The notes under the pieces: generated by a model
The model's database searches: none
Told to the model about the DNA's origin: nothing
The model's input: only the letters and a program-made list of their open reading frames with translations
Shown here: positions 1-64,000 of the stretch, one piece after another
How positions within the stretch are numbered: the stretch's first letter is position 1
Layout of the letters: each line of letters starts with the position of its first letter
Made by a program: the position numbers and the translations under genes
Origin: Flectonema sp. DT1601
Lineage: Eukaryota
Direction of reading: 5' to 3'
Length of the DNA: 64,000 nucleotides
NCBI GenBank assembly: GCA_964019425.1
Contig: OZ025801.1
Span: forward strand, 992,001 to 1,056,000

Positions 1-351
1 CATCCTGTGACGCAGTCAACATGTGTGGCAGCAACGACTGTAAGTAGTGAGAATGATATTAACTGTTACAACCTGATTAGTAACAACCTGATTAGTAACA
101 ACCTGCTTACAACAACTCACTCGTCGACTACCAACAGTAGAACTTCATCTGAGATTGGAGGACATCCTTCTGTTGGACTTCTAAGTTCTCATCACACTGT
201 TGTTACAGATGTTGAGACGCCTGTTTGGGAAAGTGAACCACTTCAGGTTCCGATTGGTGGTACACATTATGAGAGATTACGTTTTTGGGAAATTAAAACA
301 CTTTTAGCTCGGCATTCAAAAGAATCACAGTGGAAATCACCACAGCGATGA
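1..351 (+). CDS. 3' end of a hypothetical protein (partial, runs off the window start)
   Basis: Frame 1 is open from base 1 to the TGA ending at 351. Ser/Thr-rich, same strand as all other genes, no recognisable domain. Confidence 0.35.
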   Translation, partial: HPVTQSTCVAATTVSSENDINCYNLISNNLISNNLLTTTHSSTTNSRTSSEIGGHPSVGLLSSHHTVVTDVETPVWESEPLQVPIGGTHYERLRFWEIKTLLARHSKESQWKSPQR

Positions 352-1344
352 TTAAATACATCATTGCTGTGGTGATTTCCATCATCGTTTTCAGGTATTG
401 TGATACTGTGATGGATTCACTCAAGCTGCGTTGTAATCAATTCACTTACGACCCTGTATACTCCTTCGGGAGTGTTTTTAGCTTATTTTTCTTTTTCTGT
501 AAAGTTAATTCCCCTTTAGTCAAGTCAGTTTACCAATAGTGTTGCACACCTTTTCGTGAACGTAAGGAAGGTTGGCAAGTTCAGTAATTGTTAATTCTTA
601 CTTACCAGTTTTGTTAAGTTACGTAAAGCAAAGCAAAAAAAAAAAAAACAACAAACGATTCGAACGTTCTTTTGTTTTTAATTCATGTTAATATGTTATT
701 TGTGTTTTTGTTGTAATTATTTCCTTGTAAAATGGTCGACTATTTCGACTCACTGTCGTCGTACTTTCAATAATTCGATTGCTTAATTTTGCAGGTGAGT
801 GTTTTTTTTTTTTCCCCCTTCCCACCCTCTCTTACTATTCTCTGAATTTAAAAAAGATTGTGCAGTTGTTGAGGCTTATGATATTTCCCTTCAATTTGGT
901 AAATAACTATTTCGTGGCCTTGTCTGTATTTCTCTTTTTGATACAGGTGAGAGTTTCTTTTTCCCTTGTTTTTTTTCCTTCCCCTCTCTTATTGTTTTTT
1001 GAATTAAAAAGACTGTGCCGATGTACCTCATTTTGTTTACTTTACAAGGCTTACGATATTTTCTGCTATTTTGATAAATTAGTGGCCTTATCTGTCTTTT
1101 TTTTGATACAAAATTATGTTTCTTCTTTTCCTGCTCATTTTTATTCTTCTTCTTGGTATTCAACTTGTTGTTTATCATAGAGTTAAAGGATAAACTTTTT
1201 CAACTCACGTAGCCTTATCAAATTTTTATAGTATTCTTTCGTGCAATAAGCACAATCTCATTCACGAAAATAATTTTTTTTCCCCTCGAAGAAACATTTT
1301 AAGTTACCTTTTATGAGGAAAAAAAAAAAAAAAAAAAGGGTTAT

Positions 1345-1496
1345 GGCCCAAAATACCCCACCTGGTGGCCCAAAATACCCCGAAGTGGCCCAAAATACCC
1401 CAAAGTGGCCCAAAATACCCCAAAGTGGCCCAAAATACCCCAAAGTGGCCCAAAATACCCCAAAGTGGCCCAAAATACCCCGAAGTGGCCCAAAAC
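1345..1496 (+). repeat. 20-bp minisatellite GGCCCAAAATACCCC(A/G)AAGT, about 7.5 units (left arm)
   Basis: Tandem units read directly from the sequence. Confidence 0.95.
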
Positions 1497-3120
1497 CCGG
1501 TCTGGCTGTGCACCCTGGGGTCCCAACCACATAGCTGGGTATGAGGATGGGTCACAGTCACCAGGTATTACTCATACAACCATCAGGGTTTAGAGCATCA
1601 CAAGCACCAGACAGGTCACCTAAATTTACTCGAAAGTTTGGGCAATTCGAACGTCAGCATTCACATTAGCAAGCAACCAGTCCTGAGTACTTAAAGAACC
1701 CAACCATTACGTGTATCAGCCACAGTCACACTTAGTATAGCGTTAGTACAGAGGACACGGATCTGCTATGCAGGGAAGTGACTTGAACTCGTTCAACTAA
1801 TTAATGTGTGCAGATATAAGCGCTGCGAATTGACGGGTCTGAAGTTATGCTTTCCGAAGAGAGCAACCACCCACGCGAGTGTTATTTTGACGCCATAACC
1901 TGTAGCTTTCAACACATAACAACCAGGGATAATTCTCAGTAAGGCCGCCGTCACCGTGAAGCTGCTACGAATATAACTCAGCAAACTAGCAATTCCTCCA
2001 ACTTTTTTCATATGTGCAGACACATAGTCAGCTACACACTTAGAGATTTTCTTAATCTCTTTAAGCTACTTTGCTTTAGCAGTGGATCTTGCTTATACTA
2101 TTTTTTTGGCTGAGTTTCAGTGGCAGCAGGTTGAGTTTCAACTATGTTTCGGGCATCTTAGAGATTGAGAATAAAAGTTCATAGTAAAAGAGTAAAAGCC
2201 TAGAGAGAATGAAAACATTTGTGATTAGGAACCTGAACACTTTACTGAACGAAGCATCGTAGGCAACCAGTTTCCTTCGAGAATCTGCAGGTGGTGCAGG
2301 GCTAAATCGAGATGAGGAAGATAACACCCGTACACCTTAAGCGCACACGGATGTTGAGATAACGTTTGTATGATGTTCACTTGACGAGATTAGCAAAGAC
2401 AAATACTCACGGATAGGTTGGGTTGTTCGTCAGGTCTTGATAGTATTCTCAGCCTCTGGAAGTTTTACTGAGTGCATGCAAAGAACGGTATGTGTGCAGG
2501 GCTGGGTCACCTTACAGAGAACTGCTGTCCTCTTACACGTCATTCCAACCGAATTTCAAAGTCAAGACACCTGCGAGTTACAGACAGCCTGGTCGCAAGC
2601 GACACTCCTGTTTCTGACCGGGTTATCAGGGTATCTAACTCATGCAAGCATGAGAGCTTTTTTAAGGCTACTTTGAATTATCAAGAGCGCAGTACTGCCC
2701 GAAGGGTTCCCGCGTGTCAAGATGCATTTGCATGTGCTGAGCAGAAGTTCCAGAAAGAAGATTACTTTTATCATTTCCCAAGTCATCACATCCTTGACCG
2801 TTTGTGTTATTAGCTTTCAATCAATCCATTACCATAGATCCACAGATGAGTGTGCTGAATAGAAAGTAAAATGGGACGGCAAAAAGCTTTTGTCCAAGTG
2901 ACACAGAAATACTGGCAAGGCAGGTTCCAAAAAAAAAGTTTCAAGAAAAAAAAAAAAAAAAAAAAAAAAAGAAAAAAATTGGAAAAAAAACAAGAAAAAA
3001 AAAAAAAAAAATTGGCAGTGGAAAAAGTTACAACTTGTAGTGAACAGCGAAAAAAAAATCATCACTTCCAGTTTCTGTACACACATTATCCTGATTTACA
3101 AGTTCCCAAAGCCGGGTTCG

Positions 3121-3326
3121 GTATATTTTGGACCACTTCGGGGTATTTTGGGCCACTTTGGGGTATTTTGGGCCACTTTGGGGTATTTTGGGCCACTTTG
3201 GGGTATTTTGGGCCACTTTGGGGTATTTTGGGCCACTTCGGGGTATTTTGGGCCACTTCGGGGTATTTTGGGCCACTTTGGGGTATTTTGGGCCATTTGC
3301 AAAAAAAGTGGGGTATTTTGGGCCAT
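3121..3326 (-). repeat. Same 20-bp minisatellite inverted, about 10 units (right arm)
   Basis: ACTT(T/C)GGGGTATTTTGGGCC tandem units are the reverse complement of the left arm. Confidence 0.95.
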
Positions 3327-3611
3327 TGCCCAAAAAAAAAAAAAAAATCAGCTGATTAGTTATAACTTTGTTAAGCTAAACCAACTTCTACTTTATCATT
3401 TATGTATTGTCAATGCAGCAATTCATTTACTAAGTTAGGTCCTGTCTTCCTATGGCTTTAGCTTTCATTTTTAAGGCTTACTACATACATACGTCCTTTT
3501 TTTCTTGCCAGATTTGTTACAATTATTAGTCAGTCTTCTTTGAATGAGTTTTAAATTATTTTTTCAAACAGATTTTTTTAATCATCTTTCTCAAACACTT
3601 CTGTTCTTTTT

Positions 3612-3696
3612 ATGATGAAATATCAATATATGCCGCCCCAGTCGGAGCTACGGCGATGCCCGAAAAGGCATTCTATAACCCTTAGGACACCGCTGA
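3612..3696 (+). ncRNA. Box C/D snoRNA A (first copy, box C to box D); double guide resembling U31/snR67 plus U58
   Basis: Box C ATGATGA at 3612, D' CGGA, box D CTGA at 3693. D' guide TGCCGCCCCAGT is antisense to the LSU P-loop ACUGGGGCGGCA; the +5 rule gives the E. coli G2251 / yeast Gm2619 position. D guide CCTTAGGACACC is antisense to LSU GGUGUCCUAAGG, the site guided by vertebrate U58. Confidence 0.92.
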
Positions 3697-3736
3697 CACA
3701 ACTCAATTCATTTTGTCTTCACTGTTGCTGTTCGAT

Positions 3737-3816
3737 ATGATGCATAACACAACCCTTTTGGTTAAAGGCTACCCCTTGATGTTACCAAAAATAAATGTCA
3801 AACTCAACAGGTCTGA
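3737..3816 (+). ncRNA. Box C/D snoRNA B (first copy, box C to box D); LSU rRNA guide
   Basis: Variant box C ATGATGC at 3737, C'-like TTGATGT, box D CTGA at 3813. D guide GTCAAACTCAACAGG is antisense to conserved LSU CCUGUUGAG(C/U)UUGAC. Internal stem TTTTGGT/ACCAAAA. Confidence 0.85.
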
Positions 3817-6800
3817 CTTGAACCATCATCTCATCCTTCTCCTGCACTTCTTCACTTTTATGATGAAATATCAATATATGCCGCCCCAGTCGGAGCTACG
3901 GCGATGCCCGAAAAGGCATTCTATAACCCTTAGGACACCGCTGACACAACTCAATTCCTTTTGTCTTCATTCTTGCTGTTCGATATGATGCATAACACAA
4001 CCCTTTTGGTTAAAGGAAACCCCTTGATGTTACCAAAAATAAATGTCAAACTCAACAGGTCTGACTTGAACCAGCATCTCATCCTTCTCCTGCACCTTCA
4101 TTTTTATGATGAAATATCAATATATGCCGCCCCAGTCGGAGCTACGGCGATGCCCGAAAAGGCATTCTATAACCCTTAGGACACCGCTGACACAACTCAA
4201 TTCCTTTTGTCTTCACTCTTGCTGTTCGATATGATGCATAACACAACCCTTTTGGTTAAAGGAAACCCCTTGATGTTACCAAAAATAAATGTCAAACTCA
4301 ACAGGTCTGACTTGAACCAGCATCTCATCCTTCTCCTGCACCTTCATTTTTATGATGAAATATCAATATATGCCGCCCCAGTCGGAGCTACGGCGATGCC
4401 CGAAAAGGCATTCTATAACCCTTAGGACACCGCTGACACAACTCAATTCCTTTTGTCTTCACTCTTGCTGTTCGATATGATGCATAACACAACCCTTTTG
4501 GTTAAAGGAAACCCCTTGATGTTACCAAAAATAAATGTCAAACTCAACAGGTCTGACTTGAACCAGCATCTCATCCTTCTCCTGCACCTTCATTTTTATG
4601 ATGAAATATCAATATATGCCGCCCCAGTCGGAGCTACGGCGATGCCCGAAAAGGCATTCTATAACCCTTAGGACACCGCTGACACAACTCAATGCTTTTT
4701 GTCTTCACTCTTGCTGTTCGATATGATGCATAACACAACCCTTTTGGTTAAAGGCAACCCCTTGATGTTACCAAAAATAAATGTCAAACTCAACAGGTCT
4801 GACTTGAACCAGCATCTCATCCTTCTCCTGCACCTTCATTTTTATGATGAAATATCAATATATGCCGCCCCAGTCGGAGCTACGGCGATGCCCGAAAAGG
4901 CATTCTATAACCCTTAGGACACCGCTGACACAACTCAATTCATTTTGTCTTCACTCTCGCTGTACGATATGATGCATAACACAACCCTTTTGGTTAAAGG
5001 AAACCCCTTGATGTTACCAAAAATAAATGTCAAACTCAACAGGTCTGACTTGAACCAGCATCTCATCCTTCTCCTGCACCTTCATTTTTATGATGAAATA
5101 TCAATATATGCCGCCCCAGTCGGAGCTACGGCGATGCCCGAAAAGGCATTCTATAACCCTTAGGACACCGCTGACACAACTCAATTCATTTTGTCTTCAC
5201 TCTCGCTGTTCGATATGATGCATAACACAACCCTTTTGGTTAAAGGAAACCCCTTGATGTTACCAAAAATAAATGTCAAACTCAACAGGTCTGACTTGAA
5301 CCAGCATCTCATCCTTCTCCTGCACTCCTTCATTTTTATGATGAAATATCAATATATGCCGCCCCAGTCGGAGCTACGGCGATGCCCGAAAAGGCATTCT
5401 ATAACCCTTAGGACACCGCTGACACAACTCAATGCTTTTTGTCTTCACTCTTGCTGTTCGATATGATGCATAACACAACCCTTTTGGTTAAAGGCAACCC
5501 CTTGATGTTACCAAAAATAAATGTCAAACTCAACAGGTCTGACTTGAACCAGCATCTCATCCTTCTCCTGCACCTTCATTTTTATGATGAAATATCAATA
5601 TATGCCGCCCCAGTCGGAGCTACGGCGATGCCCGAAAAGGCATTCTATAACCCTTAGGACACCGCTGACACAACTCAATTCATTTTGTCTTCACTCTCGC
5701 TGTACGATATGATGCATAACACAACCCTTTTGGTTAAAGGAAACCCCTTGATGTTACCAAAAATAAATGTCAAACTCAACAGGTCTGACTTGAACCAGCA
5801 TCTCATCCTTCTCCTGCACCTTCATTTTTATGATGAAATATCAATATATGCCGCCCCAGTCGGAGCTACGGCGATGCCCGAAAAGGCATTCTATAACCCT
5901 TAGGACACCGCTGACACAACTCAATTCATTTTGTCTTCACTCTCGCTGTTCGATATGATGCATAACACAACCCTTTTGGTTAAAGGAAACCCCTTGATGT
6001 TACCAAAAATAAATGTCAAACTCAACAGGTCTGACTTGAACCAGCATCTCATCCTTCTCCTGCACTCCTTCATTTTTATGATGAAATATCAATATATGCC
6101 GCCCCAGTCGGAGCTACGGCGATGCCCGAAAAGGCATTCTATAACCCTTAGGACACCGCTGACACAACTCAATTCCTTTTGTCTTCACTCTTGCTGTTCG
6201 ATATGATGCATAACACAACCCTTTTGGTTAAAGGCAACCCCTTGATGTTACCAAAAATAAATGTCAAACTCAACAGGTCTGACTTGAACCATCACCTCAT
6301 CCTTCTCCTGCACTTCTTCACTTTTATGATGAAATATCAATATATGCCGCCCCAGTCGGAGCTACGGCGATGCCCGAAAAGGCATTCTATAACCCTTAGG
6401 ACACCGCTGACACAACTCAATTCATTTTGTCTTCACTCTTGCTGTTCGATATGATGCATAACACAACCCTTTTGGTTAAAGGCAACCCCTTGATGTTACC
6501 AAAAATAAATGTCAAACTCAACAGGTCTGACTTGAACCATCACCTCATCCTTCTCCTGCACTTCTTCACTTTTATGATGAAATATCAATATATGCCGCCC
6601 CAGTCGGAGCTACGGCGATGCCCGAAAAGGCATTCTATAACCCTTAGGACACCGCTGACACAACTCAATTCCTTTTGTCTTCACTCTTGCTGTTCGATAT
6701 GATGCATAACACAACCCTTTTGGTTAAAGGCAACCCCTTGATGTTACCAAAAATAAATGTCAAACTCAACAGGTCTGACTTGAACCATCACCTCATCCTT

Positions 6801-8609
6801 CTCCTGCACTTCTTCACTTTTATGATGAAATATCAATATATGCCGCCCCAGTCGGAGCTACGGCGATGCCCGAAAAGGCATTCTATAACCCTTAGGACAC
6901 CGCTGACACAACTCAATTCCTTTTGTCTTCACTCTTGCTGTTCGATATGATGCATAACACAACCCTTTTGGTTAAAGGCAACCCCTTGATGTTACCAAAA
7001 ATAAATGTCAAACTCAACAGGTCTGACTTGAACCATCACCTCATCCTTCTCCTGCACTTCTTCACTTTTATGATGAAATATCAATATATGCCGCCCCAGT
7101 CGGAGCTACGGCGATGCCCGAAAAGGCATTCTATAACCCTTAGGACACCGCTGACACAACTCAATTCCTTTTGTCTTCACTCTTGCTGTTCGATATGATG
7201 CATAACACAACCCTTTTGGTTAAAGGCAACCCCTTGATGTTACCAAAAATAAATGTCAAACTCAACAGGTCTGACTTGAACCATCACCTCATCCTTCTCC
7301 TGCACTTCTTCACTTTTATGATGAAATATCAATATATGCCGCCCCAGTCGGAGCTACGGCGATGCCCGAAAAGGCATTCTATAACCCTTAGGACACCGCT
7401 GACACAACTCAATTCCTTTTGTCTTCACTCTTGCTGTTCGATATGATGCATAACACAACCCTTTTGGTTAAAGGCAACCCCTTGATGTTACCAAAAATAA
7501 ATGTCAAACTCAACAGGTCTGACTTGAACCAGCATCTCATCCTTCTCCTGCACCTTCATTTTTATGATGAAATATCAATATATGCCGCCCCAGTCGGAGC
7601 TACGGCGATGCCCGAAAAGGCATTCTATAACCCTTAGGACACCGCTGACACAACTCAATGCTTTTTGTCTTCACTCTTGCTGTTCGATATGATGCATAAC
7701 ACAACCCTTTTGGTTAAAGGCAACCCCTTGATGTTACCAAAAATAAATGTCAAACTCAACAGGTCTGACTTGAACCAGCATCTCATCCTTCTCCTGCACC
7801 TTCATTTTTATGATGAAATATCAATATATGCCGCCCCAGTCGGAGCTACGGCGATGCCCGAAAAGGCATTCTATAACCCTTAGGACACCGCTGACACAAC
7901 TCAATTCCTTTTGTCTTCACTCTTGCTGTTCGATATGATGCATAACACAACCCTTTTGGTTAAAGGCAACCCCTTGATGTTACCAAAAATAAATGTCAAA
8001 CTCAACAGGTCTGACTTGAACCATCACCTCATCCTTCTCCTGCACTTCTTCACTTTTATGATGAAATATCAATATATGCCGCCCCAGTCGGAGCTACGGC
8101 GATGCCCGAAAAGGCATTCTATAACCCTTAGGACACCGCTGACACAACTCAATTCATTTTGTCTTCACTCTTGCTGTTCGATATGATGCATAACACAACC
8201 CTTTTGGTTAAAGGCAACCCCTTGATGTTACCAAAAATAAATGTCAAACTCAACAGGTCTGACTTGAACCAGCATCTCATCCTTCTCCTGCACTCCTTCA
8301 TTTTTATGATGAAATATCAATATATGCCGCCCCAGTCGGAGCTACGGCGATGCCCGAAAAGGCATTCTATAACCCTTAGGACACCGCTGACACAACTCAA
8401 TTCCTTTTGTCTTCATTCTTGCTGTTCGATATGATGCATAACACAACCCTTTTGGTTAAAGGCAACCCCTTGATGTTACCAAAAATAAATGTCAAACTCA
8501 ACAGGTCTGACTTAAACCTTCATCTCATCCTTGGCTAAAGGATGTTGTAAAATTTTTGATATTTATTCGTTTGAATAAAAATATATGTCCATAGATTTTA
8601 GACAATAAA

Positions 8610-9953
8610 ATGGCAGCTGTTGGTTCTTGTGATTGCACAGCCCCGGCGATGGTTTCTGTCGGAAGATTCAAATTGTTGTGGACAGAATTAGGTTCAGAGA
8701 TAGAGAAGAATTGTAAGACTGAAGATGATCAACTGGTAGATATCGCGAAGGTTCTTGAGATGATAAAAAGTGTCCCGAATAGATTGATGGAGTGTAGTCC
8801 GGGAGCAGAAGAAAAGACACGCGAATTTGGAGTCCCAACCAAGACTGGTGTAGAAAAGTATCCAGTAGCAGTATGGGAGAAAGTAAAAGATTTTATTGAC
8901 AGCAAAGTATGGGATTTCGACGAACCCGCATTACCATCAGACAAAGATGATCCTCTTTTAAACAAGAAGCTTTCGTACGGTAATTTCATGTTGGGATTTG
9001 ATTTTCATATCACTCCAGAAGGTCCTAAACTTATCGAGGTAAACACCAATGCTGGGGGACTGGCCACTGCGTTATCAATTGGCGGATGTAACCAGTTTGA
9101 AAAAACTCTTTTGAAACAAAACTGGATTACTGCGCTGCTTGACGAATACAAATCTGCTACTGGAGCTGAACTTCCGCGTAATATGGTGATAGTCGATGAG
9201 AACCCATCTGAACAAGGGCTTTATGCAGAAATGCTTCACTTTGCAAAACTAGCAGAGTCACACATACATAAGGAGTGTAAAAGTACTTCATTTCGGTGTT
9301 TCGTTTGTGATCCTTCTGAACTGACTGTTGACAAAGAGACGAATGTGTTGAACTACACAGATGATTTCGGTACTAAGGTAGCTATTGACTTGATGTACAA
9401 CAGACTTACTGATTTTAGATTTGAGGAAGAAGCCACTCAACACATCAGGAAGGCTTGTCTTGACAACAAACTCGTAGTCACACCTCATCCAGCATCATAC
9501 GTTAGAGTTGCTGATAAAAGGTTGTTACCGTTAATGGAACACGATGTCGTACCAGCGACAATCCCTTTGTCATCTAAACCGATGGAATTTTGGGGGAAAA
9601 ATAAAAAGAAATATGTGTTTAAACCAGCATCAGGAAATGCATCAAAAGGAGTGTATCGCGGAGATAAAATCAGCGTAACAAAGTTAAAAACCCTTCCGAT
9701 GGATGAGACGCTGGCCCAGGAATTCTGTCCACCTGGTGAGTCAGATGACGGTAGTAAGTATGACCTTCGTGTGTACACAAGTGGTGATCAGATACTGGGT
9801 GTTGCTAGCCGGCAGTTTACAGGACAGGTTATGGAAATGCGTTCTGAAAATTCTGGTTTTAGAGCAGCCTTACCAGAAAACGTTTGCTGCTTCAGTGCAC
9901 TCCCGGGATTCTTCCAAAATGAGGAAGTCGCATCTCCGAATTGTTGCAAGTGA
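8610..9953 (+). CDS. ATP-grasp ligase, circularly permuted / glutathione-synthetase-like bacterial type
   Basis: 447-aa ORF with motifs GFDFH...GPKLIEVNTNAGG, DLMYNRLTDF, ADKRLL, FKPASGNASKGVYRG, AQEF, YDLRVY. The E-x-N motif lies N-terminal to the K-P/G-loop, which is the permuted order. Confidence 0.8.
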   Translation: MAAVGSCDCTAPAMVSVGRFKLLWTELGSEIEKNCKTEDDQLVDIAKVLEMIKSVPNRLMECSPGAEEKTREFGVPTKTGVEKYPVAVWEKVKDFIDSKVWDFDEPALPSDKDDPLLNKKLSYGNFMLGFDFHITPEGPKLIEVNTNAGGLATALSIGGCNQFEKTLLKQNWITALLDEYKSATGAELPRNMVIVDENPSEQGLYAEMLHFAKLAESHIHKECKSTSFRCFVCDPSELTVDKETNVLNYTDDFGTKVAIDLMYNRLTDFRFEEEATQHIRKACLDNKLVVTPHPASYVRVADKRLLPLMEHDVVPATIPLSSKPMEFWGKNKKKYVFKPASGNASKGVYRGDKISVTKLKTLPMDETLAQEFCPPGESDDGSKYDLRVYTSGDQILGVASRQFTGQVMEMRSENSGFRAALPENVCCFSALPGFFQNEEVASPNCCK

Positions 9954-11095
9954 GTGTCTGCGGTCAACAACTTTTATCTGAATGGTTTTTTATTTCTTTT
10001 TTTTTTCTTTCTTTTCTGATAGGAATGCCATCAAGGTGGAAATATTGAGGTTACAGGTCTCTTGATCTAGTATGCCCCCTTGATTAAACTAACCTTCTAC
10101 CGTTCTGTATAAATACTAAAAAAAAATGGAATGAAGTCGTATCAAAACAAATGTGTTTTTTATAAGTAGTGCAACTATCTTCGTCATTCTAACTACAAAC
10201 TACCATGAAATGAAGTCAGTATAAGATTTGAGTCCTGAGACTTACAAAACCGCAGAAATTGAGTATTTCTCGTTTGTTTACTTTTTTATATTTCATTATT
10301 TTGAATTTTTTGTTTCTTTTTATTTTTGAAATAGTAGTACAAAAAAAAAAAAAAAAAACTAACTTTGTAAGCGTATTACTGCATAACAACAATGAGCACT
10401 CACCGTGTTTGCTGTGTTATTCTGTTTTTATTTTTGTTTTTCGATTTATGTGCAAACGCCATCAGTAAATTTTTCCCTCGAAAGGACCATTTATATTTGG
10501 GGTTTTTTTTTTTTTAAATTTGTTAATATCTGAGAAGTGTGGACTTACTTTCACTGATGTGGTGTTTCAGGTTCCTCTGAAACGATGGCTATCTTCCCAT
10601 TGTCGGTTTGAACAGAGTTTTTTACTAACTAAATTGAACTCGTACACTAACAAACTACCCCCCCCCAAAAAAAAATCTCAATACCACTAACCACTCATTC
10701 GTTAGTATCCCGCATTTATAGCTGTAAATGCTGAAAAGGACAAAACGCGATGAGTAGAGTGCTGGGTAAGGGGGTATGGTCCGACCTTATGATGTATCGA
10801 TTTATTTTTTTCTTTATTTTTGTTGATAACTCTTCTCGCAATTGTTGTCTAAAAAACCCTCCAAATATTCTATCTCTTTTTGTTGTCCATTTAATAATTT
10901 TTTTTATAATGATGATTTTAGGAAGGTAAATTGAATGCATTTTGCTTAACCCCGTGGACACCGCCGGAATCCTTCTGAAGATTATTTGCTTTAGTGCCTA
11001 GTATAAAATATTTTTGCAATGTAACGAGTGTTTTGGTTTAGTCTTGCCTTGTATTCTTATTTTATCTCTCTCACAGTATCAAATGCGAAGTTAGC

Positions 11096-12586
11096 ATGTT
11101 TGCCGTAACCTTTAGAAGATATTACTGTGTTGCGATTCCTTCATGGGTGGCAGACTTTACGAGAGATGCCGGAGGTGTAGTGTCAAAAACAGCGACTGCA
11201 TACCAGTTCAGGGGATGGGAAGGAGCAGATGCAGAGACGAAAGTAAAATTAGCAAAGGGAGAATTAAGTAAAAAATATCACAAAATATTAGTCAAAGATC
11301 CAATCAGCTTTTGTACACCACTAGATAATCCTGTAGAAAGTACTCCAGAGATGGACTGTTCACTGTGGTGGGATGCTGAGGATGATACGCAACGACTGTA
11401 CTTACAGCTGGGTCCACAATTTCCTCCTTTGCTGTGGTTTCCTATTAAACCAAGTAGTAGTACTGTGTCAAGAATATTTGATGACTTCGAACAAAATAAT
11501 ACCAAGTACCTTGAAAGTGCAACTCCCCACTACGAAGCTTACCTTTCATCAGGCAGTCTTGCCCTTGAGAGTAGTGAGCTTAAGGACAGTATTACACCAC
11601 AGATTTCATCTCATTCGACTTCACCACAGTCGACTACGACTGTTAGTAGCAATCAAATTGTGTCTTGGGCTGCTCCTGGTGAGGTTGGAGATTTATACCG
11701 AAGAACCGCAGGACTTCTCTCTTCGTTAACTATAAAACGAGAATATGAAAATAACATCTGGTATCACCTCGGGTCAACTGTTTCTCCAGAAGAAGTAGAG
11801 TCAAAAATGAATAAGAATTCATTCTTATTCACAAGATACCCGATGACTGTCATTAGTGGTGAGCAACGAACCAAACCAGGACCAAGACCAGTACTCTGCA
11901 CTACCTACAGAACTATTTTTTCAAAATCTATTATAATGTTTACTACAAGAGACGACGAGCCACACATAAACGTCACTGTGAGCAATAAGAAATATGATGA
12001 AGAGAGTGGTCTGTATTGCTGCGTCGATCATCCGTCTTCTGTGAGAATGAGCGGAGGTGCTGCAGTTGTAGAACGCTTCAATAGGGAATTCGGTACCGAT
12101 TATCCCATAACAACTCCTGTGGATGTATTGGGTGCTCTCGCTCTATTTAGATCAAAAGCTCTATCTCAAATTGAAAAAGAATACAATGTCGTTGCAGGGA
12201 CGTTCTTCGGTGGTACCAAAGACGCCGTTGCAGAGGTGGCTAGACGTCAGCAGCTGACTCTCCCGGAGGAAGATCAAAAATATTTAAATGACTTAAAGAC
12301 ACTCGCGCACTCTTCTGATTCAGCCATAGCTGATGATGCCTCTCATCCGGTGAACTCTCAGGTGTTGCAATACATAAGAAGACTTGCAATTATGAAATAT
12401 CCTGATTTTGAGCAGAAGTGTTTTCTTCCATTCTGGAACTTACCATCAAAACACATTAGGGTTAAGGTTCATGAAGCTTGTTGTATAGCAGGAAGACCAG
12501 ATTTAGCAGATTTACTACTCTCTAGAGAGAGTGATGAGTACGTTGTGAAACAAATCGCCTTCACAGAAGGTAAAATCATGAAATAG
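11096..12586 (+). CDS. Hypothetical protein, possible mitochondrial presequence
   Basis: 496-aa ORF, N-terminus MFAVTFRRYY, upstream pyrimidine-rich TCTCTCTCACAG acceptor. Confidence 0.75.
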   Translation: MFAVTFRRYYCVAIPSWVADFTRDAGGVVSKTATAYQFRGWEGADAETKVKLAKGELSKKYHKILVKDPISFCTPLDNPVESTPEMDCSLWWDAEDDTQRLYLQLGPQFPPLLWFPIKPSSSTVSRIFDDFEQNNTKYLESATPHYEAYLSSGSLALESSELKDSITPQISSHSTSPQSTTTVSSNQIVSWAAPGEVGDLYRRTAGLLSSLTIKREYENNIWYHLGSTVSPEEVESKMNKNSFLFTRYPMTVISGEQRTKPGPRPVLCTTYRTIFSKSIIMFTTRDDEPHINVTVSNKKYDEESGLYCCVDHPSSVRMSGGAAVVERFNREFGTDYPITTPVDVLGALALFRSKALSQIEKEYNVVAGTFFGGTKDAVAEVARRQQLTLPEEDQKYLNDLKTLAHSSDSAIADDASHPVNSQVLQYIRRLAIMKYPDFEQKCFLPFWNLPSKHIRVKVHEACCIAGRPDLADLLLSRESDEYVVKQIAFTEGKIMK

Positions 12587-12730
12587 TTACTGCTCTGTTA
12601 ATGATCATACTTTGCCACTGTGCAATCCAATTTCAGAACTGTTGTTTTCTGAGAGGCCAACGGAACGATAGTTTTGTAGCTGAATAAAACTTTTTCTTTT
12701 TGCATCACAGAAACAAATAGAAGTTTAAAC

Positions 12731-15100
12731 ATGGGAAGTGCTTGCTCAAGCGAACCGGCAAAGACAGAACAGAAGAAGCCAGCTAAGGAGCAGAAGAAAC
12801 CAGATGGAGGTAAACCAAAACCTGACACCAAACCTGAAAAAGAAACGAAGCCGGACAAGACGCCTGATGAGGTTAAGCCAACACCGGAACCAACACCGGA
12901 TCCAAAACCTGAAGAGGAAAAGAAACCTGAACCTAAACCTGAACCTGAAAAGGAAAAACCAGATCCAAAACCAGTAGAAGATGGAGGCAATGATTCAAAG
13001 CCAATTCCAGACACAGTTCCTGATGAGAAACCATCAACTAATGTTCCCGTGGTAGTTACTCGAACTGATATTAGAAAGATGTCATCAGATGATGTTGATC
13101 GTTTCTTTAAAGCATTTGAAAAGACGATGGAAAACAAATCTGGCCCAGGTACCAGTGAGTTCTTTCGAATTGCGTCATACCACGGAGAACCTTCTCCATA
13201 TTACTGTCAACATGGAAGGGAGACATTCCCAGGTTGGCATAGAGTCTATTTACTTGAGTTTGAGAAAGCTCTACAAGTAGCTGACAAGTCACTTGGTAAT
13301 GATGGGAATATTTCATTACCATATTGGGATTGGGGGAATCAATCTGAATTATCAAACGGATTACCTGACATCGTAAGAGAGCGTCACACGGGATGGCCAG
13401 CAGACTTTTGGCCAACAGAACTCCGAAGCAACTCGATGACTTCATCACTTCGCAGAGCTCCAAATTCAAACATAGCGAATCAACTGAGATCGTGGGAGTT
13501 ACCGGAACAAGCAAAGCAATGCATGCTAGCAACAGAACATTGGGCTTTCGCATCAACTCGTTGGCCAGGAACATACCCTTCAGTTGAAGTACCTCACAAC
13601 TCAATTCATGTTATAGTCGGTGGTAGTAGAGGTAACATGGGTAGTGTTGCTTGGGCTGCGTATGACATCGCATTCTGGCTTCATCATTGCAACGTTGATC
13701 GTCTTTACGAAGTGTACTTGGGATTAGAACCTGACTCACATGATGAGTTCAGAAACTTTCAACAAACTCAACCTCAGAATCGTTTTAATGATCAATTCGA
13801 ACCTTTCAGAAAGAGTGATGGGTCGGCATACTTCCCAACTGATACTTTCAAAACTAAAGATCTTGGATACGTTTACTCTGAGTTACCACCAGTACCAGAT
13901 ACCCAACTGTTGAGAGAAGCACCAACTGTATTGTTGTTTGCTGATGTGAATATCGCAAAGTTTGAATCGAAATGTTACCAAATTCATGTTTTTGTTGTGG
14001 ACAAAGACCAACCTTGGACAGAACTAAAAACCGAGTCGGACCTTGACTACGACAGCAAGAACTATGCTGGAGGACAAGGTGTATTTGGTAGAGGAAGTGA
14101 GTGTGATAATTGTGTGACCCGTCCACCTACTGATATCATAATCGATATTTCTGAGACAATGCGAAGACTGGGGTTAACGAGAACAACCGCATCTGCTAAG
14201 ATCTACATCGTTGAAACTACAACAGAAACTACCGACCTGTTATCTGTTGCTGACACAGAATTACCACAGCCTTTGATAACAGGACCTTTATTCGACATCC
14301 CTTCTGATGCCGTAGTCAGTAAAGAAAGTCAATTGTCTCCAGACTCTGTAAAATCACTACAACTGTTTCTAAAGAAACATGGCTACTATGAAACAGATTT
14401 AGACGGTGATTTCGGACAAAACACACACCAAGCTATTGTCGACTTCCAAGAGGCTGCCGGGATTGCAGCAGACGGTCTCGCAGGACCAATCACGAGAACC
14501 AAAATGACTAATAAAAGATGTCAAAACATCGACGGCTTTGCGAAGAATGACGTAACCGATTCGAGTTGTCGTAAGGAGAATTTCGACTACCAAAATAAGA
14601 AAGTTTTAAAGTACTTTATTAGTACTCAGCCGGGATACCTCACCAGGGATGATGCTGTTGGTGCTATTCAGAAGGCGTGTGAAAACTACAATGGAGTTGC
14701 AGGGCTGAAGTTGGAAATGACTGAAGCAAAATCCGAAGCTGACATAACTTTTTGTTGGAAAATGTTTGAGGCGAGCGGACATATTTTCAGATTTGATGGA
14801 AACGGAGGAGTACTTGGACGGGGAACTGCTGGATTGGTTGAGTTTGATGCGGCAGAGAGATGGGTAACTGGAAATGACGCCTCAAAGATATCAAACCTCC
14901 ACGATAAGAAAACATGGTTCCGTGGTATCCCTTCTATTTCTCTGTACCACACTGCTCTTCATGAACTTGGACACACTCTTGGAATGGAACATTCTTCCAA
15001 CCCATCAAACGTTATGTCTCCATTTTACAATCCTTCTTTATCAGTGTTGTCTGATGGTGATAAGGCTACCCTTGTTAAACTTTGGGGTCCTGCTGAGTAA
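12731..15100 (+). CDS. Tyrosinase + peptidoglycan-binding-like + matrixin (M10 metalloprotease) fusion protein
   Basis: 789 aa. MGSACSS acylation motif and K/P/E-rich linker. CuA (YHG...HGRETFPGWHR), LPYWDW, CuB (HNSIH...FWLHHCNVDR), CDNC. PG-binding-like LQLFLKKHGYY...DGDFG...DGLAGP. Metzincin HELGHTLGMEH with Met-turn VMSPFY. Confidence 0.92.
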   Translation: MGSACSSEPAKTEQKKPAKEQKKPDGGKPKPDTKPEKETKPDKTPDEVKPTPEPTPDPKPEEEKKPEPKPEPEKEKPDPKPVEDGGNDSKPIPDTVPDEKPSTNVPVVVTRTDIRKMSSDDVDRFFKAFEKTMENKSGPGTSEFFRIASYHGEPSPYYCQHGRETFPGWHRVYLLEFEKALQVADKSLGNDGNISLPYWDWGNQSELSNGLPDIVRERHTGWPADFWPTELRSNSMTSSLRRAPNSNIANQLRSWELPEQAKQCMLATEHWAFASTRWPGTYPSVEVPHNSIHVIVGGSRGNMGSVAWAAYDIAFWLHHCNVDRLYEVYLGLEPDSHDEFRNFQQTQPQNRFNDQFEPFRKSDGSAYFPTDTFKTKDLGYVYSELPPVPDTQLLREAPTVLLFADVNIAKFESKCYQIHVFVVDKDQPWTELKTESDLDYDSKNYAGGQGVFGRGSECDNCVTRPPTDIIIDISETMRRLGLTRTTASAKIYIVETTTETTDLLSVADTELPQPLITGPLFDIPSDAVVSKESQLSPDSVKSLQLFLKKHGYYETDLDGDFGQNTHQAIVDFQEAAGIAADGLAGPITRTKMTNKRCQNIDGFAKNDVTDSSCRKENFDYQNKKVLKYFISTQPGYLTRDDAVGAIQKACENYNGVAGLKLEMTEAKSEADITFCWKMFEASGHIFRFDGNGGVLGRGTAGLVEFDAAERWVTGNDASKISNLHDKKTWFRGIPSISLYHTALHELGHTLGMEHSSNPSNVMSPFYNPSLSVLSDGDKATLVKLWGPAE

Positions 15101-16040
15101 ATTTTCATCTTGTACGAACGATTAACATCCTTTTTCCCAATCCCCAGTTTTACTGACCTCAAGTTGTCCCTTCCCTGCACATTTCGATGTGCATGGTATT
15201 TTTAGTAATTCTAATTCCCCATTTCTCATTGTTTTAATTTGCTTGCTGAAAGTATCTATTTTTTTTTTTTTTTTTTTTCCTTGGCGGCACACACACTTTG
15301 GTACACTACCGAATTCATTGTTTTCTTTTCTTTTTTTTTTGGGTAATTTACTTATCATTTTTAGATCGCGGCATTCTGCGTTTTTTGACAAAAAACTGTG
15401 AATAAAACACTTTTATTGTTGACGCCATGGGCCATAATTACAATGGATTGGCATAATGATATAACAGGTTATAATAACGGTAAAATAAGTTTCTACCCAT
15501 TTTTTTTTTTAAATTATGACGTCGGCGTTGTACCGCTAGAGATTTCTAGTTTTTGTATTACACCTGCTTCCCAAAGATTCGGCGGCATTTTTGTTTTACT
15601 TTTTTTTTAAAATCCCATTCCTTCTTCTTTGATTAACAACTACAAATATTTTTTTCAAGTCAAAGACTTTGATGTTTAATTTTGTTTTTTTACGTTGTCA
15701 GAGTTTCACCCCCTCATCCTTTTTCCTGGGCGTGGAAAATTCTCTCGCTCAAATTCTTTAACGTTTCGGAGAAAAAAAAAAGAAAAAAAAAAAACGAACA
15801 AAACTCCTTTTTTTCAAAAAAAAAAAAAATACAATAAAAAATCTTTTCACAAAAAAAACTCCCGAAATATTGTATCTTCGACGATCGAATGTGAGTTTTT
15901 TTTAGAAATACGTATGCGGAACTAACTTTTTTTTTTTTATAATATTCAAAATAAAAAAAACCAGGAGTAATGTCTTAAAGAGAGAGGTAGCATAAATGGT
16001 TTGTCACTGGTAGCGGATTGTAAGACAAGTCTCTTCTAAA

Positions 16041-17534
16041 ATGGAGGAGTTACATAAATTACAAAAAGCCCGTCGATCAGTTTTAAAATTAATACTCCTC
16101 GACAGATGGAGAGGAAGGGTCGAAAACGTTGAATTGACAGAGAAAGAAAGCAAATTAGCTGAAAAAACGTACAACGAATCTCAAGGAATGATAGGCGTCG
16201 AAAAGATAAGTGAATGCCTAACCAAACTGGGTCAGAGATTATCAACCAGCGAGTTAAAAACAATGTTAGAAAGTGAAGGCTACGATTGTAGTATCTCAGC
16301 CTGTCTTGGACAAGAACAATGGAGATCACTTTTGCTACATTTAAAACGAAATTATGTCAGGATAGCCTCACAAGAAGATAGTGACAGCCTGGAAGCATTC
16401 ATCTCTCTTGGAGGAAGACCAAATAAAAAGGGAAGCATTGCAACGTCAAAACTTAGAAATGTAATAAATACTTTCGAACTAGATATCGACATCGACAACC
16501 TCATCAACGAACTCGATGAACAGAATGATGGAGTTGTTACATTCGAAGAGTTTACTACACTTCTACGAGGGAGATCAGTACCACCTCAGAAGAATACAAC
16601 TTACAAAGAACAGCTGAGTATTCCTGTCTGTGATCGAAGCTTTCTTGCTGTAGATCAACTTCAACAGTTTAGTGAATTATCAAAACTAGCTAGTCCTCGT
16701 AAACGAGCTATGAAAATGCATGATGCAGCTCTAACTAAATCAAATTCACTTCGTATGATCTCAGAATCTAATAAGACTAAACGAGGTCACTGTCAGAAAT
16801 ATTTTAATGACTACATCGATCCCGGCACGAAGAAGTATTTTGATCCTCCAAGAAAGCAAAGCATTCGATCATCAATATGTGGTACTGAGAATGTATTCAC
16901 ACGTCTGGGAGGAGGTCATAAATATCATCCTCATGAAGTGTTATTTAATCTTCATGGATGTCTTAATCAACTTGTCGCTCAGAAAACTAGAACTTCAAAG
17001 AGAAGAGAAGTACCCAGTGACACCAACGTATTTCAGAAAAGTAGGCAGCGGTCAAAACGGAGGAAACCTCACAAAAGGGATCTGGCAACTAAGAAAAACC
17101 CAACCAAGAAAACCCCAGCCAGAGAAGGAAAGATAATAGCAACGTACATTCATGAAAGTATACAGAGACCTTCTAGTGCTGGAGCGCAGCGTAGCACAGC
17201 ACCTTGTGTTGTAAAGAAACGACCAATGACTGCTCCAATGACTCGCGGTGGAATGAGTCATATTCATCTGGTTAATGCTTTACGTGATGCTCGTAAGACT
17301 TTTCTCACGTCACCTGATGAAGACTCTGAAGAAGACTTGCTACCTCCTCCGCGATGCACACCTGCTGCTGTTGTTGGCGCTCTTATCTCTGCTGTTGCTG
17401 CGAAACTAAAAATACCGAATGTGAAGTATCCAACTTTATTTGATTTGGGAATACCTTCGGGGTATCGAAATCCTCCAAAAGACCTGTCAGCCATCTTACC
17501 TCCACGACGGCGGGGGAATCACATTATTTCTTAA
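16041..17534 (+). CDS. EF-hand-containing protein with basic disordered tail
   Basis: 497 aa. EAFISLGG...GSI and ELDEQNDGVVTFEEF form a calmodulin-like EF-hand pair. Confidence 0.8.
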   Translation: MEELHKLQKARRSVLKLILLDRWRGRVENVELTEKESKLAEKTYNESQGMIGVEKISECLTKLGQRLSTSELKTMLESEGYDCSISACLGQEQWRSLLLHLKRNYVRIASQEDSDSLEAFISLGGRPNKKGSIATSKLRNVINTFELDIDIDNLINELDEQNDGVVTFEEFTTLLRGRSVPPQKNTTYKEQLSIPVCDRSFLAVDQLQQFSELSKLASPRKRAMKMHDAALTKSNSLRMISESNKTKRGHCQKYFNDYIDPGTKKYFDPPRKQSIRSSICGTENVFTRLGGGHKYHPHEVLFNLHGCLNQLVAQKTRTSKRREVPSDTNVFQKSRQRSKRRKPHKRDLATKKNPTKKTPAREGKIIATYIHESIQRPSSAGAQRSTAPCVVKKRPMTAPMTRGGMSHIHLVNALRDARKTFLTSPDEDSEEDLLPPPRCTPAAVVGALISAVAAKLKIPNVKYPTLFDLGIPSGYRNPPKDLSAILPPRRRGNHIIS

Positions 17535-17716
17535 TCTTCCTCGTCATGGAGTTCCCTCTCATATTTATCTCTTTATAAACAATCTGTTGGATTTCTATCT
17601 CACAGATTAGTTATTATAAGGTTTCTGTTCAATAGACTTATTACACGTAATGGATCACACCCGTTGTTATGTAAAAAATATGAATAATCCATTCTCTCTC
17701 CCAACAGCACTAAACC

Positions 17717-18919
17717 ATGTTAGAAATAAATGGAATACATGGTAGCAGCCCTCGACTCAACAGCTCTCTAAAACTGATAGTAGGATCGGTTACTAGATTA
17801 GAAGGACCAAGATTAATAAATGGAAAGATAAAAGTACGGTATGGATGGCAAGAGAAGGAAACTGAAATAAAAAAACCAGAACCATCTGGTGAGATATTAT
17901 GGAACACAACATTAGTATTCGATGTTACGATAAAAGACTCTGACGCAATGCGATTAGAATTGTGGGAAGGAGCGGAAATGACTGCTGAATCATCCATTGA
18001 AATCCCTCGTTCTAGTCAGCTGTCAGCATCCCGAGCCATCAACATGTCGACAAAGAAAATGGGAACCACGACGATATTCATTGATCTTAGTGTGTTAAAT
18101 AAAAATACTCCAACAAAATCACTCCTTAAAGAAAAACAACACGATTCAAGAACTGACAGTCTACAAACACCCCTCAGTTTTAATTTTGATTTCGCAGTTC
18201 AGGTACACGAGCTTCGAGCTACACAAACTGAAATATCAAAAAAACTTGAAGAGATTGAAGTGACATCTGAGAGAAATAAAAGTGAGCTTCAGAGAACGTC
18301 AAGTTCTCTACAAAAGAAGGCTCAAGATGCTTCATTTGGTCAAGAAACTGCCGTACGAAGACTACGTGATGAGATAACAACACTTGATAAGGATATAAAA
18401 GAATCTAATTGCAACCTTCACAGAGAAATTCATGAGCTCTCAGCTCAAGTAGAAGACTGGGGAAAACGAACCCTTTGCGTCAGCGGAAAGATTGGTTTCC
18501 TTGAAACAGAACTTGGACGAACCATCGGTAAAACAAAAAATACAAGTTCTTCCTCTGCTATTAAATTTGATGGTTTCTTCGCTCTTGGAATCCTTCTTCC
18601 GTATGTTGTTAAAGGAGCTTATGCTCCTTTGTACTTAGTGTGGGAAACATTAATGTATCTTAGCGTTGTTAGATGGCTTCTTGTTTTTATTGGAAGTGCT
18701 GCTCCTGAGATACGAACTGATCAACACGTTGAAACGAGAGAAAAAGAACTCAGTAAACCTGAAGAGAATCAGGTATCACCTGGAGATCAGCCAGTCTTAC
18801 CACTGGACCAGATGTCTGACATTGATGAAAAACCTCCTTGTCCGATATACTGCTTGTTAGATGACCTCGATAAACATTGTGGACTACGTCCGTTGTGCAA
18901 TGGCAGTCTCTCTGACTAA
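17717..18919 (+). CDS. C2-like domain, coiled-coil and transmembrane protein
   Basis: 400 aa. N-terminal beta-rich segment (ILWNTTLVF...LELWE), heptad-rich middle, hydrophobic C-terminal segments. Confidence 0.7.
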   Translation: MLEINGIHGSSPRLNSSLKLIVGSVTRLEGPRLINGKIKVRYGWQEKETEIKKPEPSGEILWNTTLVFDVTIKDSDAMRLELWEGAEMTAESSIEIPRSSQLSASRAINMSTKKMGTTTIFIDLSVLNKNTPTKSLLKEKQHDSRTDSLQTPLSFNFDFAVQVHELRATQTEISKKLEEIEVTSERNKSELQRTSSSLQKKAQDASFGQETAVRRLRDEITTLDKDIKESNCNLHREIHELSAQVEDWGKRTLCVSGKIGFLETELGRTIGKTKNTSSSSAIKFDGFFALGILLPYVVKGAYAPLYLVWETLMYLSVVRWLLVFIGSAAPEIRTDQHVETREKELSKPEENQVSPGDQPVLPLDQMSDIDEKPPCPIYCLLDDLDKHCGLRPLCNGSLSD

Positions 18920-20242
18920 CTGCTTTAATGTGATTTGAATTATGATATTGCACTAGTTTTCTATTTTTTTCTTTTTCTGCGGTTTTCTTGCTTCAGAGAA
19001 TCCCCCAAAAATACCTTCGAAGTATACGTGTGGTAAGTTTATGTTTTAAATGGTATAAGCATGCTTCCTTAACAACAAAAAAAAAAAAAAAAAAGAAGGT
19101 CTGGCTTATTATTGTTATAGAAACAGTTGGCTACTAATGGTATCGAAGGTAATGATATTATTATACTAATTTTATGTATTCCAAATAGTAAAGAAATTAA
19201 AAAAAAAAAAAAAATGTAAAAACTTTAGCACTTGGAAAACCTTGTGCCTTACGACTTCTTTTTGTTCAGTCTTTTTTTTATTGTTTTATTTTCCCCTCTC
19301 TCTGGGATCGCCGATGCGTTTCAGTGTCAAAGGTGATGTCTGTGTAGATATAATAAATACTCGTAGGCGTTGGCTTATATCACTTCCCACGGGTATTGGA
19401 GTGGTGGTCTGTTATTTATTTCTTTCTTTCTTTATTATCAATTTACCCCTTTTTTTGCAAATGCGATGAAAGTGATTTTGTGCACACTCCTCCTCCTAGC
19501 TGCCTATTTGTGCACAGACGTATGAACATCTGGAGAATAGCTTCGTTGTTTGCCCTTGAATCGCTTTCCTGTTGCTGATGGGCTTTAATGGCATATTTTG
19601 TTTTAATTTTTTGTGGTATACTGAGGCATTCTCTGATAAGGGTTTTACCCTGAACCTCTTTAAGGTTTCTATTTGGTCAGTAATGTTATCTTTATTATAC
19701 TTAAATGTGTGCTCTGTGTGTATATTAAACCAACTGGCTTATCCTTGTGGGTGAACCTCTTACTTCTAAATTACGGCATCGTAGACTGGCATCCAGTTCA
19801 ATTCTTGCAAAAGTTCTTGAAAAGCCCTGAACTGCTTCATTTCTGAAGCCGAATTAAGGCATTAGAGTGAAAGTAGCTCAGACAAGCATGCAGGCTGGTC
19901 ATCATAAGACTTACCTGATGGATGTTGGAGGGGTGTGGTTTTGCTAAGAAGTAAGAAATTCTCTGCTCATAATTCCTTTTTCCCTATCGTTCCTGTTACG
20001 GTTATTTTATTGTTATTTTTTTAACTTAGAGAACTGCCTTTTTTGTGCAATTGTACAAGAATATCTGAACTTGACATTTAAAAAAAAAAAAAAAACCTAC
20101 TTTTTAACAGCACCAGCAACCTATATGTAATATGATCGCCTTACTATGTTGCTTTACTCGACTTTAAAAAAAAAAAAAGGGTAGGATTGAAAGTTTTTTA
20201 GCTATTTCATTTTACAGAAAGTATTCCTTTCGATGTGCTGTG

Positions 20243-21271
20243 ATGCTACGAAGCACTCGTCTGGCGCTTAAGAAATGGACAACTTCAGGAAGCATAGCCC
20301 ACTCTGCATATACCGACTCACTAAATTTAGCATGGAGAAGTAAAGCATCTCATGAACAGAAGGTCACAAGAATGAGATATGAGTTCGATAGGATACGTTT
20401 GGAACACGTAGCTGACAAGTATAGCTACGAATTACTGGTTTATTACGTTGGTGTGAAGTGCCAACAATACAAAAGTGCTGCTAGCTGTGTCCAAGAAGCC
20501 TCTTTACTTAATATCGATGTTACAAATGACATGATCAAATCACTTTGGCAAAGCGCAATTATCTCAGCGAGAAATAGTGATGAGTGCACGTCGTTTATTG
20601 ATGACTGTTGGAGCACTCTGGTTACGTCTGGTTTAGACGTCACTCCGACATTCGCAGAGCAATTACTATTCTGTTTGCATGAACAAAGGGCATCCGAAAA
20701 TACAATAATCTCGGTGTTTAAAGCTTTCCTTCATTTGGGAATATTCGACGATTGTCTAGGCACTGCCGGTATTATCGCTATTACGACATTGTGTTCTACT
20801 GCTGGAATCAATTGGTATCTTAAATGGATTAAAAAAAATGAAATTTATGCTAGCTCCAGAATAGTACAATTGGGACTACAAGCTGCTGGTAGAGCAGGCG
20901 ATACGTCTTTAATTGATCATTTCTTTTATGACCTGCTTCCTAAAACTGGGTCTGGTCAACAATTAAGCATCCATCATTACACGTGGTTGTTTTCTGCTTA
21001 TGCTGCGGCCTCGTCTCTCCTAGGATGTTTCTCGGTATTGAATACTGTTCGTCGAGTATCTCTTCCATTTCCTATTCACACATGTATAAGATGGATAAAT
21101 TGTATTCCTCCTAATGATAATGATGCTATTCGCCTTATGACTGAAGTAGCAGACTACTGTCGCAGCAAACATGGTGATGAAGTAAACGGCAGACTCAATG
21201 AAACCATCGCATACAGAAGTCGGATGGTGTTACCGACAAAATGGAGTTTTGCGAAGCAAGATAGTTCCTAA
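20243..21271 (+). CDS. Helical-repeat (PPR-like) protein, probably mitochondrial
   Basis: Presequence-like MLRSTRLALKK. PPR-like segments (LGLQAAGRAGD; HHYTWLFSAYAAA). ATG is at 20243. Confidence 0.6.
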   Translation: MLRSTRLALKKWTTSGSIAHSAYTDSLNLAWRSKASHEQKVTRMRYEFDRIRLEHVADKYSYELLVYYVGVKCQQYKSAASCVQEASLLNIDVTNDMIKSLWQSAIISARNSDECTSFIDDCWSTLVTSGLDVTPTFAEQLLFCLHEQRASENTIISVFKAFLHLGIFDDCLGTAGIIAITTLCSTAGINWYLKWIKKNEIYASSRIVQLGLQAAGRAGDTSLIDHFFYDLLPKTGSGQQLSIHHYTWLFSAYAAASSLLGCFSVLNTVRRVSLPFPIHTCIRWINCIPPNDNDAIRLMTEVADYCRSKHGDEVNGRLNETIAYRSRMVLPTKWSFAKQDSS

Positions 21272-21441
21272 TAACATCCGCAGAAGGTTTTAACAAAACG
21301 TTCTTTTTTTTTTTGTAGATTATCAACAATGCGGACATAGCTAATGCTGCCGTAAAAGTAATTGAGGGATTTCTCTATTTTTTTAATATCAAAAATTTTC
21401 TTTTTATAACAGGCGACTGCATCACCCCCCGACACTTTACA

Positions 21442-22980
21442 ATGCTACGATATTGCCCAGCCGCGGAAAGCGATAACACCAATAACGCTGTTCGCGCTAC
21501 GAACAACAGTCGACAATACAGTAAGACCTGTAGAAATTGGAAACGAGGCGAATGTTGGTTTGGAGATGATTGCTGGTATGTTCTTTATCCGTCATCACGC
21601 AATAGCTCAATAGAATAGTTGAGACGTAAATAATAAAACAGGTTTTCTCATAGACGAAATGCTCCATCAAACGCAGCGAACACAGCAGCCGTTGATGAGA
21701 GCAGTGAATCAGTTGTTGTACAGCAAGTACCTAGTAGTGTAAGTGGAATTCAGTATCCCATAAATAATCACTCGAATACCAATGAAATACCCTACGATAC
21801 TATACCCAGTCGTGACGATAGGGAACCTAAAGTTAACCCTCCCAGTCAAGGGAATAACAATACGGGTGGTAATCCTTTACTTAGAGCGTCTTGGGGTCAG
21901 TTTTTGACCTCAAATAGTAATGGTAGTTACCCAAATAATAATCAGAGTCAGCAACATCAACATCAACATCAGCAGCAGCAGCAGCAACCCCCACAGGTAA
22001 ACCAACAACTGTATGGAGGATATGATAGCAGTGGGTGGAATACGAATAGAAGTCCTGTTGTACAGATGCCTCAGCAACATGTTTATCAACAACATACTCC
22101 AGTTGTTCATCATGTTCAGTCACATCCTTGTCCTCATTTTGTTCATCCTTCAGTGCAGGGAGTGCCACCGCCGCCTCCTCCACCGCCGGTGCAGATGCAG
22201 CCGTTGCATCCTTGTCCTGCTCATCCATCAAATGTGATTCAACCTCCTCCACAACAGCAGTCTATTCCTCCACCTGGATATGTGTATCACCCTGTGCAAC
22301 CCCCGCCACCACCACCACCGCCGCCACCTCCAATCTCACAGGGACAGTTACCTCCAATGGTAGCTCCTCATACTCCACCACAACCAACTCGAATGCAACT
22401 TCCCCCAACGCATCCTCATTACCACAACCCTCATAGAGGAATATATTCCGTACGATACTACTATGGTTTCGTATGTTATGGAAGAGGTAGTGCTCCAGCA
22501 AGAAATGAAGATTTTCGAATACCAGAGGGACTGTTTGGAGAAGATGGCGAACTAACTGACGATTACGAAACACTCCTAGCACTCGATAAGAATAAAGTTA
22601 AAGTTGGAGTCTCTGATGAGCAACTGAGGGAAGAATTACGAGACGTTCCTTATGAATACCACGCAGAAGAACTTGAAACAGAAATGTGTACTATTTGTCA
22701 CGATAGGTATCATGAAGATACAAGTTGTCCTATATCAGAATTACCATGTTCTCATAGATATCATACGAGTTGTATTAAGACTTGGTTATCATGTAATACA
22801 AGATGTCCAATATGTAATTGGGACTCATGGAAAGGTGGCAAACACGTTGTCGACTCCGACACCGTCAGTAATTGGTCGAACACTACAGCAGGAACAACAT
22901 CAACATCTAGAAGAAGAATTGTAAGAGATTACTCAGATATTTCTTCTTGGGATGATTGGTTCTACAGCACTGTTACGTGA
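21442..22980 (+). CDS. CCCH zinc finger + Pro/Gln-rich + RING-H2 E3 ligase; exons 21442-21575 and 21642-22980
   Basis: Splicing the GTATG...AAAACAG intron (21576-21641) builds C-x7-C-x5-C-x3-H (CRNWKRGECWFGDDCWFSH). Exon 2 is open into the listed ORF, which has YETLLALD and RING-H2 CTIC...LPCSHRYHTSCIKTWL...CPIC. Confidence 0.88.
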
Positions 22981-25900
22981 TAATGTCTTTATACGACAGA
23001 AATCTCACCCAGTGTTCTAAAGCGGTGTAGGATCCTTTTTGGACTATTTGTGGGACTCTGTATGATGCTTGTTGGGGCATTGGGGGTCACAAAAAAAAAA
23101 AAAAAAAAATAATAACAATTTACCACTTCGTATGGTACTCTTGCTCCATCCCTCCCTCTGTAATGAATGCCTGTTTTTTTTTTTATTTTTTTTATTCTTT
23201 TTCTTGATTGGCAGGTTACTTAACGAAAAAAAAAAAAAAAAAACTTTTTTTTTTTCTAAATTTTTTTTTTCTTTTTTTTCACACAATTTTATATTATCTT
23301 TTTCTTACTACCAGTAATAGTCTGTATTACAGACTAAGAAGTCTGGAGCACACAAAGTAGAAATTATTAAGCATACTTTTGGAGGAAAAAAAAACAAAAA
23401 AAAAACAAAAAAACAAAAAGTACTTAGAAAAGACGCAGTGTTCGGTTGGAAGTGGTAAACACTTTGCTGCATTTATCTTCTTTAAAAAAGGTAACGAGGG
23501 TGTTTTATGCCTTCTGGTTGGCTTTTGATTTACTTTTCAAAGTAATTGAAAAACGTGGGGGTAAAAAAAAAAAAAAAAAACCGTCGCCGAAACATCAACC
23601 TAAGTGTTGATATTGGTTTTCTATCGTATTCAACAAAATATACAAATTTCTAAAACAGAAAAAAAAAAAAAAAAAAAAAAGGGGGCAAAAATCTAGAAAC
23701 TTTCAGAAACCTGAAAAAAAAAAAGGAAAAAACCCTCGACAAATCTTGTTTCATATTTTTTATCATATTTCACACCTGCCGAATTAGCTTTGCAGTTATT
23801 TCCTTCTTATCACGCATTCCAATACGTGTTTTGATGGGAAGCTCAGTTGCTGGTCCCGCATCTCTTTTCTAATTTAGTAAAACATGCAAGAAGTGATCGG
23901 CGCTGCTATTGTTTCTCTCTCTCCTTGCCTCTTTTTGTTTTTCCTAAGTGAATACTAGTGTAAGAACGAGTGGGAGGAGGGGAAAAAAAAAAAAAAAAAA
24001 GTGTAAATGAAGAACAAGGCAATAAAAATGTAAGTTCGGAGACCCTGAAAAAAATGTCTCGTTTTACAAGTCTCTCTGTCCCCATTGCCCCAGTGCGTCT
24101 CTTTGTGAAAACTGTACAAGGAAATGATTATTTTGTGTTACTGCGCACGTCTATTTTGGATTCTTGTTATGTTTTTTGTGATTTCGACGTTCAGAAACGG
24201 AAGATAGTGTTGACGTTGACTGGTGTTCCATTCCCTCCCTCTGTTTGCAGCAACTGCTGTAGGGATAGCTTATATATATATTTCTTCTTTATTTATTTAT
24301 TTATTACTGTTGCTTTGTAGCACCTGCTCATTCCCCCTTTCTATTTCCACAAACACGGTTCTCCCTTCCCTCCGGCATGATGCGTATTTTGCGTTTTTTT
24401 ATTGTTTTCAGATTACTGATGGTGCCAGCACCGCTGCTTGTCGCGGAGTAATGCTTCGCGGCTTCTTTGGATGTTGGCCTGTGTCTGATACAATGGGCCC
24501 CCCCCCTTCCCTTATTTTATTAAGTTTATAGAAGCCACCTTCGCTTACTGTCTCTACTCTAAACGCGGGGTTTTCCCTCATTTTTTTTTTTTTTTTTTCT
24601 TCCACCATTTCACGATTGAATTAAAGCGTTTATTTATTTTTTTTTTTTTTCCCCCTGTTCTTTTTATAGTTTACGTTCTTTTTTTCATCTTTAAAAAAAA
24701 AGTCAAGAATCTTTCCGGGGAACGAACGGTGCATGTACCAAAAAAAAAAAAAAAAAAAGATGAGAGAAAATGAAATATACAGCAGTGTCTGCATGTGTGT
24801 TGCTGTGCAGTGGACACGTCGTAAATTCGATCTTAGTTAAAAGGTGTGAACATCTTTTTAAAGCAAACCAAAGATTCTGTTTCCTCATTTAAAGCAATTC
24901 CAGTAGAGGGAAACGATGTTTGAGCTTCCCCTTTGCTTCTATTGTGAAGAAAAAAAAAAAAAAAAAAAATAAGAAAATAGAAAATGAAAAAACTCAACTC
25001 TCGAACGCGAATCTACCCCTTCCGTTGTGGCTGGGAAAGTATAGGGAAAGATAAAAAAAAAATTGTAAGCAGATCAAAATTACATTCGCACTGCACAACG
25101 CAGCACGAAAGGAAGGTGATACGACTATTTTTAAAAAAAAAAAAGAGCGAACGAACACTAGAAGAAAAAAATACAAAATGCGTTAATGTTCAGGGAACAA
25201 ATTATATGCGAGTTTGGTGCCCCACTTTTCTATCCACGATTCTCTTCCCAGTGTCCAACCCGGGGAAAAAAAAAAAAAAAAAAAATTGAGTCAGCAGTAA
25301 TAACTGGATTGTGCCATATTCATCAGTTGCACGCTGCGGCTTCCCATTTCCATATCTTCAGACCTCCCCTTACACTTATTCGGACTTCGTCCGCTTTTTG
25401 CCTTCCATCCCAGCATCTCAAACCCCGTTTTTTTTGCACCGCTTTTTTCTTTTTTCCGCTTTGCTTCTGCCCCTTTCCACACACGTTCCTCCCTCCTCAC
25501 CTCCCTGGGTTACTGTTTTGACCCCTTTTTTTTTAAAAATTACGGAAAATAATTCGTGTTTCTGGCCGGCAGGCGTGCAAGTTACGAATTGCTGTGAGGA
25601 AAAAAAAAAAAAAAAAAAAAAAATAGAAATGAGAAGAAGAAAAACGGACAGAAAGCCGGTGCACAGTAGGGTATTGACAGGAAATGAGAAAATAATTGTT
25701 AAAAATAGAAACGTCTTATTGACAGTCGATCAATAATAAAAAAAAAAAGTATGTTAATTTCCCCTACTTGTTTGCATCAGTAAAAAGTTTTATTTTCTTG
25801 TGTCTAAATCGAAGTATTTTGATTGAGAAACGGACTGCAAGCTCGTGTTCTAAACATAAAAAATACCCTTGTGCTCAACATGAATAAGAATGTAAAACAA

Positions 25901-25995
25901 AATAACACTGAAGCTACCATGCTGGGTTTTGTGTGGATTGGTTCTAAAATTGTGGAATCCTTCCCCAACCTTCTTTTCCCTGCTCTCTCTCTCTC

Positions 25996-26030
<35 letters not shown>

Positions 26031-27338
26031 TTATTGTTGTTCAAGATGAAAATAACCACACGTGGTTTTTTTTTTTGCTCATCGCCTGACCCTGTTACTT
26101 AGGAGGTGGAAAGAGGAAAAAAAAAAAAAAAATGTTTAAAGTTGCCCATTAACCGTCACACCACAGCAGCAGACATTCTTGTCTGCCAATCACAGCATGT
26201 TAGCTATGAGGATATTGATACAGAGCTGTTCTTACCTGTCTTATGCTTTACGAGTAGTTCAAATAAGGAATTTCTAGCTTCAGCGTCTTTTTTGAATGAA
26301 TGTCGGCATTCTTGCCAGCTGGTGTGTCTGAAGGAAAAAAAAAAAAAAATAATAATAATAATAATAATAATGCTGAAGGACAGGCATTCTTGCCTGGGCT
26401 ATGAACTCTTGCAAAGCATATAGAACATGTTAGCTAACCAACCATAAGGGGGGGGGCGATTATTATGTTAGTTTGTATGTTTCATCTACGCTCTAGGCAT
26501 TCTTGCAAGTAGATTATAAGATTTCGCATACCTCGCTTCTTGTGTTGCTTCTGAATTACAGATACGTACCCACTGTATGATAGGCATTCTTGCCCAACAA
26601 AGTCCATAAAGGAAATCTGTAATCCAGTTCAATTCCCGGAATCAACATTTTTTTTTTTTTTTTTAAAATGAAAAAGCAATTTATCATATTATTCCCGTTA
26701 TATCTCAGCCAACGCTTTCATTTATTCTCTTGCATTCCGGATATTGCTGCACTTCTGTCGTACATATCGTGAGGGTATTTAGTTGTCGGATTTGAGTCAT
26801 TGTAAGTCAGCAGCAATATCATTTTAAAAAAAAAAAAAAATAATAATAAACATGTCGCTCTTTGCGTTATCAAACAGGCATATTTACTGCAAAATAAATA
26901 GTGAACCAGGCATTCCTGCTTGCAAACTTGACTGCCTTAAAGTAACATTTTTGTGTTTAAGTCAGGGAGAGACTACGAAGTGCACCTTGCCCGTTGACTT
27001 GTGGTTGCGAATTTTCGCACTGGCAATAAACAGAAGAAAACAATTTACCGCAAAAAAAAAAAACTAAAAAAAAAAAAAAAAAAAAAACACTACCTTGTAA
27101 AATAACGAAATACCCAAATTAAACAAAGCACGGCAAAGGAATGCCGCCCTACCCCCCCACTGCCTGACAATAGAAAAAAATGCAGAAAGTTGGGACACAA
27201 ATGTTATAGACAAAGAGAGCATTAAATAATAATCTATTTTTACTACGACAGGTATCCGCTCTAAAGATTGTCATTCGTTGTATCTGTAGGATAAAAACAG
27301 CAATTACTTTTTACACACAGCTCATTAAGACCCCAAGT

Positions 27339-29164
27339 ATGCCGTCCTTAGACACAGCCGACAGACCGCTCACCCAGAGGAGATCGATGAGCGCTGGAGC
27401 AACAAGAAGAAATCTCGGACTGAGTGTAAACACGACATTCACTACTACCCCAAAGAAAAGAATAAAGAGACTGGTGCTAGGACCTGGTGAGGACGTACCT
27501 GGAGGTGATCAGGTCAACTTATCACCTGAACCACTTATGGCAGGAGAGAGAATTCCAATAAAGAAGGGAAAGAAATTAGTTGCTAAACAACCAGAAAATA
27601 CTGAAATCAGAAAACAAAGAGTATTAGTAAAGAGAAAAAACACAGCAAGAACTACGGAAATGCTTCAACACTGTGACGCTGAGCACGAGTACGATCTCAG
27701 AGACGCTCCAACGATGCCTGTTGAAGGATCGAGCAGGAGAGCTATGGCAAAGCCTCTCTCACAAGCTACGATCACTCGTAAGGAAGGAGGTCCTCTTGGT
27801 CTTACTATTGATGAAAACCTCGTTGTGACTCAAGTAGTAAGAGGAACAGCTGCGGAAACAGCTGGTCTGAAGGCAGGTATTCGTCTTTCAACTGTTGATG
27901 GTGTTCGTATTCGCACTCAAGAAGATGCTATTCAGGCATTGAGATCTGCTGGTGAAGAAGTAAACCTTGGTATCTCTCTTGAAACTACTGCACCTGCAAT
28001 GAGACAAGAAGGAATAGTTGCTGGTGTTCAAACTTCTCAAACGACTCAACAATCAGCGAGACGTTCTCGTCGTCCTGGTGGACGAGAATCGTCGATGCCG
28101 CCGTTTGGTTGCACTGAAGAGATTGCCAGCGTTCGTAAGCCAACCGGCCTCGGACCTCCTGGTCTTGGACCACAACTCCATGACTGGGGTGAAGATGGTG
28201 CCTCTCGACTACGTTTCAAGAAGAGCGTTAACGGTAACGACCCTTTCAAACCGAACTTGTACGTTCCAGAACTTTCCGGTTCACAGCAACGCAACCATCA
28301 AGGAAACAAGACTTCTTATGAAGTCGCTGATGAACGAGGCGAGACCGACGCAGACGGCACCTGGTCAATGAAAAGAGAATTGATGAGAACTGGAAAACAA
28401 CAAACCAACAAAGAAGTAACTGAAAGAAGAAATGGTGACATCATTACTGATGTTAACAATGGTGCGTTTGTTGAGACACCAAGAAGGGGGAAGGACAGAG
28501 CAGCATCTCCGATGGCGTGTAGGAATCCGGCATCTGGAGCTCCAAAGGGACAGGAGCAGAAACATATGACTGGACGGAGATGTAATGCTGAGAGTTATAG
28601 AATTGATTCAGAACTTCTGCACTTCAACCCGGCTGGGACTCCAACTAGTTCTCAACGTCGTACTATGACTCCAGGAAGATATCGTCATTCTCCTCATGAC
28701 TCTGGTGACTTTATTGGAAATCGGGGATTTGATCCAAAACCAGCCGTAAAGACTGGTATCCGATCTGTCCCTCACATCTATGACCTCCCTCAACCAGTTC
28801 CAAGACAGTTCCGTCCAACACCTCGTCATCAGGTCAGTACTCCTTCTCCTTCTGATATTTTCAACGTCTGCGGCTACCGTGGAGATTGCAAAGACACTCG
28901 CAATCACGAGCGAAGCAGATCCGCACGTGGAGTCTCCCCACGTAACTATTCTAGTATTAATTTTACTCATGTTTCAGAGGGTCAGCAGGTATGTCTTTTA
29001 TTGTTGTAATTAATTCTACACTGGTGGAATAATAAATATAAAACACACGAATACAGGCGACTACTCCTGTCGACCCGGGAACACCACGTAAGGGTAAAGC
29101 TGCTGGAGCAATGGTCCCACCTCGCCCCCAGGCAGGATACTTACCATGGGGTGAGCGTGAATAG
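27339..29164 (+). CDS. PDZ-domain protein; exons 27339-28988 and 29057-29164
   Basis: PDZ signature ITRKEGGPLGLTI...VVRGTAAETAGLKAG...VDG. A phase-0 intron CAG|GTATG...ATACAG| adds 35 codons ending at TAG 29164. Confidence 0.82.
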
Positions 29165-29828
29165 TTTTATTGTATGCCCACACGTTCATTCTGTTGATCT
29201 GTGATAATGCTTTAGTCTTTGTAATTTATATTGGTAGTTACGTCCTGTATCAGTTTTGCTTTTTTTTTTTTTTTTTTTCCCTTCCCGATTTCACTTGTCC
29301 CTTGTTTTACGGATACTCGAATCGAATCGAATTTATTGTACAAATTTAGAACGAACGTAAAATATTAAAAAAAAAAAAAAAAGGAAAAGAACCTTTTATG
29401 CGGTAGTGGATCATTACTGTTAATAAAAAAAAAAGAACGAAACAAAAAAAGTTAAAAAAAAAAAAAAAAAAAAAAAACCCTGTTTAAGACTCCTCTCTAT
29501 TTATTCTTGAAAAATTAGTTGTCAAAAAAAAAAAAAAAAAACTTTTTTTTTACGGACGACCATTATTCTTACCTATTTGCTCAGCTGTTGGACATTATGA
29601 GGTCGTGGAGAGCTGTTTGCAAAGCACATCTTCATTCAGCAAAATAGGATTCCGAATAGTTCGTTTTATTTCCCCCCGTTCTTAGTCATAATAAAGTTAT
29701 TAGAAAAGTGGAAAGAAAAAAAAAAAGTCACCTTGTTGTCCTTCCTTGTACCGATTTTTAAAAAAAAAAAATGAAACTCAATTTGGTAAAAATAATTGTT
29801 TAATATGCGCTTCTCAATACAGGAAAGT

Positions 29829-29829
29829 A

Positions 29830-29887
<58 letters not shown>
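29829..29887 (+). repeat. (AAT)n microsatellite
   Basis: About 19 perfect AAT units. Confidence 0.95.
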
Positions 29888-29972
29888 GGTGTGAAGACTA
29901 TGTGATGAGAGGTGTGTTGTAACTGTTGATAAAATTGTATCTAAAAAAAAAAAGAAAAAAAATAATACAAAA

Positions 29973-30518
29973 ATGATTCGACGCTACACCGTGGCGGGTA
30001 TTAGCCGCATTGGTTCCCGAACCTACAAAAATTCAGAACCACATGACGAGCACAGATATCAACAAAGAAAGACTGGAAGAAGTATGTCAGCAATAAATTC
30101 AGCGGAGGGAGCTTCACGAAGAATGCTAAACAGAGAAAATAAAGTAGCACCGGAAGGCAAACCATATTCAAAACCGACGTGTGTTTTCCTCGGGTTTGTT
30201 GAATGGGACAGAGACGGAAGGCTACCTCACGAAGCCCAAGATCGCGCAATGGACTCCGCCAGCATAATTGGATTTGGAGAAAACGCTCGAGCAGCGACTT
30301 TTGAAGAATACGAAAATAGTCAAATTCAAAACCTCCCTCCAGCTAACGACTCCGGACTTTGGCTACACTTTACTGGTCAGACAGGATGGGGATTAGATAA
30401 CGGTAAAGGCTACCAGTGGAAGAAATGTATTTGGAGAAGACGTTCTCTAAACGGTACCTTCACAGAAGATTCCTGCTCTGCCAGTATATGTTCCGCTATT
30501 GCTGTTCAACCATTATAA
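29973..30518 (+). CDS. Small hypothetical protein, possible mitochondrial presequence
   Basis: 181-aa ORF starting MIRRYTVAGISRIGSR. Confidence 0.65.
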   Translation: MIRRYTVAGISRIGSRTYKNSEPHDEHRYQQRKTGRSMSAINSAEGASRRMLNRENKVAPEGKPYSKPTCVFLGFVEWDRDGRLPHEAQDRAMDSASIIGFGENARAATFEEYENSQIQNLPPANDSGLWLHFTGQTGWGLDNGKGYQWKKCIWRRRSLNGTFTEDSCSASICSAIAVQPL

Positions 30519-30823
30519 CGACACTTTTAAAAAAGTTGTGATTTCTGTAATTTATTAAGTCGATAAGTTTTGCTGCTGCAATTCAAAGTAAGCAGTTTTA
30601 TCTGCTGGTTTTCGGTATGTCATCACCTTGTGAGTGATGTTTCTTTTTGGTATTCTCACGCATTGAGAACAGAGAGTAGACAACAGTTGTCGTAGTGTGT
30701 TTTATGAACTTTAAAATACAACGAGAAAAAAACCGAAACAACTACGTTAGAATAACGAACGATTTTACTTTAGTTATTACAACTAACTCGTTACATATAT
30801 TCCCAATCAGAGATAAAAATAAA

Positions 30824-33811
30824 ATGTCACGACGAGGGAGTGTCAGAGGTGTTGAGGAACTATCAAGGTTAATATTTAATTATTTTGATAAAGATAAAGA
30901 CGGATTTTGGAACGCTGCAGAACTTTCTGCAGCGATCAATGCAACAGAACAACGACAATTACCACACAATGAATACCTTGACATGTGTGCTGCTAGTGGA
31001 AGTAATCCTGAAGAAGGACTATCGTCACACTTCGTAACAAAACAATATGAAGAAGACAGTCAATCACTTGTAAGAGATGCGAGAATCGTAAAAGAATTAG
31101 AATTAGAAAATCGTTCAAGGAGAGGATCGGTACCGTCGACGGTAGAATTCGAACAACCAATTAAAAAAGTAGGTACCTGCCCTGTTGTAAGCTCTCGAAG
31201 GTTTAGTATAGACAATAGCGAGTACTCAGTCCCACCACCTTCTTCGAGTAGGCAGACGGCTGCTTCAGTTATTTCAGACTTTGATGTGACGAGTGATGGA
31301 GATCCGTTTTATGAACCAACTCTTACTCCGATCACTAGTATTACACAAACACCAACACTAGCAAGTTATAAAGTCACCCCATCTGCTAAATCAATAAATC
31401 CAACAGAAAGTTTATCACTTCTGACAGCAACAATGGCGACGACAGCAGCAACAGCAACAGCAACTGTTATAAAGGATGATGATGATGACGATTTGAAAAA
31501 CTTCCACAGCTGTATTAGTGACACCTCATCATTCTCAGGACTATCAGCGAATGCTTCAATTCCGATTCAACTACCAGCTTCTGTTGAAGTTTTCAAAATA
31601 AGATTAGGTGACCTCACTAACATAGCCAACCTAACAGGACAAGTTGTTGTTGATTCGGGTGTTGTTTCAGAGTTACTACTACAATCGGGAGATGTATTAG
31701 TAGAGGTCAATGGTTCATCATTGTTGAGCCCGTTTGAGTATGTCAGGCAGATTGCGACTGCCAGTCGTTCAGATTCATGTTCGTTAAGTTTACTGAAAAA
31801 AGGAACAAATGAACCATTCACACTAGTGTTACCCACTGGCATACAGAACAGGGGGATGGGTTTAGCTCAAGAAATCCCATTCACTGGAGTCTCACTGTCA
31901 GCACGTCTTCATCAACACAGTGGTCACGTTGGTCAACTAGTCACACAATCAACAATGTCTGATTTCGATCCAAACTCTCTCAAACAAGGTGACTTAGTAA
32001 CACATGTCAATGGATCCTCAGTCTTCAATCTCGCACATTACAACTCAACATTAAAAACTGCTACACCAGGAATCGTACTGAACATCACATTAATGCGATC
32101 GGAAACTAACATGCTTGATACAATAAGACTAGTTGTGAATGGGCAACCAATAAGTAGCATTGCTGCATTGTGTATGGTTGTTGAGCCAAAAGTAATCCGA
32201 TCAGCGTGTGGTGGGGCAACTGGACAGCTAATTGTGGCGTGTCCACTACTGGGAGTTGACTCAACCAAAAGTAACAAACTAATTCTATCTCATATTGGTT
32301 GCGTACCAGTAGAGATGTCACACCAGATGAAAGAATTTATATTTGAAATCCGGCCCGGAGATAAGATCGAACTGCAAACATTTAATTGTGAAACAATCGT
32401 TTCAGAAAAACACACTGTCACAGTTGGAATAGAAGCAGTGGTTCCATACTTCACTGCATTGGATGAAAAAAAACAAAAAGGTTTGATAACAGAGAGGCAA
32501 TTTGAAAACGCAAAGAGAGCTGTTTTATCAATGAGCTTATCACCTGCTGTGAAGGTTGAAATTGAAAAACCTGTCAAAATAGAAAAACACGGCGACTATG
32601 ATACTCCAGCCCCGGTATATGAGATGGAACAACCTGACAGTCGTGTTAATCCTCAAAAAATAGTACATGAAAATAAGGTTTTTGAAACACCTACGTTAGA
32701 CACTTTACGGCCGATTAAATCCGCGGAAGGGTATCCACGCAGTGACTCAGTTAGTTATAATATACCGAAAGACCTTATTTCTCCTGTTAGACCTTTTGAC
32801 ATAGAACCACTTTGTTCGTATGACTATGGTGGAATACCAGATAATTCATTATATGATATGAATTATAGTCAAATACGACCATCAGTTGTTACGGTTTCAC
32901 CTGTCGATTGTTTAACGCCCATGTCGTATCAGAATGTTGGATCTTGTGTTCCACCTCCTGTTCCAACATTCTCTTTATCACGTCAACCACAACGCTATAG
33001 AGATACTCATAATATTAATATTAATCACAGTAGTCTGATGAGGAGGAGGACACCATTATCAGTGACGCCAGCTCCGTATGCGACTCCTGCTTCAGATGAT
33101 ATTGAAAAGAACTTTAGAAAGCAACGTTGTTTATTATCACCTAAGGGAAAGCCAAAACCTCTAACAGCACAACCTGTAAACACAGTTGATCAACAAAGAA
33201 ATCAAAGTAACATGATACCACTAACGTCAACCACTAATGATGTGATGGTGACATCATCTGTGTGGGATGCTAGTGTTCAAAAAGTAGCTGATGCAGCACA
33301 GTCTTGGAAGAAAGTTGCTCAAAACATTGAAACAGTTCTAAGTCACACGACTGCTGTCACTCAAGAGTTAGAAGAAAGGAATAAACTATCAAATCAAACT
33401 GAAGATTTAGCACCTGCTGAGGATGTTCTTGGACCAGTTCTCACTGACATCATTTGGAATAAAGCAAAGTATGCTAGAGAAGTCATCGCTGTTAATGTTG
33501 AGGTAAAACCTCCAATTCAACTCCGATGTCGTCTAATTAATTTTTTTGAAAAATATCGTCCAGACAAACTCCCCAGTGTTGTTAATACATTGATATCACA
33601 CCGTGGTAAAGAAGAGTCAGTCTTTACTGCTCTGACGGCTAAATACGGTCCGGAACCTGCTGCAGATATTCTTAGTGTACCACTAGCATTTAACTGGACA
33701 CAACAAGAAAGCCCACAAGGTGATGTTTTTTACGTAAATGTTGTTACCGGAGAGAAAAGATGGCAAAGACCTCTAAAAGACCGAACCATGGAAAGCGGTA
33801 GATACTCGTGA
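30824..33811 (+). CDS. Multidomain scaffold: EF-hand, PDZ-like repeats, SHOCT-like helix and C-terminal WW domain
   Basis: EF loop FDKDKDGFWNAAEL. LQSGDVLVEVNG and LKQGDLVTHVNG (PDZ). KQKGLITERQFENAK. WTQQESPQGDVFYVNVVTGEKRWQRP (WW). The likely ATG at 30824 follows a CAG acceptor. Confidence 0.85.
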   Translation: MSRRGSVRGVEELSRLIFNYFDKDKDGFWNAAELSAAINATEQRQLPHNEYLDMCAASGSNPEEGLSSHFVTKQYEEDSQSLVRDARIVKELELENRSRRGSVPSTVEFEQPIKKVGTCPVVSSRRFSIDNSEYSVPPPSSSRQTAASVISDFDVTSDGDPFYEPTLTPITSITQTPTLASYKVTPSAKSINPTESLSLLTATMATTAATATATVIKDDDDDDLKNFHSCISDTSSFSGLSANASIPIQLPASVEVFKIRLGDLTNIANLTGQVVVDSGVVSELLLQSGDVLVEVNGSSLLSPFEYVRQIATASRSDSCSLSLLKKGTNEPFTLVLPTGIQNRGMGLAQEIPFTGVSLSARLHQHSGHVGQLVTQSTMSDFDPNSLKQGDLVTHVNGSSVFNLAHYNSTLKTATPGIVLNITLMRSETNMLDTIRLVVNGQPISSIAALCMVVEPKVIRSACGGATGQLIVACPLLGVDSTKSNKLILSHIGCVPVEMSHQMKEFIFEIRPGDKIELQTFNCETIVSEKHTVTVGIEAVVPYFTALDEKKQKGLITERQFENAKRAVLSMSLSPAVKVEIEKPVKIEKHGDYDTPAPVYEMEQPDSRVNPQKIVHENKVFETPTLDTLRPIKSAEGYPRSDSVSYNIPKDLISPVRPFDIEPLCSYDYGGIPDNSLYDMNYSQIRPSVVTVSPVDCLTPMSYQNVGSCVPPPVPTFSLSRQPQRYRDTHNININHSSLMRRRTPLSVTPAPYATPASDDIEKNFRKQRCLLSPKGKPKPLTAQPVNTVDQQRNQSNMIPLTSTTNDVMVTSSVWDASVQKVADAAQSWKKVAQNIETVLSHTTAVTQELEERNKLSNQTEDLAPAEDVLGPVLTDIIWNKAKYAREVIAVNVEVKPPIQLRCRLINFFEKYRPDKLPSVVNTLISHRGKEESVFTALTAKYGPEPAADILSVPLAFNWTQQESPQGDVFYVNVVTGEKRWQRPLKDRTMESGRYS

Positions 33812-34012
33812 TCGATATCACAAAAAAAGAGAAAATAGCTGCTGTGGTATACTTTTATTTTATACATAATTAATACCGCCTATTTGTAACCTGTTAGATT
33901 TTATTTAGATAAGTTTATTCTCTTTTTTTTTTTCCCGCCTTTTTTATATTTGACTGTACTTCATACATAACATTATTATTATAATCAAACAGCAACAAGA
34001 ACCAAGTCAAAA

Positions 34013-34810
34013 ATGGACATCCAGCGTCAAGTAATAAGCGGAGCGGTAAAAGATAGATGGAATGTTAAGTGCAACGGTTTACAATTTCAGATTTTAGGTG
34101 TCGGAAATCAATCTGATATTGTTATCACAGACTGTGACATTAGAGAGTACATGGACAGCTCTCGGTGGGTTGACTTGGAGTCACTTTCTAATACCAAGGC
34201 TGTCGATCAAATTGCTTCTGCTGTTGAAAAAATGTACAACACAAAAATTGAATCTCAATACTTGATACCGGAATGGAATAAAGTTGTCCCAACGCAATTG
34301 CGTAGAGAAAAAGGAACGATCGTTTTGGAGGCTGCTTTGCTCGATGCTGATATAATTGGGATGTTACAATATAAAAACATACCTTCGTTTAAAATAACAA
34401 CTTCAAATTGGCAACAGCCAACTGTTGAGTTTTCTAACGCTGGTTTAATTGCTCAAAAGTACGAAGGAGCTCGACCAGGTGGAAACATCACAGCAGACCC
34501 TACTACCTGGTTGGAACTGTATCGTGAAACAGTTAAGAAATTACAGAGGCAGATTCTGATAGATGTTCTTAGAAAGCTTTACGGAGACGTTCTAGATGAG
34601 AGTGTAGATAAACTCAGCTGGTTGAATTCGAAGTTATTCAGCGTTGAAATACCTGAGAGTTATCCTTATTCGAAATTACCATCTGTTCACGTTCATGAGG
34701 ACGACAGGTTCTTTAACTCCTGTCCAGTTGGTAGCTTATTGGATCACATCACTTATATCAAACAAAGTGTTTCATCTTTTAATGACAATGATACCGTCTT
34801 ACAGACGTAA
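34013..34810 (+). CDS. Hypothetical protein
   Basis: 265-aa ORF with the AAAATG start context seen at other genes. Confidence 0.65.
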   Translation: MDIQRQVISGAVKDRWNVKCNGLQFQILGVGNQSDIVITDCDIREYMDSSRWVDLESLSNTKAVDQIASAVEKMYNTKIESQYLIPEWNKVVPTQLRREKGTIVLEAALLDADIIGMLQYKNIPSFKITTSNWQQPTVEFSNAGLIAQKYEGARPGGNITADPTTWLELYRETVKKLQRQILIDVLRKLYGDVLDESVDKLSWLNSKLFSVEIPESYPYSKLPSVHVHEDDRFFNSCPVGSLLDHITYIKQSVSSFNDNDTVLQT

Positions 34811-35214
34811 CTAAGTAACACATCAATTCCAATTTCATTTCGTACTTTAAATGAATTGATCTCAGATTGCAAACTCAAACTATCTACGTAGTCACCTCAT
34901 TAGCAGTCCATTAAACATTTCTTTTTTTATGATTCTTACATTGCCTTCCTAACCACCTCATTGCTTCTTCAGTTTCTGTTATGCGGTTGAGACTTTTCTT
35001 ATTGATATTCACATTCTAATTTAATTATTATCAACTTCAGATATGTACAAATGGTTTCGACAAATACTTTTATATCTCTTCGCTCCATTGAAGTTAACGT
35101 TTCGCAGTTCACGTGCTGAAATAGAATGATGTCACAACTTTTTATATCTTGTTTAGTTCAATATTTCATAACACTTATATATCAAATTCCCCCCTGCTCA
35201 GATCATTTGCCAAA

Positions 35215-35844
35215 ATGGTTTCGCTTAAGGTGCAAAAGAGGCTCTCCGCCAAGGTCCTGAAGTGTGGTAAGGGACGTGTTTGGCTTGACCCTAACGAGAC
35301 GTCCGACATCGTCCAGGCGAACTCCAGACGTCAGATCGAGAAGCTCGTAAAGGATGGTTACATCATCCGTCGCCCAAAGAACAGCATCTCCAGATTCAGA
35401 TGGAGAAAGGTTCTCGTGGCAAAGAGAAAGGGACGTCACAACGGACAGGGTAAGCGTAAGGGAGCTTCCGAGGCTCGTATGCCAACCAAGGAACTCTGGG
35501 TAAGACGTATTCGTGTCCTCAGAAGATTGTTGAAGAAGTTCCGTGAGGCCAAGAAGATCGACAAGTACGCCTACCACAAGATGTACTTGGAGTGCAAGGG
35601 TAACGTTTACAAGAACAAGAGAACCCTTATGGAGCACATCCACAAGGAGAAGGGTATCAGAGCCAGAGAGAAGGAGCTCCAGGACCAGCTTGAGGCCAAG
35701 AAGATGAAGTCGATCGCCAAGCGTGAGAAGCTCGCGAAGAAGGAGACCAAGCGTCGTGAGAAGGAGAGAGCCGAGCGTGGATCAACCACCACCAAGAAGG
35801 CTGACACCAAGAAGACTGACTCCAAGAAGAAGTCAAAGAAGTAA
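35215..35844 (+). CDS. RPL19: 60S ribosomal protein eL19, copy 1
   Basis: [28 protein letters not shown]...GKRKG...LRRLLKK...KGNVYKNKR. The true ATG is at 35215 by comparison with the other copies. Confidence 0.98.
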
Positions 35845-36207
35845 AATATTCATCAAAAGAATTAATTATCAAATCATAAAAAAAAAAAAAAAACTCGATT
35901 CCATAAACAAAAACTCTTGTTGAAATCAATGTAGTGTTCCTTAAGCGCAACCACCGCATGGCAGTCTTAAATGCGCGTGTGAGTGTACTCCCGTTTACTG
36001 CCCACTGGGCTGTATTCTTTCGTGTAAAGAGCGGGTCATTATTTTACAATCGTATCCAATCACATTAATATTATTCTTCAACCCCCGACATCACTCGAAT
36101 TAATCATACACACAATATGAGGCAACAGTTCCCTATGGAGACATTTCATTGTAATCATAGTAATTAGGTTCCTGAGCTCGTGATGACTTCTTTCTCCTTT
36201 TCCTTCA

Positions 36208-39200
36208 CCTTTATGATGAAATATCAATATATGCCGCCCCAGTCGGAGCTACGGCGATGCCCGAAAAGGCATTCTATAACCCTTAGGACACCGCTGACAC
36301 AACTCAATGCTTTTTGTCTTCATTCTTGCTGTTCGATATGATGCATAACACAACCCTTTTGGTTAAAGGAAACCCCTTGATGTTACCAAAAATAAATGTC
36401 AAACTCAACAGGTCTGACTTGAACCATCATCCCATCCTTCTCCTGCACTTCTTCACTTTTATGATGAAATATCAATATATGCCGCCCCAGTCGGAGCTAC
36501 GGCGATGCCCGAAAAGGCATTCTATAACCCTTAGGACACCGCTGACACAACTCAATGCTTTTTGTCTTCATTCTTGCTGTTCGATATGATGCATAACACA
36601 ACCCTTTTGGTTAAAGGAAACCCCTTGATGTTACCAAAAATAAATGTCAAACTCAACAGGTCTGACTTGAACCATCACCTCATCCTTCTGCTGCACTCCT
36701 TCACTTTTATGATGAAATATCAATATATGCCGCCCCAGTCGGAGCTACGGCGATGCCCGAAAAGGCATTCTATAACCCTTAGGACACCGCTGACACAACT
36801 CAATTCCTTTTGTCTTCACTCTCGCTGTTCGATATGATGCATAACACAACCCTTTTGGTTAAAGGAAACCCCTTGATGTTACCAAAAATAAATGTCAAAC
36901 TCAACAGGTCTGACTTGAACCATCACCTCATCCTTCTCCTGTACTCCTTCAATCTTATGATGAAATATCAATATATGCCGCCCCAGTCGGAGCTACGGCG
37001 ATGCCCGAAAAGGCATTCTATAACCCTTAGGACACCGCTGACACAACTCAATTCCTTTTGTCTTCACTCTCGCTGTTCGATATGATGCATAACACAACCC
37101 TTTTGGTTAAAGGAAACCCCTTGATGTTACCAAAAATAAATGTCAAACTCAACAGGTCTGACTTGAACCATCACCTCATCCTTCTCCTGCACTCCTTCAC
37201 TTTTATGATGAAATATCAATATATGCCGCCCCAGTCGGAGCTACGGCGATGCCCGAAAAGGCATTCTATAACCCTTAGGACACCGCTGACACAACTCAAT
37301 TCCTTTTGTCTTCACTCTCGCTGTTCGATATGATGCATAACACAACTCTTTTGGTTAAAGGAAACCCCTTGATGTTACCAAAAATAAATGTCAAACTCAA
37401 CAGGTCTGACTTGAACCATCATCCCATCCTTCTCCTGCACTTCTTCACTTTTATGATGAAATATCAATATATGCCGCCCCAGTCGGAGCTACGGCGATGC
37501 CCGAAAAGGCATTCTATAACCCTTAGGACACCGCTGACACAACTCAATTCCTTTTGTCTTCACTCTCGCTGTTCGATATGATGCATAACACAACTCTTTT
37601 GGTTAAAGGAAACCCCTTGATGTTACCAAAAATAAATGTCAAACTCAACAGGTCTGACTTGAACCATCACCTCATCCTTCTGCTGCACTCCTTCAATCTT
37701 ATGATGAAATATCAATATATGCCGCCCCAGTCGGAGCTACGGCGATGCCCGAAAAGGCATTCTATAACCCTTAGGACACCGCTGACACAACTCAATGCTT
37801 TTTGTCTTCATTCTCGCTGTTCGATATGATGCATAACACAACCCTTTTGGTTAAAGGAAACCCCTTGATGTTACCAAAAATAAATGTCAAACTCAACAGG
37901 TCTGACTTGAACCATCACCTCATCCTTCTGCTGCACTCCTTCAATCTTATGATGAAATATCAATATATGCCGCCCCAGTCGGAGCTACGGCGATGCCCGA
38001 AAAGGCATTCTATAACCCTTAGGACACCGCTGACACAACTCAATGCTTTTTGTCTTCATTCTCGCTGTTCGATATGATGCATAACACAACTCTTTTGGTT
38101 AAAGGAAACCCCTTGATGTTACCAAAAATAAATGTCAAACTCAACAGGTCTGACTTGAACCATCACCTCATCCTTCTGCTGCACTCCTTCATTTTTATGA
38201 TGAAATATCAATATATGCCGCCCCAGTCGGAGCTACGGCGATGCCCGAAAAGGCATTCTATAACCCTTAGGACACCGCTGACACAACTCAATGCTTTTTG
38301 TCTTCATTCTCGCTGTTCGATATGATGCATAACACAACCCTTTTGGTTAAAGGAAACCCCTTGATGTTACCAAAAATAAATGTCAAACTCAACAGGTCTG
38401 ACTTGAACCATCACCTCATCCTTCTGCTGCACTCCTTCAATCTTATGATGAAATATCAATATATGCCGCCCCAGTCGGAGCTACGGCGATGCCCGAAAAG
38501 GCATTCTATAACCCTTAGGACACCGCTGACACAACTCAATGCTTTTTGTCTTCATTCTCGCTGTTCGATATGATGCATAACACAACTCTTTTGGTTAAAG
38601 GAAACCCCTTGATGTTACCAAAAATAAATGTCAAACTCAACAGGTCTGACTTGAACCATCACCTCATCCTTCTCCTGTACTCCTTCAATCTTATGATGAA
38701 ATATCAATATATGCCGCCCCAGTCGGAGCTACGGCGATGCCCGAAAAGGCATTCTATAACCCTTAGGACACCGCTGACACAACTCAATGCTTTTTGTCTT
38801 CATTCTCGCTGTTCGATATGATGCATAACACAACCCTTTTGGTTAAAGGAAACCCCTTGATGTTACCAAAAATAAATGTCAAACTCAACAGGTCTGACTT
38901 GAACCATCACCTCATCCTTCTGCTGCACTCCTTCACTTTTATGATGAAATATCAATATATGCCGCCCCAGTCGGAGCTACGGCGATGCCCGAAAAGGCAT
39001 TCTATAACCCTTAGGACACCGCTGACACAACTCAATTCCTTTTGTCTTCACTCTCGCTGTTCGATATGATGCATAACACAACCCTTTTGGTTAAAGGAAA
39101 CCCCTTGATGTTACCAAAAATAAATGTCAAACTCAACAGGTCTGACTTGAACCATCATCTCATCCTTCTCCTGCACTCCTTCATTTTTATGATGAAATAT

Positions 39201-39525
39201 CAATATATGCCGCCCCAGTCGGGGCTACGGCGATGCCCGAAAAGGCATTCTATAACCCTTAGGACACCGCTGACACAACTCAATGCTTTTTGTCTTCATT
39301 CTCGCTGTTCGATATGATGCATAACACAACCCTTTTGGTTAAAGGAAACCCCTTGATGTTACCAAAAATAAATGTCAAACTCAACAGGTCTGACTTGAAC
39401 CATCACCTCATCCTTCTCCTGTACTCCTTCAATCTTATGATGAAATATCAATATATGCCGCCCCAGTCGGAGCTACGGCGATGCCCGAAAAGGCATTCTA
39501 TAACCCTTAGGACACCGCTGACATA
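36208..39525 (+). repeat. Tandem array 2: 248-bp units with 14 copies of snoRNA A and 13 of snoRNA B
   Basis: Same unit as array 1. Starts at box C of A (36213) and ends just after box D of A (39521). Confidence 0.97.
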
Positions 39526-39995
39526 GCTTATTCTTTGTCTTCACAAATACATTATGCATGATGGACAATCTCGTTGACGTCGTCTTTATTGTTAATCAAT
39601 CAGTAGTTGATTGTCTGATATTATTATTATTATTATTAAATTGGATCATTTGCAGTCCAAAGGTCAATTTTTTCAATGAGGTAACTTAGTTTAGTTTATG
39701 TTGTTTTCTTGTAATTAAAAGTAGTTAGCTTTTAAAGCTAAAGACTAACTCTCCCTAAACTGAAGAGTCAGAGTTGTCTGGTGATTGAATTGCACATACA
39801 GGGAGGTAAAAAGGTTGTGAAGGCTGTTCACATTACTGATGGAGCGACTTCTTCGTGCATGTCGTCGGCAGTACGGTCATATGGGTTTGTAGTCACTGGA
39901 CAATACTACCACTGATAGTGAGCAGTACACTTTTGTTTATCAGGTTTGTCTGTAGCTGATATATATTTTCCCCTCATCTCAGATCACTTGCCGAA

Positions 39996-40625
39996 ATGGT
40001 TTCGCTTAAGGTGCAAAAGAGGCTCTCCGCCAAGGTCCTGAAGTGTGGTAAGGGACGTGTTTGGCTTGACCCTAACGAGACGTCCGACATCGTCCAGGCG
40101 AACTCCAGACGTCAGATCGAGAAGCTCGTTAAGGATGGTTACATCATCCGTCGCCCAAAGAACAGCATCTCCAGATTCAGATGGAGAAAGGTTCTCGTGG
40201 CAAAGAGAAAGGGACGTCACAACGGACAGGGTAAGCGTAAGGGAGCTTCCGAGGCTCGTATGCCAACCAAGGAACTCTGGGTAAGACGTATTCGTGTCCT
40301 CAGAAGATTGTTGAAGAAGTTCCGTGAGGCCAAGAAGATCGACAAGTACGCCTACCACAAGATGTACTTGGAGTGCAAGGGTAACGTCTACAAGAACAAG
40401 AGAACCCTTATGGAGCACATCCACAAGGAGAAGGGTATCAGAGCCAGAGAGAAGGAGCTCCAGGACCAGCTTGAGGCCAAGAAGATGAAGTCGATCGCCA
40501 AGCGTGAGAAGCTCGCGAAGAAGGAGACCAAGCGTCGTGAGAAGGAGAGAGCCGAGCGTGGATCAACCACCACCAAGAAGGCTGACACCAAGAAGACTGA
40601 TTCTAAGAAGAAGTCAAAGAAGTAA
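39996..40625 (+). CDS. RPL19: 60S ribosomal protein eL19, copy 2
   Basis: Identical 209-aa protein. Confidence 0.98.
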
Positions 40626-41437
40626 GTTCCTTAAGCATGTGTTCGATTCCATTCCAGTCATTAGTTTTTACCATGAACCACTACCAGAGGGAAGTGAGAA
40701 GAGAAAAGACAAATACAATCACTTTTTACCTTTCCAAGAAAAAAACGAGTGAAATACAAAAAAAAGTACAGTCAGAGTTCCTGTAAATATGTTTCGTCAT
40801 CACTGTGGCAAGGGTTCAGTTCTTTTTTAAAAAAAAAAAAAAAAAAAAAGTCAGCTTACTACAAAAAGTGCCGAAATTGTGTCGGAATTCGACTTTTTAC
40901 ACTTTGTGGCTTCTAGTGGTTATATTTCTTCTCAACTTCAGACAACACAATAGTAGAAGTTTCAGGGTAGTTGTGACATTGGTAACAACAACTACAGCAA
41001 TTTCGTTGCAATTCCCATGTTCAACATTGACTTTGAGTGCAGTAAGTAAACATAATATTATGATAAACAGACATTGTTTAATGTGGTGTAGTAGGTGCAA
41101 CGAAAGGTTTCCTCAAAATGAGAAAGCATGTCACCTCATATGGTGCTATAGAGGAAGACAATGGTGTTTTCATTAGTTGTGAAAATATAACTTCCTCGGC
41201 ATTCAGGTTCTATGAACACGTTGTATTCTGTGAGTGTGTTATTGGTTAGTCCTGTAGTCAAAGAGTTGTAATTCTTTCAGTAATAATGTTGTTTAACATT
41301 GCGTTCCCTGAAATATCGCACTCGAGAAGGATACCGCAGACAACACTGATAGCCTGAAGTGTTCTCTTTGGATCACCAAAAGATTATTCATTTAAATCGT
41401 TATACTATTTCCCCCTCATCTCAGATCACTTGCCGAA

Positions 41438-42067
41438 ATGGTTTCGCTTAAGGTGCAAAAGAGGCTCTCCGCCAAGGTCCTGAAGTGTGGTAAGGGACGT
41501 GTTTGGCTTGACCCTAACGAGACGTCCGACATCGTCCAGGCGAACTCCAGACGTCAGATCGAGAAGCTCGTTAAGGATGGTTACATCATCCGTCGCCCAA
41601 AGAACAGCATCTCCAGATTCAGATGGAGAAAGGTTCTCGTGGCAAAGAGAAAGGGACGTCACAACGGACAGGGTAAGCGTAAGGGAGCTTCCGAGGCTCG
41701 TATGCCAACCAAGGAACTTTGGGTAAGACGTATTCGTGTCCTCAGAAGATTGTTGAAGAAGTTCCGTGAGGCCAAGAAGATCGACAAGTACGCCTACCAC
41801 AAGATGTACTTGGAGTGCAAGGGTAACGTTTACAAGAACAAGAGAACCCTTATGGAGCACATCCACAAGGAGAAGGGTATCAGAGCCAGAGAGAAGGAGC
41901 TCCAGGACCAGCTTGAGGCCAAGAAGATGAAGTCGATCGCCAAGCGTGAGAAGCTCGCGAAGAAGGAGACCAAGCGTCGTGAGAAGGAGAGAGCCGAGCG
42001 TGGATCAACCACCACCAAGAAGGCTGACACCAAGAAGACTGACTCCAAGAAGAAGTCAAAGAAGTAA
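41438..42067 (+). CDS. RPL19: 60S ribosomal protein eL19, copy 3
   Basis: Identical 209-aa protein. Confidence 0.98.
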
Positions 42068-42585
42068 GCACCCTTCTTTTTACCTCTAATGCGAGTTGAG
42101 TGAGCGAAACCTGCTTTCATTGTCATTTCGAATTTCGGAAAAAAAAAAAAAAAAAAAAACGTAGAAAAATTTAAAAAAAAAAAAAAAACTAAAAAAAACG
42201 GGTTCTACGGACTCGAACAAAAAAAAAAAAAAAAAAACCATTGATTGTTACCTAGAGTAGTAGGGGGTACAGTCAACACAGACTGTCAGCCAATACAATA
42301 AATAAGTTCTCATTTCTTCTCCAGGTCATCAGTTCGCTTCAGAGAACAACAGCAGTACGGTATTCTGGTATCCATGGCTGTTATATATGTGTGTGGATCG
42401 GATACTACAACAAGAGGCATAATGTATTGTAGTTCGTAGAGACTGTTTGTAGTAGTGTTGATTTTTAAGTAGTTAATCGAAATATATATTGTACGTTGCG
42501 AAAGATATAAACCTCGCGAAGGTATTATTTGTAACCAGGTTGTTCGTTTACTTCATTACTCTCCGTCCACAGATCATTCGACAAA

Positions 42586-43215
42586 ATGGTTTCGCTTAAG
42601 GTGCAAAAGAGGCTCTCCGCCAAGGTCCTGAAGTGTGGTAAGGGACGTGTTTGGCTTGACCCTAACGAGACGTCCGACATCGTCCAGGCGAACTCCAGAC
42701 GTCAGATCGAGAAGCTCGTAAAGGATGGTTACATCATCCGTCGCCCAAAGAACAGCATCTCCAGATTCAGATGGAGAAAGGTTCTCGTGGCAAAGAGAAA
42801 GGGACGTCACAACGGACAGGGTAAGCGTAAGGGAGCTTCCGAGGCTCGTATGCCGACCAAGGAACTCTGGGTAAGACGTATTCGTGTCCTCAGAAGATTG
42901 TTGAAGAAGTTCCGTGAGGCCAAGAAGATCGACAAGTACGCCTACCACAAGATGTACTTGGAGTGCAAGGGTAACGTCTACAAGAACAAGAGAACCCTTA
43001 TGGAGCACATCCACAAGGAGAAGGGTATCAGAGCCAGAGAGAAGGAGCTCCAGGACCAGCTTGAGGCCAAGAAGATGAAGTCGATCGCCAAGCGTGAGAA
43101 GCTCGCGAAGAAGGAGACCAAGCGTCGTGAGAAGGAGAGAGCCGAGCGTGGATCAACCACCACCAAGAAGGCTGACACCAAGAAGACTGACTCCAAGAAG
43201 AAGTCAAAGAAGTAA
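42586..43215 (+). CDS. RPL19: 60S ribosomal protein eL19, copy 4
   Basis: Identical 209-aa protein. Confidence 0.98.
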
Positions 43216-43540
43216 GTTCCTTATGTAGGTAGTGGTGTGTTTTCCTGATTGGGTTGCGAAGAACTACGTTGTTTTTTCTTGTAGCCAATTAAAAAAAAAA
43301 AAGTTGTCAACAAATAAAGAACAAGACCCCTTTCACAAACACCCACCCACACGAGTTGTCTTTTTATCATCTTACTGTGAACCGCAAGACGGTAATTGCT
43401 GTTGATTTAGTTTTGAGAATACTTCACAGGAGAAGAACAATAAATGATATATAAAAGTCTGTCTCGTCTTTTTTAATTACTACTAAAAACCAGTCTAACT
43501 CAACCACTATTTCAGGGAGAGGAATCTTTTCTCACAAAAG

Positions 43541-46500
43541 ATGGGGAATCAACTTACCATGGGGGTGGACATCAACCCTTCCGATATCCTTGAAGGTCTA
43601 AAAACAAAAGCCCCCCTTGGTAACGGGAAAGGTAGATTATTAAAAAGTCTCCACTGCAGCAGTGAAGACGGTGATGTCGTATGTAAAATGTATCTGAAAA
43701 CTGAAGGCGCAGATGATCTAATGCTGGATAACTATGCGAGGGTTCTTAAAAGATGTGAAGATGACTTACGAGATCATGCGCGTTCAAGAAACGGTCGACA
43801 GGGAAATGTTTGTTTTTATACACTCTATAGAAATATACCTTGTACTAAGGCAGAGATGAAAGCGGCATTCGTGGTAAGAACATATTTCAGACATTCTTTG
43901 CAAGACAGATTGATGACTAGACCATTCCTAACTCGTGAGAATAAGATGTGGTTGAGTTATCAATTATTGCGAGCAGTTCAAGAAACACATGCAGCTCATG
44001 TTCCCCACGGAGATTTAAAAGTAAGTAACGTTATGGTAACTTCATTAGGCTGGCTTTATATAACTGACCTAGCACCTTTTAAACCTTCTCATATTACCCC
44101 AGCTGATTTTTCATATTTTTTTGATACTGCTGAGAATCGACATTGTAATCTCGCTCCTGAACGTTTTCTCTCTGATGAAGAAGGACATTTACTGACTGAA
44201 AAACTGACTGAACCTGTGACAGAAAAAATGGATGTGTTTGGTGTTGGTTGTGCCGTAGCTCAACTCTTTCTTGGTGGTGCTGTTCTATTTAAATTGGACC
44301 AGCTGTTGGCTTATAAAAATGGAAATTATGATCCGGAAGCAAGACTTCGAGAAAAGATTGAAGATCCACCAGTTGTCAATCTTGTACTTGCACTCATAGA
44401 AAGAGATATATCAAAACGTCCTACAGCGACAAAGGCGTTGGAGATGTTTACGTCTTCTGTGTTTCCAAAGTTCTTTAAAACTCTACATGAAGATGTGATT
44501 GGTCCTTTAGTTTCTCTCTCTCCTGATAAGCGTGCATCATCTCTCTCACCGAGAATTCCAGAGTTAATTGAGATGTTGAAAGATGATCCTGACTACCTTA
44601 GAATATGTCTTGTCAATATAGCAACTGTATTGTGTGGTACAATGAGACATTGTTTAATTACTCAGAATAAAGTAGCTTGTTTAGAAGCAATGATTGATAT
44701 TGCTCCATACGTTGGTGATGATTGTAATCTTCAAACACTGTTACCATACGCTGTGACCATGTCAAAGGATAAACAATCTCCGTTGGTTAGAGTTACTTCT
44801 GTTAGAATGATTGCGAAGGCTATTGAAAATATTAGTTTGTTTCCTCCGAGTGAAGCTAATTTATTTGATGACTACATCATACCTGCTATCACTCCTCTAG
44901 CTTCTGACAAGTCAATTCTTGTAAAGGCTGTGTTAGCTGAGAAGCTACCAGCAGTTGCTATCCACGCCAGACGATTCTTAGAAACTAGACAACTTCTTCC
45001 TACTGTTGAGAGTGGTCAAGGAGGAAGGGTTGGTCTTCCATACAATGAGGGCTATGATGCAGATTTAACTCGAATTCAGGATCTGTTTCAAGATATAGTT
45101 GCAACTCTAGTGTTAGCACCTGAAGTCTCTCCATGGGTCACTCGCGGATTCCTGTTCGACATCACAAAACTCTGCGTCTTTTTTGGAAGACAACGCACCA
45201 ATAATTTCATCATACCAACTTTAACCATTAGTACTTTATTTCTTAATGCTCCGGATTTTCAAGTTAGAAAAGACTTACACAAGCAACTAGTTGGAATCGC
45301 TCTGTATGTCGGACCGACATTCTTATCTTATATATTACCGTTGATAAAGGAAGGCTTACTTGATGTTGAAGAAATAGTTGCTCATGAAGCCTTATCAAGT
45401 TTATCTAGATTGAGTAGATTAGGTTTGTTTGATAGAAGAGCGTTAGTAGATTTAAGTGAAGTAGTTGTACCGCTATTAATACATCCATCGAAGTGGATTC
45501 GAAGTCGAACAGTTGATTTCTTCGCAACGATGGAAGGAAGTATAAGTGAAGTTGATATAATTTGTTTTATTATGCCTTTGATAAGTCCGTTTTTAAAATT
45601 CGCAGTCCCTTGCCTGTCGGAAGATATATTAGAAACGTCATTAATTCCTCCCATCAGTAGATCTGCTTTTGAAGAAGCTATTAAAAGAGGTTCAGCTGGT
45701 GCTGTTGTTGATGCGTTACAAGGAACGCCTTCTAACAGCAGAGCAGCATCACCACTGTCAAGGAGATCAAGTGACACGAATGAATCAGATCAGTCGCTGC
45801 TACCTCGAAACCAATCATCTGGTACGTTTCTTACTGGTAATGAACATATGAAATTACAACTTGTTCAAAAGTATATTGAAGGTCTTGTAAAGGGAACAAA
45901 CCGCTACAAAGAACGTGAAAGTGACGGACCTGCTCCAACTCCTGTTGAGAGAAGTAAACAACACCTGTTCTCTCATTCGAATACAAATGTTTTACCAGCT
46001 TTAGTTGACTTAGAATTTGGTATCAATGAAGTAGATAAACACACTGCTAAAGGTGAATCAGGAACATTAAATCTTTTTAAAACTGTTCCAACCCAACGAC
46101 AAAGGAAGAGAATGGAATTAAAGGCAGTCGCATTAGAAAGACGAGAACAGCAACTACAACAACAACAACAATATCAAGATCCACAACCAGCAGTTAGAAA
46201 TACGAGAGAATCTCATAATGCGGCACCAGCAAGTGGTTACAATATTATTAAATATTCGAGACCAACGCAAAACTTAATATGTCAAACAGAAGAACATACA
46301 GCAACAGTTACCGACATATCTGTTCACAGTAGCAAACCGTCCTGGTTCTTAACTTCTTCTATGGATGAGACTGTTAGACTTTGGAATATCGAATCTCTTG
46401 ATAAACACGCTGCTTTAGTATCTGAAACCTGCTACAGCGACACCACTTCTCAACATGGACAGCAGTCATCTCCGGTTCTCTCTGTTTCTATGCTCGCTGA

Positions 46501-56822: not shown

Positions 56823-57136
56823 GTCAGAGAATAAACAAATACGGCAAGTGGTCAGCATGGGGACCTTAACCTTTCGTACTCGCTACTTGTCCCATGAAAT
56901 TTAATAGTAATCCAAAGGAGATAGACTAAAAAAAAAAAAAAAAAAACTTTTAAAAAAGACCCCATATTCACCCTAAAATCTCACGTTTTTTTCTTTTACT
57001 TGCTTATGCAACCATCCCCTAGCACATAGATATGTTATTCTCATTTAGTTACTCAGTGAGTGGTTTGCGCAAAAAAACTTTTATTTTTTTTTCTTAATTC
57101 ATCAAATAGACCTCCTCCTCGTCACTATAAAAAAAT

Positions 57137-58954
57137 ATGGCTGAATGGCTGCAATTAAAACAACAAGACGCTCTTGTTGCGGAGTTAAAAAAAGTAATTA
57201 CCCGTCAAGAAGAAGAGAAAGCAATCCTGGAAGAGGAAGTTGGAAAGAGTAAAATTGCGATAAAAGAATTATCAACCAGAGAATATGATGCTGCGCAAGA
57301 ATCTGATAAGATGACTGAAGACATTGAGGGACTAGTCAGGAAATTGGCTGATGTTGAATCAACCTCTGAGTCGACGATAAATCTGCTTAGAGAAGAAAAC
57401 TCAACACTCTTAGTGGCAGCTCAAGAACAAGGTATCCTGTTTATTAATATGCAAATGGAACTTGCTAATACGAGAAATCTCTATGAGAATAACAACATCG
57501 AACTGTCAAACCAATTAGCTGAGAACGATCAGATCAAAACCTCCTCCAGTTCATTAAAACAAAAGTCTGAAGAACTATCTGTTGAAGTTGATATATTAAA
57601 AGCATCAGCAGCATTACACGAAAGTAACATCTCATCAAAAACAAAAACAATTGAGGAGCTGTCTTTGAATGTCGATAACCTCACTAAGGAAGTTGCCAAT
57701 GAGAGAAGTCTAAAGGAAGAATTTAAAACAAAATTTGAAAACACCTTAACGGAATCAACATCACTCTCAACAGAGCGAAACAATTTTCTTCAAAAAATAA
57801 CAACTCTCCAACATGAGAATCAAGAGATGGTAATTGCGAAGGATAATTCTGTTCAGAAATTGTCTGATAATGAGGTTCGACTTGTTGAAAGTGAAGAGGC
57901 TCTCAGTAGGAATGAAGAGAAAATTGAAGAATTGCAATTAAAACTAAAAAATTCATCGGAAATTATTGAAAAACTAGAACTAAAAAATACATCCGCCGAA
58001 AAATCTTCTAAACTACTTCAAGAAAAGATCCACCTCAAGGAAGCTGAGCTCTCGAAGGTAAATTCTGTTGTTGGGAGTGCAATGCAAGTTCAAGAACTAA
58101 AAAGTAACAACCTCAGATCTCAGAAATCAATAACACTCCTTGGGAAGACTAATTGTATTGTTGCTGCTAAACATTATCATTTACTGCTAAACTATCGACT
58201 AGTGAATAAACATGACAGACAATGCACGAGAGTCGAATGGAATTGTCGAGAGTCAAAATCTATCTTACTAATGAAAAAGACATCTTCCACAGCAACGAGC
58301 AAGTACTTCCGACAATGGTTAGCCTTTTGCTCTGACAAGAAATCATCTGACACGAGTGAAGTCTTAGAAGAGGTTACGACAATACTAAGTAGCGTAACAG
58401 GAATGAATGACATAGTAGGAGCCTGTCGTGTTGTGGGTGAACTTCGCAATGAGTTATGTGATAGCAGCGCTGTTCGTAAAGAGCTTCAACAAGAGTTCAT
58501 GGAAACAACTAATAAACTACAAGAAGCTATAATGAACTTGACTAACGAAGTAGTGTTCTTGACTTCAAGCAGAACTGAATTAGTTTCATCTTTATGGGAA
58601 CTTCATAAACTAAACTTATCAATCAGAAATGAATTATCTCATTCACTATCTCCGGAGAGTCTCACTCGTGCAATCTGTAGTGTTAGTAACGCTACTGAAA
58701 AAACTAGTTGGTTGGTATCGACGTACCTCTCTGAGACTGAGAAATCCGTTCTGGGTACTGTTTCAGTAGTCGACACTACTCCGACAACAGTCGATAAGAA
58801 TTCTGGAACACCACCTCCAAGTAGAGGTATGCACAGAAATGAAACCCGGACACTATTACAGCGTACCGACTTGAGAAACACACGATCTGACACTGCTACA
58901 GTTTCAAGAAGCATTCCACCAACTACTATGAACACGATGGATGTATTAGGATAG
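57137..58954 (+). CDS. Long coiled-coil protein
   Basis: 605 aa, E/K/L heptad-rich. Confidence 0.8.
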   Translation: MAEWLQLKQQDALVAELKKVITRQEEEKAILEEEVGKSKIAIKELSTREYDAAQESDKMTEDIEGLVRKLADVESTSESTINLLREENSTLLVAAQEQGILFINMQMELANTRNLYENNNIELSNQLAENDQIKTSSSSLKQKSEELSVEVDILKASAALHESNISSKTKTIEELSLNVDNLTKEVANERSLKEEFKTKFENTLTESTSLSTERNNFLQKITTLQHENQEMVIAKDNSVQKLSDNEVRLVESEEALSRNEEKIEELQLKLKNSSEIIEKLELKNTSAEKSSKLLQEKIHLKEAELSKVNSVVGSAMQVQELKSNNLRSQKSITLLGKTNCIVAAKHYHLLLNYRLVNKHDRQCTRVEWNCRESKSILLMKKTSSTATSKYFRQWLAFCSDKKSSDTSEVLEEVTTILSSVTGMNDIVGACRVVGELRNELCDSSAVRKELQQEFMETTNKLQEAIMNLTNEVVFLTSSRTELVSSLWELHKLNLSIRNELSHSLSPESLTRAICSVSNATEKTSWLVSTYLSETEKSVLGTVSVVDTTPTTVDKNSGTPPPSRGMHRNETRTLLQRTDLRNTRSDTATVSRSIPPTTMNTMDVLG

Positions 58955-59363
58955 CTTTGTGAGGATATTTCAATGATTCCGCTTCTCTGTTTATTATTAC
59001 TTTAAGGTTACGTTATTTGTGTTTTACTTGTGTTTTTTTTTTAGAAAAAACAACGCTTCTATACTAAAAGCTTTAAAAAGAAATTGTACGAAAAAAAAGA
59101 AACTAAAAAGATTTATATTACTGTATTGTAGATGATTGTATTTTCTCCAACCCCATCCCAAAGCTGGAGCTTGGCTCAGCGTGTACTTCTTAGACGAGTG
59201 AATGATATTCTTGTTAATAAATAATTAGAGAACTACTTCATTACAGAAAACAACAAATAGATCGTCTGGAAAATCTCTTAACCGTTGTATCTGTGATTGT
59301 TATTATTATTATTATTGTTATTATTGTTCATTGCAGACAGAATAGGAAAGTCGTATAAGTTAC

Positions 59364-60506
59364 ATGCCGAAACCCCGTCCGCTTGGAGCTGATGTTGTAC
59401 TTGGTCACCAAGTAAATGAAGGAAATACCTGTAATGTATCAGAGAGTGGTAATGCTTTTAATTTCGGAAGTGCAGGATTCAGAGTAACACACACTGGTGT
59501 AAGAGGACCAACTGTTGTTGGGAAGAGCGCGAGGGTCTCAAGTTTTGAAGAACTGGACATCGACAGAGCAACAAGAATAGGATCAGGATCATCAGGTAAA
59601 GTGTATAACTGTATTCATAAACCAACAGGTCAGCAAGTCGTCGTCAAAGTCATTGACGTTGACGAAGGACACGCCCGACAGGAAATCTTAAAAGAATTAG
59701 AAGCCCTCTACACTGACACATCAAGATTCATTGTCGACTTTATAGGAGCCTTCTTCCACGAAGGTCAAATATACATCACACTAGAAAGGATGGATGCTTC
59801 GTTATTAGATGCAATTCGTCTCATGGGTACTATTAAAGAACAAGTCTGTAGAGCAATAGCTAAATCAGTTATGCAGGGATTGCTTTACCTTCACAGTGAA
59901 CGTAGAAAGATCCATCGTGATATAAAACCTTCAAATATATTAATTCACAGCGATGGTGTTGTTAAGATAACTGACTTTGGGGTTAGTAGCGGATCCCTCA
60001 ACACCACAAACTATGAAAGCGAAACCTTCGTAGGAACTGTAACATACATGTCACCTGAAAGATTGTGTTGCCAACCACACAGTTACGGTGCTGACATTTG
60101 GTCACTCGGTCTTTTACTAACTGAATGCGCAACAGGACTACATCCGTACACTAGATATGGAGGTACTGACAAGTTAACTTATTGGAACTTATTTCTAAAA
60201 GTTGATTCCGCTGATTCAAACTTTCTCAGCACAGCAGATGGTGTGAGTGACAGCATGGTTGACTTCGTGTCACTTTGTCTTAAGAAAGACCCAGCTGATA
60301 GACCATCGGCCCTCTCTCTTTTATCTCATCCTTGGCTAATGGGAGTCAGTGACACTGAAGCCACTGCTATATTAAAACCTTTCACTGAGGAAGTTGCTGT
60401 TCTAAAAATGAGGAATTCACGTGAAAAGGAAACGTCAATAAAGAGTGCAGGCACAGAAAAGAAAGCAGCAGCTGCTAAGTCAATGTTAGACAGCGCTTTC
60501 TTTTGA
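59364..60506 (+). CDS. MAP kinase kinase (STE7 family)
   Basis: IGSGSSGKV, IHRDIKPSNIL, ITDFGVS, TFVGTVTYMSPERL, ADIWSLG. Confidence 0.95.
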   Translation: MPKPRPLGADVVLGHQVNEGNTCNVSESGNAFNFGSAGFRVTHTGVRGPTVVGKSARVSSFEELDIDRATRIGSGSSGKVYNCIHKPTGQQVVVKVIDVDEGHARQEILKELEALYTDTSRFIVDFIGAFFHEGQIYITLERMDASLLDAIRLMGTIKEQVCRAIAKSVMQGLLYLHSERRKIHRDIKPSNILIHSDGVVKITDFGVSSGSLNTTNYESETFVGTVTYMSPERLCCQPHSYGADIWSLGLLLTECATGLHPYTRYGGTDKLTYWNLFLKVDSADSNFLSTADGVSDSMVDFVSLCLKKDPADRPSALSLLSHPWLMGVSDTEATAILKPFTEEVAVLKMRNSREKETSIKSAGTEKKAAAAKSMLDSAFF

Positions 60507-61305
60507 TATGGAGGATATCTTTAGACTGACTTCATAACGAGTGCGATGTATTAATTGGACAACAACTAATTCTATCCAAGGAAGGACATTACTAAGCTGA
60601 CGATCTCAGGGGAAGGCAAAACTGAAACTGTGTGGTCTGTCAAATATAGTAAACCCGTCTGTAGATATTGAGTACTGCTATTACAAAATGACAACACACA
60701 ACAGGCTGTTGATGTTGTAATTATGCAAAACAACCCCTCAGATATAAAGGAATAAAGCTTGGTAACTCCTTCTAAACAACTAATTTGTGAGGATGAAGGG
60801 ATTCATGTTGTCGTTATCCAATTTTTTTTTTTTTTTTTTTTTTGTTGTTGTTGTTGCAAGGCTGCGAATCTCTTTTTTTTCAGCTGTTGTACGTTCTTAG
60901 GCTCTACTTTTTATTGAAAACACTAAGTTTTATTAAATACAAAAAAAAAAAAAAAAAAAGGAATTCTAATCCCCTCCCGCAATCCCAATCTATATAACGT
61001 TGAAGTGAAATCACTCAGTCACTACAACGGGCAGTTGTGAACCTAATCTTTTCTGCTTTTTGTATTGCGTTGCTTGTGGTGTTAATCAATCCTCTATTAC
61101 CACTATCTCTATCAGGCGACAATAAAGCATCGCGTGGGTTGAAGAATTCACGTGTTTTGCTTTTTTTAGTTGTCAAGAGAAATACTAAATAGCATTGAGA
61201 TTTATGCCTATGTCAAGAAGAAAAGAAATGAAAAAAAAAAAAAAATGAAAAAAATTCCTCCCTTCCGGCTTCCGTGACTACGGTAGTCGGGGTGGGGGCA
61301 ACAAT

Positions 61306-62670
61306 TTGCTTCTCTTTCTGAAATTAAGTAAATCAATGTTCTTTTTTTTTTTTTTACTATTTGTTAATCTATCATTCCTTCTCCCTCCACAACGTTTCCG
61401 TTTTGTTGTTACGCCAGGAGATTGTTGCTTTCGGCTTCCCCGTTTTTCAAAAAAAAACAAGCAAGACGAGCCTGTATCAGTGAAGAAGCCGAAGACGTCC
61501 GCACCTGAAGTGGCCCGAGAAGACTCAGTGACTTCAGAAGGCCCCCCACTAGTAGATAACCAACGGAACCCGACGGTCACGACGGAGATAGAAAATGTAG
61601 CGCCGACCGCCTCACCTGTTGAAACTGCAGTTACAACCAATGTCGGCCAGAGTAAGCCGGAGCCAAAGGAAACCGACATCCCACCGCCGAATGCAAGTCA
61701 GGAATTGGAAGATGCCACGGCCAGCGCCACACCAGTCACTAGACCGACAGATTTGCCCACCGAAGGCAGTCCCCTGCCGTCAGCCAGTCTAAGGACGATA
61801 GTTGCAACCATAGACCCGCCGGAGAAAGGTGAACACGATGCCTCCGAAGATACAGTAAACACCCTCAAGGAAGAAGTATATGATGCCCCTGGAGATCAGA
61901 CAGACACCCTCACCGGGGAAGTACGCGATGCCTCCGAAGAACCAGCGGATATTCTTACCGAAGTAGAACATGATGCCGCCGGAGAACTAGCAGACACCCT
62001 CGCCGAAGAAGTGCGCGATACCGCCGAACAACCAGCAGACATCCTTACCGAAATAGAACAGGATGCCTCCGGAGAACTAGCGGACGCCCTCGACAATGAA
62101 GTGTGTGACACCTCTGAAGAACCAGTAGACATCCTCACCAAGGAGGAACGCGACTTGTCCAGCCCGTCATCGCAGTTACAAGCATACGACAAGGAGACCC
62201 ACACTCCCCCTGTGGCCAGAACGCTAGACCTCGACAGCCATAACAGCTCTACAGAAGATCCGACACCGAAGACCAGAAGAGCAAGGAGCAGCCCACCCCG
62301 GACGGGGACAAGTAGCTCCGATGTCTCCACAAACGATACCGAAGATACCCGACCGACATGTGACCATGCACCGCCGTTGCAAAAGGGACCAAGGGTCAAA
62401 TGCGACTTCTGCCATAGATTGTTGCAACGGAAATGGTTCAGGAGCAGATGCACGAAGTGCCAGATAACGACCTGTCGAAGATGTTGGACCGCCGGAGTGG
62501 AGACCGCCTCCAGAGCCTTGGATCACCCAGACAGTACACCAAGACACAGGAGGACGAGGTCGTGCCCATCCTCGAACGAGAAGACAAAGAAGAAGATATC
62601 GCCATACAGTTCCGCGGACTCAGAGAAGACCAACCTGAGTCCGGGGAAGAGACTTAAAGACGACTGCTGA
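61306..62670 (+). CDS. GC-rich ORF with about seven imperfect 20-aa acidic repeats and a Cys-cluster; start uncertain, may belong to a repeat element
   Basis: Open frame to the TGA ending at 62670. Repeats of type DAS(E/G)E(P/L)AD(I/T)LTEEV. CDFC...CTKCQITTCRRC. The 5' part of the listed ORF is a T-rich tract. Confidence 0.5.
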   Translation: MLLFLKLSKSMFFFFFLLFVNLSFLLPPQRFRFVVTPGDCCFRLPRFSKKNKQDEPVSVKKPKTSAPEVAREDSVTSEGPPLVDNQRNPTVTTEIENVAPTASPVETAVTTNVGQSKPEPKETDIPPPNASQELEDATASATPVTRPTDLPTEGSPLPSASLRTIVATIDPPEKGEHDASEDTVNTLKEEVYDAPGDQTDTLTGEVRDASEEPADILTEVEHDAAGELADTLAEEVRDTAEQPADILTEIEQDASGELADALDNEVCDTSEEPVDILTKEERDLSSPSSQLQAYDKETHTPPVARTLDLDSHNSSTEDPTPKTRRARSSPPRTGTSSSDVSTNDTEDTRPTCDHAPPLQKGPRVKCDFCHRLLQRKWFRSRCTKCQITTCRRCWTAGVETASRALDHPDSTPRHRRTRSCPSSNEKTKKKISPYSSADSEKTNLSPGKRLKDDC

Positions 62671-63303
62671 GATCTGTGGGTGTACTCACACGTCCCCTCC
62701 CCCTCCTCCTCCCCCACCCCCCCCCTTTATACCCACCGGAATAGATAATTTCTTTTAAAAGTGTCACTGTGAGACCTCAAAGAAAGCCGCACGTCCTCGG
62801 CAAAAAGAAGCCTGAGATGCTGACAAAAAGTCGATCTGTTAGTGAAACCTTGCCACTTAGCTTAGCTCTTCCAAAAACAACCAAGGCGGAACAAGATTGA
62901 CTGCGTCGAAGGTGGAAACCGACAGCGTGCGAAGAAGAAAAAAGTAAAAGACTTAGGTAAAGCATACAACAGGTTATTAGGGAATAACCGCCGTCACACG
63001 GAAGAGTGATGAGTAAACCAGGGGCAATAATTACAACTTGGTCCACCGGGCTGGTGACAATGTTCCAACGTAGCATGCTAGGGCTAAGACAAGAGATGCG
63101 CCTGACGCGGGTGGAGTAGAGTCTTGTTATATTTTGGAGAGCAACGTTTTCGAACTACCCACAATATACCCGTCAGGAGGCAACTTGTACTTGGCTTACA
63201 ATTTTAAAGACTACCGGTTTTCTCAGATAGAATTCCAGCAGACAAAGAAAAGTAAAAGAACTGTACTAGCATGTGGTTTCTTCCCGGCATCTTCGCTTCG
63301 GCG

Positions 63304-63374
<71 letters not shown>

Positions 63375-63391
63375 AAAAAAAAAAAAAAAAA

Positions 63392-63544
63392 AGTTGGTCT
63401 TAAACTCTACAGAAAATAGTAACATAACGCTGTTGATGTTTTTTTCGTGCATAAAACCCGTGAACCAACTTAATCTGAGAAAGCTGAAAGGAGGTTTACG
63501 TGTGCTGCCAACATTATTTATAGCTCTTACAATACTTGTTGATG
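63392..63544 (+). repeat. Dispersed repeat, copy 2 (homologous to about 48040-48183)
   Basis: Same conserved blocks, preceded by an A-run of about 90 nt. Confidence 0.85.
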
Positions 63545-63684
63545 TAAGGGGGAATTTAAAAAAAAAAAAAAGAAAATCTCGAAAGAGACGTAAGCACTTC
63601 AACTTTGATGTTTACATGTGACGGTGAGTTCCGTCTCATCTTTTTAATGGTCAAAAAAAGAAAAAAAAAAAGTTGCTCAGAGAA

Positions 63685-63715
<31 letters not shown>

Positions 63716-64000
63716 GTAGATCGAAAAAGGGGAAAAATAAGTTTTAAAAAAAGGAAATGAAAATAAAAGAGAGGAAAAAAAAAAAAAAAAAAAAGGATTC
63801 TCTGTATCCCTTGGATACCGTTTCCCTAGCAATCCTGCATCCTACAAAAAATCCGTTAGTTTAGTTATCCTTAGACTTTTTGTCGATGAACAACAAAAAA
63901 AAAATAAAAAAAAAAAAAATTATTTTTTTATTAATCAGGCACTTCGACAAAACAAAAAACAAAATAATGCTGAATCGTACAATACCTGGTGTCGTTTTTA

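Follow-up and report, generated by a model that had tools for sequence, protein, structure and literature searches.

The 64-kb window, that is, the whole stretch of diplonemid DNA that was analysed, contains two head-to-tail arrays of a 246–248 bp unit on the + strand. TRF delimited array 1 at 3607–8532 (period 248, 19.9 copies) and array 2 at 36201–39523 (13.4 copies). Each unit consists only of two C/D box genes, termed snoRNA A and snoRNA B, and 40–43-nt spacers. Exact counting gave 20 A and 20 B genes in array 1 and 14 A and 13 B genes in array 2, so that the window holds 34 copies of A and 33 of B, all on the + strand. A first-pass annotation had read this satellite-like repeat as an amplified snoRNA cassette with the same copy numbers, and TRF together with the exact counts confirmed that observation. 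The features are listed below, those of the unit being given for its first copy in array 1.

3607–8532, + strand: array 1, 20 copies of the A+B cassette, unit 246–248 bp
3612–3696, + strand: snoRNA A, first copy, C to D box, 85 nt
3612–3618, 3643–3646, 3656–3663 and 3693–3696, + strand: A boxes C, D' (CGGA), candidate C' and D
3628–3642, + strand: A D' guide, fifth base pairing with the equivalent of E. coli G2251 (P-loop)
3678–3692, + strand: A D guide, fifth base pairing with the equivalent of E. coli G2282
3697–3736, + strand: spacer 1, 40 nt, pyrimidine-rich, 10 variants among 33
3737–3816, + strand: snoRNA B, first copy, 80 nt
3737–3743, 3758–3761, 3776–3782 and 3813–3816, + strand: B boxes C (seventh base not A), candidate D', candidate C' and D
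3797–3812, + strand: B D guide, fifth base pairing with the equivalent of E. coli G2067
3817–3859, + strand: spacer 2, 41–43 nt, pyrimidine-rich, 11 variants among 32
35215–43215, + strand: four RPL19 genes, starting at 35215, 39996, 41438 and 42586
36201–39544, + strand: array 2, 14 A and 13 B, between RPL19 copies 1 and 2
53800–55752, + strand: AGA-box element, nine copies of ~65 nt, single hairpin

All four array ends lie in spacer sequence and no truncated snoRNA copy was found. Similarity to the unit remains clear for ~4–10 nt before the first C boxes and for ~22 nt after the last D boxes; the earlier description of arrays that begin or end almost exactly at snoRNA boundaries was therefore slightly too strong, although the genes at the ends are indeed whole. 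Nearly all long ORFs in the window are on the + strand, as is every snoRNA copy, and the arrays have the make-up of a reiterated cluster, with intergenic snoRNA genes, short spacers and head-to-tail order on the coding strand. No further C/D guide with 11 nt of complementarity to rRNA came up when the remainder of the window was scanned.

The RPL19 genes bracket array 2 and share its orientation. The AGA-box element, which is amplified apart from the A+B unit, is likely to be a pseudouridine guide; its predicted target is equivalent to E. coli position 2004, upstream of domain V. The nine copies of this RNA and the four RPL19 genes suggest a general tendency to tandem amplification.

The two C/D RNAs and their predicted rRNA targets

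Both RNAs carry terminal C and D boxes (AUGAUGA and CUGA in A, AUGAUGC and CUGA in B), bearing out the claim of two C/D RNAs per unit, and their C-to-D lengths of 85 and 80 nt lie inside the 70–120 nt range used for C/D RNAs. The internal boxes are less regular. The D' and C' boxes of A are non-canonical and its C' is degenerate, but its CGGA D' box is the consensus D' box of snR67. The candidate D' box of B is UUGG, which reads UUGA in a diverged unit from public run X4, and its C' is also degenerate; the non-A final base of its C box recurs in the trypanosomatid RNAs TB11Cs4C3 and LM27Cs1C3. An Rfam scan gave no family at its gathering score. The snR67 family (RF01177) matched A weakly (19.9 bits, E 0.12, against a gathering score of 55), so that A is snR67-like only, and the search with B returned no snoRNA family even at E 10. 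No terminal stem flanking the A or B boxes was found, and free folding gave no strong structure.

Three antisense elements, two in A and one in B, stop exactly at D or D' boxes and pair over 12–15 bp with eukaryotic LSU rRNA, the rRNAs used in these tests being those of other eukaryotes. On four rDNA loci the perfect runs were 14, 12–14 and 15 bp, and runs as long as these were reached by 0, 8 and 0 of 5000 shuffled guides. When a 20-nt frame was moved along the unit and compared with rDNA locus L121, the top three Watson–Crick runs peaked at unit positions 202, 32 and 82, which are the B D box, the A D' box and the A D box, respectively; the match of B to this locus is by construction, whereas the two matches of A are not. 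Independent tests were made in both directions. The B site was reached by 21 of the 39 LSU loci chosen with the A guides, and all 21 pair with B at 14 of 15 positions. Conversely, 85 of the 116 loci chosen with the B guide hold both sites, with a perfect 14-bp A D' run in 33 of the 85, as compared with 1 of 39 loci in the A-chosen set. A first metagenome scan for LSU rRNA carrying both A targets had retrieved no loci; its pattern required an A where the rRNAs examined mostly have G, giving a G–U pair at guide position 1.

The fifth base of the A D' guide falls on E. coli G2251, while the G2282 and G2067 numbering was obtained by alignment; pairing the A D and B D guides directly to E. coli 23S rRNA revealed no true site. 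The G2067 equivalent lies in what we take to be helix 74. From these pairings 2'-O-methylation is predicted at the equivalents of G2251, G2282 and G2067, in agreement with the earlier proposal of three targets in LSU domain V. The +5 sites of all three guides coincide with sites assigned to guides of relatives in yeast, Leishmania and T. brucei. The G2251-equivalent site in yeast is Gm2619, guided by snR67 (PMC11121408), and the counterpart guides in L. major are assigned to LSU3 1046, 1077/1078 and 655 (PMC13487219 supplement). The 1046-to-1078 spacing is 32 nt, as it is between the A sites in L121. These two sites flank one short rRNA hairpin, and it is likely that the double guide of A would bind both at once.

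A fourth target, for the 5' element of B near E. coli 1700, was considered but gained no support: only 2 of the 35 loci showing the region offer 10 matching nucleotides with no more than one G–U, and pairing is just 8 bp if D' is UUGG.

Variation among the units and soundness of the assembly

The three guides are identical in every copy (34 A, 33 B). Across the 32 complete units, 4 of 165 columns in the snoRNAs and 19 of 83 in the spacers are variable (Fisher p 5e-7, with columns that are not independent events), and the spacers are ~20-fold more variable than the RNAs. The claim that guides are invariant while spacers vary was thus upheld for the guides and the spacers themselves, but elsewhere the RNAs do change: B varies at three internal columns, and one A copy of 34, at 39189, has a change inside the D' box itself. 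Boxes are retained in 66 of 67 copies and no copy is decayed.

Variable sites are mostly two-state and common to several copies. Only three changes are confined to a single copy, two in RNAs and one in a spacer, roughly as length predicts. Because these single-copy changes show no bias between RNA and spacer, the contrast in conservation may predate the amplification. Judged on sequence, the conservation shows that the RNAs are functional, but not thereby that 34 copies are needed.

The diverged unit from run X4 has an 85-nt A with 2 substitutions and an 80-nt B with 4 substitutions and 1 insertion. Its 40-nt spacer 1 has 13 substitutions and 5 insertions, and spacer 2 is replaced, yet none of the 73 scored guide and box positions is changed; the three guides, the C and D boxes and the D' box of A are all retained. 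RPL19 was looked for in the same run and was not found.

The window contains no N. Distinct units number 22 of 32, with three identical adjacent pairs, no full-unit haplotype is common to the two arrays, and array 1 contains a repeated three-unit pattern. Head-to-tail loops of 246 nt occur in contigs of public runs X4 and X5. Both runs were retrieved on small shares (0.10 and 0.05), and their depth should not be read as a copy number. In X4 the value of the shared 34-nt node, 12.9, equals the sum of those for the two loops, 6.39 and 6.36, which at best hints that the arrays are long. Contigs of RNA run X2 and of run X1 gave no match to the unit, a negative that the use of filtered contigs makes uninformative.

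Possible reasons for the amplification

We consider it probable that the arrays are a tandemly amplified two-gene C/D cassette of predicted LSU 2'-O-methylation guides, whose copy number raises the supply of the RNAs. The cassette would be co-transcribed with the + strand gene run as part of a polycistronic transcript, 80–95-nt RNAs would be released from the pyrimidine-rich spacers, and A and B would be loaded on fibrillarin particles and direct methylation of three guanosines in the LSU rRNA of the diplonemid. Expansion may have occurred via unequal crossover plus gene conversion, extra copies being retained because genes in such genomes would be tuned by dosage rather than by promoters. Consistent with this, rRNA modification in Leishmania is correlated with the dosage of snoRNA genes (PMC8713814). 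More copies do not necessarily mean more RNA, however, since in T. brucei run I the two-repeat TB11Cs2C1 gave 7934 reads and the six-repeat TB11Cs4C3 gave 173 (PMC3273796 supplement). Dosage selection as suggested by the first-pass annotation, and its aim at sites around the peptidyl-transferase centre in particular, is plausible and no more, given that single-copy changes are proportional to length and that the AGA-box RNA and RPL19 were amplified too.

It is rather unlikely, though well worth weighing, that the snoRNAs are functional while their number is neutral, a short unit having run away by unequal crossover where a few copies would have been enough. The shared two-state sites look like a reshuffling of a few old haplotypes, the RNAs show no deficit of single-copy changes and one A D' box is altered; the D. 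papillatum genome is rich in tandem duplication (PMC10161547), and yeast lacking snR67 and two further guides is viable (PMC11121408). Set against this, no copy among the 67 is truncated or decayed and the guides are kept throughout, the four array ends leave genes whole in two separate arrays, and the diverged unit type is likewise looped. We are more doubtful of the proposal that diplonemids set ribosome modification by rDNA-like arrays of one snoRNA cassette each, evolving in concert, a 34-fold dose of a re-paired double guide having been selected to clamp the hairpin of the P-loop from both sides. The guide genes might then exceed in number the rDNA units, of which the D. papillatum assembly has >20. 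Were it true, copy number would be a tunable dial on methylation at the peptidyl-transferase centre.

That A, and perhaps B, acts in bulk as a stoichiometric chaperone of pre-rRNA folding or processing around the P-loop, with methylation secondary, is improbable. The 32-nt distance between the A sites would suit such a role, which has been proposed for a different Leishmania C/D RNA (PMC13487219), and TB11Cs2C1, the G2251 guide, is among the most abundant T. brucei snoRNAs and functions in rRNA processing (PMC3273796, PMC6411936). However, that processing activity is on the small subunit and A lacks the SSU guide of TB11Cs2C1; the D. papillatum 28S rRNA is unfragmented (PMC10161547), so the extra trypanosome cleavages are probably not needed; and TB11Cs4C3 and TB5Cs1C1 do not appear in the main text of the T. 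brucei processing paper. Inflation of the 20- and 14-copy arrays of a real cassette by the assembler is very improbable, as the heterogeneous units, the gap-free window and the head-to-tail loops in two public runs argue against it. Least credible, to the point of being negligible, is an ordinary satellite with chance box-like motifs or a set of silent rRNA-derived fragments. Such a reading would accord with the Rfam result and with the scattered rRNA fragments of the D. papillatum genome (PMC10161547), but three antisense runs stand in exact D+5 register, the guides share identity with validated trypanosomatid guides, conservation is confined to the RNAs, and the three elements are not ordered or spaced as they would be in an rRNA fragment.

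On the favoured reading of a functional, dosage-raising cassette, the locus yields three exact and testable predictions of methylation. As a natural copy-number system it would also allow one to ask if the dose of snoRNA genes determines rRNA modification; in Leishmania this link is so far a correlation. No description of diplonemid modification-guide snoRNAs was found in the literature searched, and the term 'snoRNA' is absent from the D. papillatum genome paper (PMC10161547) and the supplements examined. Since Rfam misses them at its thresholds, arrays of this kind would end up masked as satellites.

Comparison with known systems

The mammalian SNORD113–116 and rat Bsr genes, to our knowledge without rRNA targets, lie in imprinted host transcripts, whereas the diplonemid arrays are intergenic and have conventional predicted rRNA targets. 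They too form large tandem C/D arrays, which owe their form to non-allelic recombination and conversion (PMC11028025). Among Euglenozoa, the modification-guide snoRNA genes of Euglena gracilis resemble the diplonemid arrays in being multi-copy and linked (PMC2784804).

The yeast snR67 family (RF01177) and Giardia GlsR4 place the G2251-site guide in the D' position, as A does, and the snR67 consensus C' resembles the candidate C' of A. The second site of snR67 is Um2724 (PMC11121408), while the D guide of A is directed to the G2282 equivalent. In trypanosomatids the two guides of A belong to different RNAs, where each has another partner and occupies the opposite box position: the A D' guide has 15 of 17 nt in common with LM5Cs1C2/TB11Cs2C1, and the A D guide shares an 11-nt core with LM22Cs1C2/TB5Cs1C1. 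Their union on one RNA with an snR67-like 5' half points to guide shuffling within Euglenozoa. B is identical to TB11Cs4C3 of T. brucei over 19 nt through the D box, and to LM27Cs1C3 of L. major (LSU3 655) over 17 nt of guide and D box. Like B, both have one listed D-guide region and a C box without the final A, but they are 90–101 nt long as against 80 nt, and their middles are unlike by eye.

Clusters in T. brucei and Leishmania are likewise intergenic and co-oriented, with short snoRNA genes and spacers, and include the three equivalent guides. They are 'usually repeated several times', sometimes at a second place on one chromosome, and a unit usually mixes C/D and AGA-box genes (PMC2613932), whereas the diplonemid unit has two C/D genes and no AGA-box gene. 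In the rows examined, T. brucei snoRNAs have 1–8 genomic repeats, which the older assembly may under-count, with 2 for TB11Cs2C1, 3 for TB5Cs1C1 and 6 for TB11Cs4C3 (PMC3273796 supplement S-4), the last being the counterpart of the 33-copy B. The 33–34 copies in the 64-kb window are ~4 times the highest number listed, in keeping with the initial view of trypanosomatid-type clustering at high copy number. We conclude that the arrangement itself is known and trypanosome-style, that its difference from the known trypanosomatid clusters is mostly one of degree, and that it is copy number that sets the diplonemid arrays apart from the T. brucei listing.

Cassette arrays and their neighbourhood

TRF delimited 248-bp arrays at 3607-8532 and 36201-39523. 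Anchoring on C boxes gave 20 A and 20 B copies in array 1 and 14 A and 13 B in array 2, the 34 and 33 copies counted in the first-pass annotation. From C box to D box, A spans 85 nt and B 80 nt, with spacers of 40 nt and 41-43 nt within the unit. That annotation had also described invariant guides amid varying spacers. Indeed, no guide varied in any copy; among 32 complete units, 19 of 83 spacer columns were variable as compared with 4 of 165 RNA columns, and units of the same array differed from one another by a mean of 0.06-0.07 in spacers and 0.004 in the RNAs. The D' box was changed in one A copy (at 39189), and B varied at three internal columns. The arrays do stop close to snoRNA edges, as had been noted, with all four ends falling in spacer. 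A single C-box-like heptamer at 36180 precedes the first A copy of array 2 by 33 nt and could not be linked to an RNA of its own.

Assembly inflation of the arrays is unlikely, since the units are heterogeneous (22 distinct sequences among the 32), none is common to both arrays, and the cassette unit loops back by 246 nt in contigs of two public sequencing runs, X4 and X5. X4 contigs carried two unit types at near-equal depth (compared with window 36150-36470), one with five differences from the window unit and the other diverged. In the diverged type, A had two substitutions and B four plus one insertion, one substitution making the candidate D' box of B UUGA, while spacer 1 had 13 substitutions and five insertions (RNA versus spacer 1, Fisher p = 1e-6) and spacer 2 was unalignable. 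There were no changes at 73 scored guide and box positions. This replaced-spacer cassette stems from either another type of array or a related species.

Features of the window, by position and strand
8610-9953, +: 447-aa ORF directly after array 1; no Pfam match
35215-43215, +: four RPL19 genes; DNA 98-99% identical, proteins identical, intergenic regions unrelated
53800-55752, +: AGA-box element of ~65 nt, a single hairpin with the box at its end, in nine copies separated by variable spacers

The RPL19 protein is closest to a cluster labelled Flectonema neradi (96% identity), followed by Diplonema papillatum (81%) and other diplonemids, indicating that the host is a diplonemid. Array 2 lies between RPL19 copies 1 and 2. 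Twenty-four of 28 ORFs of at least 120 aa in the window are on the + strand, and the four minus-strand ORFs all overlap them, as would be expected for a polycistronic run. The ORF at 8610 begins 77 bp past array 1; its motif near residues 128-150 resembles bacterial ATP-grasp ligases, and the ORF was possibly acquired horizontally. At 12731-15100 (+), a 789-aa protein unusually fuses tyrosinase, peptidoglycan-binding and M10 peptidase domains. Two mutually inverted arrays of a 20-bp unit (1344-1495 and 3124-3340), ~1.6 kb apart and adjoining poly(A) runs, stop ~270 bp ahead of array 1 and look like the repeated terminal inverted repeats of a transposon.

Predicted guides and targets

At gathering score, Rfam returned no match. 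At E up to 10, A matched snR67 (19.9 bits) and GlsR4, the alignment covering C box, guide, CGGA D' box and C', and B matched no snoRNA family. Targets were therefore tested directly. The D' guide of A pairs with E. coli 23S, its fifth base falling on G2251, whose equivalent is yeast Gm2619, guided by snR67 (PMC11121408).

Eukaryotic LSU loci were collected by two patterns, one from the guides of A and one from that of B; all six tested against Rfam were LSU rRNA, and the pairing loci are rRNA of eukaryotes, none attributable to Flectonema sp. DT1601. In the A-picked set, the B site was reached in 21 of 39 loci, and 14 of 15 positions paired in all 21. Both sites were present in 85 of 116 B-picked loci. 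The D' guide of A formed a perfect 14-bp run in 33 of these 85 as compared with 1 of 39 A-picked loci, so it and the B guide fit the same, apparently euglenozoan-like, rRNA subset. In a 20-nt sliding comparison along the unit, the longest pairing runs peaked at the three boxes; shuffled guides equalled the observed runs in 0, 8 and 0 of 5000. By alignment the targets are E. coli G2067, G2251 and G2282, agreeing with the placement first proposed, in LSU domain V, whose boundaries we take to enclose all three. A and B are very probably functional guides. Separately, 39 GTDB prokaryote genome contigs (L002-L040) match a eukaryotic LSU rRNA pattern; the tested case (L026, L041) proved to be contamination, a complete eukaryotic rDNA carrying a group I intron.

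The AGA-box element weakly matched TB11Cs5H1 (17.5 bits, E 2.3). In LSU locus L105 its pocket can form 6+7 pairs around a conserved U corresponding to E. coli 2004, at a distance of 15 nt from the box; among 15 loci scanned, this U was in the top three matches only in L105. The hairpin is maintained among copies, with no two-sided compensatory change. The element is likely a pseudouridine guide for this U. An FKBP ORF (52872-53858) runs with its 3' end into the first copy of the element, so this ORF may be spliced or stop earlier.

Proposed expression and dosage, and known clusters

Most likely, the arrays would be read through with the gene run, and A and B trimmed from the transcript in trypanosomatid fashion to steer fibrillarin to the three guanosines. 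Two-state sites common to several copies and a repeated three-unit pattern suggest that the copies are probably products of unequal crossover, mixed by conversion. We lean towards selection on copy dosage: decay among copies amounts to one D' change, and Leishmania offers a precedent (PMC8713814). However, the RNA parts show no depletion of single-copy changes, and T. brucei read counts of these RNAs do not track repeat counts in the rows covered of PMC3273796. The suggestion that amplification is specific to the peptidyl-transferase centre is weakened by the nine-copy AGA-box element and the four RPL19 genes.

Tandem snoRNA clusters are, as stated at first pass, already known (PMC2613932, PMC2784804 and PMC6562600), and large C/D arrays likewise exist in mammals (PMC11028025); literature searches that included the D. 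papillatum genome paper gave no account of diplonemid modification guides. In Table S-4 of PMC3273796 (column '# of genomic repeats', covering parts 3 and 4 plus excerpts from part 2), T. brucei snoRNA repeats run from 1 to 8, those of three counterparts being 2, 3 and 6. The 33-34 copies are about four times the maximum in those rows, upholding the view of an unusually high number, although older assemblies collapse arrays and the T. brucei counts may be low. By eye, on printed rows of PMC13487219 supplementary file 11, B matches T. brucei TB11Cs4C3 exactly across 19 nt of guide plus D box and LM27Cs1C3 (LSU3 655) across 17 nt. TB5Cs1C1/LM22Cs1C2 (1077/1078) contain the core of the D guide of A, and TB11Cs2C1/LM5Cs1C2 (1046) its D' guide; A thus combines on one RNA two guides that trypanosomatids keep on separate RNAs. 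We conclude that this is a real diplonemid snoRNA cassette, of a previously unannotated type but in a known euglenozoan arrangement, with an unusually high copy number and one new guide pairing.

Follow-up and report, generated by a model that had tools for sequence, protein, structure and literature searches.

A tyrosinase fused to an MMP-like pro-protease in Flectonema sp. DT1601 and other single-celled eukaryotes, a possible self-activating phenoloxidase

The window analyzed in this study, a stretch of 64,000 nucleotides from Flectonema sp. DT1601, was found to be eukaryotic DNA carrying long intron-free open reading frames (ORFs) on its forward strand. As summarized in Table 1, one of these ORFs encodes a tyrosinase followed on the same chain by a pro-protease of the matrix metalloproteinase (MMP) kind. 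A Pfam search with the 789-aa product returned three matches above the cut-off, namely Tyrosinase (residues 142-329, E 3.6e-33), PG_binding_1 (538-592, E 2.2e-13), and Peptidase_M10 (622-785, E 1.8e-22). The four-part fusion described in the first-pass annotation of this DNA was thus borne out by a single stop-free frame in which both the Pfam domains and the catalytic motifs were found, the motifs CDNC, KRCQNID, and HELGHTLGMEH lying at 14102, 14513, and 14960, where it had placed them, and the Met-turn within VMSPFY at 15011. No paralog of the tyrosinase-protease gene was detected within the window.

Table 1. Features of the tyrosinase-protease gene, in window coordinates
Feature	Position	Strand	Content and basis
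Pyrimidine tract leading to CAG, 20 nt 5' of the ATG	12690..12710	+	Sequence; putative splice-leader acceptor
Whole ORF (P0001)	12731..15100	+	789 aa, no internal stops; tyrosinase, shield, prodomain, and M10-like protease
N-terminal MGSACS	12731..12748	+	Predicted myristoylation at Gly2, Cys close by
Low-complexity spacer rich in Pro/Lys/Glu, residues 7-104	12749..13042	+	Composition
Tyrosinase core	13043..13876	+	Pfam, motifs, structural alignment
Core-to-shield linker, residues 383-397 (...TQLLREA)	13877..13921	+	VIA end of mature enzymes; family conservation; pLDDT
C-terminal shield domain	13922..14296	+	hhalign, VIA; CxxC 458-461 at 14102-14113
Three-helix MMP-type prodomain (Pfam PG_binding_1)	14342..14533	+	Ends in KRCQNID; C597 at 14519-14521
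M10-like catalytic domain	14594..15085	+	HELGHTLGMEH (14960-14992; residues 744-754), Met-turn M762

The tract upstream of the start codon is probably a splice-leader acceptor, and comparable pyrimidine tracts precede several further ORFs in the window; since an equally pyrimidine-rich 16-mer occurs within the ORF at 14928, the tract by itself constitutes weak evidence. A simple hydropathy scan of the first 35 residues detected no hydrophobic stretch of the signal-peptide kind (hydropathy around 0), and the spacer of residues 7-104 probably serves, judging from its composition, as a flexible tether. Elsewhere in the window, an ORF of 447 aa that weakly matches ATP-grasp (8610-9953, E 0.0085) lies two genes upstream of the tyrosinase-protease ORF. 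The ORFs at 35149-35844 and 39996-40625 match ribosomal protein L19e, and two further ORFs of 209 aa, at 41438-42067 and 42586-43215, are of the same length as the L19e-matching ones; the four probably form a tandem array.

In the tyrosinase core, all six copper-binding His residues are present (CuA, H151/H161/H170; CuB, H289/H293/H319), together with the waterkeeper E286, N290, and a YxY motif at residues 380-382. C159 occupies the thioether position, preceding the second CuA His by two residues (C159-Q-H161), and a Cys is found at this position in 99 of 108 family members. In the available text of PMC11803259, the waterkeeper Glu and the Asn corresponding to E286 and N290 are tied to monophenolase activity. 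An AlphaFold2 model of residues 105-789 reached a pLDDT of 94.0 and a pTM of 0.92, the latter suggesting a defined packing of the predicted domains. When compared by VIA, the tyrosinase half of the model aligned with hemocyanin unit 1js8 (Z 34.1, rmsd 3.2, 346 aligned), and residues 105-519 aligned with the melB pro-tyrosinase 6jub (Z 28.2, rmsd 3.3, 383 aligned).

The domain behind the core had been described as fungal-like, and an hhalign comparison of the family with 13 fungal long tyrosinases agreed with this, giving a probability of 100 through the YxY and CxxC motifs. Pfam Tyrosinase_C (PF18132) gave no match in the 789-aa protein and weak matches in 7 of 41 family members (best E 2.6e-4), while a search of PDB sequences with the shield domain alone returned nothing but chance antibody matches. 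Every one of the 97 members whose copper site is intact or nearly so kept the CxxC motif, as did 2 of the 10 whose site has decayed. The shield CxxC of melB reportedly has a role in copper loading, and the retention of the motif along with the copper site, and its loss in eight of the ten decayed members, would by analogy fit such a role. Within the shield, F452 is the probable active-site plug. The linker joining core and shield forms the block of lowest pLDDT in the tyrosinase half (82), and mature melB and AbPPO3 were aligned by VIA with the model only through its residue 286, which is residue 390 of the protein, so that the maturation cut would fall within the linker; a putative cut site is proposed just before the conserved Leu394 (13910-13912).

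The profile of the protease half matched proMMP-1 continuously (1su3_A 6-243, E 3.1e-28) and aligned KRCQNID (krcanvd in the family) onto PRCGVPD with R, C, and D in register. The first-pass annotation had noted a lone Cys at the position of the cysteine switch; the register was corroborated, while the word "lone" could not be kept, as C613, C651, and C676 share that half. The HExxHxxGxxH motif and Met-turn were indeed intact (Table 1). Acidic residues D689, D706, and E709 stand at the MMP calcium site, D706 being conserved in 106 and E709 in 98 of 108 members. A Foldseek search with the protease half modeled alone (residues 521-789) placed proMMP zymogens at all of the top 14 ranks shown, the best matches being proMMP-3, -9, -10, -1, and -7, with an E of 1.2e-14 and a TM of 0.79 by target against 1slm. 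Residues 542-789 were aligned by VIA with 1slm (proMMP-3) at Z 22.9 (rmsd 2.4, 210 aligned), and the ESM Atlas gave scores of only 0.75 for the MMP half. The AlphaFold modeling proposed earlier thus superposed the protein on a latent fungal tyrosinase and on proMMP-3, in line with the earlier view that both halves are latent.

The structural zinc site of MMPs is formed by His-x-Asp, AHA, and HFD ligands. In the present protein the corresponding positions read LGRG and VEFD, and LAH and HFD motifs were found to co-occur in just 1 of 108 members; owing to the absence of these ligands, the protease was classified as MMP-like rather than as a canonical matrixin. Of the 108 members, 66 have Asp and 17 have Cys in the switch column, the motifs being RxDxxxD in 43, RCxxxD in 21, RxD in 9, and other forms in 26, with the prodomain undetected in 9. 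The Cys or Asp label changes just two to three times on the tree, and it showed no significant association with protease intactness (p 0.06). A literature search found no description of an Asp switch in a three-helix prodomain. When stand-alone pro-M10 relatives (147-471 aa) were sought, one same-family fragment was recovered; with only 1111 candidates scored, the search was a weak one.

To delineate the family, 287 proteins were gathered by two word-based searches, one HMMER search of cluster representatives, and cluster look-ups, and family-built profiles located tyrosinase, shield, and M10 in a single chain in 145 of them. The 115 well-covered members were reduced to 108 at 90% identity, and P0010, which looks chimeric, was dropped for most counts (n=107). 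The closest named relative, from the diplonemid Flectonema neradi, shares 73% identity. Besides Flectonema, the diplonemids contribute a Diplonema papillatum genome protein (KAJ9451471, labeled "Polyphenol oxidase 2"), and further members occur in the euglenid Ploeotia, the foraminifera Rosalina, Bolivina, and Nonionella, the dinoflagellates Gymnodinium, Biecheleria, and Durusdinium, Aureococcus, and the chlorophytes Chlamydomonas schloesseri, Gonium, Volvox, Edaphochlamys, Astrephomene, and Ostreobium. The fusion family is therefore widespread among unrelated single-celled eukaryotes, and the database labels of its members cover one half only. Relatives such as those of Flectonema are single transcript ORFs, complete according to their source labels.

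An assembly error, or two genes read as one, deserves next to no weight as an account of the locus and is already largely refuted: in the source organism the fusion is known here from genomic sequence alone, but it occupies one open frame, and the same domain order recurs in the 145 of 287 proteins, which derive from genomes, transcriptomes, and metagenomes and include KAJ9451471. The fusion was thus confirmed as real. Trees of the two halves shared 28 of 50 strong splits and conflicted in 17, a partial disagreement that may reflect noise or recombination, and in a FastTree phylogeny the foraminiferan and diplonemid copies clustered, which hints at gene transfer. Five full-length copies (P0193, P0197, P0198, P0218, and P0253) have a decayed copper site and a Glu-to-Ala change with the three zinc His residues kept; these pseudo-enzymes are possibly retained as regulators or scaffolds.

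Matrixins are typically secreted by means of a signal peptide. In the present family a signal-peptide-like stretch was observed in only 7 of 108 members, and 27 of the 70 members having an N-terminal extension start with MG. A Cys was found at position -4 in 13 of 107 members, as against 0-3 at adjacent positions, and profiles built from Pfam-labeled members detected a C2-like region in 16 members and an EF-hand in 5. From these features and the predicted lipid modifications, we infer that the protein is cytosolic, membrane-tethered, and calcium-linked. One member, P0028, carries an extra peroxidase domain in addition to a C2-like region, so that two oxidizing enzymes are joined to the protease.

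Compared with known systems, the tyrosinase half shares with the fungal long pro-tyrosinases (melB 3w6q/6jub and AbPPO4 4oua; type l in the available text of PMC11803259) the six-His core, the CuA Cys, the waterkeeper Glu, the Asn controller, the YxY motif, and a homologous shield domain with CxxC. It differs from them in the pro-protease behind the shield and in a much shorter core-shield linker, and its first two CuA His residues are 9 residues apart (H151-H161), as against 16-24 in types g-l as given in the same source. In a quick tree of the core, 31 of 35 fused rows formed a group of their own (SH-aLRT 93) beside fungal long PPOs and hemocyanins, and the nine fungal rows made up a clade with a value of 99 that excluded the fused rows. 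The short CuA spacing and the separate group indicate that the protein, despite its type-2 marks, is not a member of type l. The best structural matches of core plus shield were molluscan hemocyanin units and Burkholderia BtTYR (types j and k; VIA Z 30-34), from which the present protein is distinguished by its single unit, the fused protease, and the predicted lipid anchor.

The protease half resembles minimal proMMPs (proMMP-7, C-truncated proMMP-3 1slm, and proMMP-1 1su3; MEROPS M10A) in its three-helix prodomain at the zymogen position, a putative R-C-x3-D switch, HExxHxxGxxH, the Met-turn, and the acidic calcium-site residues. Unlike these proteins, it has neither a signal peptide nor the structural-zinc His, a tyrosinase stands N-terminal to its prodomain, and most relatives replace the Cys switch by R-x-D-x3-D. 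In prokarilysin, proastacin, and promeprin beta, the zinc has an Asp as its fourth ligand, as stated in the accessible part of PMC6949598, and the Asp-type relatives resemble these aspartate-switch zymogens in that their Asp is predicted to be a zinc ligand. The pro-segments of the latter, however, are 14-44 residues long, whereas in the family the Asp stands in the Cys register of a full three-helix prodomain. A latent phenoloxidase is opened by severing its cap from its core in apple MdPPO1 and in the insect prophenoloxidase cascade (PMC6563526, available text), as is proposed here; yet MdPPO1 carries no protease domain, and in insects the serine proteases are separate proteins and the copper family is a different one. 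According to the same text, the apple enzyme cleaves itself without a protease and is still latent after the cut.

We then compared the state of the two active sites among the 107 members: both were intact in 89, both dead in 10, the protease alone dead in 7, and the copper site alone altered in 1, the last through one His-to-Tyr change. Of the 11 members whose copper site is damaged, 10 have thus also lost the catalytic Glu, an association with a Fisher p of 6e-9 that, like the uncorrected p values for the linker given below, ignores kinship and overstates the case. The losses of the two sites correspond to 9 and 14 separate changes on the tree. In independent pairs, drawn from a tree inferred with the trait columns left out (4-7 pairs), copper loss went with Glu loss in the same direction in 5.3 of 7 and in the opposite direction in none (median p 0.06, not significant). 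The asymmetry of one copper-only against seven protease-only losses had a p of 0.07. This pattern indicates that an intact protease is hardly ever retained without a working oxidase, and the seven members that keep the copper site without the protease indicate that the latter is dispensable in some lineages. As read from the sequences, the coupled loss shows a shared function of the two halves and does not give its direction.

The linker was 13-20 residues long in all 89 doubly intact members, 83 of which had Leu, Met, or Ile at a constant position in it, while the seven protease-dead, copper-intact members had linkers of 68, 29, 16, 43, 15, 18, and 28 residues. Normal length and the hydrophobic residue were retained together by 80 of the 89 doubly intact members and by 33 of 37 intact controls of equal divergence, as against 2 of the 7 protease-dead members (p 6e-4 for the first contrast and 0.002 for the controls); this post hoc comparison was devised from the alignment and depends on seven sequences, some of them unverified gene models. 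The mean column conservation of the tyrosinase half was barely lower in the protease-dead members (0.71 vs 0.77). In independent pairs, linker relaxation among copper-intact members was seen in 2.6 of 4 (p 0.25, not significant). The linker motif was absent in the six protease-less giant-virus relatives inspected. MMP-2 prefers Leu at P1' according to the available text of PMC2871423; the conserved hydrophobic residue could also be a packing contact. An MMP cleavage motif with Pro at P3 was considered and rejected, since it occurred in 38 of 107 linkers against 39 in shuffles and was absent from the 789-aa protein.

The single chain thus carries two predicted zymogens, and we consider it reasonably likely that the protease activates the tyrosinase by cutting the core-shield linker; the coupled loss of the two sites and the protease-dependent constraint on the linker lend indirect support and favor such a release. 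In the proposed mechanism, a lipid anchor or C2 domain would hold the protein at the cytosolic face of a membrane, and a trigger at the damaged membrane, most likely a rise in calcium or oxidation, would displace the switch residue, Cys or Asp, from the zinc. The protease would then cut near Q-L394-R, in the same chain or a neighboring copy, and the freed copper core would make quinones by which nearby material is cross-linked or tanned. The trigger and the quinone tanning are the weakest of these steps; wound sealing is the most economical guess at the purpose, and encystment and defense are likewise guesses. The fuller picture, a prophenoloxidase cascade in one polypeptide across protists, in which calcium at a damaged membrane sets off an anchored cytosolic MMP-like zymogen with a Cys/Asp switch and no structural zinc, which cuts its linker in cis and lets the tyrosinase seal or tan the wound, is offered tentatively and is doubtful as a whole.

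Three other readings of the fusion were weighed against linker cutting. The two enzymes might act side by side, the protease cutting an outside structural protein that a tyrosinase activated by other means then cross-links; this would account for the coupled loss equally well, and other proteases, self-cleavage, or detergent activate PPOs in the available texts of PMC6563526 and PMC9454253. Such an arrangement, however, predicts neither the relaxation of the linker upon death of the protease alone nor the near-absence (one case) of an intact protease without a copper site, and it appears unlikely. MMP cysteine switches are sensitive to oxidants, and the order could then be reversed, with quinones from the oxidase modifying the switch Cys and turning on the protease as the real effector; the title of one paper concerns MMP9 and HOCl. 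The Cys-form switch of the present protein suits this order, but Asp, which is not oxidizable in this way, prevails over Cys at the switch position in the family, the oxidase is itself shielded, and more members have lost the protease alone than the oxidase alone (7 vs 1). We regard the reversed order as very improbable.

The protease half might instead serve chiefly as a folded lid that senses metal and opens the shield with no cleavage, a reading consistent with the prediction of the four domains as one packed body (pTM 0.92) and with several dead members that retain the three zinc His residues and have only the Glu changed, to Ala, Gln, or Ile. Against it, 90 of 107 members have preserved the catalytic Glu, and where this residue is gone other features tend to have decayed as well; there is little chance that the half is mainly a lid.

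The first-pass annotation regarded the architecture as uncharacterized, and our literature search agreed: no description of the fusion was found in the literature searched, although figures and most subscription papers were not covered and a passing mention may exist. The available portions of PMC3658974, PMC8517187, PMC10952624, and PMC6313938 contained no description of it, and the text and four supplementary files of PMC11803259 mention no peptidase domain, though the cartoons of its Figure 2 may draw one for Chlamydomonas. The accessible text of that work (Meitil et al. 2025) assigns chlorophyte PPOs to type l or leaves them unclassified, and in that of PMC10541563 they are said to have a tyrosinase domain only. 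Both parts of the fusion are of known kinds, and it is the combination that is undescribed within the literature searched. Beyond the earlier reading, the present analysis adds a widespread family with a mostly Asp-type switch and without structural-zinc ligands or signal peptide; judging from its lipid-anchor motifs and its C2 and EF-hand domains, the enzyme would be cytosolic, bound to a membrane, and linked to calcium.

The in-cell switching-on of latent polyphenol oxidases is largely unknown outside insects, as stated in the available text of PMC6563526. If self-activation is true, a built-in activator would be named for enzymes whose natural activators are mostly unknown, and since a candidate activator and a candidate cut site lie in one chain, a single point mutant would test PPO activation; the gene is present in Chlamydomonas, Volvox, and Diplonema species. 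The family appears to hold a cytosolic MMP-fold protease without structural zinc and with a Cys/Asp swap, which would widen knowledge of MMP latency and origin, and the fusion points to an unrecognized tanning or sealing response in single-celled eukaryotes.

Relatives were also observed outside cellular eukaryotes. A divergent fused copy (L001:855-3005) adjoins a sulfatase on a metagenome contig of 22% GC that is probably a giant virus. Its tyrosinase grouped, with a value of 99, with those of five giant-virus-type contigs, four of them labeled GVMAG, which have the shield and no protease in the ORF; this suggests a viral branch in which the protease may have been lost later. Related tyrosinase-plus-shield genes without the protease occur on seven viral contigs (L003-L009), five of which are labeled GVMAG. 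A viral scan with P0087 gave no match. On another viral contig, of 52% GC, a tyrosinase gene and a separate matrixin-like gene lie on opposite strands some 1.8 kb apart (L012:4680-6176 and 7937-8548).

Among the best 80 of at least 562 prokaryotic tyrosinase loci, no single-chain fusion was found. At one of these 80, in a Cyclobacteriaceae genome (L041:3929-6577), the gene for a lipoprotein-like, shielded tyrosinase of a different type, carrying DWL/DUF7868 domains, is preceded at a distance of 21 nt by a canonical pro-MMP gene, whose product has a PRCGLPE switch, a PPC domain, and the structural-zinc motifs. In 401 genomes of the same order, the protease query gave three matches and the tyrosinase query five, both together only in this genome. 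The pairing of the separate genes speaks for a protease that serves a shielded tyrosinase, and its failure to recur beyond this single case speaks against it. In a Mumia ORF (L070:3092-5239), a PG_binding_1 domain stands N-terminal to the tyrosinase, and a Brevundimonas tyrosinase gene (L033:5038-5976) is followed by a weak metzincin-like ORF.
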